From Flavobacterium sp. (GTDB taxonomy: Bacteria; Bacteroidota; Bacteroidia; Flavobacteriales; Flavobacteriaceae), in assembly GCA_038104255.1 (NCBI GenBank), contig JAYOAM010000003.1, forward strand, positions 36,024 through 100,023: a DNA stretch of 64,000 bases, read 5' to 3'. Positions 1-64,000 of this stretch are shown here, in pieces; the stretch's first letter is position 1, and each line of letters opens with the position of its first letter. A model generated the notes under the pieces. It saw nothing but the letters and a program-made list of their open reading frames with translations, made no database searches and was not told the DNA's origin. The position numbers and the translations under genes are program-made.

Positions 1-1467
1 AACCCAACGCTTTATTGAATGGATTCCAACAGCAGTGAAACGACTATCTGTTGACGAGGGATACGGCCCTCCATGTACCATAGACGGACAAACCTCTACA
101 CCAGTTGGTACTCCATTAAAAATGATTCTTCCAACTCTATTCTGTAATGCAGCAATTACTTTTGGGTAATTTGCCACTTCATTTTCATCTGAAATTACGG
201 TTCCAGTTAATTGTCCTTCTAATTGCGAAATAATCTTTTCTAATTGATTTTCATCTTCGCATTGAACAACCATAGAAAATGGCCCAAAAACTTCTTGATG
301 TAATGTTGAATTTTCTAAAAACTCTTTTCCTTCAACAGTTGCAATCATTTGACTAGCAAAATTGGTTTGCGTTTTATCTTTAAAAGAAGCTGTAACAACA
401 ACGTCCGATTGTGAAATCGCTTTTTGTTTATTTGTTTCGTATGCTCCAGCAATATTAGGATGCAACATTACAGAGGGTTTAATCTGTAAAATAGCATCAC
501 TTACTTGAGCAATAAACTGTGACAATTCTTTGCTTTTAATTCCGAGAATCAATCCTGGATTGGTACAAAATTGTCCGGTTCCTAAAGTAATTGAACCTGC
601 ATAAGTTTTTGCCCAATTATTACCATGTTGAGTAAGTGCTTTTGGCAGAATTACCACAGGGTTTACACTTCCCATTTCTGCGAAAACCGGAATTGGTTCT
701 TCTCTTTTTGCTGCTAAATCTAGTAATGCTCTCCCTCCACGAATACTTCCTGTAAAACCAACAGCTTTTACTGCTGGATGTTCTACTAGCTGAACACCAA
801 CTTCTATTCCGCTTGAATTTAAATTAGAAAAAACTCCATTTGGCATATTTGTTTTTTCGGCAGCTTTTATAATCGCTGATGCTACTAATTCTCCTGTCCC
901 TGCATGCATTGGGTGCGATTTTACAATTACAGGACAACCTGCTGCTAAAGCGGCTGCTGTATCTCCACCAGCAGTAGAATACGCTAATGGAAAATTACTT
1001 GCTCCAAAAACCACTACAGGACCTAGAGGAATATTTATTTTTCGTAAATCTGGTTTTGGAGCAGGAGTTCTATCTGTAATTGAAGTATCAATTGTAGCAT
1101 CTACCCAAGAACCTTCTGCAACCAAATCTGCAAAAGAACGGAGTTGAAAAACTGTTCTTCCTCTTTCTCCTTTTGCTCGTCCTTCTGGCAATCCAGTTTC
1201 GGAACAATAAGTTTGAATCAACTTATCATCTAAAGCCAAAATCTCATCAGCAATGGCATGTAAAAAAGCTGCTTTTCTCTCTCCAGAAATAGTTCTGAAT
1301 TCTTTAAAAGCATCAGACGCTAAAGAAACTGCTTCATTTATTTCTTTTTGAGAAGCTTCATAGTGAATTGATGAATTTTCAATATTAGAAATAGGATCAA
1401 ACGTTTTGAAGGTTTTTCTTCCTTCCGCAGACAATTGATTTCCAATGTGATTTTTTCCTGTAATCAT
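1..1467 (-). CDS. NADP-dependent aldehyde dehydrogenase, alpha-ketoglutaric semialdehyde dehydrogenase (KGSADH) type; 3' end runs off the window
   Basis: Manual translation from ATG at 1467 (MITGKNHIGNQLSAEGRKTFKTFDP...) stays open to base 1. Contains PVFAEMGSVNP (catalytic Glu), GTGQFCTNPG (catalytic Cys) and the ASNFPLAYSTAGGD motif typical of KGSADH-like enzymes. Not in the ORF track because it has no stop inside the window. Confidence 0.9.
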   Translation of the reverse strand, partial: MITGKNHIGNQLSAEGRKTFKTFDPISNIENSSIHYEASQKEINEAVSLASDAFKEFRTISGERKAAFLHAIADEILALDDKLIQTYCSETGLPEGRAKGERGRTVFQLRSFADLVAEGSWVDATIDTSITDRTPAPKPDLRKINIPLGPVVVFGASNFPLAYSTAGGDTAAALAAGCPVIVKSHPMHAGTGELVASAIIKAAEKTNMPNGVFSNLNSSGIEVGVQLVEHPAVKAVGFTGSIRGGRALLDLAAKREEPIPVFAEMGSVNPVVILPKALTQHGNNWAKTYAGSITLGTGQFCTNPGLILGIKSKELSQFIAQVSDAILQIKPSVMLHPNIAGAYETNKQKAISQSDVVVTASFKDKTQTNFASQMIATVEGKEFLENSTLHQEVFGPFSMVVQCEDENQLEKIISQLEGQLTGTVISDENEVANYPKVIAALQNRVGRIIFNGVPTGVEVCPSMVHGGPYPSSTDSRFTAVGIHSIKRWV

Positions 1468-1504
1468 CCTTATTTATTTTTTGTTTTTTTTCAAATTGAT
1501 GGGT

Positions 1505-2461
1505 TTAACTTATTAAGTCCAGTACTTCAAGCCTTTCTTTTGCCAGAATATATCTTGCTTGAACATCATCAATTTCCTGTTGAGTTAATTTTTTGCCAAG
1601 AGTACGAAGTCCTCCAGCAACATCATTATGATGAATTCCCATAGCAAGCTTAAGATATTCCATAAGCAATGGCTGAGCATCCAGATACGATAATGAATTT
1701 AAAGCCTGAGAAATTTTGTTAGCGTTAGCCCATTCTCGTTTTGTAACGTATTCTTGCATAGTAACACTAGCTTTTGGAAAGATACAACCTACACCTGTAA
1801 TTCCACCAATTGCTCCAGCGAGTCCTGCATGAACAGTGACTGTATCTACTCCTGCCAAGATCTTTAAATCTTTGTTCGCTAACATCATTGTTTCAATAAT
1901 TGAAACATCAATAGTTGATATTTTTAGTGCAGTTACATTTGGAAGATTAGCTAGCTTTAAAAGAAGCTCAGTTGAAACTGCATGATAACCAGCTGCATCA
2001 GGATTGTTATAAGGCATAATGGTTATGCCTACGTCTTTTGCAGTTGCTTCAGAAAGAGCATAGTACTCGAACATCTCTTTATCAGTAGGAATCGCCTTAG
2101 TTTTAGGTGGCATCACCATGACAGTATCAACTCCAACTGTTGCAAGGCCTTCAATAATTTTAGCAAGTTCTTCCTTAGTTTCTGCCGCTGCTCCGCTAAT
2201 CAAAGGGACATTGTATTCTTTAGCAACCTCAGAAAGAGATTTGAGTAAGGAAAGACGTTGATTGCTGTTCAGGTAGCTATTCTCACCGAGAGTTCCAGAA
2301 CCGACAAGTCCACTCATTCTGCTTCCACCCTTTCCTTGAGCTTTTAAAATTCCTGCAGCTTGTTTTTGTGTTGCTTCAAAGTCAATTTCAAGAGAGCTGG
2401 ATTTTGACTCTTTAAACCATGTAAATACTGCCGGCATTACACCTTCCCATTTAATACCCAT
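1505..2461 (-). CDS. Dihydrodipicolinate synthase (DapA/NAL) family protein, probably a 1-pyrroline-4-hydroxy-2-carboxylate deaminase-like enzyme
   Basis: GVMPAV start, GSGTLGE (GxxGE) motif, IMPYNNP tyrosine, Schiff-base lysine in TALKIS; lies directly upstream of a KGSADH-like gene. Confidence 0.75.
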   Translation of the reverse strand: MGIKWEGVMPAVFTWFKESKSSSLEIDFEATQKQAAGILKAQGKGGSRMSGLVGSGTLGENSYLNSNQRLSLLKSLSEVAKEYNVPLISGAAAETKEELAKIIEGLATVGVDTVMVMPPKTKAIPTDKEMFEYYALSEATAKDVGITIMPYNNPDAAGYHAVSTELLLKLANLPNVTALKISTIDVSIIETMMLANKDLKILAGVDTVTVHAGLAGAIGGITGVGCIFPKASVTMQEYVTKREWANANKISQALNSLSYLDAQPLLMEYLKLAMGIHHNDVAGGLRTLGKKLTQQEIDDVQARYILAKERLEVLDLIS

Positions 2462-2482
2462 TCTTGTAATTTTGTATATCTA

Positions 2483-3436
2483 TTATTTCTTATTTATTTC
2501 TGAAGTGAACAAAAATTCGTTCATTAACTTTAAACTTTCTCTTGGATTTTCCTCCATAGGTACATGTCCAGAATTTTCAAGAACCTCTAATTTAGAATTA
2601 ACTAAAATTTCATTCATTCTAATACCATTGGCTAAAGGAATCCATAAATCTTTTGCCCCCCATATTAACAATGTTGGGGTTTGAATACTTTTAAGTTTCT
2701 CTAAATTTACTTGAGTATCTAATTTAAAATCTGTTTTTGCTCTATCAATAAATGCTTTTCTGTTTCCAACTCTTAACGCCATTTTATGATATCGATTTAT
2801 TAATTCATCTGTAATTTTTGAATCATCTTCATATACTTCCTCAATATTTTTTTTAATCAAAAATCTTGGTGTAATATATAAAAAAAGTGAATTTAATATT
2901 GGTGTTTTTGCCATTTTAAAGATGGCTGGTTGACTTTTATTTGTTGGTAATCCACTGGCATCTACCAAAATAAGTTTCTCAACTTTACTTGGATAATCTG
3001 CGGTATAATTCCAAGCAATATGACCTCCCAGTGAGTTTCCAGCTAAATGAAATTTTTCAAGCTTTAATTTTTCTAAGAAGGAATGTAAAAAAGTAGTGTA
3101 AGCCTCTATAGAATAATCTGCATTTTTATTAGGTCCTGTAATACCAAAAGCTGGCAAATCCATTCGAATAACTCTGTTGGTTTTTATTAACACATCTGTC
3201 CAGGCATCCCAGGTATGTAAAGAGGCTGCTGTACCATGAATTAAAACAATTGGAAAGCCTTCACCTTCATCTCTGTAATGCACATTCACTTCATCTATTT
3301 CAATAAATTGAGAGTGTTCATTTGTAAATTCATTTTTTAAATCTTCAACAGAGATATCGCTATAAAAACTATTACCAATGACAAAGGTTAGAAGAATTAT
3401 GAATAAATAAATAAAGTACTTAGATTTTTTCATCAT
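2483..3436 (-). CDS. Alpha/beta fold hydrolase with N-terminal membrane anchor
   Basis: LIHG oxyanion motif, GNSLGG nucleophile elbow, GHVPMEE catalytic His. Confidence 0.9.
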   Translation of the reverse strand: MMKKSKYFIYLFIILLTFVIGNSFYSDISVEDLKNEFTNEHSQFIEIDEVNVHYRDEGEGFPIVLIHGTAASLHTWDAWTDVLIKTNRVIRMDLPAFGITGPNKNADYSIEAYTTFLHSFLEKLKLEKFHLAGNSLGGHIAWNYTADYPSKVEKLILVDASGLPTNKSQPAIFKMAKTPILNSLFLYITPRFLIKKNIEEVYEDDSKITDELINRYHKMALRVGNRKAFIDRAKTDFKLDTQVNLEKLKSIQTPTLLIWGAKDLWIPLANGIRMNEILVNSKLEVLENSGHVPMEENPRESLKLMNEFLFTSEINKK

Positions 3437-3438
3437 TT

Positions 3439-4188
3439 TTAATTGTTAACTTCATACAAAATAGGTTTACTAGGACTTGCATCATTTTCTATAGGAGCAA
3501 CCATTAAATTTAAAAAATAGGTGCCATCATTAATTGTGTTGGGTACATATATAAATTCAGTAATGGTAGCATCTAAACGTACTTTCCCCATTGTATTCCA
3601 GAAAGCATTGTGTGAGAGTAGTTTCCCCTCGTCTTTCTCTTTGTCTACAGAGGGTAAGTCTATTAACAAATGATTAATACCCTTTTCACGAAGGAATACA
3701 GCGCCCTCCTCCATCAGATATGTTGGATTTGTGTGTGAATATTGCATTGTTTTTTTATCTGATAAATTTGGCAGTGTTCTGATTACTATAGCATCTCTCT
3801 TCTTGTTACCTAATGCATATTGTAATTGTTTTTTTGTAATTACAAAATCATCATTAATTTTTTCTGGTGGGATAGTGACAACCTCAGCTAAAAAGAAAAA
3901 TTGTTGTAAATTCTGATGTATAGAATGTATTTTATTTGTGATGTGTCCTACTGTTTCTGTATGAGTACAATGAGAATGAGGATTAAAATGAATGGTATTG
4001 AAATTTACATCAGCCCCCTCTTTAACTGAACCTATCCAATCATCAGAAACTACTGGAAATATTTTAGGCGGATCTAAATACCATGCATTCACATTATTTT
4101 TTCCATCTCTTAAAGGAATAGAAATATCTAGGGGTTTAGATAAATCAATTGTGTATTTTTTTGAATTGTATTTTATTTCTGTAATCAA
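3439..4188 (-). CDS. Cyclase family protein (kynurenine formamidase KynB-like)
   Basis: HFNPHSHCTHTE metal motif, IDLPSVD and DASPS motifs. Confidence 0.85.
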   Translation of the reverse strand: MITEIKYNSKKYTIDLSKPLDISIPLRDGKNNVNAWYLDPPKIFPVVSDDWIGSVKEGADVNFNTIHFNPHSHCTHTETVGHITNKIHSIHQNLQQFFFLAEVVTIPPEKINDDFVITKKQLQYALGNKKRDAIVIRTLPNLSDKKTMQYSHTNPTYLMEEGAVFLREKGINHLLIDLPSVDKEKDEGKLLSHNAFWNTMGKVRLDATITEFIYVPNTINDGTYFLNLMVAPIENDASPSKPILYEVNN

Positions 4189-5318
4189 GACAAATCGAGT
4201 TTAAATAAATCAGCAGAAATACCGTCTGATAAAAATTTTCCTTTTTGAGTTGTTTTTAATATTTCGTCCTCAATATACAATAATTCTTCAGCTCTATATT
4301 TTTCTGATTGGAGTAATAAATAGGTAAGGTATTCTTTTCCAAATTCTCGGGTTACCTTGTCTAAAGACACTCCCCAAATGGTTCGAAGACCAGTCATTAC
4401 ATATTCATTGTATTGATCAGTAATTGATAACAGCTCTCTCTCTATGGGTAATTTGTTTTGCTGAATAGCTGAAATATATTTTGAATTATTTTTTACATTC
4501 CAACTCCGTTGTTTCCCATCAAAAGAATGTGCTGATGGACCAATACCAAGGTAAGATTTTCCTTGCCAATAGGATGAATTGTTAATGCTTAATGCTCCAT
4601 CTTTTGCAAAGTTTGATAATTCATAGTGAGTAAAATTATGCTTTGAAAGTTCTTCTATTAATATATAAAACTGTTCTTGGGCTTGCATATCATTAACATT
4701 GTTTATTGTTCCTTTTTTAATCAATGAATACAAAGCTGTATTAGGTTCTACGGTTAAAGCATAGCTTGAAATGTGTGAAATTCCAGAGGAAAGGACTATA
4801 TCTATATTTTTTCTCCATTGTTTATTTGACAAACCCGGAATTCCATAAATTAAATCAACAGAAATATTATCAAAATAATGTGTAGCTTCAGTTAAACAAC
4901 TTATAGCTTCTTGAGTATTATGTGCTCTATTCATTAATTTTAAATCGTCATCAGAAAAAGATTGAATTCCAATACTCAATCTATTGATTTTACTGGTAGC
5001 TAATTCAACTATTTTAGAGCTTGTTAAATCATCTGGATTGGCTTCAAGTGTAATTTCAGGGTTAGAAACCACCTCATAATTATCATAAACAGCCTCAATA
5101 ATTTGATTAATTTCTGACAGTTGCAATAAACTTGGAGTACCTCCACCAAAATAAATAGTTTGTATAACATCAGTATTCAACTCATTCTTTCTTAGTTTAA
5201 TTTCACTGATAAGACAATTAATAAGTTCATTTTTTTTCTTTAAAGAGGTAGAAAAATGAAAATCACAATAAAAGCAGGCTTGTTTACAAAAAGGAATATG
5301 TATGTAAATACCGCTCAA
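4185..5318 (-). CDS. hemW: Radical SAM family heme chaperone HemW
   Basis: YIHIPFCKQACFYCDF (CxxxCxxC), YFGGGTPS, EANPDD and YELSNF motifs. Confidence 0.92.
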   Translation of the reverse strand: MSGIYIHIPFCKQACFYCDFHFSTSLKKKNELINCLISEIKLRKNELNTDVIQTIYFGGGTPSLLQLSEINQIIEAVYDNYEVVSNPEITLEANPDDLTSSKIVELATSKINRLSIGIQSFSDDDLKLMNRAHNTQEAISCLTEATHYFDNISVDLIYGIPGLSNKQWRKNIDIVLSSGISHISSYALTVEPNTALYSLIKKGTINNVNDMQAQEQFYILIEELSKHNFTHYELSNFAKDGALSINNSSYWQGKSYLGIGPSAHSFDGKQRSWNVKNNSKYISAIQQNKLPIERELLSITDQYNEYVMTGLRTIWGVSLDKVTREFGKEYLTYLLLQSEKYRAEELLYIEDEILKTTQKGKFLSDGISADLFKLDLS

Positions 5319-5336
5319 AGTGAATTGTTGAAATTA

Positions 5337-5888
5337 TTAGTTAATTTTTTTTGGGTTTTGCTTTACAAAAGCACCCCAACCAGAATAATTTTTCCCTTGA
5401 GTGATTTTTCCAGCGTTATAAAAATGACAAACAGCTGCAGCTAGACCATCTGTAGCATCTAAATTTTTTGGAAGTGTTTTTAGATTTAGTAATGACTTCA
5501 GCATGAGTGCTACTTGTTCTTTAGTGGCATTACCGTTTCCTGTAATTGCCATTTTAATTTTTTTAGGTAGATATTCAGTAATGGGAATTTCACGTGATAA
5601 TCCTGCTGCCATAGCAACTCCTTGAGCACGACCTAACTTCAGCATAGACTGTACATTTTTACCAAAAAAAGGAGCTTCAATAGCAATTTCATCAGGCTTA
5701 AAAGTATCAATTAATTCAAGTGTTCTTTCAAAAATTAGTTTCAGTTTTATATAATGATCATCATATTTTTTTAATAACAATTCATTCATCTGAACAAACT
5801 CCATTTTTTTACCAACAATCTTTATGATACCAAAACCCATAATGGTGGTTCCTGGATCAATCCCTAAAATAATTTTTTCTACCTTCAA
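5337..5888 (-). CDS. ruvC: Crossover junction endodeoxyribonuclease RuvC
   Basis: [24 protein letters not shown] and DATDGLA motifs; TTG start. Confidence 0.97.
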
Positions 5889-5938
5889 ATATGATGTTGT
5901 TTTTGTTTAAAAATATAAAAAAGCTCTTACAAATTTAA

Positions 5939-5995
5939 TTAATTCTCTTGGCATACATGTAAACCTGTAAAACTATAAACTATGTCATTAAACAT
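5939..5995 (-). CDS. Candidate 18-aa small peptide MFNDIVYSFTGLHVCQEN
   Basis: ATG...TAA ORF read by hand, about 50 nt downstream of a near-consensus Bacteroidota promoter. No homology evidence available. Confidence 0.3.
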   Translation of the reverse strand: MFNDIVYSFTGLHVCQEN

Positions 5996-6044
5996 AAACT
6001 TTAATTATAAATTTTGAGAAATTTAAATTCTAACAAAATTCGTC

Positions 6045-6077
6045 TAAAATTAAGTTTTTTTGACGTTTTCGTTCAAA
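6045..6077 (-). promoter_or_regulatory. Putative Bacteroidota sigma-70 promoter (-33 TTTG, 21-nt spacer, -7 TAATTTTA)
   Basis: Minus strand reads TTTG-aacgaaaacgtcaaaaaaact-TAATTTTA; one mismatch to TTTG-N19-21-TAnnTTTG. Confidence 0.45.
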
Positions 6078-6162
6078 AAATAGCTTTTTTTCTTCTTTTT
6101 TTTGTAAAAATCGAGTTTTTTAAACATTTAAAAAATGGGGAATTTTGATGTATAAAGACTCG

Positions 6163-6297
6163 TTAATCAAATAAACTTGCCACAATATTTTCAGCTTGAT
6201 TCCATAAAAATAATGCTAGAATTAAAAGCATAATTAACATCAATCCCTTTTTAGGTTTTGATGCTCTTCGTTTACCAAATTTTCTTTGAAACTTCAT
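6163..6297 (-). CDS. 44-aa single-pass membrane microprotein MKFQRKFGKRRASKPKKGLMLIMLLILALFLWNQAENIVASLFD
   Basis: Hand-translated ATG-TAA ORF below the ORF-track cutoff. Strongly basic N-terminus followed by a hydrophobic helix (positive-inside topology); A-rich start context; co-oriented with mnmD. Confidence 0.7.
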   Translation of the reverse strand: MKFQRKFGKRRASKPKKGLMLIMLLILALFLWNQAENIVASLFD

Positions 6298-6366
6298 AAA
6301 TAATTTTCTAAAGCACTAATATAAAGTTTTAGATTCAATAAATGTATTCTTAGGATCTTAGTGTTT

Positions 6367-7029
6367 TTAAAGTTTTGTTGCGCGTAACATTTCACGTTTT
6401 CCGGGTGGCCCAGGAAGTCTCTCTATACTAAAACCAACAGATTGCATGGCTCTTCTTACACTGCCCTTAGCTGCATAAGTTACTAATACACCTCCAGATT
6501 TTAAAGCTAAAAACATCTTTAAAAAAATTTCTTCAGTCCATAATTCTGGCTGAACTCTTGCACCAAACGCATCAAAATAAATAACATCAAACTTATTTTT
6601 GTCATTAATTTCATGAAAAAACTGTTTTCTCTTCAAAAGAGAAAAGTTAGGAGTAATTTTGTGTTTCTCTTCCCAAGAACAGGAATGAAATGATTTAAAA
6701 ATTTCAGTAAATTGAATTGCATCTAACTCAGCAACATAATTTAATTTTACTAGCTCTTCTTTAAGTATAGGATAAGCTTCTACTCCAACGTACTCAATTG
6801 TCAACTTCCTTTCTTGTGCTTTTAAAAACGTCATGAAACTATTTAGACCCGTACCAAAACCAATCTCTAAAACAGCTATTTCATTAATAGCTTTATAATT
6901 TAATCCTTGTTGGATATAAACATGATTTGCTTCCTGAATAGCACCATGGATAGAATGATATTGTTCATTCCACTCAGGAATATGAATGGTGGTTGAACCA
7001 TCTGAAGTTTTTATAATTTCTCTTTTCAA
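6367..7029 (-). CDS. mnmD: tRNA (5-methylaminomethyl-2-thiouridine)(34)-methyltransferase MnmD (stand-alone MnmC methyltransferase domain)
   Basis: LEIGFGTGLN SAM motif, YFDAFG, VTYAAKG and GPPGKREM. Confidence 0.9.
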   Translation of the reverse strand: MKREIIKTSDGSTTIHIPEWNEQYHSIHGAIQEANHVYIQQGLNYKAINEIAVLEIGFGTGLNSFMTFLKAQERKLTIEYVGVEAYPILKEELVKLNYVAELDAIQFTEIFKSFHSCSWEEKHKITPNFSLLKRKQFFHEINDKNKFDVIYFDAFGARVQPELWTEEIFLKMFLALKSGGVLVTYAAKGSVRRAMQSVGFSIERLPGPPGKREMLRATKL

Positions 7030-7050
7030 AAAATATAGATCTAATGGTGG

Positions 7051-7557
7051 TTATTTTTTTAACAATACACCATTAGCTTCAAAGGCAAATTCCATTGAAG
7101 GTTCAGTAATTTTTGCAATTTCTTCAGGTGATTTCCCTGCATCTTCTGCATAATGTTTTAGATCTGCAACAGACACCTCATTTACAAATGCTTTACCATC
7201 AACAATTACTTCTTTTCCAGCAGCATCTGTAGGTATGAAGAATCCATAATCTTTAAATCTGACCATAACGTTTTCATCTTGATTTCCTACGGGGAGTGAC
7301 ATCCAACATCCTTTTTTTGCACAAACTTCTTTAATGTTCGCATTAAATTTTAAATTGATAGTATCTCCTAATTTTAATGCTTTATAATTTGACAAAGCAT
7401 CATTAGAGGATAAATAATCCGTTGCAGATATAGTAGCTCCAAAAGAACTGTAAGTAGCATTTTCTGCTATTTTATTTTCTTTTTTAGTATCTTTTTTAGC
7501 TGAGTTACAAGCTACAATTAAAAAGGATAACAACATAACAATTCCTATTTTCTTCAT
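7051..7557 (-). CDS. DUF4920 family lipoprotein
   Basis: Lipobox (LIVAC), EVCAKKGCWM and VRFKDYGFFIP motifs. Start placed at ATG 7557 rather than the ORF-track 7587. Confidence 0.8.
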   Translation of the reverse strand: MKKIGIVMLLSFLIVACNSAKKDTKKENKIAENATYSSFGATISATDYLSSNDALSNYKALKLGDTINLKFNANIKEVCAKKGCWMSLPVGNQDENVMVRFKDYGFFIPTDAAGKEVIVDGKAFVNEVSVADLKHYAEDAGKSPEEIAKITEPSMEFAFEANGVLLKK

Positions 7558-7680
7558 ATCAAAAAAATTTAATTTTATACAAAACAAAGATAGTTGTTAA
7601 AATAAAAACCACGAGTGCTTTTTTACTTAAAAAAACAAACAATTTTGTTTACATTTGTTTGTATACACTTATTAATAAGC

Positions 7681-8736
7681 ATGGCCTCTGATATCATAAT
7701 TAAAACTGTAAAAAATTCTAAAATTGAGAGTATAGACTTTAACAATTTACCTTTTGGAAAAGTTTTTTCTGATCATATTTTTCAATGTGAGTATATAGAT
7801 GACTCATGGCAAAATCCAATCATCAAACCCTACGAACCAATTCTTCTAAATCCAGCAGCAAAAATATTTCATTATGGCCAGTCTATTTTTGAAGGAATGA
7901 AAGCTTACAAAGATAGCAACGGAGAGATTTTTTTATTTAGACCAGAAGAAAACTACAATCGTTTAAATCTTTCTGCGAAACGCTTAATGATGCCTGAAAT
8001 TCCAGAAAAATTATTTATGCAAGGTTTGAAGAAATTACTTGAAATAGATGGTGACTGGATTCCTACAGCTGAAGGAAGCTCCTTGTATATTCGTCCTTTT
8101 ATGTTTGCCTCTGGTGAAGGACTTCATGCCTCTCCAGCAGACTCCTATACTTTTATTATTTCTACGGCCCCTTCAGGAGCATATTTTTCTGGAAAAGTAA
8201 CTGTTTTAATTGAAGAAAAATATGCTAGAGCCGCTAATGGAGGAGTTGGTTTCGCAAAAGCAGGAGGGAATTATGCTGCTCAATTTTACCCTACGCAACT
8301 AGCCATTGAAAAAGGATATAATCAGGTGATTTGGACTGACGATAACTCACATCAATTTATCGAAGAAGCTGGTGCAATGAATATCTTTATTCGTATAGGT
8401 GATATTTTAATTACAAGTCCAACAAATGATAGGATTCTAGATGGAATTACCAGAAAAAGTATCATACAAATTGCCAAAGATCACAAAATACCTATCGAAA
8501 TTCGAAAAATTTCTGTTAGTGAAGTTGTTCAAGCTGCAAAAGATGGAAGTTTAAAGGAAATGTTTGGAGCAGGAACAGCAGCTGTTGTTTCACCAATAGC
8601 AGGTTTTGGTTATCAAGGGAATGATTATGAACTCCCAAAATTATCAGACACTTATGCTTCTTTATTTAAAAAGAAAATCACAGATATTCAAACCAACAAA
8701 TCTGATGATCCTTATGGTTGGAGAGTAAAAGTTTAG
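7681..8736 (+). CDS. ilvE: Branched-chain amino acid aminotransferase
   Basis: FHYGQSIFEGMKAY, LYIRPF, AKAGGNY (PLP lysine), EEAGAMN and LDGITRKS motifs. Start placed at ATG 7681. Confidence 0.95.
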   Translation: MASDIIIKTVKNSKIESIDFNNLPFGKVFSDHIFQCEYIDDSWQNPIIKPYEPILLNPAAKIFHYGQSIFEGMKAYKDSNGEIFLFRPEENYNRLNLSAKRLMMPEIPEKLFMQGLKKLLEIDGDWIPTAEGSSLYIRPFMFASGEGLHASPADSYTFIISTAPSGAYFSGKVTVLIEEKYARAANGGVGFAKAGGNYAAQFYPTQLAIEKGYNQVIWTDDNSHQFIEEAGAMNIFIRIGDILITSPTNDRILDGITRKSIIQIAKDHKIPIEIRKISVSEVVQAAKDGSLKEMFGAGTAAVVSPIAGFGYQGNDYELPKLSDTYASLFKKKITDIQTNKSDDPYGWRVKV

Positions 8737-8739
8737 GTT

Positions 8740-9678
8740 TTGAAAAAAAAATATTTTCTTGTTCTATTCATCATTTGTTTTGTAGGATGTAGTTCTAATC
8801 ATGAATCTCAAGAAATCACAAAACAATACATAACAATTTTAGGAACGGCCCAAGATGGTGGTTTTCCGCATATTGGTTGTCAAAAAAAGTGTTGTGATGA
8901 TTTCTATAAAGGCATTTCACCGAAGCAAAAAGTAGTCTCTTTGGGATTAATAGATAGGGAGGCTCAACAAAAATTTTTATTTGAGGCAACTCCAGACATT
9001 TCTACTCAATTAGCAGATTTAGAAAATAACCATTTCAAAACCAATACCATTATAAATGGTGTATTTATTACCCATGCACACATAGGACATTATGCTGGAT
9101 TACTATATTTTGGAAAGGAGGCACTTGGCAAAAAAGATACCCGAGTGTATGCAATGCCAAAAATGAAAGGATTTTTAGAAAATAACGGTCCTTGGAGTCA
9201 ATTAGTAACAGATCAAAATATTGTATTCTCAGACTTAAAAAAAGATACTGTTATTCAACTTAATCATTCTTTAAAAGTTACTCCTTTTCTTGTTCCTCAC
9301 AGAGATGAATTTTCAGAAACTGTGGGGTATAAAATTGAAGGAAAAAACAAATCAGCTCTGTTTATCCCAGATATAAATAAATGGAGTTTGTGGGAAAAAA
9401 ATATTGTAGAAGAAGTAAAAAAAGTTGATTATGCATTCTTAGATGCAACCTTTTTTAAAGAGGGGGAAATTAATAGACCTATGAGCGAAGTACCTCACCC
9501 TTTTATTGTAGAAACAGTTGACTTATTTAAAAACGAATCGTTAACAACTAAAAATAAAGTAATTTTTATTCATTTTAATCATACCAATCCTGCTTTACAA
9601 CCTAATTCTAAAGAAAGAAATGAATTAACTTTATTAGGTTATAAGTTTGCAACAGAGGGAGAGAGGTTTGAACTTTAA
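8740..9678 (+). CDS. MBL-fold metallo-hydrolase, PqqB-like, lipoprotein
   Basis: ILGTAQDGGFPHIGC (PqqB-type N-terminus), THAHIGHY, VPHRDE, DATFF and HFNHTNP; lipobox FVGC. Confidence 0.8.
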   Translation: MKKKYFLVLFIICFVGCSSNHESQEITKQYITILGTAQDGGFPHIGCQKKCCDDFYKGISPKQKVVSLGLIDREAQQKFLFEATPDISTQLADLENNHFKTNTIINGVFITHAHIGHYAGLLYFGKEALGKKDTRVYAMPKMKGFLENNGPWSQLVTDQNIVFSDLKKDTVIQLNHSLKVTPFLVPHRDEFSETVGYKIEGKNKSALFIPDINKWSLWEKNIVEEVKKVDYAFLDATFFKEGEINRPMSEVPHPFIVETVDLFKNESLTTKNKVIFIHFNHTNPALQPNSKERNELTLLGYKFATEGERFEL

Positions 9679-9688
9679 GCGCTAATAA

Positions 9689-10075
9689 TTATTTTTTCAA
9701 AATTGAACCAATATTTGGTTTAAAGTAATTAGGTCCTTTTAAAACTTTACCATCTTCACGAAAAATCGGATGCCCGTCTTCTCCTAATTTACTCATATTA
9801 CTACGCTGAATTTCATCAAAAACCTCAGCAATCTTGTATTGCATTCCATGCTCTATGATGGTTCCTGCCAAAATATATAACATATCTCCTAAAGCATCTG
9901 CAACCTCCACTAAATCATTTGCATTAGCCGCTTCAAGATATTCTTCATTTTCTTCTTTCATCAAATTAAAACGAAGTAAATTTTTTGCTTCTCCAAGGTC
10001 TGCTGTTGGTTCATTTTTAATCCCAAGCTTAAATGCTGAGTGGAATTCGTGGACTGCATCTGTGTATTTTTTCAT
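9689..10075 (-). CDS. Nucleoside triphosphate pyrophosphohydrolase (MazG/PRA-PH-like)
   Basis: LMKEENEEYLEA, EVADALGDMLY, EIQRSNMSKLG and DGKVLKGPNY motifs. Confidence 0.9.
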   Translation of the reverse strand: MKKYTDAVHEFHSAFKLGIKNEPTADLGEAKNLLRFNLMKEENEEYLEAANANDLVEVADALGDMLYILAGTIIEHGMQYKIAEVFDEIQRSNMSKLGEDGHPIFREDGKVLKGPNYFKPNIGSILKK

Positions 10076-10086
10076 ATAACTATATC

Positions 10087-10767
10087 TTATTTAATTCCTA
10101 ATTCTGATTGTATTTTATCAAAGTTAAACTCACTCCAATCTGTGATATAACTTTTAATTTTTTCTTGTTGGAAATAAGCGAGACTGTTTTTTCTAATCCC
10201 TAAAAAGTGAATGCCTAAATTTCGAGCTGTCTTTAAATCCCATATCCCGTCTCCCACAGAAATAATATGCTCAAAAGTAGTAACTTGAAAATAATTTTTT
10301 GCTTTTTCAATAGCTGATTTTACAATATTTTCTCTGGTGAAAATGGTATTAGATGCCTCTATCAAATCTGGAATAAAATTAATTTCGGCTTGTTCTAATT
10401 TCAACAATGCTGGGGCAAGTAATGAACCTGTAGCAAAGCAAATCGCATAATCTGTATCCCTCATAAAAAAATTTAAAGCTGTATTTGCACCTTTAATGGA
10501 TTCAGTTTTTTGAAATTGCAGCAAGTTAGTGGTCATTTTTTCTTCAAACTTAGGAATAAAAGAGAAGTCAAACTTCTTTTGAAAATTCATTTCATAATTT
10601 TCTTTTAGGATGAAACTATCAGTTACATTTTCATAACTCTTCCAATCTTGATTGATTTCTGATATTCCAAAATCTATCATAGTATCTACATAAGCTTTCT
10701 GATGCTGATATTCGCTTTTTGTTAACGTATCGTCAATATCAAAAACGATAAGATTCTTTTTCTTCAA
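10087..10767 (-). CDS. HAD family hydrolase
   Basis: FDIDDTL motif I, ATGS motif II, VGDGIWD motif IV. Confidence 0.85.
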   Translation of the reverse strand: MKKKNLIVFDIDDTLTKSEYQHQKAYVDTMIDFGISEINQDWKSYENVTDSFILKENYEMNFQKKFDFSFIPKFEEKMTTNLLQFQKTESIKGANTALNFFMRDTDYAICFATGSLLAPALLKLEQAEINFIPDLIEASNTIFTRENIVKSAIEKAKNYFQVTTFEHIISVGDGIWDLKTARNLGIHFLGIRKNSLAYFQQEKIKSYITDWSEFNFDKIQSELGIK

Positions 10768-10769
10768 TT

Positions 10770-11492
10770 CTATATCATTTTTTTAAGAAGTCTAGCTGGT
10801 GCCATTTTTAAAACTAGAGCAATTAATTTCCAACGTTTAGAAATATAAACTACTCTTTTTTTGTTTTTAATTGCTTTATAAATCTGTTTTACAGCCTTAT
10901 CTAAAGGAACCATCCAAAAAATTCCATCTCCTAATGCCATAGCAGTATCAACAAATCCAGGACGAACATCAGTAATAAACACTTTATTTGATTTGATTGT
11001 TTTTGTTTTCATATACAGACTCTCTAAATATGCTTTTTGATAAGCCTTTGATGAAAAATAGGCTGGTGCACCTCTATTTCCTCTAATGGAGGCTATTGAA
11101 GTGATCCCTAACAAATGACCAAATCCTTGATTTCTGAATAAATTAAATGATAAATCATATAACTTGGTAACACCTACCACATTAGTAAGTATAGTTTCTT
11201 CCTCTTTGTCCCAGTCTAATGTTGGATTAATATGGCCCACTCCTGAAGATTGGATAATGAGATCTATTGTACTGAATTCGTTAATAATTTTATTGAAAAC
11301 CTCTTCTACTTTATCAACTTTTTGAATGTCATTTTGAGCAATATATACTTGATCTGAATATTTACTTTTAAGTTCCTTTAACTTCTCGAGTCGTCTACCT
11401 GTAATGGCCACTTTATACCCATTATTAAGTAATAATTTTGAAATTTCTTTTCCAATACCAGAAGTTGCTCCAAAAACAATAGCAGTTTTCAT
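10770..11492 (-). CDS. SDR family NAD(P)-dependent oxidoreductase
   Basis: GATSGIG Rossmann motif, YFSSK (YxxxK) and PGFVDT. Confidence 0.92.
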   Translation of the reverse strand: MKTAIVFGATSGIGKEISKLLLNNGYKVAITGRRLEKLKELKSKYSDQVYIAQNDIQKVDKVEEVFNKIINEFSTIDLIIQSSGVGHINPTLDWDKEEETILTNVVGVTKLYDLSFNLFRNQGFGHLLGITSIASIRGNRGAPAYFSSKAYQKAYLESLYMKTKTIKSNKVFITDVRPGFVDTAMALGDGIFWMVPLDKAVKQIYKAIKNKKRVVYISKRWKLIALVLKMAPARLLKKMI

Positions 11493-11525
11493 TTAATTTG
11501 TAATTTTGTTAAAAATACATAATTT

Positions 11526-11723
11526 ATGTTTACAAAGGGTCGAATCATTTTTGCTGTTATTTTTATTATAGCTTTTATCATTTTCATGGTAATTTCTTAC
11601 AAAAAGGATGCAAAAAACCATGAAGTTTATTACAAAAATGCGGCTATAAAAGTAGCTATTTATGGAACTATAGCCATTTTGATATTTGTTACTCTTAGAT
11701 TTATGACTGCTTATCTGTTGTAA
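11526..11723 (+). CDS. Small two-helix membrane protein, function unknown
   Basis: 65-aa ORF with two hydrophobic segments separated by a charged loop; divergent from the SDR gene. Confidence 0.7.
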   Translation: MFTKGRIIFAVIFIIAFIIFMVISYKKDAKNHEVYYKNAAIKVAIYGTIAILIFVTLRFMTAYLL

Positions 11724-11813
11724 AATAAAAAGCTACTTTACCAAAAAATATTCCAGTAAATCCTTAAAAAATTTTTGGAGTTTAAAACCCGTAATTTATT
11801 AGATAATTGTTTT

Positions 11814-12572
11814 TTAAGACTTCTGTTTACTTCGTATATACTTAACTCTTTTCCAGGTCTTTTTGTTTATTTGGGTATAGAGTACAAAACATCCAACATC
11901 TAATAAAAAATAAAATAAACTTATACCACTTGGTGGATTATGACTTTTCAACAGAGGAAAAAATCCAAAGGCAGTATCTGGCCATGACCAAACTTCATAA
12001 GCTGTTCCTCCTATTTCTAATACAGCAACAACAATATACATTGTTAAAAAAAATAATTGATCCTTTGGTCTTTTTAGTAATATTAAAAACATAAAAACAG
12101 TCATTGCAAAGCCAAAAATATCATTGAAAGCGATAAGGTAAAACAGGGCAAACAATGAGATAACTAAGGTCATTAATCTCACAATTGCTTTTTTGTTTTT
12201 CTTGACAACAGGGGCTTTAGAAAAAGTATAAGTTCTAGCATATACTGCTGCGTGTCCAAAAGGAACATAAATTGGCAGATTGGACAACCTGTAGGTATAC
12301 ATATCCAATACAATAGAAAATAAATATTCGCCTATAAAACCAATAATTACAGCATAAATCATTAAATGTCTGGTTCGCTTTACAGATCTTATGTATAATA
12401 AGAAGAAAGCGATTAACATAAAACAATTTGTAATGGTTTGAGCATTTGGATATAAGGCTGCAAAGCTTTTCCCGTCAAAATATAATGCAAATACAAATAA
12501 GAAAAGTAATCCTATTCTGCGATTAAAAACAGAAATAATTTTTAATCGATCAGCTTTTGATATTCCAATCAT
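11814..12572 (-). CDS. Hypothetical polytopic membrane protein
   Basis: Multiple TM segments; TAATG overlap with the upstream peptidase stop codon. Confidence 0.75.
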   Translation of the reverse strand: MIGISKADRLKIISVFNRRIGLLFLFVFALYFDGKSFAALYPNAQTITNCFMLIAFFLLYIRSVKRTRHLMIYAVIIGFIGEYLFSIVLDMYTYRLSNLPIYVPFGHAAVYARTYTFSKAPVVKKNKKAIVRLMTLVISLFALFYLIAFNDIFGFAMTVFMFLILLKRPKDQLFFLTMYIVVAVLEIGGTAYEVWSWPDTAFGFFPLLKSHNPPSGISLFYFLLDVGCFVLYTQINKKTWKRVKYIRSKQKS

Positions 12573-13891
12573 TAATTAACTTTAATTGGTTTAATTTCAA
12601 TTTGTCTTTCATTTACATATTCAAAAGTATTATCTCCAAAAAAACCAGCTTCCTCAAGCATTATTCGAATGTCTTTTTGCCATTCTGGTACAGTTACAGT
12701 AACATTTAACTCTATAGCATATGTAGTATTTTTATGTAAGGAATAATCTCCATTAAAAGGAACTCCTCCCTGAGAATCCCACATTCCTATGGTTGTTCCA
12801 GCACTATGACCGTATTTTCCAAGTGGATGTGTATAAATTGATGGACGTAATCCTTCATTTTTTGCTCTATTTAAAGAACTTAAAAGTATTTCATTCCCAG
12901 TTTTACCCTCTTGCATAGAACTTGTTAATATATCCTGCAAACGATTTCCTTTTTTATATGCTTTAGCTAAAAAATCGGGTACTGCTGTTTCATCATCTTT
13001 TAATACATATGCATGTTGCTGGCAATCTGTGTTCAAACCAATATATGTAATCCCAAAATCACAATGTAATAAATCTCCTTTTTGAATAATTTTATCTTTT
13101 TCTCCTTTAGTAAAAGAATAAATGTGAGATTTTAGTTTTTGATTACTTCTTTGTATGTCTATTGTAGGATGAAACCAAGTTTCTAAACCCATGTCAGTTA
13201 CTTTTTGTCGTAAATACCAAACAAGATCCTCTGTGGTAGTTTTTCCTGGTTCAATAACTTTTTCTGAAAACGTAATATCAATAATGTCGTGGGTTATTTT
13301 AACCAATTTTTTGAACAAAATCATTTCTTTTTCTGTTCTTGTCTCAAGCCAAGCAATAGCTAGTTTTTCTGCAGATACTAACCTTGAATTTAATGTGTCA
13401 GGCAAATTTTTTACTAATTCCTCATAATCTGTTTTTACTAAACCATCAGCTAAAGCAAAATGCTCAGAATAATTAATTCCAATTTTAGCTGGATTTCTTT
13501 TGGCTATAATATCAGATAATGCTTTCCATTGATTGGGTTCTTGCTCTTTGTTCCAGGCAGATTTAATGCTTTTACCAATATCATATCTGGCTACGGCTAT
13601 TCGCTCCAGAGTGTTTTGCTCTTTATTTCTATAAAAAAGAATAATCGTTCTTCGTCTAGCATTTAACCATCTGGCGGGTAGCATTGTTTTTAAAACTGGA
13701 TCTTCATTGTATTCTCTGGAAATAAGAAGCCACATGTCTAAATTGGATTCGTCCATTAATTGAGGAAGAAGGTTCTGAAACCTATCCTCCAATAATTCAT
13801 CTTTAAGTATTGCTCGATTTTTTTCTGAAAGAATTTGTGAAATACTGACTTGAATACTTAAAAAAAGTATCATTGATAATAGTGTTCTCAT
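12572..13891 (-). CDS. M24 family metallopeptidase (Xaa-Pro aminopeptidase-like), exported
   Basis: Signal peptide; HCDFG...DCQ (D, D), YTHPLGKYGH (H), AIEL and MLEE (E, E) pita-bread fold ligands. Confidence 0.88.
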   Translation of the reverse strand: MRTLLSMILFLSIQVSISQILSEKNRAILKDELLEDRFQNLLPQLMDESNLDMWLLISREYNEDPVLKTMLPARWLNARRRTIILFYRNKEQNTLERIAVARYDIGKSIKSAWNKEQEPNQWKALSDIIAKRNPAKIGINYSEHFALADGLVKTDYEELVKNLPDTLNSRLVSAEKLAIAWLETRTEKEMILFKKLVKITHDIIDITFSEKVIEPGKTTTEDLVWYLRQKVTDMGLETWFHPTIDIQRSNQKLKSHIYSFTKGEKDKIIQKGDLLHCDFGITYIGLNTDCQQHAYVLKDDETAVPDFLAKAYKKGNRLQDILTSSMQEGKTGNEILLSSLNRAKNEGLRPSIYTHPLGKYGHSAGTTIGMWDSQGGVPFNGDYSLHKNTTYAIELNVTVTVPEWQKDIRIMLEEAGFFGDNTFEYVNERQIEIKPIKVN

Positions 13892-13992
13892 ACGACGGTT
13901 ATATTTTTCCTAAAGATACTTTATCCCTTTAAAAATTTAAAATTTTGCAAAAAGAATCTTAGATTGAGTATATTTAAAGAAATATCATTTAA

Positions 13993-14421
13993 ATGAAATA
14001 TCTATTTCAATTTTTAGGAATCTCTATTTTAGGTATACTTCTATTTTCCTGTAGTACTTACACTTATAAAAATAGTAAAGAAAAACCTGTTGTGATTTCA
14101 AATGATAGTTTAGAATATGAAGTTGTCATCTTTGATATTGGTTTTACACTTTATTTAAACACCATAGCAAGACCTATGGGGTATTATTCTTTAAATTATT
14201 TAGAAAATAGAAATAATATTTATGTTACTATCTGGAACTCAAGAGTATTGAATCCCCCTAAATTTAAGCCTTCAATTTATCAAAATATTATAGATTATAA
14301 TCCGCAAATACGTTATGGTCTTGAAGTTAATTATAAATTATTCAACTATTTTCAGTTTGCACAACAGAAATATAAAATAAGATTGGATGGTGGCTTAGGG
14401 CCACCTTCAAAAATTAGATAA
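13993..14421 (+). CDS. DUF6146-like lipoprotein
   Basis: Lipobox LFSC; EYEVVIFDIGF and YGLEVNYKLFNYF motifs. Confidence 0.7.
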   Translation: MKYLFQFLGISILGILLFSCSTYTYKNSKEKPVVISNDSLEYEVVIFDIGFTLYLNTIARPMGYYSLNYLENRNNIYVTIWNSRVLNPPKFKPSIYQNIIDYNPQIRYGLEVNYKLFNYFQFAQQKYKIRLDGGLGPPSKIR

Positions 14422-14905
14422 TTTTCTTGTAACTGATAAAACTATAGGTGTAGTGATTTTTATCATCTGGCAAAAAAGTTTCTTCAGAAATTTCCTCCCA
14501 AACTGACTGGTCTATTGTTGGAAAAAAAACATCTGCTTCAAAATTTTGGTGAACTTTAGTGATATCTAATTGATCTACCAGTTGTTTTTCAATAGCCTCT
14601 TTATAAATTTGTGCCCCACCAATTATGAAAGCATTTTTTTGATCTTTTATCAAATTAATGGCCTCTTCAAGGCTATGGACAACATCACAACCCTCTTTTT
14701 TATAGGAGGTATTTCTTGTGATAATAATAGACCTTCTATTCGGAAGTGGTTTTCCAATCGATTCAAAAGTATTTCTGCCCATGATAATTGAATGACCTGA
14801 AGTTACCTTTTTAAAACGTTTTAAATCTGCAGGTAAGTACCAAATTAAATCATTGTCTTTACCTAGCTCATTATTTAATCCAATAGCAGCAATTATTATA
14901 ATCAT
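14414..14905 (-). CDS. folA: Dihydrofolate reductase
   Basis: IIAAIG...LIWYLPADLKRFK, IMGRNTFESIGKPLPNR and IIGGAQIY motifs. Confidence 0.97.
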   Translation of the reverse strand: MIIIIAAIGLNNELGKDNDLIWYLPADLKRFKKVTSGHSIIMGRNTFESIGKPLPNRRSIIITRNTSYKKEGCDVVHSLEEAINLIKDQKNAFIIGGAQIYKEAIEKQLVDQLDITKVHQNFEADVFFPTIDQSVWEEISEETFLPDDKNHYTYSFISYKKII

Positions 14906-14914
14906 AGCACTAAT

Positions 14915-15739
14915 TTATATAGCTACCGCCCCTTTAATGTGTGGATGTGGATTGTAATCTACCAACTCAAAATCCTCAAAAGTAAAATCAAAAATATTAT
15001 TAACTTCTGGGTTAATTTTCATGGTTGGTAATGGTCTGGCCTCTCTAGATAATTGAAGTTCTAATTGGTCGTAGTGATTACTATAAATATGAGCATCTCC
15101 AAATGTATGTACAAATTCTCCTGCTTCATAACCACATACTTGAGCAATCATCATAGTAAATAATGCATACGATGCAATATTGAAAGGCACACCTAAAAAG
15201 ATATCTGCACTTCTTTGGTACAACTGACAGGATAGTTTACCATTAGAAACATAGAATTGAAAAAATGCATGACATGGTGGTAGCGCTGCTTTTCCATTGG
15301 CTACATTTTCTGAGAAAGAAACCGAATTGTCAGGTAAAACACTGGGATTCCATGCAGAGATTAACATTCTTCTACTGTCTGGATTATTTTTTAGAGTTTT
15401 AATTACTTCTTTTAATTGATCAATATCATCACTATTCCAATTTCGCCATTGATGACCATAGACCGGTCCTAAATCTCCATTTTCATCTGCCCACTCGTTC
15501 CAAATTCTTACACCATTTTCCTGAAGGTATTTGATATTTGTATCACCTTTTATAAACCACAATAATTCATATACTATAGATTTTAAATGTAATTTTTTTG
15601 TGGTAACCATAGGAAAACCTTCACTCAAATCAAATCGCATCTGATACCCAAAAACACTTTTTGTCCCTGTGCCTGTTCTATCAGATTTCTCGTTTCCGTT
15701 TTCTAAAACGTGTTTTACTAAGTCATGGTATTGCTTCAT
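14915..15739 (-). CDS. thyA: Thymidylate synthase
   Basis: DRTGTGT, ALPPCH catalytic Cys, [14 protein letters not shown] and GDAHIY; uninterrupted. Confidence 0.98.
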
Positions 15740-15769
15740 AATTGATTTATCTCTTAATGTATCAAAAAT

Positions 15770-15805
15770 AAATAAAGCTTCAATTTTTTTGAATTAAAGC
15801 TTCAT
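15770..15805 (-). terminator. Putative intrinsic terminator between the CNT transporter gene and thyA
   Basis: Minus strand GAAGCTTTAATT-caaaa-AATTGAAGCTTT (two G-U pairs) followed by a T-rich tract. Confidence 0.5.
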
Positions 15806-15841
15806 TTAATGTGATAAAGTTATCAACGATTTGTTTATAGA

Positions 15842-17569
15842 TTATCCAATAATCATTCCAGCAATGGTAGCAGACATTAATGAAGCTATTGTTCCGCCGA
15901 TGAGTGCTTTCATTCCAAACTCAGATAATACTTTTCTTTGCCCTGGTGCTAAAGAGCCTATACCACCAATTTGAATACCAATTGATGCAAAATTTGCAAA
16001 ACCACATAGCATGTAAGTGGCCATAATAACAGATTTATTGTATGTTAGATGAAGGCTATTAGCTACATTTTTAAGTTCTGCTAATTGAATATATCCTATA
16101 AATTCACTTGCAGCTAATTTAATTCCCAAAAGTTGACCCATAAGCGTCATATCTTCACTTGCAATACCAATTAACCACATTAACGGTGCAAATACGTAAC
16201 CAAGAATAAATTCTATTGAAAGGCCCTGATATAAAGTATTATTTGCAATAATTTCATTTAAAGAAGTCATTTCCCAATTGAAGTATGCTAAACCATCAAA
16301 ACTTCCAAAAAATCCTAAAACTCCATTAAGCATAGCAATTACTGCAACAAAAACTAATAGCATTGCTCCCACATTAACTGCTAACTTTAGCCCTTCTGTA
16401 GTCCCATTTGCAATGGCATCTAAAATGTTTGATCCTATTTTATCTTGGGAAACGGTTACATCTGTATTTACCTTTTGAGTTTGTGGATATAAAATTTTAG
16501 AAATTACAATAGCACCAGGTGCAGCCATTACTGAAGCTGCCAATAAGTGTTTGGCAAAAACCAATTCTAAGGCTTTATCACCTCCACCTAAAAATCCAAT
16601 GTAGGCTGCCAAAACAGCACCTGCAACTGTAGCCATTCCTCCTACCATTACCAAAAGCATTTCAGACTTATTCATTTTTTCTAAGTAGGCTTTAATCAAT
16701 AAAGGGGCTTCTGTTTGTCCAAGAAAAATATTACCTGCTACAGATAAACTTTCCATTCCTGAAATCCCTAAAAATTTTGATAAGATTTTTGCTAAAATTT
16801 TAACAAGCCATTGAATAACTCCAAGATAAAACAGCAACGATGTTAAAGCTGAGAAAAAGATAATAGTGGGCAATACTTGAAAAGCAAAAATATAACCAAA
16901 TTTGTCCATATCACTTATTATACCTGCAAATAAGAATTCACTACCTGCTTTTGTATATTCTAAGATTTCAATAAAAATACTTCCAATGAAATTAAAAATA
17001 GTTTGAATAAAATTTACTTTCAAAACACCAATGGCAATAATTAATTGAATCGATAAACCAATTCCTACCTTTTTCCAATCTACAGCTCTTCTATTGGCAC
17101 TAAATAAGAATGAAATAAATAACAAAACAAACATACCTAATATACCTCTCCATAGGCTATTCATTGAAAAACCTTTACTTGGTAGTATTTTATTTTCAGA
17201 AACTACAATTGTTTCAGACTTTATTGGTGAAGTAAAAGAATACAAGATCTGATTTTCAGATATGGTTAAAGTAGAATCTGTAAGATGAACAATATTATAA
17301 TTACGAATAGTGTCTTTAGGTAAGAAGTAATTGAAAGTTAAAAGATTATTATTAAGAGTATAGGTACCTTTAGCTTTAAGGCTATCCTTCGAAGCTAATG
17401 AATAAGTAAATATTTTATCTCTCAGCTTTAAAGAGTCATTTTTATTGATATCCAGAATAGAGACTCCATTATTATCCTTTATGGATTCAAATTTCCACTC
17501 TTTTTCAATGGTTTGAGCAACTGTGATTACTGATAAAAAAAATAGAATACAAAAAATATATTGTTTCAT
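15842..17569 (-). CDS. nupC: Concentrative nucleoside transporter (CNT/NupC family) with N-terminal exported domain
   Basis: FAFQVLPTIIFFSAL, NIFLGQTEAPL, GMATVAG and LCGFANFASIGIQIGG motifs; about 130-aa extra N-terminal domain. Confidence 0.9.
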   Translation of the reverse strand: MKQYIFCILFFLSVITVAQTIEKEWKFESIKDNNGVSILDINKNDSLKLRDKIFTYSLASKDSLKAKGTYTLNNNLLTFNYFLPKDTIRNYNIVHLTDSTLTISENQILYSFTSPIKSETIVVSENKILPSKGFSMNSLWRGILGMFVLLFISFLFSANRRAVDWKKVGIGLSIQLIIAIGVLKVNFIQTIFNFIGSIFIEILEYTKAGSEFLFAGIISDMDKFGYIFAFQVLPTIIFFSALTSLLFYLGVIQWLVKILAKILSKFLGISGMESLSVAGNIFLGQTEAPLLIKAYLEKMNKSEMLLVMVGGMATVAGAVLAAYIGFLGGGDKALELVFAKHLLAASVMAAPGAIVISKILYPQTQKVNTDVTVSQDKIGSNILDAIANGTTEGLKLAVNVGAMLLVFVAVIAMLNGVLGFFGSFDGLAYFNWEMTSLNEIIANNTLYQGLSIEFILGYVFAPLMWLIGIASEDMTLMGQLLGIKLAASEFIGYIQLAELKNVANSLHLTYNKSVIMATYMLCGFANFASIGIQIGGIGSLAPGQRKVLSEFGMKALIGGTIASLMSATIAGMIIG

Positions 17570-17572
17570 AAT

Positions 17573-18187
17573 TTATGATCGTTTACTAATTTCATCTCTA
17601 ACTTTTGCTGCAGTTTCATAATCTTCATTTGTGACAGCATTATTTAATTGTTCTTGAAGTTCCTTAATACTAAAAGCTGATAAATCAGATGAGGGTTTAG
17701 TAGAATCTGTTTCTTCTAAATTTACGTCAATAGTTTCCGGTTCTAGGATTTCCTTTATGGATATCTCTTCCTCTACTTTCAAGAAAATACCTGCCTTATC
17801 TAGTATATTTTCGTAAGTGTAAATTGGAGCTAAAAAACGAATAGCAATTGCAATCGCATCTGATGTTCTAGTGTCTATAATTTCTTCCACACCCTCTCTT
17901 TCACAAACTAAACTAGAAAAGAAAATTCCGTCAACTAACTTATGAATTATGATTTTTTTTACGGTAATATGAAATCTTTCTGAGAACGTTTTAAATAAGT
18001 CATGTGTGAGTGGTCTTGGAGGTCTAATCTCCTTTTCTAACGCGATTGCTATGGATTGAGCTTCAAAAGCTCCTATTATGATAGGTAAGGTTCGTTTTCC
18101 TTCCATTTCACTCAATACTAAAGCATAAGCTCCGCTCTGAGTTTGACTGTAGGAAATTCCCTTTATCGTTAATTTGATTAAACTCAT
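17573..18187 (-). CDS. Bifunctional nuclease family protein (DUF151) with C-terminal UVR motif
   Basis: LPIIIGAFEAQSIA, RPLTHDLF, DTRTSDAIAIA; C-terminal EDYETAAKVRDEI. Confidence 0.9.
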   Translation of the reverse strand: MSLIKLTIKGISYSQTQSGAYALVLSEMEGKRTLPIIIGAFEAQSIAIALEKEIRPPRPLTHDLFKTFSERFHITVKKIIIHKLVDGIFFSSLVCEREGVEEIIDTRTSDAIAIAIRFLAPIYTYENILDKAGIFLKVEEEISIKEILEPETIDVNLEETDSTKPSSDLSAFSIKELQEQLNNAVTNEDYETAAKVRDEISKRS

Positions 18188-18200
18188 GAATTTATATAAT

Positions 18201-18244
18201 AAAAAAGCTGTCTAATTTTTGGAAACTACCAAAAATTAGACAGC
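18201..18244 (-). terminator. Intrinsic terminator downstream of etfA
   Basis: Perfect 16-bp stem GCTGTCTAATTTTTGG/CCAAAAATTAGACAGC, 6-nt loop, T6 tail on the minus strand. Confidence 0.9.
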
Positions 18245-18271
18245 CCCTACTTGGGCACAATTTACTAAAAA

Positions 18272-19234
18272 TTATGAGTTTTGTGCTTTAAAATCTTTGA
18301 GTTTAGAAATTAATTGCGGAACCACATCAAAAGCATCTCCTACTATTCCATAATCAGCAGCTTTAAAGAAAGGTGCTTCAGGGTCTGTATTGATAACAAC
18401 TTTAACTTTTGAGGCATTAATTCCAGCTAAATGCTGAATGGCTCCAGAAATACCAATGGCAATATATAAATTTGTAGCAACTGGTTTCCCAGTTTGCCCT
18501 ACATGTTCTCCATGAGGTCTCCATCCAAGATCAGAAACAGGTTTAGAGCAAGCCGTTGCAGCTCCTAAAACATCCGCTAATTCTTCAACCATTCCCCAAT
18601 TTTCTGGACCTTTTAAACCTCGACCAGCTGAAACTACTACATCTGCATCTGCAATGGTTACTTTACCAATTGCTTTATCTACACTTGTAGATTTTACTCC
18701 CAATTCGGAAACCGAAACATCGAAGTTTTCTATAGTTGCAGTTACTGGATTTTCATGAATTCCAAAAGAATTCTTTGCTAAACCGATTACTTTATTTTCT
18801 GTTGAGATTTCTGTATTATTAAAACCTTTATTTGAGAAAGCTTTTCTTTTAACTACAAAAGGGTTAGTTGAACTTGGAGTATCAACAACATTAGAGGCAT
18901 AACCTGCATTTAATGCTACTGAAACTAATGGCCCAACATATAATCCATCAATACTTGAATCTATGACTATAACTTTTGATCCTTTTGAATCTGCAACTTG
19001 TTGAATGGCAGAGGCATATTCTTTTGCATTAAATTCTTTTAATGATTCATTGTTAACAGATACGATTGTATCTGCTCCATAATTTTGTAATTCTGAAACA
19101 TCATCAACATTAATTGTTAATGCTATGATATTTGTCCCTAATTCTTCGGCAACTTTTTTTCCATAAGAAACAACCTCAAATGCTGATTTCTTGAATTTTC
19201 CGTCTGAGGAACTTGCGTATACTAAAACTGACAT
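18272..19234 (-). CDS. etfA: Electron transfer flavoprotein subunit alpha
   Basis: VVVSAGRG, VGQTGK and LYIAIGISGAIQHLAG motifs. Confidence 0.97.
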   Translation of the reverse strand: MSVLVYASSSDGKFKKSAFEVVSYGKKVAEELGTNIIALTINVDDVSELQNYGADTIVSVNNESLKEFNAKEYASAIQQVADSKGSKVIVIDSSIDGLYVGPLVSVALNAGYASNVVDTPSSTNPFVVKRKAFSNKGFNNTEISTENKVIGLAKNSFGIHENPVTATIENFDVSVSELGVKSTSVDKAIGKVTIADADVVVSAGRGLKGPENWGMVEELADVLGAATACSKPVSDLGWRPHGEHVGQTGKPVATNLYIAIGISGAIQHLAGINASKVKVVINTDPEAPFFKAADYGIVGDAFDVVPQLISKLKDFKAQNS

Positions 19235-19255
19235 ATTTCTTTTTTTTTCTTAGGA

Positions 19256-20002
19256 TTAAATTACTTTTGCTTCGTTGTGCAATAAATTGATTAATTCATC
19301 AATATTTTCGGCATCAACAAGCTTGACAGCTCCTTTAGGTGCTGGTTTTTCAAAAGACACTGAATTTGTAGCATGGTCAGAATTTGAAGACTCTAAAACT
19401 TGTAATGGTTTTTTTCTAGCCATCATAATTCCTCTCATGTTTGGAATGCGTAGGTCGGACTCTTCAACAATCCCTTTTTGACCACCAACAACCAAAGGTA
19501 AATTTGTTTTTAATGATTCACTTCCTCCATCAATTTCTCTAGTTGCAGAAACATTAGTTCCATCCACATCAATTTGAACACAACCATTAATGAAGTTATA
19601 ATCTAAAAGCGCAGCTAACATACCGGGAACCATTTGTCCATTATAGTCACTAGATTCTTTACCCGCTAAAATTAAATCATAACCTTCTTCTTTGGCGACT
19701 ACAGCAATTTCTTTAGCTACAGACATTCCATCTTGAGGATCAGCATTAATTCTAATGGCATTATCTGCTCCAATGGCTAATGCTTTTCTTAATGTAGACT
19801 CTGTTGAAGAAGCACCAACATTAACAACAGTTACAGCAGCTCCTTGTTTTTCTTTAAACCACATGGCCCTAGTCAGAACAAATTCATCATACGGATTGAT
19901 TACAAATTGAACACCATTGGTGTCAAAATTAGTATCATTATCAGTAAAATTAATTTTTGAAGTGGTATCAGGGACATGGCTAATACATACTAATATTTTC
20001 AT
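19256..20002 (-). CDS. etfB: Electron transfer flavoprotein subunit beta
   Basis: MKILVCISHVPD, INPYDE, LRKALAIGAD and LILAGKESSD motifs. Confidence 0.97.
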   Translation of the reverse strand: MKILVCISHVPDTTSKINFTDNDTNFDTNGVQFVINPYDEFVLTRAMWFKEKQGAAVTVVNVGASSTESTLRKALAIGADNAIRINADPQDGMSVAKEIAVVAKEEGYDLILAGKESSDYNGQMVPGMLAALLDYNFINGCVQIDVDGTNVSATREIDGGSESLKTNLPLVVGGQKGIVEESDLRIPNMRGIMMARKKPLQVLESSNSDHATNSVSFEKPAPKGAVKLVDAENIDELINLLHNEAKVI

Positions 20003-20054
20003 TTAAATTTTATTTTGATTTTGATGATACGAAGATACTACAAAAAATTAAAAT

Positions 20055-20070
20055 ACTATGCATGCATAGT
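20055..20070. promoter_or_regulatory. Perfect 16-bp palindrome ACTATGCATGCATAGT, candidate transcription-factor operator in the etfB promoter
   Basis: Exact palindrome with AT-rich symmetric flanks, located at the expected -33 position of a minus-strand -7 element (TATCTTCG, 20030-20037). Confidence 0.6.
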
Positions 20071-20165
20071 AAATTTTAATTTATTTAACAAAACACTAAA
20101 TAGATTGTAATTACATTAATTATGTTTAATATTGTTTTTTCCAATTGTTTCACAAAAATTAAAAC

Positions 20166-21176
20166 TTGCCTTTAGCACAAAAAAATACGAATATTAGAAT
20201 TGCTTGGTTAGATCAGTTAAAAGGTTTTGGAATTATTTTAATGGTTTATGGGCATAATTTCCCAGTCTTAGAAGAGTATATCTACAGCTTTCATATGCCT
20301 TTATTTTTCATTATTGCTGGAATATTTCATCCAAAAAATATAAACCTTCAATCTATAAAAAAAAGAGTTCAGCAAATTTTACTTCCTTATTTTTTGTGGA
20401 GCTTTATTTTATTTGGTTTTTGGTTATTTATTGGAAGAAAATTTGGAGAATCTGCACATTTAGATTTATCGGTTACAAAAAACTTTATCGGGATTTTCTT
20501 TGCACAAGGGGATATTGACTATATGAATTGGGGTATACCAATGTGGTTTTTACCAACGATATTTTTAACTTTTATTTTCTTTGGTCTTATTTTAAAAATT
20601 AAAAATAAGTTATTACAATATTTCGTATTAATTGTAAGTATTATTTTGGGGTTTTTAATAGCTAAATTTTACAAAGTGAATTTATTTTGGAGTTTAGATG
20701 TTGCGCTAGTTTCTCTTTTCTTTTATGGCTTCGGTTTTTATGCAAAAGATTTTATTAAATCCAATTCAAAAAAAGGTGTGCCTTTTTTATTAATTTTAGG
20801 AGTTATACATTTAGTGGCATCTTTATTTCTGTTGCAAAAAATAGACATGTATCGGTCTATTTATGGTAACGAAGTTTTATTTCTGACAAATAGTCTTGTT
20901 GGATTTCTTTTCTGGGGATTTTTATTTAAAAACTTTTTATCTCTAAAATTTTTAGTTTTTTTGGGCAAAAACACCATCCCTATTTTGGCTTTGCAAGCCA
21001 GAGCTTTAAGTTTTATTAAACTTTTTCTATTTCTTATTTTGGGATTATCTATTTTTAATTTCACAGAATTTGAAAAAGTAATTTTAACTCTTGGACAACT
21101 CATTATTTTATTTCCAATACTTATTTTTATCAATAAATATATTCCCATTTTAAATGGAAAAAATAAAAAAATATAA
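20166..21176 (+). CDS. Acyltransferase-3 family (OafA/OpgC-like) membrane protein
   Basis: RIAWLDQLKGFGIILMVYGH, IYSFHMPLFFIIAG and WFLPTIF motifs; about 10 TM segments; TTG start. Confidence 0.9.
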   Translation: MPLAQKNTNIRIAWLDQLKGFGIILMVYGHNFPVLEEYIYSFHMPLFFIIAGIFHPKNINLQSIKKRVQQILLPYFLWSFILFGFWLFIGRKFGESAHLDLSVTKNFIGIFFAQGDIDYMNWGIPMWFLPTIFLTFIFFGLILKIKNKLLQYFVLIVSIILGFLIAKFYKVNLFWSLDVALVSLFFYGFGFYAKDFIKSNSKKGVPFLLILGVIHLVASLFLLQKIDMYRSIYGNEVLFLTNSLVGFLFWGFLFKNFLSLKFLVFLGKNTIPILALQARALSFIKLFLFLILGLSIFNFTEFEKVILTLGQLIILFPILIFINKYIPILNGKNKKI

Positions 21177-22668
21177 GCACGAAATAGGTTTTCATGCACT
21201 GTTAAATGTAATCGTAGCTTTATTTATAAGCCTTTCGTCTTATTTTCATATTCCTTATGGGGGATTTAAAGGAGCTTTTGTCTATGCAATTCATTTTTTA
21301 GTTTTACAATTTACCCTTTTCGGATTTTTATATGTTTATAGTCTTTTTAAAACGTTCTTTAGACTTACATTTCCTATCTTATTTACTATTTTATCTGCCT
21401 TAGCTTTTTGGGTTTATACGCAAGATATCACAGTTGAATCAAGTATTATTCAAGCAATTTTAGAAACAAAGTTTGATATTGCTGTAGATACACTAAGTGT
21501 TCCGTTTGTATTTTATTTGATTTCTGCTTTTATTGTTTCTCTTTTCTTAATGAAAAAGTTTCAAAAACTCAAACAAAACAACATAAAATCTCCTCTTTTT
21601 ATAATAGCTATTATTGCTATTTTATCTTATTTTATTGCTGAAAATCATCGTTTTGGAGTTTTAAAAAGAAGGTTGCCCTACAACAGTTTTGTTGCTGTGA
21701 AAAAATATTTAGAAAAGCCCAAAATGCAACTAGTAACTCCTAAAAATAATGTGTCTACGGATAAAGAAAACCTAGATATTATTTTTGTTTTGGGAGAATC
21801 TGTTAGAGCAGATCATATATCTATTAACGGATATCATCGAGAAACCACTCCTTTACTATCCAAACAAAAAAATATAGTTAGTTTTAAAAATATTTTTACT
21901 CCTTTGACTTACACAGCGATAAGTGTTCCTCAAATTTTAACTAACAAATCCATTACTGATAATTCAATAACATCATTTTATGGTTTATACTCCATCTTAA
22001 ATAAAGCTGATTTTTACACAGAATGGATAGGTAATCAATCGATAGAAAAAAGTTACGAAGCAATTGTAAATACAAATAAAAAAGTAACAATTATAGATCC
22101 TTTTCACTCTGTTTTAAGTTTCAAGAAAAAGAAAGATTTGGATTTATTAGATCAATTTAATCTTAATGTTGTAAACAATAAAAATAGAATATCTACTATT
22201 CACATGATTGGGAGCCATTGGTACTACAACAATAAGTACACAAAAGAATTTGAAAAATTCACACCTGTTACAAACAGTAAATATGTTGGCGCTTTATCTG
22301 AAGAGCAACTTATAAATTCCTATGACAATACAATTCTCTATTTAGATTATTTTCTAAATTCACTAATTGAAAGGTTAAAAAAATCTTCAAAAGAAACATT
22401 ATTAATATACCTTTCTGATCATGGAGAAATTTTAGGCGAAAATGGGCAATGGTTTCATGCTCAAAATAATACTGCCTCAGAAAATCCTGCAATGTTGATT
22501 TGGTATTCAGAAAGTTTTAAAATCAATAATCCTGAAATCGTTAAAAATCTTTTTAATAATCAACATCAAAAATTTAGTACAGATTTTCTTTTTCACAGTA
22601 TTTTAGATATTTCTAAAATTAAAGGATTTGAAATTAATAAAAGACAAAGTATTTTTAATGATTTTTAA
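21154..22668 (+). CDS. Phosphoethanolamine transferase (EptA/OpgE-like, sulfatase fold)
   Basis: N-terminal TM domain; LGESVRADH (Zn Glu), TYTAISVP (catalytic Thr), HMIGSH, SDHGE and WFH ligands. Confidence 0.9.
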   Translation: MEKIKKYKHEIGFHALLNVIVALFISLSSYFHIPYGGFKGAFVYAIHFLVLQFTLFGFLYVYSLFKTFFRLTFPILFTILSALAFWVYTQDITVESSIIQAILETKFDIAVDTLSVPFVFYLISAFIVSLFLMKKFQKLKQNNIKSPLFIIAIIAILSYFIAENHRFGVLKRRLPYNSFVAVKKYLEKPKMQLVTPKNNVSTDKENLDIIFVLGESVRADHISINGYHRETTPLLSKQKNIVSFKNIFTPLTYTAISVPQILTNKSITDNSITSFYGLYSILNKADFYTEWIGNQSIEKSYEAIVNTNKKVTIIDPFHSVLSFKKKKDLDLLDQFNLNVVNNKNRISTIHMIGSHWYYNNKYTKEFEKFTPVTNSKYVGALSEEQLINSYDNTILYLDYFLNSLIERLKKSSKETLLIYLSDHGEILGENGQWFHAQNNTASENPAMLIWYSESFKINNPEIVKNLFNNQHQKFSTDFLFHSILDISKIKGFEINKRQSIFNDF

Positions 22669-22764
22669 GAATTCAATAAGTTTTACTTATGTGGCATTTA
22701 AGCATAAATTTTATGTAAAAATGCTTAATTTTGTGCATCAAAATAAACAACAACTAAATATTAC

Positions 22765-23742
22765 ATGAAAACAGTTCAATTTAGAGAAGCTATTTGCGAA
22801 GCCATGAGTGAAGAAATGCGCTCAGATGAAAGCGTATATTTAATAGGAGAAGAAGTAGCAGAATATAATGGTGCTTACAAAGCTAGTAAAGGAATGCTAG
22901 ATGAGTTTGGTGAAAAAAGAGTCATAGATGCTCCTATCGCTGAACTTGGTTTTGGAGGAATTGCTGTTGGTTCTGCAATGAATGGAAATAGACCTATAGT
23001 AGAATATATGACCTTCAATTTCTCATTAGTGGGTATCGATCAAATCATAAATAATGCGGCAAAAATTAGACAAATGTCAGCTGGTCAATTTAACTGTCCA
23101 ATTGTATTTAGGGGGCCTACAGGTTCTGCTGGTCAACTTGGTGCAACTCACTCTCAAGCATTTGAAAATTGGTTTGCCAATACACCAGGATTAAAAGTAA
23201 TTGTTCCATCAAACCCATATGATGCCAAAGGATTATTGAAGGCTGCTATACGTGATGATGACCCCGTTATTTTTATGGAATCTGAACAAATGTATGGTGA
23301 CAAAATGGATATTCCTGAAGGAGAATATATTATACCTATTGGAGTAGCAGACGTTAAAAGAAGTGGGTCTGACATAACAATCGTATCATTTGGAAAAATA
23401 ATTAAAGAAGCATACAAAGCAGCGGACGAATTAATCAAGGAAGGAATTTCTGTTGAAATTATTGATTTAAGAACGGTACGTCCACTAGATCACAACACAA
23501 TTATAGAATCTGTTAAGAAAACAAATCGTTTACTAATTTTAGAAGAGGCATGGCCTTTTGGTAGTGTATCAACTGAGATAACGTACAGAATTCAAGATGA
23601 GGCATTCGATTACCTAGATGCTCCTATTAAAAGAATTACTACAGCTGATACCCCAGCACCGTATTCTCCAGTGCTTCTTGAAGCTTGGATTCCAAACAGT
23701 AATGATGTAATTAAAGCTGTCAAAGAAGTTTTAAAAAAATAA
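22765..23742 (+). CDS. pdhB: Pyruvate dehydrogenase E1 component beta subunit
   Basis: GEEVAEYNGAYK, DAPIAELGF, GATHSQ and EEAWP motifs; -7 element TAATTTTG at 22726-22733. Confidence 0.96.
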   Translation: MKTVQFREAICEAMSEEMRSDESVYLIGEEVAEYNGAYKASKGMLDEFGEKRVIDAPIAELGFGGIAVGSAMNGNRPIVEYMTFNFSLVGIDQIINNAAKIRQMSAGQFNCPIVFRGPTGSAGQLGATHSQAFENWFANTPGLKVIVPSNPYDAKGLLKAAIRDDDPVIFMESEQMYGDKMDIPEGEYIIPIGVADVKRSGSDITIVSFGKIIKEAYKAADELIKEGISVEIIDLRTVRPLDHNTIIESVKKTNRLLILEEAWPFGSVSTEITYRIQDEAFDYLDAPIKRITTADTPAPYSPVLLEAWIPNSNDVIKAVKEVLKK

Positions 23743-23770
23743 CCACTTTAACAACTCATCAATTAAAATT

Positions 23771-23803
23771 TCATCAACCCAAGTGTTGATGATTTTTTTT
23801 TTT
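23771..23803 (+). terminator. Intrinsic terminator after pdhB
   Basis: TCATCAAC-ccaagt-GTTGATGA followed by T11. Confidence 0.8.
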
Positions 23804-23930
23804 AAAATCGTTGAGGTTTGATTTAATTTATAACTATTCTCAAGTAATTTGTTTGTGTATGGTTTTTGTATTGGTTAAAAAAAAAAATCTTGAATCAAAA
23901 TCTCATAAGTTTGTTGCATAAAGTACTTTC

Positions 23931-26900
23931 ATGAAAAAACATATTAAGACCTATCAAAAATCCATTTTTTTACTATTTTGTTTGTTCTCATTGCAAATTA
24001 ACGCTCAGATAACTGCTGTAGGAAGTGGGAGTTATACAAATTCTTTTCCAGGCACAGACAGTGCGGGGCGAAATGGATATCCATCAGGGACTCCTCAATT
24101 AAGTGGAAATGCACTTAACAAACCCGTTCCTACAAATGATTGGTGGTCAAAATTAATTAAAGAAAATCATGCCGATAATTTATTTAATTATCCAATGACA
24201 TTGAGAACCATAAATGAGGGTCTTATAGTTACTCACATTCCTTGGGGCGTAATTGGTGATTCTTCACCTATTCAGGTTGGTCTTTCAGGATTAAACTCAA
24301 ATAAAGCTACTGTATCAGACCATTCAGATTGGACCGTAACGATGAACTGGAACGATGGAACTCATAATCTAAACTCAACCTCTGGTATTGGGATGCCTTT
24401 TTTATACTTTACAAAAGGTTCAACAGATGTTATAGAAATAAAAGTCAATTCTGGAACTACATCAATATCCAATGAGGTACTTATTATTGAAAACGCATCT
24501 AATACAAAAGATTTTGTCTTTTATGCTCCCTCTGGAAGTACTTGGACTCAAAACGGAAATGTTTTTAGCTCGTCATTAAATGGAAAGAACTACTGGTCTA
24601 TGGCAATGTTACCAGAATCAACCTCAAGTATAAATTCTTTGGTTGATCAATATAAACAATTCGCCTATGTTTTCCCGACCAACACAACAACCTCATGGAA
24701 TTACGATGAAAGCAATGCTAAAGTTACTACAACTTTTTCTGTAACTACTGAAGTGAAAGAAGGCTCAAATACTAATATGCTTTTGGGCTTACTACCTCAT
24801 CAATGGAATAATTTAGCAGCTAACTCTGTATCACCAGATGAATATATTTACACTACTGTTAGAGGAGATTTAAAAACACTAAACGGCAATAGCTTTACAG
24901 TTGAAAATACATTTAAAGGAATTCTACCAACCTTACCCTATTTGGCAAATTATAGTGAGGGGTTTAGCCCATCTGATATGGATGAAAAAATTTCTCAAAT
25001 TGAAAATGATGCTCTAGCATCATGGACAGACTCATACAATGAGGGTCAGATGATGAATAGAATGATTCAAACTGCTAGAATTGCTGACCAAACCGGAGAT
25101 ATTGAAGCTAGAGATAAAATGGTTTCAACCATTAAGGAACGTTTAGAAGATTGGCTTAAAGCAGAATCTGGAGAAGTTGCATTTATATTTTATTACAATG
25201 ATGATTGGTCTACAATGATAGGTTATCCTGCTGGACATGGCCAGGATAATAATATTAATGATCATCATTTCCATTGGGGATATTTTATACATGCAGCAGC
25301 ATTTATGGAACAATTTGAACCCGGATGGTCCAACAATTGGGGAGAAATGATTAATTTGTTAATCAGAGACGCAGCCTCCTATGACAGAAATGACCAAGAT
25401 TTTCCTTTTCTAAGAAACTTTAGTCCTTATGCTGGTCATAGTTGGGCTAATGGTTTTGCAACATTTCCAGGTGGAAATGATCAAGAATCAACATCTGAAA
25501 GTATGCAATTTGCGTCATCATTAATCCATTGGGGTAGTATTACTGAAAATGAAGAAATTAGAGACTTAGGAATTTATATTTATACAACAGAACAAACTGC
25601 TGTAGAAGAATATTGGTTTGATATATTTGAGCAAAATTTTGCGGCCTCATCAGCACCTTTTACTCAGCAATATAGTCTAGTTTCTCGAGTTTGGGGAAAT
25701 TCTTTTGACAATGGAACTTTTTGGACTTCAGACCTAGCAGCCTCGTACGGAATTGAGTTATACCCCATACATGGTGGTTCTCTTTACCTTGGTCATCATC
25801 AAGACTACGCTGCTTCATTATGGAATGAAATGACTAGTAATACAGGTATACTTAACAATGAAGAAAATCCTAATTTATGGCATGACACTTATTGGAAATA
25901 CCTTTCATTAACTGATGCCGAGGCTGCCATAGAATTATATGACTCATATCCGAATCGAGCATTAAAATTTGGTATATCAGATGCTCAAACCTATCATTGG
26001 TTACATAGTATGAATGCTCTAGGAACGATAGATACCTCAATCACAGCAAATCACCCGATATCTGCGGCTTTTTCAAATAATGGTGAATTGACATATGTTG
26101 CACACAATTACTCAGACAACCCAATTACGGTAACTTTTTCAGATAATTTTATGCTCGATGTTCCAGCCAATCAGATGGCAACCAGTAGAGATATTGACGC
26201 TAATGGAGTTTTATCTTCTAATTTTTACCAAGCCTATCCTGGTGGTAGCGTGACCCTATCCCTTGATGTTACAGGAAGTGGAGTAACCAATGTTGAATTT
26301 TTTGATGGTACAACGCTAATTGGACAAGATGCGACTGCACCTTATGAAATAGAGGCACCAAATTTAGCCTTAGGCATCCATGGAATGTATGCAAAAATAT
26401 ACATTAATAATAATTTCAATGTATCCAACATTGTAACTATTCAAGTAGGCGATCAAGTTCCTTACCAAGGAACATCTTTTGAAATACCTGGTACAATTGA
26501 AGCTGGATTATATGATAAATTTGAAGGTGGAGTTGGCCAAAATATTTCTTACTTAGACATGTCTCAAATTAATGAAGGAGGTTTTAGACCAAATGAATAT
26601 GTAGATGCCGTTTCAGATACAAATGAGGGAGCTACTGTAGGATGGATTAGTTCAGGAGAATGGCTGGAATATTCAATCGATGTTGAAACAGCCGGTGTGT
26701 ATGATTTGAGTTTTAGATATGCCTCCGGAAATTCAAATGGAGGTGGTCCCTTTCATTTTGAAGTAGATGGAACTAGTGTAAGTCCATCAATTGAGATGCA
26801 AACTACAGGTGATTGGGATGCATGGTCTACAAAAAATATAACTAATATAGAATTAAGACAAGGAGAACAAGTTTTAAGATTATTTATAGATGAAGGAGAG

Positions 26901-28712
26901 TTTAATATAGGTAAGATGATTTTTACTTATGCAGGTCCTCTACCCTATGCTCCACCAATAGCAGATGCAGGTGATAATATTACTGTTATTTTACCTGAAA
27001 CTTCAACTACACTAGATGGTTCTCTAAGTAATGATCCTGAAGGAGAATCTATAACTTATACTTGGGAACAAATTTACGGTCCTTCCAATATTAGTTTTTC
27101 AGATAACTCAATAGCCTCACCTGAAATAAGTAATTTAACTGAAGGTGTATATAATATAGAATTAACGGTAAGTGATGGATTATATAATGCAACAGATGAT
27201 GTATTGGTCATTGTTTCAGAAACTGGAAATTCAGCCCCATCAATATCCATTACATCACCCAATGATGGCGCCTCTTTTGAGGAAGGGACAGCCATAAATA
27301 TAACGACTGCTGTTACAGATTTAGATGGAACAATAACACTTGTAGAATTTTTTGATGGTTCAGAAAAAATAGGAGAAGACACCACTGAACCTTTTGATTT
27401 CGAATGGTCTAATGCAGCAATAGGTGAACATCAAATTACTGCTGTTGCCACAGATGATGCCTCGGATCAAGGAACATCTCAATCTGTAACTATTTCTGTT
27501 GAAGAAGTACAATCTTGTTCTGAAATATCAAATGAAGCGCAACAAGGATCATTTTCAATAGGCTATGAAGCACTATTTGAAACCGTTGGCTCAAACGTAA
27601 CCATTTCATTCACTCTATTGGATACAGATAGAACAGGTGTTGTTGCTTATTTGTGGAGAGAATCTCCTTTTGAAGAAACTCAAATGGACCAAGTATCTGG
27701 ATTAACATTTTCAAAAACCATTTCAGGGTTCTCTCAAGGTGAAACGATTAGTTATGCATGTAAATTTGCTTTTGCAGGAGGTTTAGCGGTTACAAAGTAC
27801 ATTAGTTATGTAGTTGGAAATGATTGTTCTAATGAGAATGACACTGAAGCTCCCACTAACTTCACAGCAACTAGTGGCGCGGTCACAGCGAGAACTATTG
27901 AATTACTTTTAAATGCAACTGATGATTCAGGAACTATATCATATGAGGTAAGTTATGGTACTGAAACCTTAACAGTAACTGGAAGCTCAGGTAACGAGGA
28001 ATCTCTAATAATTAATAATTTAACACCAGACACCCTATACGAATTTAGTGTAACAGCTGCTGATTTGACTGGGAATGAAGCTGAAAATAATCCAATTGTT
28101 ATTCAGGTGAGTACAACAGAAGATGAAAATACTGAATGTTCTGGTACTGATTCTGAGGCATTACAAGGAGAATTCAGCACAGGATACAACTATAGTTTTG
28201 AAACCTCAGGAACAGATGTAATTTTCACTTTTGAACTATTAGACACAGATCGAACAGGAGTTATTGCGTATTTATGGCAAGAAAACCCATTTACAGAAAC
28301 TCCAATGACTAATACAACAGGTTTAGTTTTTACCAAAACGTTAAGTGGGTTTACTGAAGGACAAATGATCAGTTATGCCTGTAAATTTGCCTTTGCTGGT
28401 GGTTTAGCAGTCACTAAATATTTCTCTTACGAAGTTGGAAGTAATTGTAGTTCTCTAAGCACCATTGAAATGACATTGGCTAAAGGATTAAAACTCTTCC
28501 CTAATCCTAGTTCAAGCAAGTTTTCTATTTATAATTCATCACAAATTGAATTGAATAAAGTTGAAATCTACTCACTCTTAGGAAAAAAACTAAAAGAATT
28601 CAATACAAATTCTACACAATATAATATAGAAGATTTATCAAGTGGATTGTATTTAGTGAAAATATATGCTATCGAAGGGATGTTCACCATGAAAAAATTA
28701 ATTAAAGACTAA
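23931..28712 (+). CDS. T9SS-secreted multimodular GH81 endo-beta-1,3-glucanase (GH81 - Ig - CBM6 - PKD - Ig - repeat - FN3 - repeat - CTD)
   Basis: Signal peptide; PVPTNDWWS, NDHHFHWGYF, RNFSPYAGHSWANG and QESTSE (ExxxE) GH81 motifs; CBM6 (GWISSGEWLEY...TGDWDAW); PKD (ADAG...LDGSLSNDP); C-terminal LFPNPS...GLYLVKI T9SS signal. Confidence 0.88.
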   Translation: MKKHIKTYQKSIFLLFCLFSLQINAQITAVGSGSYTNSFPGTDSAGRNGYPSGTPQLSGNALNKPVPTNDWWSKLIKENHADNLFNYPMTLRTINEGLIVTHIPWGVIGDSSPIQVGLSGLNSNKATVSDHSDWTVTMNWNDGTHNLNSTSGIGMPFLYFTKGSTDVIEIKVNSGTTSISNEVLIIENASNTKDFVFYAPSGSTWTQNGNVFSSSLNGKNYWSMAMLPESTSSINSLVDQYKQFAYVFPTNTTTSWNYDESNAKVTTTFSVTTEVKEGSNTNMLLGLLPHQWNNLAANSVSPDEYIYTTVRGDLKTLNGNSFTVENTFKGILPTLPYLANYSEGFSPSDMDEKISQIENDALASWTDSYNEGQMMNRMIQTARIADQTGDIEARDKMVSTIKERLEDWLKAESGEVAFIFYYNDDWSTMIGYPAGHGQDNNINDHHFHWGYFIHAAAFMEQFEPGWSNNWGEMINLLIRDAASYDRNDQDFPFLRNFSPYAGHSWANGFATFPGGNDQESTSESMQFASSLIHWGSITENEEIRDLGIYIYTTEQTAVEEYWFDIFEQNFAASSAPFTQQYSLVSRVWGNSFDNGTFWTSDLAASYGIELYPIHGGSLYLGHHQDYAASLWNEMTSNTGILNNEENPNLWHDTYWKYLSLTDAEAAIELYDSYPNRALKFGISDAQTYHWLHSMNALGTIDTSITANHPISAAFSNNGELTYVAHNYSDNPITVTFSDNFMLDVPANQMATSRDIDANGVLSSNFYQAYPGGSVTLSLDVTGSGVTNVEFFDGTTLIGQDATAPYEIEAPNLALGIHGMYAKIYINNNFNVSNIVTIQVGDQVPYQGTSFEIPGTIEAGLYDKFEGGVGQNISYLDMSQINEGGFRPNEYVDAVSDTNEGATVGWISSGEWLEYSIDVETAGVYDLSFRYASGNSNGGGPFHFEVDGTSVSPSIEMQTTGDWDAWSTKNITNIELRQGEQVLRLFIDEGEFNIGKMIFTYAGPLPYAPPIADAGDNITVILPETSTTLDGSLSNDPEGESITYTWEQIYGPSNISFSDNSIASPEISNLTEGVYNIELTVSDGLYNATDDVLVIVSETGNSAPSISITSPNDGASFEEGTAINITTAVTDLDGTITLVEFFDGSEKIGEDTTEPFDFEWSNAAIGEHQITAVATDDASDQGTSQSVTISVEEVQSCSEISNEAQQGSFSIGYEALFETVGSNVTISFTLLDTDRTGVVAYLWRESPFEETQMDQVSGLTFSKTISGFSQGETISYACKFAFAGGLAVTKYISYVVGNDCSNENDTEAPTNFTATSGAVTARTIELLLNATDDSGTISYEVSYGTETLTVTGSSGNEESLIINNLTPDTLYEFSVTAADLTGNEAENNPIVIQVSTTEDENTECSGTDSEALQGEFSTGYNYSFETSGTDVIFTFELLDTDRTGVIAYLWQENPFTETPMTNTTGLVFTKTLSGFTEGQMISYACKFAFAGGLAVTKYFSYEVGSNCSSLSTIEMTLAKGLKLFPNPSSSKFSIYNSSQIELNKVEIYSLLGKKLKEFNTNSTQYNIEDLSSGLYLVKIYAIEGMFTMKKLIKD
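27516..28448 (+). repeat. Two diverged copies (27516-27827 and 28137-28448, 312 nt each) of a Cys-bracketed 104-aa module within the GH81 protein
   Basis: Both copies share LLDTDRTGV(V/I)AYLW and ISYACKFAFAGGLAVTKY; they are separated by an FN3-like domain. Confidence 0.9.
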
Positions 28713-28767
28713 AATCTTCAGGTAAAAGAGGTTTTTTACTAAAAAAACTTGAATCAAAATTTTATTC

Positions 28768-28800
28768 AAGCCCTTTAATATTCAAGATAAAAGGGCTTTT
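28768..28800 (+). terminator. Putative intrinsic terminator after the GH81 gene
   Basis: AAGCCCTTT...AAAGGGCTT stem followed by a short T tract. Confidence 0.6.
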
Positions 28801-28856
28801 CTATTTGGCTCTATTTTATTACTTTTGCCGAGCAAATTATTAAAACAAAAAATAAT

Positions 28857-31319
28857 ATGGAATCAATGATGATTTACATGCCAATAGCTTTGGCGCTTTT
28901 AGGACTAATCTATATGGTAGTCAAGCAAAAATGGGTAATGAAACAAGATGCTGGTGATGGAAAGATGAAAGAAATTTCAGATCACATTTATGAAGGAGCC
29001 CTAGCATTTCTTAATGCAGAATATAAACTTTTATCAATCTTTGTGTTAATTGTTAGTGTTTTACTAGCGATAGTTTCTTTTGTTGTACCAACAACGCATT
29101 GGTTAATCGTAATTGCTTTTATTTTTGGAGCTATATTTTCAGCTTATGCTGGGAATATTGGAATGAAAATCGCTACAAAAACTAACGTAAGAACTACACA
29201 AGCTGCAAGAACTAGTTTACCAAATGCACTTAAAATTTCTTTTGGTGGAGGTACGGTAATGGGATTAGGTGTTGCTGGTTTAGCTGTTTTAGGTTTAACT
29301 GGTTTCTTTATTTTATTCTATAATTATTTTATGGGTGGGTCTGAAGGAGCTTTCTCTGTTGACCAAATGACTATTGTTCTAGAAACACTTGCCGGATTCT
29401 CTTTAGGAGCTGAATCTATTGCATTGTTTGCTCGTGTAGGTGGAGGAATTTATACAAAAGCTGCTGATGTAGGTGCTGACCTTGTTGGAAAAGTTGAAGC
29501 AGGAATTCCTGAAGATGATCCTCGTAATCCAGCAACTATTGCAGATAATGTAGGTGATAATGTAGGTGATGTTGCAGGAATGGGAGCTGATTTATTTGGT
29601 TCTTATGTAGCTACAGTATTAGCTGCAATGGTACTAGGTAACTATGTGATTAAAGATATGGGTGGAAGCATTTCAGATGCTTTTGGAGGAATAGGACCTA
29701 TCTTATTACCAATGGCTATTGCAGGTGCAGGTATTATCATTTCTATCATAGGAACAATGCTTGTAAAAATTAGCGATAATGAAGCAAAAGAAGCTCAAGT
29801 AATGGGTGCTTTAAATATAGGTAACTGGACTTCAATTGGACTTGTTGCCGCCTCATGTTATGCATTGTGTATGTATATGCTACCAGAGACTATGAATATG
29901 GAATTTTTTGGAGAGGGATTAAAAGAAGTCTCTAGAATGAGTGTATTCTTTGCCACTTTAGTTGGTTTGGTTGTTGGTGCTGTCATTTCTTCAGTTACTG
30001 AATATTATACAGGATTAGGGAAATCTCCAATTTTAAAAATTGTACAACAATCTAGTACTGGAGCTGGTACAAATATCATTGCTGGTTTAGCTACCGGTAT
30101 GATTTCTACCTTTCCTTCAGTAATTTTATTTGCAGGTGCCATTTGGGCGTCTTATTTCTTTGCAGGATTTTATGGTGTGGCTCTAGCAGCCTCTGCTATG
30201 ATGGCTACAACAGCTATGCAATTAGCAATCGATGCTTTTGGACCTATTTCAGATAATGCAGGTGGTATAGCAGAAATGAGTGAACAAGAACCAATTGTTA
30301 GAGAGCGTACAGATATATTAGATTCAGTAGGTAATACAACAGCTGCAACAGGTAAAGGATTTGCTATTGCTTCTGCTGCATTGACATCATTGGCTCTATT
30401 TGCTGCTTATGTAACATTTACTGGAATTGACGGAATTAATATTTTTAAAGCTCCTGTATTAGCCATGTTATTTGTGGGTGGTATGGTACCAGTAGTATTC
30501 TCTGCATTGGCAATGAATGCTGTAGGTAAAGCTGCAATGGAAATGGTACATGAAGTACGTCGTCAGTTTAAAGATATTCCTGGAATTATGGAAGGTACTG
30601 GAAAGCCAGAATATGATAAATGTGTTGCTATTTCTACACAAGCTTCTCTAAAAGAAATGATGTTGCCTGGATTATTAACGATCGGTTTCCCTCTAGTGAT
30701 TGCTTTTGTTCCCATGCTTTTTGGGATGGACAATTTAGCAATTGCTGAAATGTTAGGAGGTTACATGGCCGGAGTTACCGTTAGTGGTGTATTATGGGCT
30801 ATTTTCCAAAACAATGCCGGAGGTGCTTGGGACAATGCTAAAAAGTCTTTTGAAGCAGGTGTTGAAATTAATGGAGAAATGACCTACAAAGGGTCTGAGG
30901 CACACAAAGCAGCAGTAACTGGAGATACAGTTGGAGACCCATTTAAAGACACATCTGGACCATCTATGAATATTCTAATTAAACTCACTTGTTTAATTGG
31001 ATTAGTTGTAGCTCCTATCTTAGGAGGACATGCTGTTGAAAAACATGCAAATAAGGAAGTAAATAAAGAACTTCATTTAGAAGTATCTGTGGATGCAGAT
31101 GCTAACGAAATGGCTACAGCTACTATTACTACTACCTATGTAGTTGATGGTGTAGAATCTACTAAAGATGAAATTATTGAAGGAACTTTAGAAGAAGTTG
31201 AAAAGAAAATTGAAGCTTTAAAAGGTGAAGGTGTTCACGGAAAATCTCACTTTAAAATTGATACTTCTAAAGGAGAAACCAAGAAAATGGTAAAAATTCA
31301 AGTAAAAAAAGAAAGCTAA
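28857..31319 (+). CDS. hppA: Membrane-bound sodium-translocating pyrophosphatase (K+-dependent type)
   Basis: [56 protein letters not shown] (Ala at the K+-dependence determinant) and [14 protein letters not shown]. Confidence 0.95.
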
Positions 31320-31341
31320 ATTTCTAGTTTTTTACGCATAT

Positions 31342-31371
31342 AAAAAAAGCACCTTATAGGGTGCTTTTTTT
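31342..31371. terminator. Bidirectional intrinsic terminator after hppA
   Basis: AAAAAAAGCACC-ttatag-GGTGCTTTTTTT. Confidence 0.88.
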
Positions 31372-31537
31372 ATATAGTTTATTTTTATTATTTTAGTTGT
31401 GTGTAAGTATTAACCCCTCATTCTATCAACTATTTAATACCTCATTTACCTAATACATTACCCTTTCTCTTGTCAATTGTATTGATATAGTAAACCGAGG
31501 TCTTATTTAATTGATAGTATAATAAACATCAATTAAA

Positions 31538-32377
31538 ATGAATACAATTACCCTCCCAGATGAATTAGCTATTAATTCTGCGCTATCTCTTAAAATATAC
31601 AATTATAAGACGACCGAAGAAATATCTAAACAACAAGTTTTACTTAACAAAAATACATTTAGCTTTTTACAAGAAGGTACAAAAAAAGTTTTCTTCGACG
31701 ATTCAACTTTTACTATAAACAATGACCAATTTCTATTAATGAAGTCTGGGAATTGCCTGATGACAGAAAAGCTTTCCCATGTGAAAGAATATTACAGGAG
31801 TATTCTTTTATTTTTTTCAAATGAAGATGTATTAAAATTCATTAGAAAACATGAATTAACTCCCCCAAAATCAAAAACCTACTACTCAACATATTCATTT
31901 AATTATGATTCATTTATTAAAAAATTTGCAGAGAGTCTCTTAGACCTTTCAGAACACCCTAAAGAATTTCAGTCTCGTATCTTATATGCAAAATTTGAAG
32001 AAATAATGCTATACTTGATAGAAATTAGAGGGGTTGATTTTTTATATTCAATTATAAACAGTAATATAAATCATAACCAAAAATTTATTCAAACTATTGA
32101 AAGTAATCATCTAAATAAATTAACGATTAAAGAACTTTCTTTTTTATGCAATATGAGTGAGTCTAAGTTTAAGCGAGAATTTAAAAAATATTTTAAAAGT
32201 TCACCTAGTAAGTGGTTTCAAGAAAAAAGATTAAAACATGCTGCTTTTCTCCTTCAAAATAAAGCCACACGACCTTCAGATATTTTTTTAGAGGTGGGAT
32301 ATGAAACTCTTTCAAATTTTATTCAAGCATTTAAAACGAGATTCGGTCAAACTCCAAAACAATACCAATCAAATTGA
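31538..32377 (+). CDS. AraC family transcriptional regulator (ExsA-type N-terminal domain)
   Basis: C-terminal double HTH (LSFLCNMSESKFKREFKK...VGYETLSNFIQAFKTRFGQTP); N-terminal cupin-like region. Confidence 0.92.
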   Translation: MNTITLPDELAINSALSLKIYNYKTTEEISKQQVLLNKNTFSFLQEGTKKVFFDDSTFTINNDQFLLMKSGNCLMTEKLSHVKEYYRSILLFFSNEDVLKFIRKHELTPPKSKTYYSTYSFNYDSFIKKFAESLLDLSEHPKEFQSRILYAKFEEIMLYLIEIRGVDFLYSIINSNINHNQKFIQTIESNHLNKLTIKELSFLCNMSESKFKREFKKYFKSSPSKWFQEKRLKHAAFLLQNKATRPSDIFLEVGYETLSNFIQAFKTRFGQTPKQYQSN

Positions 32378-32441
32378 CCTTTTATCAATACTTTTTGAAC
32401 CAAATTAAATACAATTCAAAAGTAATGAGTGCTTAAGTTTG
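32374..32441 (+). promoter_or_regulatory. Putative AraC-type direct-repeat operator (TTGACC-N15-TTGAAC, 21-bp period) plus -7 element TAAGTTTG
   Basis: TTGACC at 32374, TTGAAC at 32395, consensus -7 at 32434-32441 with no properly spaced -33, a layout typical of an activator-dependent promoter. Confidence 0.55.
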
Positions 32442-32581
32442 CTTTCAAATTAAGATTAACAATCAAGTTGTCGCTGTTGTCTTTCTATTGAATATTACAT
32501 TCTTTAGAGTAAACTTGCCGAAACCTATGATAAAAGATTTAGTTTAAACTATTAAAATTTTATCCCCTGAGATTAGTTTTC

Positions 32582-32616
32582 AAAAAGCATAAGAATACAT
32601 TCTTGTGCTTTTTTTT
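32582..32616 (+). terminator. Intrinsic terminator closing the AraC-downstream unit
   Basis: AAAAAGCATAAGAA-tac-aTTCTTGTGCTTTTTTTT (one G-U pair). Confidence 0.8.
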
Positions 32617-32713
32617 ATGAATGAATTTATTTTCGATTTAATTCGAATTGAGAGTTTATTATTTTTATTAAATTTGGTAGGCTATTACTTTAATTTATTT
32701 AATCTCAACTTAC

Positions 32714-35700
32714 ATGAAAAAAACAAGTTTTTCCTTTCTATTTATTCTTATAATCTCAACAACTTTTGCACAATCTATTGATTCTATATTTTCTTCAGTA
32801 AAATACAGAAATATTGGTCCTTTTAGAGGTGGAAGATCTGTTGCTGCATCAGGTGTGGTAGGAGATCCTATGACTTACTACATGGGTAATACAGGTGGAG
32901 GATTATGGAAAACAGAAGACGGAGGTCAACTTTGGAAAAATATTTCTGATGGTTATTTTAAGACGAGTTCAATTGGTGCAATTGCTGTCTCAGAAAGTGA
33001 TTCAAATATTGTATATGTGGGTATGGGTGAACATGCACCTAGAGCGGTGATGACATCATATGGAAATGGTGTTTACAAATCTACTGATGCTGGAAAAACT
33101 TGGAAAAATATAGGTTTGGAAAATACCCAGCACATCTCTAGAGTAGTCATTCATCCAAAAAATCCAAATATTGTTTTTGTAGCTGCTCAAGGAGCACTGT
33201 ATGGTCCAAATAAAGAACGAGGAGTTTTTAAATCAATTGACGGTGGTAAAACCTGGAATAACGTACTTTATGTAAATGATTTAACAGGTTGTTCAGAATT
33301 GTCAATGGATTATAACAACCCACTAGTGATGTATGCAGCCATGTGGGAGCATCAAAGATTACCATGGAAAGTTATTAGTGGAGGCCCCGGAAGTGGTCTC
33401 TATAAAACAATAGATGGAGGAATCACATGGAATCAGATTCATAATGGTTTACCCAAAGAAAAGGGTAAAATGGCCATAGCCGTTAGTCGTTCAAATTCAG
33501 AAAAAGTATATGCTTTGGTTGAGAGTGATTCCAACAAAGAATTGGGAGGATTATTTGCTTCCAGTAACGGAGGTGAAAAATGGTCAAAAATATCATCTGA
33601 TCATAGTTTAATTCAAAGAGCTTGGTATTATATTGAATTATTTATAGACCCAACAGATGAAGAAAAATTATATGTATTAAATGCAAGCGCACAACGCTCT
33701 ATTGATGGTGGAAGAACTTGGTCAAGAATTAGTGGTACACATGGAGATCATCATGATCTTTGGATCAATCCAGCAAATAATAAAAATATGATTATTGCCA
33801 ATGATGGAGGTGCTGCAGTATCTTACAATTACGGAAAGTCATGGTCTCCACAAAATCGAATGGCTACAGCTCAATTTTACAGAATTAATACAGATAATCT
33901 ATTTCCTTACAATATTTATGGCGGACAACAAGATAATTCTTCAGTAAAAATAAGCAGTTTGGCATTGGGAAGTAGAGGTATAAGTGAACAAAATTGGTCA
34001 GCATCTGCAGGAGGTGAAAGTGCTTTTTTAGCCTTTAACCCTGACAATCCAAGATATGTAATGGGTGGAAGTTATTTGGGAACAATTGAAATTCTGGATA
34101 CAGAAGCTAAAGCAAGTACTCAAATTATGGCAGCTCCTATCCAATATTTAGGCAGAGATTCTAAAGATATGAAATACCGATACAATTGGAATGCTCCAAT
34201 TATTTGGTCTCAACATGAAGAAAATACTTTTTATCATGGTGCACAATTATTACTAAAAACTACAGATAATGGTAAAAATTGGTCAGAAATCTCTCCCGAT
34301 TTATCAAAAAACGAAAAAGAAAAACAAGGGAAAGGTGGTGGACCTTATACTAATGAAGCAGTGGGTGCAGAAAATTACGGTACTTTATCCTATGTAATTG
34401 AGTCTACTCACGAACCAGGAGTTATATGGGCTGCAACAGATGATGGTGTATTGCAAATCACCAAAAATGGTGGAAAAGAATGGATCAATATAACACCTAA
34501 AAAATTAGCTGAAACATTAATCAATTCAGTAGAAGTATCTCCACATGATAAAGGGACAGCATACATTGCAACCACTCGTTATAAATTTAACGACTACACC
34601 CCTGCCATTTACAAAACCACAAATTATGGAAAAACTTGGACTAACATTTCTACGGGTATTCCATACGGTGCTTATACAAGAGTGGTGAGAGAGGATACTC
34701 AAAGGAAAGACCTACTTTTTGCCGGAACTGAATTAGGGATGTATATTTCATGGAATGGAGGTAAAAAATGGGAATCCTTCCAATTAAATTTGCCAATAAC
34801 ACCTATTACAGATTTAAAAATAAGTCACGATGATTTAACTATAGCCACCATGGGGCGATCTTTTTGGATATTAGATGACCTAGGGCTACTTAGACAGTTT
34901 CAAGGAAGTAAAACAAATTTTAATTTACTTAGACCTGAAGATGCTATTATAGGAAACTGGGGAAGTCAATTAAATTACTCGTCTGCTAACTTTTCAGGTT
35001 CTGACGATTCAGCGGGGGTAAATCCTGCTAACGGAATTGTATTTTATTATTTCATACCTGATCATCTAAAAAATAAAGAGTTGGCTCTAGAAATATTTGA
35101 TAAAGATGGAAATTTGGTAAGAACCATTAGCTCTAAAGCAAACCCAAATTACCAAAGGTATCCTGGTGGACCCTCTCCAGAACCAATCTTATCAAATAAA
35201 GCTGGTCTTAATCGATTTGTTTGGGACATGAGATATCAAAGCCTACCAGGAATACCAACTGCTTATATAGAGGGATCTTACAGAGGGCATAAAGCTATGC
35301 CTAATTTGTATTCAGCTTCATTAAAGTTGGAAAATAAAACAGCTGAAGTTTCATTCAAAATATTACCCAATCCTCTTTATGATATTACCAAAGAAGAATA
35401 TTTAGAAATTCATCAATTTAAATTAATTACTGAGGCAAATCTCAGAGACATGCACAACAGAGTTAATCAATTGAAAAAAATTCAAGAACAATTGATTAAG
35501 GTTATCAAGGAATTCCCTCAGGAAGAAAAATATATGGCTATAAAAACTAAAGGAAAGACCATAATTCAACAACTAAAATCTTGGGATGAAGATATGGTTC
35601 AACGAAAGTCTAAGGCTTATGACGATGTGGAAAATTTTCCAAATAAATTTACTGCTGAATACATCTTTCTTATGAATCAGAATGACAGTAGTATCCCTAA

Positions 35701-35851
35701 ATTAAATTCAGCATCAAAAAATAGACTTGATGAATTAAATAAAGAATGGATGATTTTAAAAAGTAAATCAGATGAATTGATAGAAACCATCATTCCAGAT
35801 TATAACAAATTACTTTGGGATTTTGGAATTGGTGCTTTGAATGTAAAATAA
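32714..35851 (+). CDS. VPS10/sortilin-like BNR-repeat beta-propeller protein ('glycosyl hydrolase'), paralog 1
   Basis: Signal peptide; [12 protein letters not shown], many SxDGGxTW BNR boxes, HGDHHD, GGQQDNS and RYNWNAP; FlgD-Ig-like domain and helical tail; own promoter TAAATTTG at 32669-32676. Confidence 0.85.
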
Positions 35852-35872
35852 CAACTATTTTTTATTGAATTA

Positions 35873-36727
35873 TTAGTACTCCTCTAATCTAAACTGTATT
35901 TTGTCACTTGATATCTTTTGACTGACCCTAGCTATTGCTATGTCTGATAATTGAAGAATTCTTGGATAGCCTCCTGTTACCTGGCAATCTTGTAATAAAA
36001 TAATACATTTTCCTGATGGAGTGAGCTGAACTGTTCCTGGCATTACTGCCGATGTAAGGATTGAAGGCAAGTTGTTTTCTAAGCATTCTTTTAAACGATA
36101 CCCTACCCTGTTATTATGATCTGATACTGTAAAAGGAGCAAACAACCTATGCTGCTGTTCCTCGTTAAGTCTAGAAAACTCTGGTCCCTTTATGCATGGT
36201 AAGTACATTGTTCTAAAATGTTTTTCACTTACTCGAACTCTGGAAAAACTATTTTCTGTATTCTCTTGAACTGGAAGAATAGGTAGCATGTCTCCTTTCA
36301 CTAACTTTTGCTGAGTAATCGCCTTAAAAAAACTTCGACTACCATAAACTCTTTCAGTTTGAATACCTCCATATACAGACAAATAAACCCTAGCTCCATA
36401 AACCCTTTTACCAAATGATAAAACCGAATCTTTTTTAATAGGGTACACAGATTGCATTTTAATTAATTTCTCATTTATTTTTGGAGAAAAGTCACCTCCA
36501 GTAATACAGATATAGGTGTTTGAAGTAAATTTAAATTTGCCTTGTCCAAAAGTAATTTCTATAAGTGCTGCTCTCTTATGGTTTTTTAATAGGGCATTTG
36601 CCATTTTTGCAGCATGAATGTCCATACATCCTGCTTGAGGAATTCCCATCTTAGCATAACCAAAACGCCCCTGATCTTGAATAGAACAATAAATTCCTGG
36701 ATGTAAGACTTCTATCACAATTCGCAA
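35873..36727 (-). CDS. pxpC: 5-oxoprolinase subunit C (KipA / biotin-dependent carboxyltransferase family)
   Basis: SIQDQGRFGY, ANALL, NRVGYRL, PGTVQLTPSG and QVTGGYPRI motifs. Confidence 0.9.
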   Translation of the reverse strand: MRIVIEVLHPGIYCSIQDQGRFGYAKMGIPQAGCMDIHAAKMANALLKNHKRAALIEITFGQGKFKFTSNTYICITGGDFSPKINEKLIKMQSVYPIKKDSVLSFGKRVYGARVYLSVYGGIQTERVYGSRSFFKAITQQKLVKGDMLPILPVQENTENSFSRVRVSEKHFRTMYLPCIKGPEFSRLNEEQQHRLFAPFTVSDHNNRVGYRLKECLENNLPSILTSAVMPGTVQLTPSGKCIILLQDCQVTGGYPRILQLSDIAIARVSQKISSDKIQFRLEEY

Positions 36728-37434
36728 TTTTTAATCCTAAACTTTTGATTGGCAACCTCTCTTTCTATTTGATAAAAAGTATGAAGGTCTACAGAAACAA
36801 ATTGAATGCGATCACCTGGTTTGGCAAAACAGGGACTAGATGCCTTCATATTGAAAAAATTTAGGGGTGACTTTCCTATAATATTCCATCCCCCAGAACT
36901 ATTTTGTGGATAAATTCCAGTCTGAGAACCGCCTATTCCAACAGATCCCTTATCTACTCGAACCCTAGGGTTAGATTTCCTGGGAATATGAAGGTTTTGA
37001 TGAAGCCCACCTAAGTATAAAAAACCAGGTTGAAAACCGATAAAATAAACTAAATAATCTCCTTCTGTATGCAATCGGATAATTTCTTCTACATTACATT
37101 TTTTCTTGCATGCAATTTCCTCTAAATCAATTCCAAAAGAAACATCATAACACACTGGAATTTGCCATATAAATTGATTTTTTTTTGTAAAGGGTATGGG
37201 AGTGTTATATATTTTTTTTAGTTTATTAATAATATCCTTATGATCTTCAATAGCTTTTGAGAATCTAATGAGTAAAGAATTATAGGTAATAATCGTATCT
37301 AAAATAGAATCTATTGCCCTAACTTGTCTTTCGAAAGAAACAATATCTTCAATAATCTCTTGTTTGATGATGATAGGCCATTCAACTAAAATTGAGGTCT
37401 TTCCAAAGGCTTTATATGTAAGATTAAATTTCAC
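36715..37434 (-). CDS. pxpB: 5-oxoprolinase subunit B (KipI)
   Basis: IPVCY, YFIGFQPGFLYL, GSVGIGGSQTGIYP and GGWNIIG; GTG start. Confidence 0.92.
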   Translation of the reverse strand: MKFNLTYKAFGKTSILVEWPIIIKQEIIEDIVSFERQVRAIDSILDTIITYNSLLIRFSKAIEDHKDIINKLKKIYNTPIPFTKKNQFIWQIPVCYDVSFGIDLEEIACKKKCNVEEIIRLHTEGDYLVYFIGFQPGFLYLGGLHQNLHIPRKSNPRVRVDKGSVGIGGSQTGIYPQNSSGGWNIIGKSPLNFFNMKASSPCFAKPGDRIQFVSVDLHTFYQIEREVANQKFRIKNCEL

Positions 37435-38148
37435 TTAATCTGTTTGTAAATGTTTATGCAAATACTCTAAAATTTCAATGGCATTTTTAGTATCTCCATG
37501 AACACAAAAAGTAGACGCTTTAATCTTTTTTTCATGAAAGTTTACAGTAGTTACCAATTGTTTATTTGCTATTTTTTGTACTTGTTTTAATACCTCATGT
37601 TTATCTTTAATGAGTGCATTGGAAAAAGTTCTTGAAACCAAGCTCAAATCTTCATTATACCTTCTATCTGCAAAAGCCTCATAAACAATTTCTAGACCGC
37701 TTTGAATCGCAACTTCTTCTATAGTTGATTGATAAGGCACATATAATTTTACAGCTTCAAAAACATGTTGAATTGCGGCAATAACTACTGAAGCCTTATC
37801 ACGATTTACAGCAATTAAATTATACAAAGCACCATGTGGTTTTACATGATGAATAGTTGCATTTTGAAGCTGTGCTCTTTCTTTAAAAATTGCAAGTTGA
37901 TTTTCTAAACTTTTTTGAAGATCACAATTTGAAATGTCTAAAACTTTACGTCCAAAATTCTCTCTGTCTGGAAATGAAGGATGTGCACCAATTTTTACTT
38001 TGTGTTTCAGGGCTAGCTGAATAACTTTATCCATAATTTCTAAAGAACCAGCATGAGCTCCGCAGGAAATATTACAAGAAGAAATAAGAGGCATTATGAT
38101 ATGCTCATTATTAAAATCTTCACCCAGATCACAATTAATATCTATCAT
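37435..38148 (-). CDS. pxpA: 5-oxoprolinase subunit A (LamB/YcsF)
   Basis: DINCDLGE, NISCGAH, GAHPSFPDRENFGR, HVKPHGALYN, EAFADRRY and CVHGD. Confidence 0.95.
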   Translation of the reverse strand: MIDINCDLGEDFNNEHIIMPLISSCNISCGAHAGSLEIMDKVIQLALKHKVKIGAHPSFPDRENFGRKVLDISNCDLQKSLENQLAIFKERAQLQNATIHHVKPHGALYNLIAVNRDKASVVIAAIQHVFEAVKLYVPYQSTIEEVAIQSGLEIVYEAFADRRYNEDLSLVSRTFSNALIKDKHEVLKQVQKIANKQLVTTVNFHEKKIKASTFCVHGDTKNAIEILEYLHKHLQTD

Positions 38149-39380
38149 TAAAAAATGTTAAATTGAAAAACTTTATCTAGTCCTCTAGTGCCTAAAAAAA
38201 TAGTTAAAATCAAAATTACAAATCCTAAAATATTTTGGAATTTAGAATTTACGTAATTCCCTAAAACTACTTTTTTATTTACCACCCAAAGAAGTATCCC
38301 TGCTACAACAGGAAGGAGAATACCATTAGCTACTTGAGCAAATTTGATAATCTCTATGGGTTTAAAACCCAATGATGAAAATACAACACCTAATATTAAA
38401 ATTAGAATCCACACAGTTCTAAATTTTTTTGACTTTAATCCTGATTTCCATCCAAAACAACCTCTAGCTACATAAGCAGCAGCCAAGGGTGCTGTGATTG
38501 CTGAAGTAATCCCTGCAGCAAATAATCCAATCCCTAAAAAATAGCTTGCAAAATCACCATATAAAGGCGCTAAGCTTTTTGCCAAATCTGATGCACTTGA
38601 GATTTCTCCCGAACCTATAGATGAAGCTGAAATAATAATAGCCATAGAGACAAGACCTCCTAATGAAATAGAAGTAATAGTATCTTTTCTAACATTTTTT
38701 AAATCTTTAGGATTATTCCATTTTTCTTTGACTAAAGACGCATGTAAAAATAAATTATAGGGTACTACGGTTGTTCCAACTAAGCCTAGTATTGTTAATA
38801 GACTACCTTCTGGAAATGAGGGAATTAGAGCACCTTTTAGTATATTATAGATAGTTGGTTTTGTTAAAAAAGCAGTAATTATAAAAGACATACTCATTAT
38901 TATTACTAGCATTACCAATGCTCTTTCAAGAAATTTATAATTCCCTATATAAAGTAATACAAACGCAACAATTCCTATGACAAAGCTCAATAGATTAATA
39001 GAATAGCTCCCAACAACAAATCTAAATTCTCCTGTAAGGGTTTCTAGTCCAAGTATACCTCCACTTATATTTCCAGCCTCATAAGAAGCGTTTCCTACAA
39101 CAATTGCAGACAGGATTAGAAGTAGTATTAATTTGTTAATTATTGGGTATTTAATTTCAGATCTAATAACCTCTGATAAGCCTTTCTGAGATATGATTCC
39201 AAGACGAGAGGCCATTTCTTGTAGTACGATGGTAGCAAGTATAGACAAAACCATAGCCCATAGCAAATGAAAACCAAAATTAACCCCTGCTAAAGTACAC
39301 AGCGTAACAGTCCCAGGACCTATAAATGCGGCAGCTACAAGAGTTCCTGGGCCAGAATTTTTTAACCACTTTTTAATCAT
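38148..39380 (-). CDS. NRAMP-superfamily transporter, YcsG-like (putative 5-oxoproline/solute transporter)
   Basis: GPGTLVAAAFIGPGTVT in place of the canonical DPGN metal motif, GTTVVPYNLFLH; translationally coupled to pxpA. Confidence 0.8.
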   Translation of the reverse strand: MIKKWLKNSGPGTLVAAAFIGPGTVTLCTLAGVNFGFHLLWAMVLSILATIVLQEMASRLGIISQKGLSEVIRSEIKYPIINKLILLLILSAIVVGNASYEAGNISGGILGLETLTGEFRFVVGSYSINLLSFVIGIVAFVLLYIGNYKFLERALVMLVIIMSMSFIITAFLTKPTIYNILKGALIPSFPEGSLLTILGLVGTTVVPYNLFLHASLVKEKWNNPKDLKNVRKDTITSISLGGLVSMAIIISASSIGSGEISSASDLAKSLAPLYGDFASYFLGIGLFAAGITSAITAPLAAAYVARGCFGWKSGLKSKKFRTVWILILILGVVFSSLGFKPIEIIKFAQVANGILLPVVAGILLWVVNKKVVLGNYVNSKFQNILGFVILILTIFLGTRGLDKVFQFNIF

Positions 39381-40476
39381 TTGAGGCAGAATTTAACGCA
39401 TAAATGGCAAAACTTCCTAACCAATGTCCACCCTCATACGAATCACCAATAAGATTAGGTAAAGAATAGTTAATATGTTTATAAGCGATCTTTTTTAAAT
39501 GATTATAGGTGGGTATATCCTTGACAATATCAAATAAAGCCCATGCTCTAGAAAAATTTACTCCATCTAAGTGCACCAATTTTCCGTCTGTTCTATCTGA
39601 TACTTCTCCAACTGCTAGTTGAAAGTCACTATCTTTTAACTGAGGTAGAAAATTATCTAACCAATCTATAAATACTTTTTGAGGTAATACTCGCTTCATA
39701 ATTGCTGCTTCTTGCAAACAAGGAGATAAAAAGTCGTATCCGCTGGGTTCCCAAGAGATGGGACAATTTGAATCTTCAAAATAAAATTTCATAGCACTTT
39801 TTTTAATCATTTTAAGCATCGATTCATTACCTACGACTATAGCATAATCCCATGCAAACGTTAAACCAAAGGCAGTATTAGGGTGTTCACCAGCTCTAAC
39901 AGGATAATTTAAATTAGGGATAAAATCTAAATACTTTTGTACTATTAGATCTGTTAGTGGTTGTAAATTTTGCTCTAATTCTCTTGCCGTTTTATCATCC
40001 CAAGTATGAAGTGTTTCCGCTAATTTCAAAACCCAAGCCCATCCATAGGTTCTCTCATAACTTTTGTTATGTTTTCCTAAAAAATAGTCAACCTCTTTTA
40101 ATATATTTTCTTTAGATATGTGTTCCAATAACTTTCTTTTAATTTCAGCATTGTTGTCTAATTTTGGAAATTTTTTAAGCAACGAAATCATACTCCAATG
40201 ACCGTGAACTGAGGAATGCCAATCAAAACAACCATAAAATGCAGGGTGAAGCTCTTTTGGAGATTTTAGATCTTCATAGCTCCCTATGGTCTGTCCAAGT
40301 TTATTTGGGTATTCTATGTCTACACAGTTTAAGGGTAAATTTATTAAGCGCTGTGCTTGATTCAAATTTAATATTGGTAACTCAATAGCATCTTTTGAGG
40401 GTTCTTTTGAAGGATTTGATGTATTTGTACAGGCTAAAAGTAATAAGATGTAAAACAGTATAAAATAATTTCTCAT
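39373..40476 (-). CDS. DUF2891 family lipoprotein
   Basis: Lipobox LLAC; HPAFYGCFDWHSSVHGHW, ERTYGWAW, HLDGVNFSRAW and YEGGHWLGSFA motifs. Confidence 0.85.
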   Translation of the reverse strand: MRNYFILFYILLLLACTNTSNPSKEPSKDAIELPILNLNQAQRLINLPLNCVDIEYPNKLGQTIGSYEDLKSPKELHPAFYGCFDWHSSVHGHWSMISLLKKFPKLDNNAEIKRKLLEHISKENILKEVDYFLGKHNKSYERTYGWAWVLKLAETLHTWDDKTARELEQNLQPLTDLIVQKYLDFIPNLNYPVRAGEHPNTAFGLTFAWDYAIVVGNESMLKMIKKSAMKFYFEDSNCPISWEPSGYDFLSPCLQEAAIMKRVLPQKVFIDWLDNFLPQLKDSDFQLAVGEVSDRTDGKLVHLDGVNFSRAWALFDIVKDIPTYNHLKKIAYKHINYSLPNLIGDSYEGGHWLGSFAIYALNSASND

Positions 40477-40565
40477 AATTAACTTCTCATTTATCTTCTA
40501 AAAGTAGACAAAAGAATTCAAAAAAAAGTATACTTTACAGTGCTATTTACAATAGATAAATACTA

Positions 40566-42176
40566 CTAAAAAGCGTAACGTTGAGGACCTCCTCTTCTTA
40601 TTTCTTCGTTTGCAAACTCCTCAAACTGTTTGAAATTTTTTCTAAAAGCATTGGAAAGTTTAAAAGCAGTTTTATAATACGCTTCGTCATTATTCCAAGT
40701 AGTTCTCGGGCTCAAAACAGAGGATGGAACACCCGGACATCTTCTGGGTTGAGCGACACCAAATACAGAATGTATATGATAATCTTCATAAGTATAATTA
40801 CCTAACTCTCCATTTAAAACGGCAGTAATCATAGCTCTAGTATACTTTAGAGCCATTCTTTTCCCCACGCCATATTGTCCGCCAGACCATCCGGTATTTA
40901 CTAACCAAACGTTCACCCCTGCTTCCTTCATTTTCTTACTCAACATTTCTGCATAACGGGTTGGATGAAGTGGCATAAAAGGAGCTCCAAAACATGCTGA
41001 AAAACTTGGTACTGGCTCAGTAACTCCTGCCTCAGTTCCAGCAACTTTTGCTGTATATCCAGATATAAAATGATATGCGGCTTGACTAGGGGTTAACTTT
41101 GAAATAGGAGGTAATACTCCAAAAGCATCTGCGGTTAGAAAAAAGATATTCTTTGGGTTTTTACCAATTGAAGGTTTTTGAATATTTTCTATATGATTAA
41201 TAGGATAACTAACTCTTGTGTTTTGTGTAATTGAGGTATCTGAAAAATCAATTACACCTTGATCATCCATTATAATATTTTCTAAAATCGCTCCTTTTTT
41301 AATAGCGTGATAAATTTCTGGTTCTTTCTCCTCAGATAAATCAATGGCTTTTGCGTAACAACCCCCTTCAAAGTTAAAAACAGTATTTTCATGCGTCCAT
41401 CCATGTTCATCATCGCCAATTAATTTTCTCTCTGGATCTGCAGATAACGTTGTTTTTCCGGTTCCAGATAAACCAAAAAATATAGCAGCATCTCCATTTT
41501 TACCCACATTTGCCGAGCAATGCATAGGTAAGGTATTTTTGAAAAGAGGAAGAATAAAGTTTAGTGCAGAAAAAATCCCTTTTTTAATTTCTCCAGTGTA
41601 TCCTGTGCCCCCTATTAGAGCAACTTTTTTTGAGAAATTTAAAATTGCAAAATTATGTTGTCGGGTTCCATCTACAGAAGCATTAGCCATAAAACCAGGT
41701 GCATTAATAACTGTCCATTCTGGAAGAAAGTCAACTAACTCCTCAGTTGTTGGTCTTAAAAACATATTATAAGCAAACATATTACTCCATGGATACTCAT
41801 TTATTACTCGGATATTTAGTTTATAATTGGGGTCTGCACAAGCATAGCAATCTCTTACAAAAATTTCTTTTTCTGAAAGATAGGATACTACCTTATCATA
41901 TAACTTATCAAAATTATCTGGACTAAAAGGAATATTTATATCTCCCCACCAAATTTCATCTTTAGTTATAACATCTTTAACTATAAAACGATCCTTTGGT
42001 GATCTTCCTGTAAACTCTCCAGTATGAATTGCGATAGCGCCAAAATTGGATTCTTTTCCTTGATTTTTTTGAAGTATTATTGAGTGTAATTCATTGGAGG
42101 TTAGTTGATAATGAATTTTTGAACTATTTATTCCTAGACTATTTAACGAAATCGATTTCGTATTTGTATCTATCAT
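40566..42176 (-). CDS. pckA: Phosphoenolpyruvate carboxykinase (ATP)
   Basis: TGRSPKDRF, YTGEIKK, MHCSAN, FFGLSGTGKTTLS, LIGDDEHGW and NFEGGCYAK. Confidence 0.98.
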   Translation of the reverse strand: MIDTNTKSISLNSLGINSSKIHYQLTSNELHSIILQKNQGKESNFGAIAIHTGEFTGRSPKDRFIVKDVITKDEIWWGDINIPFSPDNFDKLYDKVVSYLSEKEIFVRDCYACADPNYKLNIRVINEYPWSNMFAYNMFLRPTTEELVDFLPEWTVINAPGFMANASVDGTRQHNFAILNFSKKVALIGGTGYTGEIKKGIFSALNFILPLFKNTLPMHCSANVGKNGDAAIFFGLSGTGKTTLSADPERKLIGDDEHGWTHENTVFNFEGGCYAKAIDLSEEKEPEIYHAIKKGAILENIIMDDQGVIDFSDTSITQNTRVSYPINHIENIQKPSIGKNPKNIFFLTADAFGVLPPISKLTPSQAAYHFISGYTAKVAGTEAGVTEPVPSFSACFGAPFMPLHPTRYAEMLSKKMKEAGVNVWLVNTGWSGGQYGVGKRMALKYTRAMITAVLNGELGNYTYEDYHIHSVFGVAQPRRCPGVPSSVLSPRTTWNNDEAYYKTAFKLSNAFRKNFKQFEEFANEEIRRGGPQRYAF

Positions 42177-42253
42177 AACACTAATTTTTGTTAGTTATAA
42201 CTTTGAAGTAAAATTAAACATAATTTTAAAATATGATATCATCCGTTATTATT

Positions 42254-42643
42254 TTATTTATTTTTTTTAATCATTACTTTTTGAAGAAAAAAATAAATCA
42301 TCAAAATCCAACCAATCATAAGCAACAGTCCTCCAATTGGAGTCACAAACCAAATACTTTTTACGGGGAAATTGAAAATATAAATTGCATAAATAGATCC
42401 TGAAAATAAAATAATACCCGAGGAAAAAACATAACTCAAGGAGTTTTTTAACTTGATTGAAAACGAAGAAGATGTATTAACAATCAATAAAACGATAACA
42501 TGGTACATTTGATATCGAATACCTGTTTCTAAACTACTCATTTCTTTTAAACTCAACACATCCTCTAACCCATGAGTAGCAAAAGCACCAAGTGTTATTG
42601 CCATAAGTCCAAATATACAAGTAATTACTAAATTTTTGTTCAT
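42254..42643 (-). CDS. DUF423 family membrane protein
   Basis: LGAFATHGL, TGIRYQMYH, LFSGSIY and TPIGG motifs. Confidence 0.88.
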   Translation of the reverse strand: MNKNLVITCIFGLMAITLGAFATHGLEDVLSLKEMSSLETGIRYQMYHVIVLLIVNTSSSFSIKLKNSLSYVFSSGIILFSGSIYAIYIFNFPVKSIWFVTPIGGLLLMIGWILMIYFFLQKVMIKKNK

Positions 42644-42725
42644 ATCTAATTGTGAAAAGAAGTTAACTGAGTCTATTTTTTTTTAAATTCGTTAATTATG
42701 AATAAACATTAAATATAATTCTATA

Positions 42726-44096
42726 ATGAGAAATATCCTAGTTATTGGAGCTGGAAAATCTTGTTCATACTTAACAGACTACCTCCAAAAAAAATCAGCA
42801 GCAGAAAAGTTACACATTACCATTGCAGATATTTCTTTAGAAAATGCCAAAAGTAGTGCAAAGAATCATCCAAACACATCTGCATTACAATTTGATGTTT
42901 TTAATAAAAATCAACGAAAAGAGGAAATACAAAAAGCGGATATAGTTGTTTCTATGTTACCCGCTAGATTTCATATTGAAGTAGCAAAAGACTGTCTTCA
43001 TTTCGGGAAGCACATGGTTACAGCCTCATATATTTCTCCAGAAATGAAGGCACTTCATACCGAAGTTGAAAAAAAAGGATTGGTATTCATGAATGAAATT
43101 GGGGTAGACCCAGGTATAGATCATATGAGTGCTATGGAAGTTATTCATAAAATAAGTGATCTTGGCGCAAAAATAATACTCTTTGAATCATTTACGGGGG
43201 GATTGGTTGCACCTGAAAGTGATAACAACTTATGGAATTATAAATTTACCTGGAATCCTAGAAATGTTGTATTGGCTGGACAAGGTGGAGCTGCTATGTT
43301 TATTCAAGAAGGAACCTATAAATATATTCCTTATCATAAATTATTTAGGAGAACTGAGTTTTTAACCTTAAATGGTAACAAAAAGTTTGAGGCCTATGCA
43401 AATAGAGATTCGCTCAAATATCGAAGTATCTATGGTTTAGAAGATATTCGTACGATGTATAGAGGAACTATTAGAAAAGTAGGATTTTCTAGAGCTTGGA
43501 ATATTTTTATTCAATTAGGGATGACAGATGATAGCTATACCATTGAAGGTTCTGAGAATATGACTTACAGAGATTTTGTGAATTTATTTTTAGCCTATTC
43601 TCCAAATGATTCAGTGGAATTAAAATTAAGATCTTATCTAAAAATTGACCAGGATGATATTGTTTGGGATAAACTAGTTGAGTTAGATCTTTTTAGTCAA
43701 ACAAAAAAAATAGGACTAAGTAATGCAACACCAGCTCAGATGCTACAAAAAATCTTATCAGACTCTTGGACGCTTGAAGAAGATGAAAAAGATATGATTG
43801 TAATGCATCATAAATTTGGTTACGAATTGAATGGAGAAAAACATCAAATAGAAAGTAGTTTAATGGTTAAAGGAGAAAATCAAACCTATACAGCCATGGC
43901 AAAAACAGTTGGGTTACCTGTTGCTATTGCTACCCTTAAAATACTAAATAAAGAAATTACAACTCCTGGTGTTCAACTTCCAATTACCAAAGAAGTATAT
44001 GGCCCAATTTTGAAAGAACTTGAGGAATATGGGATAGAATTTGAAGAAAAAAAAGTTCCCTACATGGGATATAATCCTGAAAATGTTGTAGGTTAA
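42726..44096 (+). CDS. Saccharopine dehydrogenase family protein
   Basis: IGAGKS Rossmann motif, TASYIS, EIGVDPGIDH, FTWNPRNVVLAG and TAMAKTVGLP. Confidence 0.92.
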   Translation: MRNILVIGAGKSCSYLTDYLQKKSAAEKLHITIADISLENAKSSAKNHPNTSALQFDVFNKNQRKEEIQKADIVVSMLPARFHIEVAKDCLHFGKHMVTASYISPEMKALHTEVEKKGLVFMNEIGVDPGIDHMSAMEVIHKISDLGAKIILFESFTGGLVAPESDNNLWNYKFTWNPRNVVLAGQGGAAMFIQEGTYKYIPYHKLFRRTEFLTLNGNKKFEAYANRDSLKYRSIYGLEDIRTMYRGTIRKVGFSRAWNIFIQLGMTDDSYTIEGSENMTYRDFVNLFLAYSPNDSVELKLRSYLKIDQDDIVWDKLVELDLFSQTKKIGLSNATPAQMLQKILSDSWTLEEDEKDMIVMHHKFGYELNGEKHQIESSLMVKGENQTYTAMAKTVGLPVAIATLKILNKEITTPGVQLPITKEVYGPILKELEEYGIEFEEKKVPYMGYNPENVVG

Positions 44097-44111
44097 AACT
44101 GTTGTCTAATT

Positions 44112-44834
44112 TTACAACTTAAGATAAAAGTCCTTGGTTAAATCTTTATATTCATTTGTATACACATGTCGACTTTTTTCTAGAATTAATGTTGTCTCTA
44201 TTGTATCTTTTTTGTGAAAAGAGAATTCCAATATACTTCTCTTTATTTCTGAATTATTAGTTCCTTTAACTCTACAAATTCTTCCTAAAAACAAATTATT
44301 CTGCTTTGCTAATTTGACGAAAGATTGTTCCTCCTTATAGGGTATAATAGTGGTGAAAACACCTAAATCTGAAAGTAATTTACTAACCCCTACCAACAAA
44401 TCATTGAAGGATAGCGAAGAAGTAAATCTTGCTCTATTTCTTGATTGATCTTCAGTCTCATATGCATTGCTATAAAATGGGGGATTTGAAATAATAAGAT
44501 CATATTCTTGAGCTTCATTTTTCATTTCCTCTGAAAAATCTTGAAAAGAACTGTGGTAGCAAAATAACCGATCAGACCAAATAGAATTTTCAAAGTTAGC
44601 AACACTCTGCTCATATGCATGAGAATCAATTTCTACTGCATCGATAGTTTCAGCATCACTGCGTTGAGCCATCATTAAAGATACTAATCCTGTTCCTGAA
44701 CCCACATCTAAAATAGCATCTGGAAGTGCTTCTAATGAACACCAAGCTCCTAGGAGAACACCATCTGTACCTACTTTCATGGCCGTTTTATCTTGATGAA
44801 TAGTAAACTCTTTAAAATGAAACGGTTTATTCAT
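44112..44834 (-). CDS. tRNA1(Val) (adenine(37)-N6)-methyltransferase (YfiC-like)
   Basis: FHFKEF...MKVGTDGVLLGAW, LDVGSGTG and ISNPPFY. Confidence 0.9.
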   Translation of the reverse strand: MNKPFHFKEFTIHQDKTAMKVGTDGVLLGAWCSLEALPDAILDVGSGTGLVSLMMAQRSDAETIDAVEIDSHAYEQSVANFENSIWSDRLFCYHSSFQDFSEEMKNEAQEYDLIISNPPFYSNAYETEDQSRNRARFTSSLSFNDLLVGVSKLLSDLGVFTTIIPYKEEQSFVKLAKQNNLFLGRICRVKGTNNSEIKRSILEFSFHKKDTIETTLILEKSRHVYTNEYKDLTKDFYLKL

Positions 44835-44878
44835 TATTAATTATTTTTTTAACCTAAACTTTTGAAATATTAAAAATG

Positions 44879-44911
44879 AAAAACCCGTAACTATCGTTAC
44901 GAGCTTTTTTT
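44879..44911 (-). terminator. Intrinsic terminator after tRNA-Ser
   Basis: Minus strand GCTCGTAAC-gata-GTTACGGGT followed by a T tract. Confidence 0.75.
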
Positions 44912-44912
44912 G

Positions 44913-45000
44913 CAGAGAGGAAGGGATTCGAACCCTCGATACCCTTTTGGAGTATACACACTTTCCAGGCGTGCGCCTTCGACCACTCGGCCACCTCTCT
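44913..45000 (-). tRNA. tRNA-Ser (anticodon GGA), CCA not encoded
   Basis: AGAGAGG/CCTCTCT acceptor stem, discriminator G, TGGCCGAGTGGTCGAAGGC D-arm, CACGC-CTGGAAA-GTGTG anticodon arm, long variable arm, GGTTCGAATCC T-loop. Confidence 0.97.
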
Positions 45001-45526
45001 AATTCAAATACAAATCAATCAAACCCTCGGGTGTTTCAACGTGTATTTGTTTGTTTTCTCTGTCTATTTTTTTAATAAAATCATCAATCATTGGAATAAA
45101 GATTTCAACATCGCCATTTTCAATTTCAAACATGGGCTGTGCAGCTTTATCGTTAACATGAACTATTTCCCCAATGTTCCCATGAGTTTGATCAATTACA
45201 TTAAACCCAATAATTTCATGAAAATAAAATTTGTTACCCTCCAGCTTTGGAAGTAAATCTAACGGAAGATAAATACCTGATTTGATTATAAAATCTGCTT
45301 CTTCTTCACTATTCACGTCTTCAAAATGAACACGTAATAATGTTCCTTTACTCAGAGAACTTTTTTTAATAAAAAATGGAACCAAATTGCCTCCTAGGTC
45401 GACAAATACTGATTCCATATTCTTATACAATTCAGGTTCGTCAGTATCTAACTTGATAACTACCTCTCCCTTAAAACTGTGTTTTTTTACGATAGTGCCT
45501 AAATAAAAACAATCTTCTTTACGCAT
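44999..45526 (-). CDS. rimM: Ribosome maturation factor RimM
   Basis: LGTIVKKHSFKGEV, FYFHEIIGF, IFIPMID and ETPEGLIDLYL; downstream of rpsP; stop TAG at 45001-44999. Confidence 0.96.
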   Translation of the reverse strand: MRKEDCFYLGTIVKKHSFKGEVVIKLDTDEPELYKNMESVFVDLGGNLVPFFIKKSSLSKGTLLRVHFEDVNSEEEADFIIKSGIYLPLDLLPKLEGNKFYFHEIIGFNVIDQTHGNIGEIVHVNDKAAQPMFEIENGDVEIFIPMIDDFIKKIDRENKQIHVETPEGLIDLYLN

Positions 45527-45543
45527 ATCGATGAAAATTTCAC

Positions 45544-46167
45544 TTATTCTTCTTTTTTCTCCTCAGTAACTTCTGGAGCAACTTCTTCAGCCGAAGCTTC
45601 TGGAGTTTCTTCAACTGCTTCTTCAGTCACTTCTTCAGCCGAAGCTTCTGGAGTTTCTTCAACTGCTTCTTCAGTTGTTTCTTCAGTCACTTCTTCAGCA
45701 GCTTCTTCTACAGCAGCTTCTTCTACAGCAGCAGCAACTCTGGCTTCATTCACAGCTTTCTCTGCTTCTAAGGCTTTTGCTTTTGCATCTGATTTAGCTT
45801 TAGCTACTTTTTCTTCTTTAGAAGCAACTTTTCCAGCTTTTTCTTCTAACCAAGCTTGGAATTTTTCCTCAGCCTGTTCTTCAGTTAAAGCACCTTTTCT
45901 CACACCACCAACTAAATGGTTTTTTAGCATAGCTCCTTTGTAAGACAAAATAGTTTTAGCAGTATCTGTTGGTTGTGCACCATTTTGCAACCATTTTACA
46001 GCACCATCAACATCTAAATTAATAGTTGCTGGATTGGTATTAGGGTTGTAAGTTCCTAATTTCTCTAAAAAGCGTCCATCTCTTTTTGCTCTTGCATCTG
46101 CTGCAACAATCCAATAAAATGGTTTTCCTTTTTTTCCGTGTCTTTGTAATCTAATTTTTACTGACAT
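45544..46167 (-). CDS. rpsP: 30S ribosomal protein S16 with long acidic C-terminal extension
   Basis: [11 protein letters not shown]...[14 protein letters not shown]...[11 protein letters not shown]. Confidence 0.98.
45581..45675 (-). repeat. Perfect 47-nt tandem duplication with 48-nt period ([15 protein letters not shown]) in the S16 tail
   Basis: 45581-45627 is identical to 45629-45675. Confidence 0.95.
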
Positions 46168-46230
46168 TTTTTTAATTTTTTAAGGTTCTCGACCTTGGTT
46201 ATTAATAATCCTACCATCTCGTGATAAGTG
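46168..46230 (-). promoter_or_regulatory. rpsP 5' leader with hairpins; candidate S16 ribosomal-protein leader
   Basis: Consensus -7 element TACATTTG at 46235-46242; leader contains the hairpin AAGGT-CGAGA-ACCTT (46182-46196) and a weaker upstream hairpin. An S16-Flavobacteria r-leader motif has been described, but I did not test the match. Confidence 0.45.
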
Positions 46231-46300
46231 GGCGCAAATGTACGAAGTTTTTTGAAATTGATAAACTAATTTTACAATATCATAAAAAGTTACTAATTAC

Positions 46301-46325
46301 AAAAAAAAGCCCCACATGGGGCTTT
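46301..46325 (-). terminator. Intrinsic terminator after VPS10 paralog 2
   Basis: Minus strand AAAGCCCC-atgt-GGGGCTTTTTTTT. Confidence 0.88.
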
Positions 46326-46329
46326 AATT

Positions 46330-49300
46330 TTATTTAGTGAATTCTTCAAAGGTTTTTAACCCCATATCGTTCTTAGATTTTACTTTTTTTGACATTTTAT
46401 CAAAGTCTTCTTTAGCTTTTGAAAAACGATTTTCAACAATGGATAAAAAATCTAATTCAGAATTCGAAGGCTTGTCATAACTGCCAACAATTTTACTGAA
46501 CAAATCTGCTAGTTTTTCTCTTAACTCTGGTTCTGCACTTCCAACATAATTATCTCCAGTTGTAATGACCAAAGTTTTCTTGAGTTCATTTAATTTTGAT
46601 TTTAGTTTACTTTTTGTTTCTGGTGCTTCAATAAAAGCATCGATTTGATAAACCATGTAGGCCAATTCTTCAGTCATTTTATACATCTTTGATATGACAT
46701 CATGTTTCATCTTTCTATCCTCAGACGTTAAACTCGACCTTTTATCGTAAATAATTTCAAAGTCATGTTCATAAACTTCTCTCCCTTTTGTTATAACTGC
46801 CGTATATGTCCCTGCCTGAACTCTTGGAGTAGCAAAACCACCAAATGCAAGAGTTTTTCCCTTAGCAACTTTGGGTTGTTTGATATTTCCTGACCAACTC
46901 ACAATATTGATCCCTTTAGATTTTCCAGGAGATAATTTAGAAACAACCTCACCCTTACTATCCTTTATTTCCATAGTCATCTTACCAAAAGTATGTCGTT
47001 TTGGTAGTAAGTATTTTATTTTAGGAGATCTGCTAGCATTTTCTCCTACAAATTGAGTTTCTGCACCAAAACTACCTGCAAATCCACTTTCATCAGATAA
47101 CTTCATCGGTTTAGAACTAAAAAAATGCAGTTTAGACTTTAAAACTTCAGATGTGATTTCGCGTAAAGGTGAAATATCCTCAATAATAATGATCCCTCTA
47201 CCATGAGTTCCAAGAACTAAATCATTGGTTTGTTTTTGAAGATCAATAAAATGAATAGCTACTGGTGGCACATTTTTAGTGAATTTTTCCCAATTTTTAC
47301 CTCCATCAGCGGTAATATAAAGTCCAAATTCTGTTCCTAGGAATAATAAATTTTCATTTTCATAGTCTTCTTGAATATTTCTTGAAGTACCTACAATATT
47401 CTCTGTAATAATATTAGTCCAAGTTGTTCCAAAATCTGTGGTTTTAAAAACGTATGGCTTCATATCACCATTGTTATGGCCATCAAAAACAGCATATGCT
47501 GTTCCTTTACCGTGAACACTTGCTTCTATATGGTAAGTCCAAGTATTACTTGGTAATCCTTGAATATTACCCACAACATTTTGCCAGTTTTTACCCCCAT
47601 CTTTTGTTACTTGAACATTTCCATCATCTGTACCTACCCATATAATATTTTCATCAAGAGGAGATTCTGCTATTGTAAAGATTGTGGTATGGTTTTCTGC
47701 ACCAGAATTATCCATTGATAATCCTCCAGAATCTGCTTGTTGCTGTTTCGTTGGATCATTGGTAGATAAATCTGGAGAAATAATTTCCCATGTATCTCCC
47801 ATATCTTCAGATTTATGAAGAAACTGACTCCCCATGTAAAAACGGTCGGGTTGATGAGCGCTAATTGCCATGGGTGCATTCCAATTAAAACGCAAATCTT
47901 CATACCCTGCTTTTTCAAGAGGTTGGATTGTCTTTACTAATTTATTGTCAACATCATATCTCCAAACATTTTCTGCTCCTTGCATTTCTGAATAAATGAT
48001 ATTTTTAGTTGGGTGTTTTAATACTCTAAAGCCATCACCTGCTCCAATAGAATTCCAATCACCAGCATTTATTCCTCCACTAGATGAAGATGGACCATAC
48101 CAAGAACCATTATCTTGAAGACCCCCATATATATTATAGGGCTCTGCATTATCTACACTTATATGATAAAACTGTGATAAGGGTAAGTTTTCCACAATTT
48201 CCATTGTTGTACCACCATTCCAAGAACGGTATACACCTCCATCTGTTCCAGCATATATTCTGTCTGAATCATGAATATCAAAAACAATGTCATGAATATC
48301 ACTATGCATATTTCCTAGTGATTTAAAAGTTTTACCACCATCTTTCGAAATTGAACCCGATAAACCTCCTTTGACAACAACATCAGGATTTCTAGGGTCT
48401 ACAGTAATTCTTGAAAAATAAAAAGGGCGAACCGTAATTCCAAAATCATTATTTAATTGTTTCCAGTTAGCTCCTGCGTCATCACTTCTATACAATCCTT
48501 TTCGCTTTGGATCTTCTGCTTCAATTACTGTATATAAAATATTAGCATCTGATGGAGCTACTGCAATAGCTAATCTACCTAATTGTCCATCAGGAAAACC
48601 ATTATGAATTTTGTTCCAAGTTTTTCCAGCATCAGAAGATTTGTACAATGCACTGTTATCTCCACCTGAAGAAAAAGACCAAGCTGTTCTTCTGAACTCC
48701 CACATTGATGCATATAGAATAGAGGGATCTTTAGGATCCATAGTCATATCTGCAGCTCCAGTTTTCTCATCTATATACAATATCTTTTCCCAAGTTTCTC
48801 CTGCATCTGAAGATTTATAAACACCACGTTCATCACTATCTGACCACAGTGCTCCCAATACAGCCACATATACCTCATTAGAATTCTTTGGATTAACAAT
48901 AATATTTGCTATTCGCTCTGATTTATCAAAACCAAGTTTTTTCCAATTAGAACCTCCATCGGTTGATTTATATAAACCGTCTCCGTATGAAACACTATTT
49001 CTTGTCCATGTTTCACCTGTTCCAACATAGATTACATTATCTGGATCGTTAGGATCTATGGCTACAGCACCGATAGACTGGCTATGATCGTCAAATATTG
49101 GGTTAAAAGTAGTACCTGCATCGTTGGATTTCCATACACCTCCACCAGCAGTTCCAGCATAGATAATTTGATTATTAGTTGGGTGAACTTCCATATCATT
49201 TATTCGACCACTCATTAATGCAGGCCCTATATGTCGAGCTCTAAGATCTCCTAATAAATTTTTTAGGTTAACAGAAGTGTTGTTTTGAGCGTTATTGCTA

Positions 49301-49347
49301 AATGGAAGAAATAGCATACTCAAAACTAAGATTATTAGTTTTTTCAT
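46330..49347 (-). CDS. VPS10/sortilin-like BNR-repeat beta-propeller protein, paralog 2
   Basis: Signal peptide; RHIGPALMSGRI, SxDxGxTW boxes, HSDIHD, GGLQDNGSW and RFNWNAP. Confidence 0.85.
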   Translation of the reverse strand: MKKLIILVLSMLFLPFSNNAQNNTSVNLKNLLGDLRARHIGPALMSGRINDMEVHPTNNQIIYAGTAGGGVWKSNDAGTTFNPIFDDHSQSIGAVAIDPNDPDNVIYVGTGETWTRNSVSYGDGLYKSTDGGSNWKKLGFDKSERIANIIVNPKNSNEVYVAVLGALWSDSDERGVYKSSDAGETWEKILYIDEKTGAADMTMDPKDPSILYASMWEFRRTAWSFSSGGDNSALYKSSDAGKTWNKIHNGFPDGQLGRLAIAVAPSDANILYTVIEAEDPKRKGLYRSDDAGANWKQLNNDFGITVRPFYFSRITVDPRNPDVVVKGGLSGSISKDGGKTFKSLGNMHSDIHDIVFDIHDSDRIYAGTDGGVYRSWNGGTTMEIVENLPLSQFYHISVDNAEPYNIYGGLQDNGSWYGPSSSSGGINAGDWNSIGAGDGFRVLKHPTKNIIYSEMQGAENVWRYDVDNKLVKTIQPLEKAGYEDLRFNWNAPMAISAHQPDRFYMGSQFLHKSEDMGDTWEIISPDLSTNDPTKQQQADSGGLSMDNSGAENHTTIFTIAESPLDENIIWVGTDDGNVQVTKDGGKNWQNVVGNIQGLPSNTWTYHIEASVHGKGTAYAVFDGHNNGDMKPYVFKTTDFGTTWTNIITENIVGTSRNIQEDYENENLLFLGTEFGLYITADGGKNWEKFTKNVPPVAIHFIDLQKQTNDLVLGTHGRGIIIIEDISPLREITSEVLKSKLHFFSSKPMKLSDESGFAGSFGAETQFVGENASRSPKIKYLLPKRHTFGKMTMEIKDSKGEVVSKLSPGKSKGINIVSWSGNIKQPKVAKGKTLAFGGFATPRVQAGTYTAVITKGREVYEHDFEIIYDKRSSLTSEDRKMKHDVISKMYKMTEELAYMVYQIDAFIEAPETKSKLKSKLNELKKTLVITTGDNYVGSAEPELREKLADLFSKIVGSYDKPSNSELDFLSIVENRFSKAKEDFDKMSKKVKSKNDMGLKTFEEFTK

Positions 49348-49423
49348 GTCTATAAATTTTTTTGATTAAATGGAAAAAAAAGAGCCTAAATAAATTATGT
49401 AGACTCTTTTTTTTTTGATATGA

Positions 49424-50191
49424 TTATTTTTTGTTTTCTTCTTCAGTAATTTCTTCTGGAAATTTGAAAGCACTTGGATCTACAGTTGGATTTAATTCAA
49501 TTTTATCCATGGTAATAGGCTGGCCACCACCATCTTTTACCCCTTGTGTTAAAGAAAATGGGAAATACATTCCATCAACTTCTTGATAATCGCTAAATTT
49601 CACCTCTGATATCATTCCTTTACCAGGACCCATTCTTATTTCAGAATGAACAACAATAGGAACGAAATTTTCAGCATCGAAAAAATAAATACTTGAATTT
49701 TCCACCTCTTTACCATCAACAGTCATTGGTTTTTTTGTCAATTTAATTTTAAAGGTTTCTGTTCCTTCCAAATCTTCCTTACCTAATAACTCTACAGTAT
49801 ATCCTTTGTCTTTATAGTTAAAGAAAGCATCAGGAAAATCTTGAGCTTCAAGTTTCATATTATCTGTAGATTCTTGATCGCTTTTTTCTGCTTTTTGAGT
49901 CTGAAAATTAGTACTCCACAATACCTCACCATCAAAAACTCCTTGTTTGAGTTCTAATCCCTGAAAATTTATTACGGTCATTTGGTTACCATTTTTAAGC
50001 TGAGTGATTTCTAAAGGAATTTCCATACCTCCCTGATTTACTTTTGCACTCATCTTAATTCCTTCTAACTTTGCCCAGTTTTCAATACCTCCAGTATTTT
50101 CAAAATAATTTGCTATAATTTCATCTGCCGTTTGAGAAGTAACAGAAAAGCTTGCTGAAATGGCAATTACAAATAATATGATTTTTTTCAT
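49424..50191 (-). CDS. Outer-membrane lipoprotein-sorting (LolA/LolB-like fold) family protein
   Basis: Signal peptide; TADEIIANYFENTGG, ELLGKEDLEGTETFKIKLT and FSDYQEVDGMYFPF motifs typical of this family. Confidence 0.7.
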   Translation of the reverse strand: MKKIILFVIAISASFSVTSQTADEIIANYFENTGGIENWAKLEGIKMSAKVNQGGMEIPLEITQLKNGNQMTVINFQGLELKQGVFDGEVLWSTNFQTQKAEKSDQESTDNMKLEAQDFPDAFFNYKDKGYTVELLGKEDLEGTETFKIKLTKKPMTVDGKEVENSSIYFFDAENFVPIVVHSEIRMGPGKGMISEVKFSDYQEVDGMYFPFSLTQGVKDGGGQPITMDKIELNPTVDPSAFKFPEEITEEENKK

Positions 50192-50293
50192 TTTAATATT
50201 TTTTTAGTTGTTATTTATTTATGACGTCTAAAATACATATTTGTTACAATAAAATTTCAAATTTTATAAACTTTAATTATTTTTAATACCACT

Positions 50294-51163
50294 ATGAATA
50301 TTCTTAAAAACTTTCCTGTCAGTGGTAAGCATTACAAATCAATTGTCACAGATTTATATTTCAATAAAACATCTCATAAAAAACCATTAGTTATTTTTTG
50401 TCACGGCTACAAAGGATATAAAGATTGGGGAGCATTTGATTTGATGTCGTCATTTTTTGTAAACGCTGAATTAGTTTTGCTAAAATTTAATTTTTCTCAT
50501 AATGGAGGAACAGTAAATGAACCTATTGATTTTCCTGATTTAGATGCCTTTGGAAAAAACAATTACAGTATAGAACTAGATGATTTAGATAGTATTATTA
50601 ACTGGATATCCACTCATCATGAATATCAAGATGAAATAGACGTAAATAACATCACATTGATTGGCCATTCAAGAGGTGGAGCCATCTCATTACTGAAAGC
50701 TTCTGAAGATTCGAGAATTAAAAAACTTGTTACATGGGCTGCCGTAAGCAATCTCAATAGCCTTATTTTTCATGAAGGCGCAAAATTAGAACAATGGAAG
50801 AAAGATGGGGTAATGTATATTATGAATGGAAGAACAAAACAAAAAATGCCTCATTACATTCAATTCTACCATAATTTTATCCATAATAAAAATCGTCTGA
50901 ATGTTAAAAATGCTGCAAAAAAAATGAGTATACCTCATCTCATAATTCACGGAGATAAAGATATATCAGTACCGTTTATACATGCACAAAATCTTCACGA
51001 GTGGAATACAACAAGTCAACTAATTATTGTACCAGAATCCAATCATGTCTTTGGTGCTTCTCAACCCTGGATAAATAAAAAACTTCCTAAAGATTTCATC
51101 TTTGTTCTTGAAAAAACAATAGCATTTATTACAGGAACTAACATTGTTAATAAAACCGAATAA
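50294..51163 (+). CDS. Alpha/beta hydrolase (S9/dienelactone hydrolase-like)
   Basis: FCHGYKG, GHSRGG nucleophile, IIHGDKD and NHVFG. Confidence 0.88.
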   Translation: MNILKNFPVSGKHYKSIVTDLYFNKTSHKKPLVIFCHGYKGYKDWGAFDLMSSFFVNAELVLLKFNFSHNGGTVNEPIDFPDLDAFGKNNYSIELDDLDSIINWISTHHEYQDEIDVNNITLIGHSRGGAISLLKASEDSRIKKLVTWAAVSNLNSLIFHEGAKLEQWKKDGVMYIMNGRTKQKMPHYIQFYHNFIHNKNRLNVKNAAKKMSIPHLIIHGDKDISVPFIHAQNLHEWNTTSQLIIVPESNHVFGASQPWINKKLPKDFIFVLEKTIAFITGTNIVNKTE

Positions 51164-51233
51164 CTCTTCAAGTGTTTTCTATCTCTTTTTAGTATTTTTA
51201 TTAAACTAATTTCTAGGTAAGAAATCCGCAAAT

Positions 51234-54200
51234 ATGTACTTGATTTTTGATACGGAAACCACTGGGTTACCTAAGAGCTGGAATGCTCCTATAACTGATA
51301 CTGACAACTGGCCAAGATGCATTCAGATTGCATGGCAGCTTCATGACAGCATGGGTAATATAGTTGAACACAATGATTTCCTAGTTCAACCCGATGGATT
51401 TAACATACCTTTCGATGCAGAACAAATTCATGGTATTTCAACAGATCTAGCAAAAGAGCAGGGAATTTCACTAAATGAATGTTTAGAATTATTTAATGAA
51501 GTTTTGCAAAAAACAACTTTTATTGTTGGTCAAAATGTAAATTTTGATTTGAATATTATGGGCTGTGAATTTCACCGCTTGAATATTTCAACCAATTTAA
51601 ATAAACTTCCTGTTCTGGACACTTGTACTGAACATACTGCACAATTATGTCAAATTCCAGGGGGTCGAGGAGGAAAATTTAAATTACCTACGTTAACAGA
51701 ATTACACAACCATTTATTTGGTGTAAATTTTGATGAGGCTCATAATGCAACTGCAGATGTAGAAGCTACCTCAAGATGTTTCTTAGAATTAATTCGTTTA
51801 GGAGAATTTTCAAAAGAAAAATTAGATGTTGAGGAAGATTATTTTAAAAACTTTTCAGCAGCTAACCCAAAACCCATTGAGCTAATAGGCTTAAAACATA
51901 TTAATCTTAAGAAAGAGAGTGAAAAAATTAGAAAACGTCTAGCTTCTCTAACAGATAATAAAAAAACATCCGATACCTCTGCTGGACTATCTCAATTAGA
52001 GAATGTACAATTTGCTCATCTTCACAACCATACACAGTTTTCAGTTTTACAATCTACCATCCAAATTGAAAATATTGTAAAAGCTGCAGCTAAAGACAAC
52101 ATGTCTGCAATTGCTCTAACTGATACAGGAAATATGATGGCTTCTTTTCATTTTGTGAGTGCCATCTTAAAACACAACAAGCAAGCATTAGCTAAAAATG
52201 AGATTTCTGAAGAAAATGGAGAAACTCCAAAAGAAACCATTTTAAAGCCAATTTTAGGCTGTGAATTTAATGTATGTGAAGATCATTTAGATAAAAAAAG
52301 AAAGGATAATGGATATCAGATTGTCTTGTTAGCAAAAACAAAAAAAGGATATCATAATCTAGCAAAAATGTCTTCCATTGCTTTTATTGAAGGATTCTAT
52401 TATGTACCTAGAATAGATCGTAAAATTATTGAGCAATACAAAGAGGATATTATTGTATTGACAGGAAATACTTACGGAGAAGTACCAAATAAAATACTAA
52501 ATGTAGGAGAAAAACAGGCTGAAGATGCATTATTATGGTGGAAACAACAATTTGGTAAAGACCTCTATATTGAATTAATGCGTCATGATCAAGAAGATGA
52601 ACGCATAGTCAATGAGACCCTTCTTAAATTTGCTAAAAATCATGAAATCAAAGTTGTTGCTACCAACAATATATTTTATTTGAATAAGGAAGATGCTAAT
52701 GCCCATGACATTTTATTGTGTGTGAAAGAGGGGGAAAAACAGGCAACTCCAAAAGGAAAAGGTAGAGGGTACAGATATGGTTTACCCAATGATGAATATT
52801 ATTTCAAAACAAGTGATGAAATGAAAGCATTGTTTGCAGATATTCCTGAAGCCATATCTAATATTCAAGAAATTGTGGACAAGATTGAAGTTTTCTCTCT
52901 AGCTCGAGATGTTCTTTTACCTGCATTTGATATTCCTATTGAATTTCAATCTCATGAGGATTTGGAAGATGGTGGAAAAAGGGGAGAAAATAATTATCTA
53001 AAACACCTCACTTATATTGGTGCAAAAAAAAGATATGGAGAAATTACAGAATCTATCAAAGAGCGTCTTGATTTTGAATTAGAAGTAATTAAAAACACTG
53101 GATATCCTGGATATTTTTTAATTGTTGAGGATTTTATAAGAGAAGCAAGAAAAATGAATGTTTCTGTTGGTCCTGGTAGGGGTTCTGCTGCTGGTTCTGT
53201 AGTTGCCTACTGTCTTTGGATTACGAATATAGATCCTATAAAATACGATTTACTTTTTGAGCGTTTCTTAAATCCAGAACGTGTATCCATGCCCGATATT
53301 GATATCGATTTTGATGATGAAGGAAGAGGAAGAGTAATGGATTATGTAATTAACAAATACGGAGCCAATCAAGTAGCACAAATCATCACTTACGGAACCA
53401 TGGCAGCAAAATCCTCTATTCGTGATACAGCTAGGGTACTTGATTTACCATTATTTGAAGCCGATAGGATTGCGAAATTAATTCCAAATGTTAAACTGAA
53501 AAATATTTTTGGAACTGATGAAAAGAGCAAAAATAAAATTGCGGCTTTACGTTCAGAAGAAAAAGAAATGGTTAATGAATTAAAGGCCATGTCTGAAGGG
53601 GAAGGAATAGAATCTGAAACTATCAACAAAGCTGCTATTCTTGAGGGATCAGTCCGAAACACTGGAATCCACGCTTGTGGTGTGATTATAACTCCTTCAG
53701 ACATCACCAATTTTGTTCCTGTAGCGCTTGCAAAAGATTCAGATATGTATGTTACTCAGTTTGACAATTCTGTTGTTGAAAGCGCTGGCTTGTTAAAAAT
53801 GGACTTTTTAGGGTTAAAAACCTTAACCCTAATAAAAGACACTGTAAAAATTGTTAAAGCTAGGCATGGAGTCCAACTGGATCCAGAAAACTTCCCACTT
53901 GATGATGAAAAAACGTATGAATTATTTCAACGTGGTGAAACCATTGGAATTTTTCAATATGAATCTCCAGGCATGCAAAAACATATGCGCTCTTTAAAAC
54001 CTACCGTTTTTGGAGATTTAATTGCGATGAATGCATTATATAGACCCGGGCCAATGGAATATATTCCATCATTCATTAACAGAAAACACGGTAAAGAAGA
54101 TATCCAATATGACCTTCCTGCAATGGAAGAATATTTAGCGGAAACTTATGGAATTACTGTATATCAGGAACAAGTAATGCTACTCTCTCAAAAACTTGCC

Positions 54201-55616
54201 AACTTCACAAAGGGGGAGGCTGATGTTTTGCGGAAAGCTATGGGGAAAAAACAGGCTGCTGTCTTGGCAAAAATGAAGCCTAAATTTATCAATCAAGCAA
54301 AAGAAAATGGTCATGAACCTGATAAACTTGAAAAAATATGGAAAGATTGGGAAGCTTTTGCATCCTATGCCTTTAACAAATCTCATTCAACTTGTTATGC
54401 ATGGATAGCCTATCAAACAGCCTATCTCAAAGCTCATTATCCTGCAGAATACATGGCCTCTGTTTTGTCTAATAATATGAATGATATCAAATCTGTTTCA
54501 TTCTTTATGGAAGAATGTAAATCTATGGGCTTAAAAGTTCTAGGCCCGGACATTAATGAATCTTACTTAAAATTTTCTGTTAACAAACAAGGTGCGGTGC
54601 GGTTTGGAATGGGTGCTATAAAAGGTGTTGGAAGTTCAGCTGTAAAAGCAATTATTAAGGAAAGAAAAGAAAATGGCCATTTCACATCTATTTTCGATGT
54701 AACTAAAAGAATAGATTTACGTGCTGCAAACAAAAAAGCTTTTGATGGCCTAATACTAGCAGGAGGTTTTGATTCTTTTTCTAACACACACAGAGCACAA
54801 TATTTTGCAGAGGATGAAAAAGGACAAACTTTTATTGAAAAAGCAATTCGTTATGGAAATAAATATCAAGATAACTTAAATTCTGCTCAAGTATCTTTAT
54901 TTGGAGAAACATCAGATGTTCAATTTCCAGAACCAGCAATACCAGAATGTGAAGCCTGGGGAAACATGGAGGAGCTTGCTAAAGAAAAAGAAGTAGTTGG
55001 TATTTATATTTCTGCTCATCCATTAGATGACTTTAAAAATGAATTAAAATTCTGTAATGCAAATGTGGGGAATTTTAAAAGTGACTTAAAAAAATACGTT
55101 GGCTCTAATCTAGTTTTTGCTGGGATTATCACTGAAGTTCAACATAAAGTTTCGAAGGCTGGAAAAGGATGGGCTTCCTTTTTTATTGAGGATTATTCAG
55201 ATAGTTTTGAATTCAGAATATTTGGAGAAGACTACTTAAAGTTTAAGCATTTTTTAGTCTCAAATTCCTTTTTATTTGTTAGAACTACAGTTCAGAAAGG
55301 ATGGACAAATAAAGAAGGGGTGGAAGGAGATGCTAGACTTAAATTTACCGAATTTAAATTACTACACGATGTAATGGATGATTTATGTAAAAAAATGACG
55401 ATCAAGATATCCATTGAAGATATTCATGAAAAGTCAATTCAAAATTTTAATACCTTGTTCAGTAAACACAAAGGAAAACAAGCTCTAAAATTTGTAATTT
55501 ACGATGTTGAAGAAGAAATTGAGTTAGAAGTCCCTAGTAGAAATACTAAGATAAAAATTAGTAGTGACCTATTGAAGATACTGGAGGATCAACATATTAA
55601 TTTTAAATTAAATTAA
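51234..55616 (+). CDS. dnaE: DNA polymerase III alpha subunit with fused N-terminal DEDDh 3'-5' exonuclease
   Basis: N-terminal FDTETTG...HNATADV exonuclease; PHP HLHNHTQFS; GPGRGSAAGS, SMPDIDIDF, KMDFLGL and YAFNKSHS; no intein. Confidence 0.98.
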   Translation: MYLIFDTETTGLPKSWNAPITDTDNWPRCIQIAWQLHDSMGNIVEHNDFLVQPDGFNIPFDAEQIHGISTDLAKEQGISLNECLELFNEVLQKTTFIVGQNVNFDLNIMGCEFHRLNISTNLNKLPVLDTCTEHTAQLCQIPGGRGGKFKLPTLTELHNHLFGVNFDEAHNATADVEATSRCFLELIRLGEFSKEKLDVEEDYFKNFSAANPKPIELIGLKHINLKKESEKIRKRLASLTDNKKTSDTSAGLSQLENVQFAHLHNHTQFSVLQSTIQIENIVKAAAKDNMSAIALTDTGNMMASFHFVSAILKHNKQALAKNEISEENGETPKETILKPILGCEFNVCEDHLDKKRKDNGYQIVLLAKTKKGYHNLAKMSSIAFIEGFYYVPRIDRKIIEQYKEDIIVLTGNTYGEVPNKILNVGEKQAEDALLWWKQQFGKDLYIELMRHDQEDERIVNETLLKFAKNHEIKVVATNNIFYLNKEDANAHDILLCVKEGEKQATPKGKGRGYRYGLPNDEYYFKTSDEMKALFADIPEAISNIQEIVDKIEVFSLARDVLLPAFDIPIEFQSHEDLEDGGKRGENNYLKHLTYIGAKKRYGEITESIKERLDFELEVIKNTGYPGYFLIVEDFIREARKMNVSVGPGRGSAAGSVVAYCLWITNIDPIKYDLLFERFLNPERVSMPDIDIDFDDEGRGRVMDYVINKYGANQVAQIITYGTMAAKSSIRDTARVLDLPLFEADRIAKLIPNVKLKNIFGTDEKSKNKIAALRSEEKEMVNELKAMSEGEGIESETINKAAILEGSVRNTGIHACGVIITPSDITNFVPVALAKDSDMYVTQFDNSVVESAGLLKMDFLGLKTLTLIKDTVKIVKARHGVQLDPENFPLDDEKTYELFQRGETIGIFQYESPGMQKHMRSLKPTVFGDLIAMNALYRPGPMEYIPSFINRKHGKEDIQYDLPAMEEYLAETYGITVYQEQVMLLSQKLANFTKGEADVLRKAMGKKQAAVLAKMKPKFINQAKENGHEPDKLEKIWKDWEAFASYAFNKSHSTCYAWIAYQTAYLKAHYPAEYMASVLSNNMNDIKSVSFFMEECKSMGLKVLGPDINESYLKFSVNKQGAVRFGMGAIKGVGSSAVKAIIKERKENGHFTSIFDVTKRIDLRAANKKAFDGLILAGGFDSFSNTHRAQYFAEDEKGQTFIEKAIRYGNKYQDNLNSAQVSLFGETSDVQFPEPAIPECEAWGNMEELAKEKEVVGIYISAHPLDDFKNELKFCNANVGNFKSDLKKYVGSNLVFAGIITEVQHKVSKAGKGWASFFIEDYSDSFEFRIFGEDYLKFKHFLVSNSFLFVRTTVQKGWTNKEGVEGDARLKFTEFKLLHDVMDDLCKKMTIKISIEDIHEKSIQNFNTLFSKHKGKQALKFVIYDVEEEIELEVPSRNTKIKISSDLLKILEDQHINFKLN

Positions 55617-56506
55617 GATGTTAACTTAGTGAAAAGGGTTTCCAAGCTTTGACTCTTAGAATTTAATTCTAAAATTTTTAATCCATTATCATGAGCAAAA
55701 TCAAAAATTACACCTCTCATATCCTCTGATGAGTCGAAGGTTATGTGCCATGTATTATCAAAATTATTCTTAAAGGATATAATGTTAGGTAATCTCTTAA
55801 TGAACTGTTCTTCAATCTTGTAATCAAAAGTAACTTCAATAATTTGTTCATTGTTTCCTTTTAATTTTTTGATAGATTCATCTATGAGTAACTCCCCTTT
55901 TTTTATAATAATAACCCGATCACATAAAGCTTCTACTTCTTGCATAATATGAGTAGATAATAAAATTGTTTTTTCTTTTCCAAGCTTTTTAATTAAAGTT
56001 CTAATTTCTTGTAACTGATTTGGATCTAAGCCTGTTGTAGGTTCATCTAAAATTAAAACTTCTGGATTATGAATAATAGCGGCTGCTATACCTACCCTTT
56101 GTTGATATCCTTTTGAAAGTTGACCAATTTTTTTATGCATCTCAGGGGTTAAACCTACAGTTTCAATGACAGTATTAATCGTTTTTTTGGCAATCTTGAG
56201 AATAGACGCTTGAAATTCTAAATATTCTTTAACGTACATTTCTTGATATAAAGGATTTTGTTCTGGGAGATATCCTATTTTAGCTTTTGCCTCTATTGGA
56301 CTTTTTAAGATATCAATACCAGAAACATAAACAGCTCCTTTGGTGGGTAAAATATAACCTGTTATAATCTTCATTATAGTAGATTTTCCTGCACCATTTG
56401 GGCCTAAAAGTCCAATAATTTCTCCTTTATTAGCAGAAAAACTAACTTCCTTTAACGCCAATTGAGTACCATAAGATTTTGTAACAGAGTTTATTTGTAT
56501 GGACAT
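55613..56506 (-). CDS. gldA: Gliding motility-associated ABC transporter ATP-binding subunit GldA
   Basis: GPNGAGKST Walker A, LSKGYQQRV signature, LDEPTTGLDPNQL; C-terminal LETLFTKLT. Confidence 0.85.
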   Translation of the reverse strand: MSIQINSVTKSYGTQLALKEVSFSANKGEIIGLLGPNGAGKSTIMKIITGYILPTKGAVYVSGIDILKSPIEAKAKIGYLPEQNPLYQEMYVKEYLEFQASILKIAKKTINTVIETVGLTPEMHKKIGQLSKGYQQRVGIAAAIIHNPEVLILDEPTTGLDPNQLQEIRTLIKKLGKEKTILLSTHIMQEVEALCDRVIIIKKGELLIDESIKKLKGNNEQIIEVTFDYKIEEQFIKRLPNIISFKNNFDNTWHITFDSSEDMRGVIFDFAHDNGLKILELNSKSQSLETLFTKLTS

Positions 56507-56550
56507 ACAACAAAAGTATTTATTTAATATGAACTATTTAATACGAGTTT

Positions 56551-56582
56551 AAAAAAAAAGGTTGTCTTTTCAGACAACCTTT
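56551..56582 (-). terminator. Intrinsic terminator after the M12B protease gene
   Basis: AAAGGTTGTCT...AGACAACCTTT stem with a T9 tail on the minus strand. Confidence 0.88.
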
Positions 56583-56599
56583 AATTCTTCAATAAAATA

Positions 56600-59500
56600 T
56601 TATTTAATTACTAATTTTTTTGCGGTTTGTTTGTTTCCGTTTTTAATTTTAAGCACATAGACACCCTTTGCTGTATTTTCAAATGAAATACGCTCAGAAA
56701 ATCTTGTAGCTGTGTTTGTAAACAACAATTCTTTCACCAATCTACCGGTTAGATCAAATAACTGAAGTTCTATTTGGTCCGGAGATGTAGTGTCAAATTG
56801 TAAATTGAAATTTCCATTGGAAGGATTAGGATACAAATTGAATCCTTCAAAAGTATCATTATCCAAAGAAGCGGTATCATCAATAACTTCAATAGTATAA
56901 TCTTCTACCTCGGCATCTTGACCAGTCATACAAGAAGTTGGATCTGAATTATATTTCGTAGATACTCTCATCGTTGTTGAACCTAATAAAGCATCCGAAG
57001 GAATTGTTACAGACAATGGGCTTAAAGTTGTTGCTATATCAGGTGCATTATTGGCTGTTCCCAAATCATATTCTTCGTTATCATCATCAAAATCACAATC
57101 TTGATTCCAATCTATCCAAACTAAAGTATGAACAGTATAATTTCCATCTGTATTGACCTGGACAGTTAAATCATGAACTTCATCAGGTTTTACAGTCGTA
57201 CTAATATCTGTGTAGTCACTGTATGCTCCTGGTTTTCCAGAAGAGTTGTCTATTGTATTAAAAATAACTCTTGTTGTACTGGTAACATAGGCAGTATTTC
57301 CTGTAGATGCACAGACAGAACAGTTTTGAGTAACAAATGAATTTACCGCAGAGAAGTTTCCATCTCCACAACTATTTTTTGCTTTTACTCTCCAATAATA
57401 CGTGGTAGACTGATTTAAAGTAACTCCATTATAAAAGTTTGATGTACTATTTTCACTAACCACAATAGAATTAAAGTCAGAATCTGTAGCAATTTCAATG
57501 TCGTAAGAACTTGCATTTGAAATTATATCCCAAGAAAAAGATGGAGATAAGCCTACTCCAGTTGCACTATCTCCTGGTGAGGTTAAGGTTGGAATTTCAG
57601 TTAAAGTTGAAAATACTGAGAAACTTGCATCGGCATTTTTAACAATAGCGCCTGAAGTTCCTGTGATTTGAAAATTATAAGTCCCTACGCTTAGAGACCC
57701 TATATTACTAAGTGTTAATGAAACGTTTGTTCCATCTTGATCTGCTGAATCTGAACTAAAAGATGCATTTACACTTGCCGGCAGTCCATTTACAGAAAAG
57801 AGTGTAGTTCCTGTAAACCCAAGATAAGTGTTGTATACAAAGTCATAAGTTACATTGTCAGGAGAACATACTTCAACAGAAGGTTCAGCTATGGAGATTG
57901 AAAATTCTGATTGTTGTAATGATAAGTTAGTTGAATTAACAGCGTAAAAAATATTATCATTCCCCTCCACCATAATTCTAAGTTCATCTGAATCTCCATC
58001 AGCTGAGGGTACTGAGAAGGTATGACTTCCATCATTCGCCACATTACTTGCTGCTAAATAAGGAAAAGTAAGCCCTCCATCAGTAGAAAGATAAATATTA
58101 ACAGTAGGAGTGTTTACACTACCTGTATCTGTACCAGCAACGTCCCAGGTTACCGTTTGGCTTTCACCAACATTCCAGGTTTCATTTGTAGTCTGAGATG
58201 TTACTGCAAAGGGTCCAGAACTTCCATCTACGGTAACAGTCATAAAATCAAAATCTGATTGTGGAAATTGCCCTGTTCCGTTAGCCTCTGATCTATCCCT
58301 TACAGTGAGTGCAAAATTTAAAGACCTAGCAACTGTTGATACAGTTTCCCATGAGGTATTATCTACGGTTTCTACAGGATTTGTTTCTGTTAATTGTCCA
58401 GATAAAACTCTAGACTTTATTGGCATATATCTAATAGGGTCAGTACTGGGAGGTCTAGATCTCCATACAGCACCTGATGTTTTGGTAGGACCAAAATTAC
58501 TACTGGTGGTTGTCCCTGAATCTATTTGTTCCCAAGTATATGTCAATTCATCTCCTGAGTCTGCATCCGTGGCTGAACCTACTAATTTAAATGCAGTTCC
58601 TTGTGGAATTGTGTAATCGTCTCCTGCATCTGCAATTGGTGGATTATTCGAAATTTCAGTAGAAGTCCAACAGGTTCTATTATCTAAATTATTTAAAACT
58701 TGATTAATAGTTCCAAAGTGAAAATAAGGGTCACTATGATCTTGAACGTCATTAGATCCAGTAATACCAGCATAACCCATAATAGTAGTTCCACTCCCTG
58801 GCTCATAATTTACTCCAGTACCTTCACTACTTTGTGAAAAGGTGTGATTTCCACCCATTTGGTGACCAATTTCATGGGGTACATAATCAATATCAAAAAA
58901 ATCATCCATGTTTGGACCACCATCATTATCAGTAAAAGAATGTGATGAAAAACCACTTCCTTTTTGACCATCTACACAAACACATCCTATACAACCAGCG
59001 TTCCCATTATTACCTCCATAATTAAATAAATGTCCTATATCATAGTTTGCTTCTCCTATAACAGAGGTTAATGTTGATTGGAGTTGACTGTTGAAACTTC
59101 CAGTATAAGGATCTGTAGCTGCTATAGGATAAATAATTTCTGTTCCTGAAACTAACTGAAAGGTTACTGCCATGTCAACTTCAAAAACTTCATTTGATCT
59201 ATTAAGAGTAGAAACCACAGCGGCTAATGCGTCTTCCTGCGCGTCTCCATTTGTATCATCTCCATCGTCCCAGAAATTTGTATACTCACCTGTTGTTGAA
59301 ATTGCAATTCTTAATGTTCTTAAAATTTGATCATTAGCATCTCTTGAATAAGAGTTGATCTCCTTAATTGGTATAAGTTCATTTTCAGTTAAACATTCAA
59401 AGTCTTTTTTTGAGGTTATTCGAACTCCCCTGTCATATGTAATGTAATCTGATGTATTTCCTTTTCCTAGAGGAACTGTAAACAGGGTAGGTTTATTTAA

Positions 59501-59914
59501 ATAGGAGGTCATTGTTTTTACACCCTGCGGAGTAACACTAAAGCGAATTCTAGCTCCGGGATTGTCTAAACTAAAACCTATATATGTTTTGATATTTGGA
59601 TATTTGATTTCAAAAGCTGGAGCCAACAAATGGGTTTCATAAACCTTAAAACGCTCCATATTTCCTTTTTCATCAGGAAAATTAACTACCACTGAATATT
59701 TAGAACTTTGATTTATTCTTGAGGGAGCATTAACCAACTTAGCTTTTAATTTATCATAATCTAAAGAGAATATTTGGTATTTATCTTTTTGTAAATTTTT
59801 TACATAAGAGGAATGCCCTGGTGAATTTAACTTAGATTTTTTCCAAAAATTAGATTGAGAAAAGCAAACAGAGGTGACAAAAAGCGCCGTTAAAATAAAA
59901 ATAATATTTTTCAT
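56600..59914 (-). CDS. T9SS-secreted M12B (reprolysin-like) zinc metalloprotease with FN3 and GEVED domains
   Basis: HEIGHQMGGNH metzincin motif, GTTIMGY Met-turn, TTYYWRVKAKN (FN3), DAEVEDY (GEVED), LYPNPS...GVYVLKI CTD. Confidence 0.9.
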   Translation of the reverse strand: MKNIIFILTALFVTSVCFSQSNFWKKSKLNSPGHSSYVKNLQKDKYQIFSLDYDKLKAKLVNAPSRINQSSKYSVVVNFPDEKGNMERFKVYETHLLAPAFEIKYPNIKTYIGFSLDNPGARIRFSVTPQGVKTMTSYLNKPTLFTVPLGKGNTSDYITYDRGVRITSKKDFECLTENELIPIKEINSYSRDANDQILRTLRIAISTTGEYTNFWDDGDDTNGDAQEDALAAVVSTLNRSNEVFEVDMAVTFQLVSGTEIIYPIAATDPYTGSFNSQLQSTLTSVIGEANYDIGHLFNYGGNNGNAGCIGCVCVDGQKGSGFSSHSFTDNDGGPNMDDFFDIDYVPHEIGHQMGGNHTFSQSSEGTGVNYEPGSGTTIMGYAGITGSNDVQDHSDPYFHFGTINQVLNNLDNRTCWTSTEISNNPPIADAGDDYTIPQGTAFKLVGSATDADSGDELTYTWEQIDSGTTTSSNFGPTKTSGAVWRSRPPSTDPIRYMPIKSRVLSGQLTETNPVETVDNTSWETVSTVARSLNFALTVRDRSEANGTGQFPQSDFDFMTVTVDGSSGPFAVTSQTTNETWNVGESQTVTWDVAGTDTGSVNTPTVNIYLSTDGGLTFPYLAASNVANDGSHTFSVPSADGDSDELRIMVEGNDNIFYAVNSTNLSLQQSEFSISIAEPSVEVCSPDNVTYDFVYNTYLGFTGTTLFSVNGLPASVNASFSSDSADQDGTNVSLTLSNIGSLSVGTYNFQITGTSGAIVKNADASFSVFSTLTEIPTLTSPGDSATGVGLSPSFSWDIISNASSYDIEIATDSDFNSIVVSENSTSNFYNGVTLNQSTTYYWRVKAKNSCGDGNFSAVNSFVTQNCSVCASTGNTAYVTSTTRVIFNTIDNSSGKPGAYSDYTDISTTVKPDEVHDLTVQVNTDGNYTVHTLVWIDWNQDCDFDDDNEEYDLGTANNAPDIATTLSPLSVTIPSDALLGSTTMRVSTKYNSDPTSCMTGQDAEVEDYTIEVIDDTASLDNDTFEGFNLYPNPSNGNFNLQFDTTSPDQIELQLFDLTGRLVKELLFTNTATRFSERISFENTAKGVYVLKIKNGNKQTAKKLVIK

Positions 59915-59982
59915 GTTTTTAAAGATTTAAATATTAAGGGGCAAGCTCTTCAAAGATAATTAAATAATTATCTTTACATGCA

Positions 59983-60702
59983 ATGAAAACTAATAAAAAT
60001 ATTTTGCTAAAAGACCTTGGACTAAGGGATTACAAAGCTATATGGGAATACCAAACTACCTTATTAACAAGTATTATTGATGTAAAAAGACAAAACAGAA
60101 AAGAGCGTACAACACATCCCACAAAAAATTATTTTCTTTTTGTTGAACACCCTCATGTATATACTTTAGGGAAAAGTGGAAACCTTAGCAATCTATTAAT
60201 TAATGAACAACAATTAGCAGAAAAAAAAGCAACCTACTACAAAATAAATAGAGGCGGAGATATTACCTATCATGGACCCGGTCAAATCGTAGGCTATCCT
60301 ATCCTAGACCTTGAGAACTTTTTCACAGATATACATAAATACCTTAGATTTCTTGAAGAAGTAATTATTAAAACACTCGCTGAATATGGTATAAAAGGGG
60401 AAAGAAGTGAAGGAGAAACTGGAGTTTGGATTGATACAGGCACCCCATTTGCCCGAAAAATTTGTGCCATGGGGATTCGAAGTAGTCGCTGGGTTACTAT
60501 GCACGGTTTTGCTTTAAATGTAAATACTAATCTTGGATTTTTTGATCATATTATACCCTGTGGAATAAAAGGGAAAGCAGTCACGTCTTTAGAAGTTGAG
60601 CTTGGAAAAAAAATTGAACTTAATGAAGTAAAGAAAAAAATACTCATTCATTTTAAAGCACTTTTTGAGGTTGAAAAATTCGAATCAAATATCAAATTTT
60701 AA
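59983..60702 (+). CDS. lipB: Lipoyl(octanoyl) transferase LipB
   Basis: [36 protein letters not shown] and IPCGI. Confidence 0.97.
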
Positions 60703-61284
60703 TTGAGAGGGTAAGAGTTTAAATGTTTTTCTGTGATACTTTGTAATTCCATATTCTTGAATTGCTTTTCTGTGTTCTTTTGTTGGGTATCCTTTATTAT
60801 TTTTCCAATTATAAAATGGAAATTCTTTGTGTATTTTTTCCATAAAATCATCTCTATATGTCTTAGCTAACACAGATGCTGCAGCAATACTCAAGTATTT
60901 AGCATCGCCTTTAACGATGGTTTCGAAAGGGACATCCTTATAGGGTTTAAATTTATTTCCATCAACAATAATATATTCAGGAGTTATTGACATCATTGAG
61001 ATAGCGCGCTGCATTCCTGTTATTGATGCCTGCAATACGTTTAATTGATCTACTTCCTTTTCATTTATAAATGAAACACCAAATGCTAAAGCATCCTTTT
61101 CTATGATGGGTCTGAGTTTTTTTCTCTTTACTTCAGAGAGCTGTTTAGAATCGTTTAATAGTTTGTTATGATAATCTAAAGGTAGAATTACTGCGGCGGC
61201 AACAACAGGTCCAGAAAGACATCCTCTCCCTGCCTCATCTGTACCTGCCTCAAATTGATATCCACTGAAATTATTTTTTAACAT
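60685..61284 (-). CDS. rnhB: Ribonuclease HII
   Basis: [37 protein letters not shown] and HRKTF. Start placed at ATG 61284. Confidence 0.97.
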
Positions 61285-61369
61285 AGTGCAAATTAACATT
61301 TTTTGAAGACAATTATTTTAATTCTTCTCCTTTAAAAGTTTACTTTTGTTTTTACAATCTTCATTTTAA

Positions 61370-63340
61370 ATGAAAAGAATTATTTACTTCGTTTTTTTAG
61401 TATGTTTATCTACCACTTACAGCTATGGTCAAAAAGACATTCGCCTTAGTAAGCAAAGAAAAGGAAAGAATATGTCAAACTTGGTATTTAATGATAGTGT
61501 TGTACAAGACAATAGTGGAACTAAGAAAATTAATTTGAGTGCTAAAACTAAGTATACAGATTATAAAATTTTTTCATTCCTCGGAGATACTTCTTATGTA
61601 GATACAACTCTAAATATAAATAAACATTACAAATTTAATTTTTTGAGAAAGGATAATTTTGGCTTATTACCCTTTCATAATATTGGTCAGACTTTTAATC
61701 GACTTACGTACGATTTTGATGAGATTAATACTACTCCAAATATTGGTTTTACTGCCAAACAGTTTTCTTTCAATACTACAAGAGATATTAATTATTATGA
61801 AGTTCCTACCCCAACTTCAGAAATTATGTTCTTAACTACACTTGAACAAGGTAGGTTTTTAGATTCTTTTTTCACCTTAAATTTCTCTAGAAGGCTTAAT
61901 GTTTCAATAGCCTACACTGGGCTGCGCTCTCTTGGAAAATACCGCTCAGCTTTGGTGAGTCAGGGAAACTTCAGAACAACATTCCACTATGAAACAAAAA
62001 ATAATCAATATAACGTTAGAGGACATATTGCTACACAGGATATTTTAAATGAAGAAAGCGGAGGACTTACTGCAGAATCTATACTTGCTTTTACGACTAA
62101 TGACCCCAATTTTTCAGACAGGGCTAGACTTGATGTAAATTTAGATGATACAGAAAATTATCTGCAGGGCTCTAGAGTATATTTAGAACAAGATTATCAA
62201 CTTCTTTCTTCCAAAGACTCGGCTAATCAAAAAGACTTTACAAACCTAAAGATTGGTCATATCCTTGTTAGTAGTAAAAACACATATGAATTTAGACAAA
62301 ACGCTCCTAGTAATTTTATAGGTGCTACCAATTATTCTGGAAACATTAGAAATGATGTTAAAAATACGTTTTTAAAAAATCAGTTTTTTTTAGAATTTAA
62401 CTCAAAATACGTCCTGGGAACCTTCAAAGCAAAGACTAGTATCATGAATTATTCTCATGGATATGATAATATCATAAATCAAACTAGCAATATAAATACC
62501 AGGAAATTGAGAGGAAGTGCCATCTCTTTTGGTGCTGACTGGAGAGCTAAAGTGAGTAAATTTCAACTAGATGCTAGTGGTGAAATTACACCAGGATCTG
62601 CAAGGCTAGCTGGAACTAATCTTCGCGGGAATTTATCTTTCAAAAAAGATAGTCTGTTTTACATAAAGGCCGGTGTTTTGTTAAATTCTAAATCACCAAA
62701 TTTTAATTATCTTCTTCACCAAAGCACTTATGATGCATACAATTGGGAAAATGATTTTGAAAATATAAGAACTCAAAATCTAGGATTTCAGATGGATTCA
62801 AGATGGTTCAATGCAGCCGTAAATTTGACAAATATTGAAAACTACACCTATTTTGATGAAAATAATAAACCTCAACAATATTCGGAAAATGTTACTTACT
62901 TAAAAGTTAAAGCATCAAGAGAATTTATATATAAAAAATTTGCACTAGATAATACCATTATGTACCAAAATGTAAGTGGAGGATCTACTGTTTTTAGAGT
63001 CCCTGACTTCATCACTAGAAATACATTATACTATTCAGATTATTGGTTTAAAGGAAAACCTATGCAGGTTCAAATCGGTGCTACGTTTAACTACTTTACA
63101 ACTTATAAAGCCAATGCTTACAATCCGGTGTTAGCAGAATTTACGCTGCAAAATTCTGAAGATATTGGTTTCCCTACTGTAGACTTATTTTTTAACGCAC
63201 AAATAAGAAGAACACGAATTTTTTTCAGAGTAGACAACGCACTCTCTGACTTTGGAAAAAGAAATTATTTTTCTGCTCCTAATTACCCTTACAGAGATTT
63301 CACCATAAGATTTGGATTAGTTTGGAATTGGTTTATTTAG
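61370..63340 (+). CDS. Putative outer-membrane porin (Bacteroidota 'putative porin' family)
   Basis: Signal peptide, amphipathic beta-strand pattern, C-terminal aromatic FGLVWNWFI. Confidence 0.75.
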   Translation: MKRIIYFVFLVCLSTTYSYGQKDIRLSKQRKGKNMSNLVFNDSVVQDNSGTKKINLSAKTKYTDYKIFSFLGDTSYVDTTLNINKHYKFNFLRKDNFGLLPFHNIGQTFNRLTYDFDEINTTPNIGFTAKQFSFNTTRDINYYEVPTPTSEIMFLTTLEQGRFLDSFFTLNFSRRLNVSIAYTGLRSLGKYRSALVSQGNFRTTFHYETKNNQYNVRGHIATQDILNEESGGLTAESILAFTTNDPNFSDRARLDVNLDDTENYLQGSRVYLEQDYQLLSSKDSANQKDFTNLKIGHILVSSKNTYEFRQNAPSNFIGATNYSGNIRNDVKNTFLKNQFFLEFNSKYVLGTFKAKTSIMNYSHGYDNIINQTSNINTRKLRGSAISFGADWRAKVSKFQLDASGEITPGSARLAGTNLRGNLSFKKDSLFYIKAGVLLNSKSPNFNYLLHQSTYDAYNWENDFENIRTQNLGFQMDSRWFNAAVNLTNIENYTYFDENNKPQQYSENVTYLKVKASREFIYKKFALDNTIMYQNVSGGSTVFRVPDFITRNTLYYSDYWFKGKPMQVQIGATFNYFTTYKANAYNPVLAEFTLQNSEDIGFPTVDLFFNAQIRRTRIFFRVDNALSDFGKRNYFSAPNYPYRDFTIRFGLVWNWFI

Positions 63341-64000
63341 TGGTTAACTGTCTTATTTTAATTCTTAATGCAGCAAATAATAAGGTAGTGAATGGAGACA
63401 ACCAATTAAAAATTGCATAAATAAAATACTCTCCAACACTTACTCCAAGCACACCAGAATGATAGGCCCCACAGGTATTCCAAGGAATTAATACTGATGT
63501 AACTGTTCCAGAATCTTCTAGGGTTCTACTTAAATTTTCGGGAGCCAAACCTTTTTCTTTAAAAGCTTTAGAGTACATTTTACCTGGTACCACTATAGCT
63601 AAATATTGATCTGAAGCAGTAAAATTTAATCCAATACATGTAAATACTGTACTGGCAAACAATCCAAAAACAGAATCAAAAAGGTGTAACATAAAGCTAC
63701 TAATCTTAGCCAAGGCTCCAATGGCATCCATAATTCCTCCAAAAACCATGGCACATAAAATAAGCCAAATAGTTCCCATCATTTTTGCCATACCTCCTGC
63801 TGTAAATAACTTTGCTAAAATTTCATTGTCTGTTGCCACAGCAGTATCTACCGTTATTGCAGTCATTAACCCTTTGTAGGCTGAGTTAAATGTTAATTCA
63901 GTTGCACCTGCAATATTGATAATAATTTGTGGTTGAAAAAATAAGGCAAAAATTGCTGCTAAAAGTGTTCCTGCTAATAAAGCTATTAAAGGTGGTGTCT
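63333..64000 (-). CDS. nhaC: Na+/H+ antiporter NhaC family; 5' end off the window
   Basis: Reading frame stays open from 64000; LSRTLEDSGTVTSVLIPWNTCGAY and DQYLAIVVPG motifs. Confidence 0.9.
   Translation of the reverse strand, partial: TPPLIALLAGTLLAAIFALFFQPQIIINIAGATELTFNSAYKGLMTAITVDTAVATDNEILAKLFTAGGMAKMMGTIWLILCAMVFGGIMDAIGALAKISSFMLHLFDSVFGLFASTVFTCIGLNFTASDQYLAIVVPGKMYSKAFKEKGLAPENLSRTLEDSGTVTSVLIPWNTCGAYHSGVLGVSVGEYFIYAIFNWLSPFTTLLFAALRIKIRQLTTK

What the first reader, a model, noticed from the sequence alone, without database searches (positions are those of the whole stretch)
44913..45010. rimM stop codon lies inside the tRNA-Ser: RNase P would create a non-stop mRNA (mitochondrion-like tRNA punctuation)
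Seen in sequence: on the minus strand rimM ends ...TAT TTG AAT T|AG AGAGG..., and the 7-bp acceptor stem of tRNA-Ser(GGA) (AGAGAGG/CCTCTCT) starts at the A of the TAG stop (45000). I found no consensus -7 element at the end of rimM, while there is a consensus promoter before rpsP and a terminator after the tRNA. This suggests one rpsP-rimM-tRNA transcript. Established: RNase P cuts at tRNA +1 and favours U at -1, as here; non-stop mRNAs are rescued by tmRNA/Arf factors; in animal mitochondria, tRNA excision leaves U or UA that polyadenylation completes to UAA. Inference: every tRNA maturation event destroys the rimM stop codon. The processed mRNA then either yields tmRNA-tagged, degraded RimM (lowering RimM relative to S16 and coupling ribosome assembly to tRNA processing) or is repaired by oligoadenylation to UAA. 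A ribosome terminating at the stop would also occlude the tRNA 5' strand.
Basis: partly seen in the sequence, partly recalled or inferred. Interest (0 to 1): 0.72.

Follow-up and report, generated by a model that had tools for sequence, protein, structure and literature searches.

The report
rimM stop codon shared with tRNA-Ser
In this marine flavobacterium the last two bases of the rimM stop codon are also the first two bases of a serine tRNA gene. This looks like the tightest possible packing of genes transcribed together, it recurs in related species, and nothing shows it acts as a regulatory switch.

Summary
rimM (minus strand, 45526-44999) ends in TAG at 45001-44999. tRNA-Ser(GGA) starts at 45000, so A1 and G2 of the tRNA are the AG of the stop codon.

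- **One transcription unit (inferred).** The only promoter-like site between 46330 and the tRNA is TACATTTG in front of rpsP. The only terminator follows the tRNA. Elsewhere in this genome, tRNAs that start a unit carry a perfect TAnnTTTG box. The few without one abut an upstream gene.
- **Relatives.** 52 of 80 related loci have this tRNA behind rimM; with the window that makes 53 loci. Of these, 22 have the same 2-nt overlap and 31 have spacers of 2-108 nt. A single origin of the overlap is rejected. In four species the tRNA is wedged tightly between rimM and trmN6.
- **No sign of a purpose.** Close relatives switch between overlap and spacer, sometimes by a 4-nt indel. Most Tenacibaculum relatives searched have no match to this tRNA anywhere. 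Only one PolyA_pol-family enzyme is present.

I read it as near-neutral spacer loss in an mRNA-tRNA co-transcript like E. coli secG-leuU.

The parts
46235..46242 (-). Sigma-A type -7 box TACATTTG, the inferred promoter of the unit
   Evidence: It is the only exact TAnnTTTG in the ~1.4 kb upstream of the tRNA. It is also the only positive hit (score 22.7; next best -4.2) of a matrix built from 19 tRNA promoters of this genome. The box occupies -12 to -5 in Flavobacterium (PMC9723704).
46171..46206 (-). S16-Flavobacteria ribosomal protein leader (RF03138)
   Evidence: Rfam match of 54.8 bits against a gathering score of 35.7, covering the full model.
45544..46167 (-). rpsP (ribosomal protein S16, 207 aa, with a long acidic repeat-bearing C-terminal tail)
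   Evidence: ORF; Pfam Ribosomal_S16, E 4e-25.
44999..45526 (-). rimM (175 aa), with stop codon TAG at 45001-44999
   Evidence: ORF; Pfam RimM and PRC_RimM; C-terminus ...DLYLN aligns with relatives.
44999..45000 (-). The two shared bases: AG of the rimM stop codon and A1 G2 of the tRNA
44913..45000 (-). tRNA-Ser(GGA), class II, A1-U72, discriminator G, no encoded CCA
   Evidence: ARAGORN; Rfam tRNA at 56 bits; acceptor-stem covariation in relatives; the only Ser(GGA) gene among the 27 tRNAs found in the assembly.
44879..44908 (-). Terminator-like hairpin plus T run directly after the tRNA
   Evidence: Equivalent hairpins follow the tRNA in L001-L005, L022, L004, L006 and others.
44112..44834 (-). 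Downstream methyltransferase gene (MTS domain; trmN6/yfiC-like, name inferred)
   Evidence: Pfam MTS. In outgroups without the tRNA it abuts or overlaps rimM by -5 to 21 nt. In L049, L073, L053 and L040 it starts 12-23 nt after the tRNA.

Best explanation
rpsP, rimM and tRNA-Ser(GGA) form one transcription unit. It starts at the TACATTTG promoter before rpsP and ends at the terminator behind the tRNA. The tRNA lies inside what was an rpsP-rimM-trmN6 operon and has no promoter of its own.

In this lineage the spacer between rimM and the tRNA is short-lived. Small indels and hairpin-bearing inserts lengthen and shorten it. The 2-nt overlap is the tightest arrangement that keeps both genes intact, for two reasons:
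- The tRNA begins with AG, so a T at -1 makes TAG. T is also the base RNase P prefers at -1.
- The other two reading frames run 30 or more codons into the tRNA.

Full-length RimM can only be made from transcripts that RNase P has not yet cut, mostly nascent ones. Cleavage at tRNA +1 leaves a rimM mRNA ending ...AAU-U without a stop codon. Ribosomes still on it are rescued by tmRNA (tag GENNYALAA), and the mRNA decays.

This extra cost is probably small, because RNase P cleavage already condemns the upstream mRNA in such co-transcripts. The overlap is therefore a near-neutral by-product of compaction, not a purpose-built control.

Shown: the overlap, its recurrence, and the absence of recognisable promoters. 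Inferred: co-transcription, the cleavage consequences and neutrality.
For: **Anatomy.**

**Promoters in this genome.**
- 19 of 27 tRNAs carry an exact TAnnTTTG box 10-41 nt upstream.
- Apart from downstream members of tRNA clusters, the tRNAs without a box abut a same-strand gene: Ser-GGA/rimM (-2 nt), Ala-GGC (6 nt), Arg-TCG (11 nt) and Trp after tuf (77 nt).
- The matrix built from those promoters scores 22.7 at the rpsP promoter and below -4 everywhere else down to the tRNA.
- No TAnnTTTG occurs in any spacer of the 31 relatives with spacers, even those of 36-108 nt.
- The different upstream motif of stand-alone tRNA-Ser(GGA) genes in outgroups (TTTTTTGTTAnTTG, training scores 22-29) scores about 6 or less inside rimM or the spacers of every locus the scan covered. 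The scan stopped on an N before the last few no-tRNA loci.

**Operon context.**
- rimM to trmN6 is -5 to 21 nt in five relatives without the tRNA (four outgroups and one Polaribacter).
- The tRNA is wedged between the two genes in L049 (5 and 12 nt), L073 (5 and 18), L053 (8 and 21) and L040 (37 and 23).

**Recurrence and lability.**
- 22 of 53 loci overlap. The best tree needs 10 changes, and at least 3 are forced by strongly supported branches.
- Monophyly of the overlap loci is rejected, p-AU 6.8e-68.
- Overlap and gap-2 forms differ by a 4-nt indel.
- T is at -1 in 18 of 31 spacer loci too.

**Machinery.** tmRNA and RNase P RNA are present.

**Precedent.** In E. coli secG-leuU, RNase P leaves 14 nt after the stop codon and secG mRNA then has a half-life under 30 s (PMC2241853). 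U at -1 is preferred and most frequent (PMC10465520).
Against: - Co-transcription and the cleavage product are inferred from sequence only.
- Promoter absence rests on motif models. Stand-alone tRNA-Ser(GGA) genes in outgroups use a non-canonical upstream motif, so unrecognised promoter types are possible.
- The window has a one-mismatch box, TGTATTTG, exactly at -12..-5 relative to tRNA +1.
- The gap distribution is peculiar. There are 22 loci at -2 and none at -1, 0 or +1, which could hint at selection for this exact arrangement. It is also what a preference for U at -1 would give.
- Neutrality is argued from lability among relatives and was not measured.
Confidence: 0.6

Rival explanations
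1. One reading: the overlap is a selected regulatory device. Each tRNA maturation event turns the rimM message into a non-stop mRNA. RimM is then tmRNA-tagged and degraded, or the stop is rebuilt by A-addition. This lowers RimM relative to S16 and ties 30S assembly to RNase P/tRNA processing.
For: - The overlap persists across whole clades: the window plus L001-3, L005 and L008, and four Polaribacter species.
- It has arisen or been kept many times.
- No locus has a gap of -1, 0 or +1.
- tmRNA is present.
- There is a precedent for regulation through a deliberately made non-stop mRNA: arfA cut by RNase III (PMC3989581).
- RimM is needed in far lower amounts than S16 in E. coli (my own knowledge of the trmD operon).
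Against: - 31 of 53 related loci have a normal stop codon and a spacer, often in sister species of overlap loci.
- Transitions need only 4-nt indels.
- 19 of 28 searched genomes without the tRNA behind rimM, mostly Tenacibaculum, have no match to the tRNA anywhere, yet keep rpsP-rimM.
- No second PolyA_pol-family enzyme exists for A-tail repair.
- In secG-leuU the upstream mRNA dies on RNase P cleavage even with its stop intact, so the overlap adds little regulatory power.
Confidence: 0.12
2. The tRNA has its own promoter inside the 3' part of rimM. In the extreme case the near-consensus TGTATTTG box at -12..-5 starts transcription at tRNA +1. Most rimM mRNA would then end elsewhere or keep its stop codon, and tRNA maturation would not consume rimM messages.
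For: - TGTATTTG (45012-45005) lies exactly where a sigma-A box would place the start at tRNA +1 (box position from PMC9723704).
- Stand-alone tRNA-Ser(GGA) genes in outgroups use a non-canonical TA-n-TTG-type upstream motif, so this tRNA may tolerate odd promoters.
- A few relatives have exact TAnnTTTG boxes inside rimM at -134, -185 or -15.
Against: - The box lacks the conserved A at its second position, which all 19 tRNA promoters of this genome have.
- The same DNA (GATTTGTATTTG, coding DLYL) occurs in Tenacibaculum loci that have no tRNA, so it is explained by coding.
- Its final G is not conserved within the window's own clade (TTG or TTA in L001, L005, L008), and the box is absent from the Polaribacter overlap loci.
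- The boxes inside rimM are not conserved and also occur in loci without the tRNA.
- Both promoter matrices score negative in rimM of the window.
- Even with an internal promoter, read-through from rpsP would still make the co-transcript, because no terminator can lie between the two genes.
Confidence: 0.15
3. Annotation artefact: either the real rimM stop lies elsewhere, or the tRNA 5' end or the tRNA itself is not functional.
For: None found. This was considered only because gene finders sometimes extend ORFs into RNA genes.
Against: - No earlier in-frame stop exists, and the C-terminus ...LYLN matches relatives.
- The tRNA scores 56 bits over its full length.
- A1-U72 is invariant and 4:69 covaries in 53 loci.
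- It is the only Ser(GGA) gene in the assembly.
Confidence: 0.02

Closest known systems
E. coli secG-leuU operon, an mRNA-tRNA co-transcript separated by RNase P (PMC2241853)
   Same: A protein gene is followed on the same strand by a tRNA with no promoter between them and a terminator after the tRNA. A single RNase P cut makes the tRNA 5' end and the mRNA 3' end, and the upstream mRNA is then rapidly lost.
   Different: secG keeps its stop codon plus 14 nt after cleavage. Here the cut falls inside the stop codon, so the processed mRNA is non-stop. Co-transcription is shown experimentally for secG-leuU and only inferred here.
Animal mitochondrial tRNA punctuation with incomplete stop codons
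   Same: The protein gene runs directly into a tRNA. Excision of the tRNA leaves an mRNA ending in U of the would-be stop codon.
   Different: In mitochondria this applies genome-wide and the stop is completed by polyadenylation. Here it affects 1 of 27 tRNAs, most tRNAs have their own promoters, the DNA encodes a full TAG before processing, and no dedicated poly(A) polymerase was found.
arfA of E. coli: RNase III cleavage makes a non-stop mRNA so that tmRNA controls ArfA (PMC3989581)
   Same: An endonuclease cut at the end of an ORF yields a non-stop mRNA whose product is tagged by tmRNA.
   Different: In arfA the device is conserved, the function is demonstrated and it is logically tied to tmRNA capacity. 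Here the arrangement is labile among relatives and no function is shown.
Other gene/tRNA stop-codon overlaps noted in this scan (tuf/tRNA-Trp in a SAR86 genome; phage tRNA islands, with T4/T5 named there as precedents)
   Same: A stop codon shares bases with the 5' end of the next tRNA in compact genomes. The follow-up agents read these as spacer loss or tight packing.
   Different: Those involve different genes and lineages. They are unchecked AI notes, used only as leads.

Membership tests
mRNA-tRNA co-transcription unit processed by RNase P (secG-leuU type) | tRNA directly downstream of a protein gene on the same strand | tested here: met
   rimM 45526-44999 and tRNA 45000-44913, both on the minus strand.
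mRNA-tRNA co-transcription unit processed by RNase P (secG-leuU type) | No promoter between the protein gene's promoter and the tRNA | tested here: met
   By sequence models only. The genome-specific promoter matrix has one hit, before rpsP. There is no exact TAnnTTTG in rpsP or rimM. The outgroup tRNA-Ser promoter motif is absent.
mRNA-tRNA co-transcription unit processed by RNase P (secG-leuU type) | Terminator after the tRNA and none before it | tested here: met
   Terminator-like hairpin at 44908-44879. No minus-strand terminator lies between 46300 and 45000.
mRNA-tRNA co-transcription unit processed by RNase P (secG-leuU type) | A transcript spanning the mRNA-tRNA junction is detectable, and RNase P-dependent ends map to tRNA +1 | not testable with these tools
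mRNA-tRNA co-transcription unit processed by RNase P (secG-leuU type) | RNase P of the bacterial RNA type is present | tested here: met
   RF00010 match at 202.8 bits at G000:C14:122009-122347.
Mitochondrion-like tRNA punctuation with stop completion by polyadenylation | tRNA excision leaves U or UA as the mRNA 3' end in frame | tested here: met
   From the sequence, a cut at +1 leaves ...AAU-U in frame. The cut itself is inferred.
Mitochondrion-like tRNA punctuation with stop completion by polyadenylation | Punctuation is the general way transcripts are organised in the genome | tested here: not met
   19 of 27 tRNAs have their own consensus promoter box. Only one tRNA overlaps a stop codon.
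Mitochondrion-like tRNA punctuation with stop completion by polyadenylation | A poly(A)-adding activity completes the stop codon | tested here: inconclusive
   Only one PolyA_pol-family gene (474 aa) is present in a 92.5% complete genome. It is needed for CCA addition because tRNA genes lack CCA. Tailing by PNPase cannot be excluded, and no RNA 3' ends were available.
Programmed non-stop mRNA controlled by tmRNA (arfA type) | Endonuclease cut removes the stop codon | tested here: inconclusive
   It follows from the geometry if RNase P cuts a co-transcript. The cut has not been observed.
Programmed non-stop mRNA controlled by tmRNA (arfA type) | The arrangement is conserved among orthologues | tested here: not met
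   22 loci overlap, 31 have a spacer and 28 have no tRNA. There are multiple transitions and a single origin is rejected.
Programmed non-stop mRNA controlled by tmRNA (arfA type) | The tmRNA-tagged product is detected and has a regulatory effect | not testable with these tools
   This needs proteomics or a tag-variant experiment. Only the tmRNA gene itself was found.

The most novel reading that the evidence does not exclude
In a free-living bacterial lineage, RNase P processing of an operon-embedded tRNA necessarily turns the mRNA of a ribosome-assembly factor into a non-stop message. Selection keeps this exact -2 register: 22 loci, none at -1, 0 or +1. RimM output would then be set by the race between translation termination and tRNA 5' maturation, with tmRNA removing the excess. 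That would be a bacterial counterpart of mitochondrial tRNA punctuation with a regulatory role.
Probability: 0.1. Interest if true: 0.7.

Novelty: new member of a known kind. Interest (0 to 1): 0.33.

Why it matters
If the inferred co-transcription holds, this is a natural case in a free-living bacterium where normal tRNA maturation must make a non-stop mRNA of an essential-pathway gene. That gives a simple system for asking how much such 'built-in' non-stop messages load the tmRNA rescue pathway.

It can be tested in cultured species. Polaribacter irgensii, P. ponticola and P. sargassicola have the overlap. Close relatives with 2-66 nt spacers serve as natural controls.

It also matters for annotation, because pipelines that forbid gene/tRNA overlaps could misplace the end of rimM. 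As a biological mechanism it is most likely ordinary genome compaction.

Tried and rejected
- **Sigma-70 style promoter scan.** Uninformative for Bacteroidota. I replaced it with TAnnTTTG searches and a genome-specific matrix.
- **Promoter in the last rimM codons.** The TGTATTTG idea was rejected as a conserved element (see rival 2).
- **Promoter of the outgroup tRNA-Ser type inside rimM or the spacers.** None found.
- **TAG stops in spacer loci as relics of a former overlap.** 5 of 31 (16%) use TAG, the same as the genome-wide 17%, so there is no signal.
- **A1 of the tRNA as an adaptation to the overlap.** Rejected. Stand-alone tRNA-Ser(GGA) genes in Maribacter (L081) and L082 also begin with A1, while four other outgroups have G1.
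- **Literature searches for published bacterial stop-codon/tRNA overlaps.** No paper describing this was found in the held library.
- **Earlier notes of this scan on this locus or its look-alikes.** Nothing on the rimM/tRNA junction.

Full report
**1.

On the minus strand, rimM runs from 45526 to 44999 (175 aa). It matches the Pfam RimM N-terminal domain and PRC_RimM, and the barrel match ends at residue 169. It ends ...TAT TTG AAT TAG, with the stop codon at 45001-44999.

ARAGORN calls tRNA-Ser(GGA) at 45000-44912. The Rfam tRNA model matches 45000-44913 over its full length at 56 bits. A1 and G2 of the tRNA are therefore the AG of the stop codon.

The 5' register is well supported. In 53 loci (the window plus 52 relatives) position 1 is always A and pairs with T72. 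Pair 4:69 switches in a compensated way: AGAGAGG/CCTCTCT in 34 loci and AGAAAGG/CCTTTCT in 14. It is the only Ser(GGA) gene among the 27 tRNAs found in this assembly. The assembly is 92.5% complete and 2.19 Mb.

**2. The surroundings**

Reading downstream along the minus strand:
- a terminator of the preceding gene (46325-46306)
- a consensus Bacteroidota -7 box, TACATTTG (46242-46235)
- the S16-Flavobacteria leader RF03138 (46206-46171, 54.8 bits)
- rpsP (46167-45544)
- a 17-nt gap
- rimM, then the tRNA
- a terminator-like hairpin with a T run (44908-44879)
- a methyltransferase gene with an MTS domain, which I take to be trmN6-like (44834-44112)

The window belongs to an uncultured marine Flavobacteriaceae genome close to the Polaribacter/Tenacibaculum group.

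**3. Does the tRNA have its own promoter?**

In Flavobacterium the sigma-A box TAnnTTTG occupies -12 to -5 (PMC9723704).

In this genome, 19 of 27 tRNAs carry an exact TAnnTTTG, mostly TATATTTGCA, 10-41 nt upstream. Every tRNA more than 39 nt from an upstream same-strand gene has one, apart from downstream members of tRNA clusters and tRNA-Trp. The tRNAs without a box abut a same-strand gene:
- Ser-GGA behind rimM (-2 nt)
- Ala-GGC behind a Usp-like gene (6 nt)
- Arg-TCG behind a YqeY-like gene (11 nt)
- Trp behind tuf (77 nt)

A matrix built from the 19 promoters scores 22.7 at the rpsP promoter and below -4 at every other position down to the tRNA.

In the relatives, every locus with enough upstream sequence has a TAnnTTTG before rpsP. 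None of the 31 spacers has one, not even those of 36-108 nt.

One caveat appeared. Stand-alone tRNA-Ser(GGA) genes in six outgroup genomes share a different upstream motif, TTTTTTGTTAnTTG, 17-31 nt before the tRNA. A matrix of that motif (training scores 22-29) finds nothing above about 6 inside rimM or any spacer in the loci it reached. The scan stopped on an N before the last few no-tRNA loci.

The window does have TGTATTTG exactly at -12..-5 relative to tRNA +1. I do not take it as a promoter, for these reasons:
- It lacks the conserved A at the second position.
- It is the coding sequence for LYL.
- The same DNA is found in Tenacibaculum loci that have no tRNA.
- Its final G varies (TTG or TTA) within the window's own clade.
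- It is absent from the Polaribacter overlap loci.

**4. Operon context**

In five relatives without the tRNA (four outgroups and one Polaribacter), trmN6 starts -5 to 21 nt from the rimM stop, so rimM and trmN6 form an operon. In four species the tRNA is wedged between the two genes, with no room for a terminator plus a promoter:

| Locus | rimM to tRNA (nt) | tRNA to trmN6 (nt) |
|---|---|---|
| L049 Tenacibaculum aquimarinum | 5 | 12 |
| L073 Lutibacter oceani | 5 | 18 |
| L053 | 8 | 21 |
| L040 | 37 | 23 |

This is the strongest comparative argument that transcription runs from rimM into the tRNA in this lineage. Co-transcription in the window itself is still an inference. I put it near 0.8.

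**5. How common is the overlap?**

Of 80 related loci (one genome per species), 52 have tRNA-Ser(GGA) behind rimM. Counting the window as well, 22 of 53 loci have exactly the same T|AG overlap and 31 have spacers of 2-108 nt. No locus has a gap of -1, 0 or +1.

The overlap occurs with RimM of different lengths: mainly 174 aa ending ...LYL or ...LYI and 175 aa ending ...LYLN or ...LYIN, with one locus (L021) at 173 aa. On a tree of S16 plus RimM, with the last 8 residues left out, the overlap state needs 10 changes, and at least 3 are forced by strongly supported branches. Holding the 22 overlap loci together costs 284 log-likelihood units (p-AU 6.8e-68; the group was named after seeing the tree).

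The window's own clade (window, L001-3, L005) all has the overlap, as does the nearby L008. Transitions are mechanically easy. TTA T|AGAGAGG (overlap) and TTA TAA AA|AGAGAGG (gap 2) differ by a 4-nt indel.

T is at -1 in 18 of 31 spacer loci as well. U at -1 is the preferred and most frequent base for bacterial RNase P (PMC10465520). Gaps of 0 or -1 would force A or G at -1, which may explain why the tightest state seen is -2.

The other two frames into the tRNA stay open for 30 or more codons (read), so only the TAG register is viable.

**6. What follows mechanistically (inferred)**

Type A RNase P RNA is present, and so is tmRNA with tag GENNYALAA. A cut at tRNA +1 leaves a rimM mRNA ending ...AAU-U, with no stop codon.

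Full-length RimM must therefore come from transcripts not yet cut. Ribosomes caught on cut messages need rescue.

In E. coli secG-leuU, RNase P leaves 14 nt after an intact stop codon, yet secG mRNA is degraded with a half-life under 30 s after the cut (PMC2241853). If the same applies here, losing the stop adds little to a message that is already condemned. This fits the free interchange of overlap and spacer forms.

Most spacers of 18 nt or more carry a hairpin ending 2-10 nt before the tRNA, often of the form CUGAA...UUCAG. It would sit at the 3' end of the processed rimM mRNA and might protect it. Overlap loci have no room for one.

**7.

Regulation of RimM against S16, or coupling of ribosome assembly to tRNA processing, is not excluded. 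Several results argue against it:
- The arrangement is labile among close relatives.
- 19 of 28 genomes lacking the tRNA behind rimM, mostly Tenacibaculum, have no match to tRNA-Ser(GGA) anywhere.
- Only one PolyA_pol-family gene exists. It is needed for CCA addition because the tRNA genes lack an encoded CCA.

The arfA precedent (PMC3989581) shows that a programmed non-stop mRNA can be regulatory. There, however, the device is conserved.

**8. Comparison and novelty**

The closest known system is the secG-leuU type of mRNA-tRNA co-transcript. The resemblance to mitochondrial tRNA punctuation is real at the junction but not genome-wide.

I found no paper in the held library describing a stop-codon/tRNA overlap in a free-living bacterium. 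Earlier unchecked notes of this scan report the same geometry for tuf/tRNA-Trp in a SAR86 genome and in phage tRNA islands.

I class this as a new member of a known kind. It is real, recurrent and experimentally tractable, but most likely a by-product of compaction.

**9. Limits**

- Promoter absence is model-based.
- The tree is short (282 columns) and many inner branches are weak.
- Neutrality is argued from phylogenetic lability and was not measured.

Noticed in passing
Genomes of L007-L060 (mostly Tenacibaculum); search: 19 of 28 relatives that lack the tRNA behind rimM have no match to tRNA-Ser(GGA) anywhere in their genomes, including complete ones. This tRNA seems to have been lost outright in Tenacibaculum, so UCC/UCU must be read by another serine tRNA.
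   Followed up: partly
L081-L086, about 17-31 nt upstream of stand-alone tRNA-Ser(GGA): Six outgroup genera share a conserved upstream motif, TTTTTTGTTAnTTG(c)CAcTC, instead of the canonical TAnnTTTG box seen before other tRNAs. It may be a distinct promoter type specific to this tRNA.
   Followed up: partly
Own genome outside the window: G000:C16:64709-64783 (tRNA-Ala GGC) and G000:C7:155449-155523 (tRNA-Arg TCG): Two more tRNAs lack a promoter box and sit 6 nt and 11 nt behind same-strand genes (a double Usp-like protein and a YqeY/GatB-like protein). mRNA-tRNA co-transcripts look habitual in this genome.
   Followed up: partly
Spacers of L004, L035, L038, L040, L052, L059, L062, L068 and others (between the rimM stop and the tRNA): Hairpins recur, often CUGAA-loop-UUCAG. 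They end 2-10 nt before the tRNA 5' end and sometimes include the TGA stop codon. They could be 3'-end protectors of the processed rimM mRNA, terminator remnants or small repeat elements.
   Followed up: partly
L049, L073, L053, L040: tRNA-Ser(GGA) is wedged between rimM and trmN6, with 5-37 nt on one side and 12-23 nt on the other and no terminator. The tRNA would have to be excised from the middle of a polycistronic mRNA.
   Followed up: partly
window 45544-45830 (-): S16 is 207 aa. Behind the ~80-aa conserved core it has a long Ala/Glu-rich acidic tail that contains a tandem repeat ([16 protein letters not shown] twice).
   Followed up: no
window 45005-45054 (-): The last 50 nt of rimM can form an 8-bp long-range stem (CAAAUACA/UGUAUUUG) that ends 4 nt before the predicted RNase P cut (fold of 71 nt, -11.4 kcal/mol). 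I did not check it for conservation or significance.
   Followed up: no
window 44835-44912 (-): Between the terminator and the trmN6-like start, the window has no exact TAnnTTTG box. Its closest relatives L001-L003 and L005 have one 23 nt before the start codon. How the methyltransferase gene is transcribed here is unclear.
   Followed up: no
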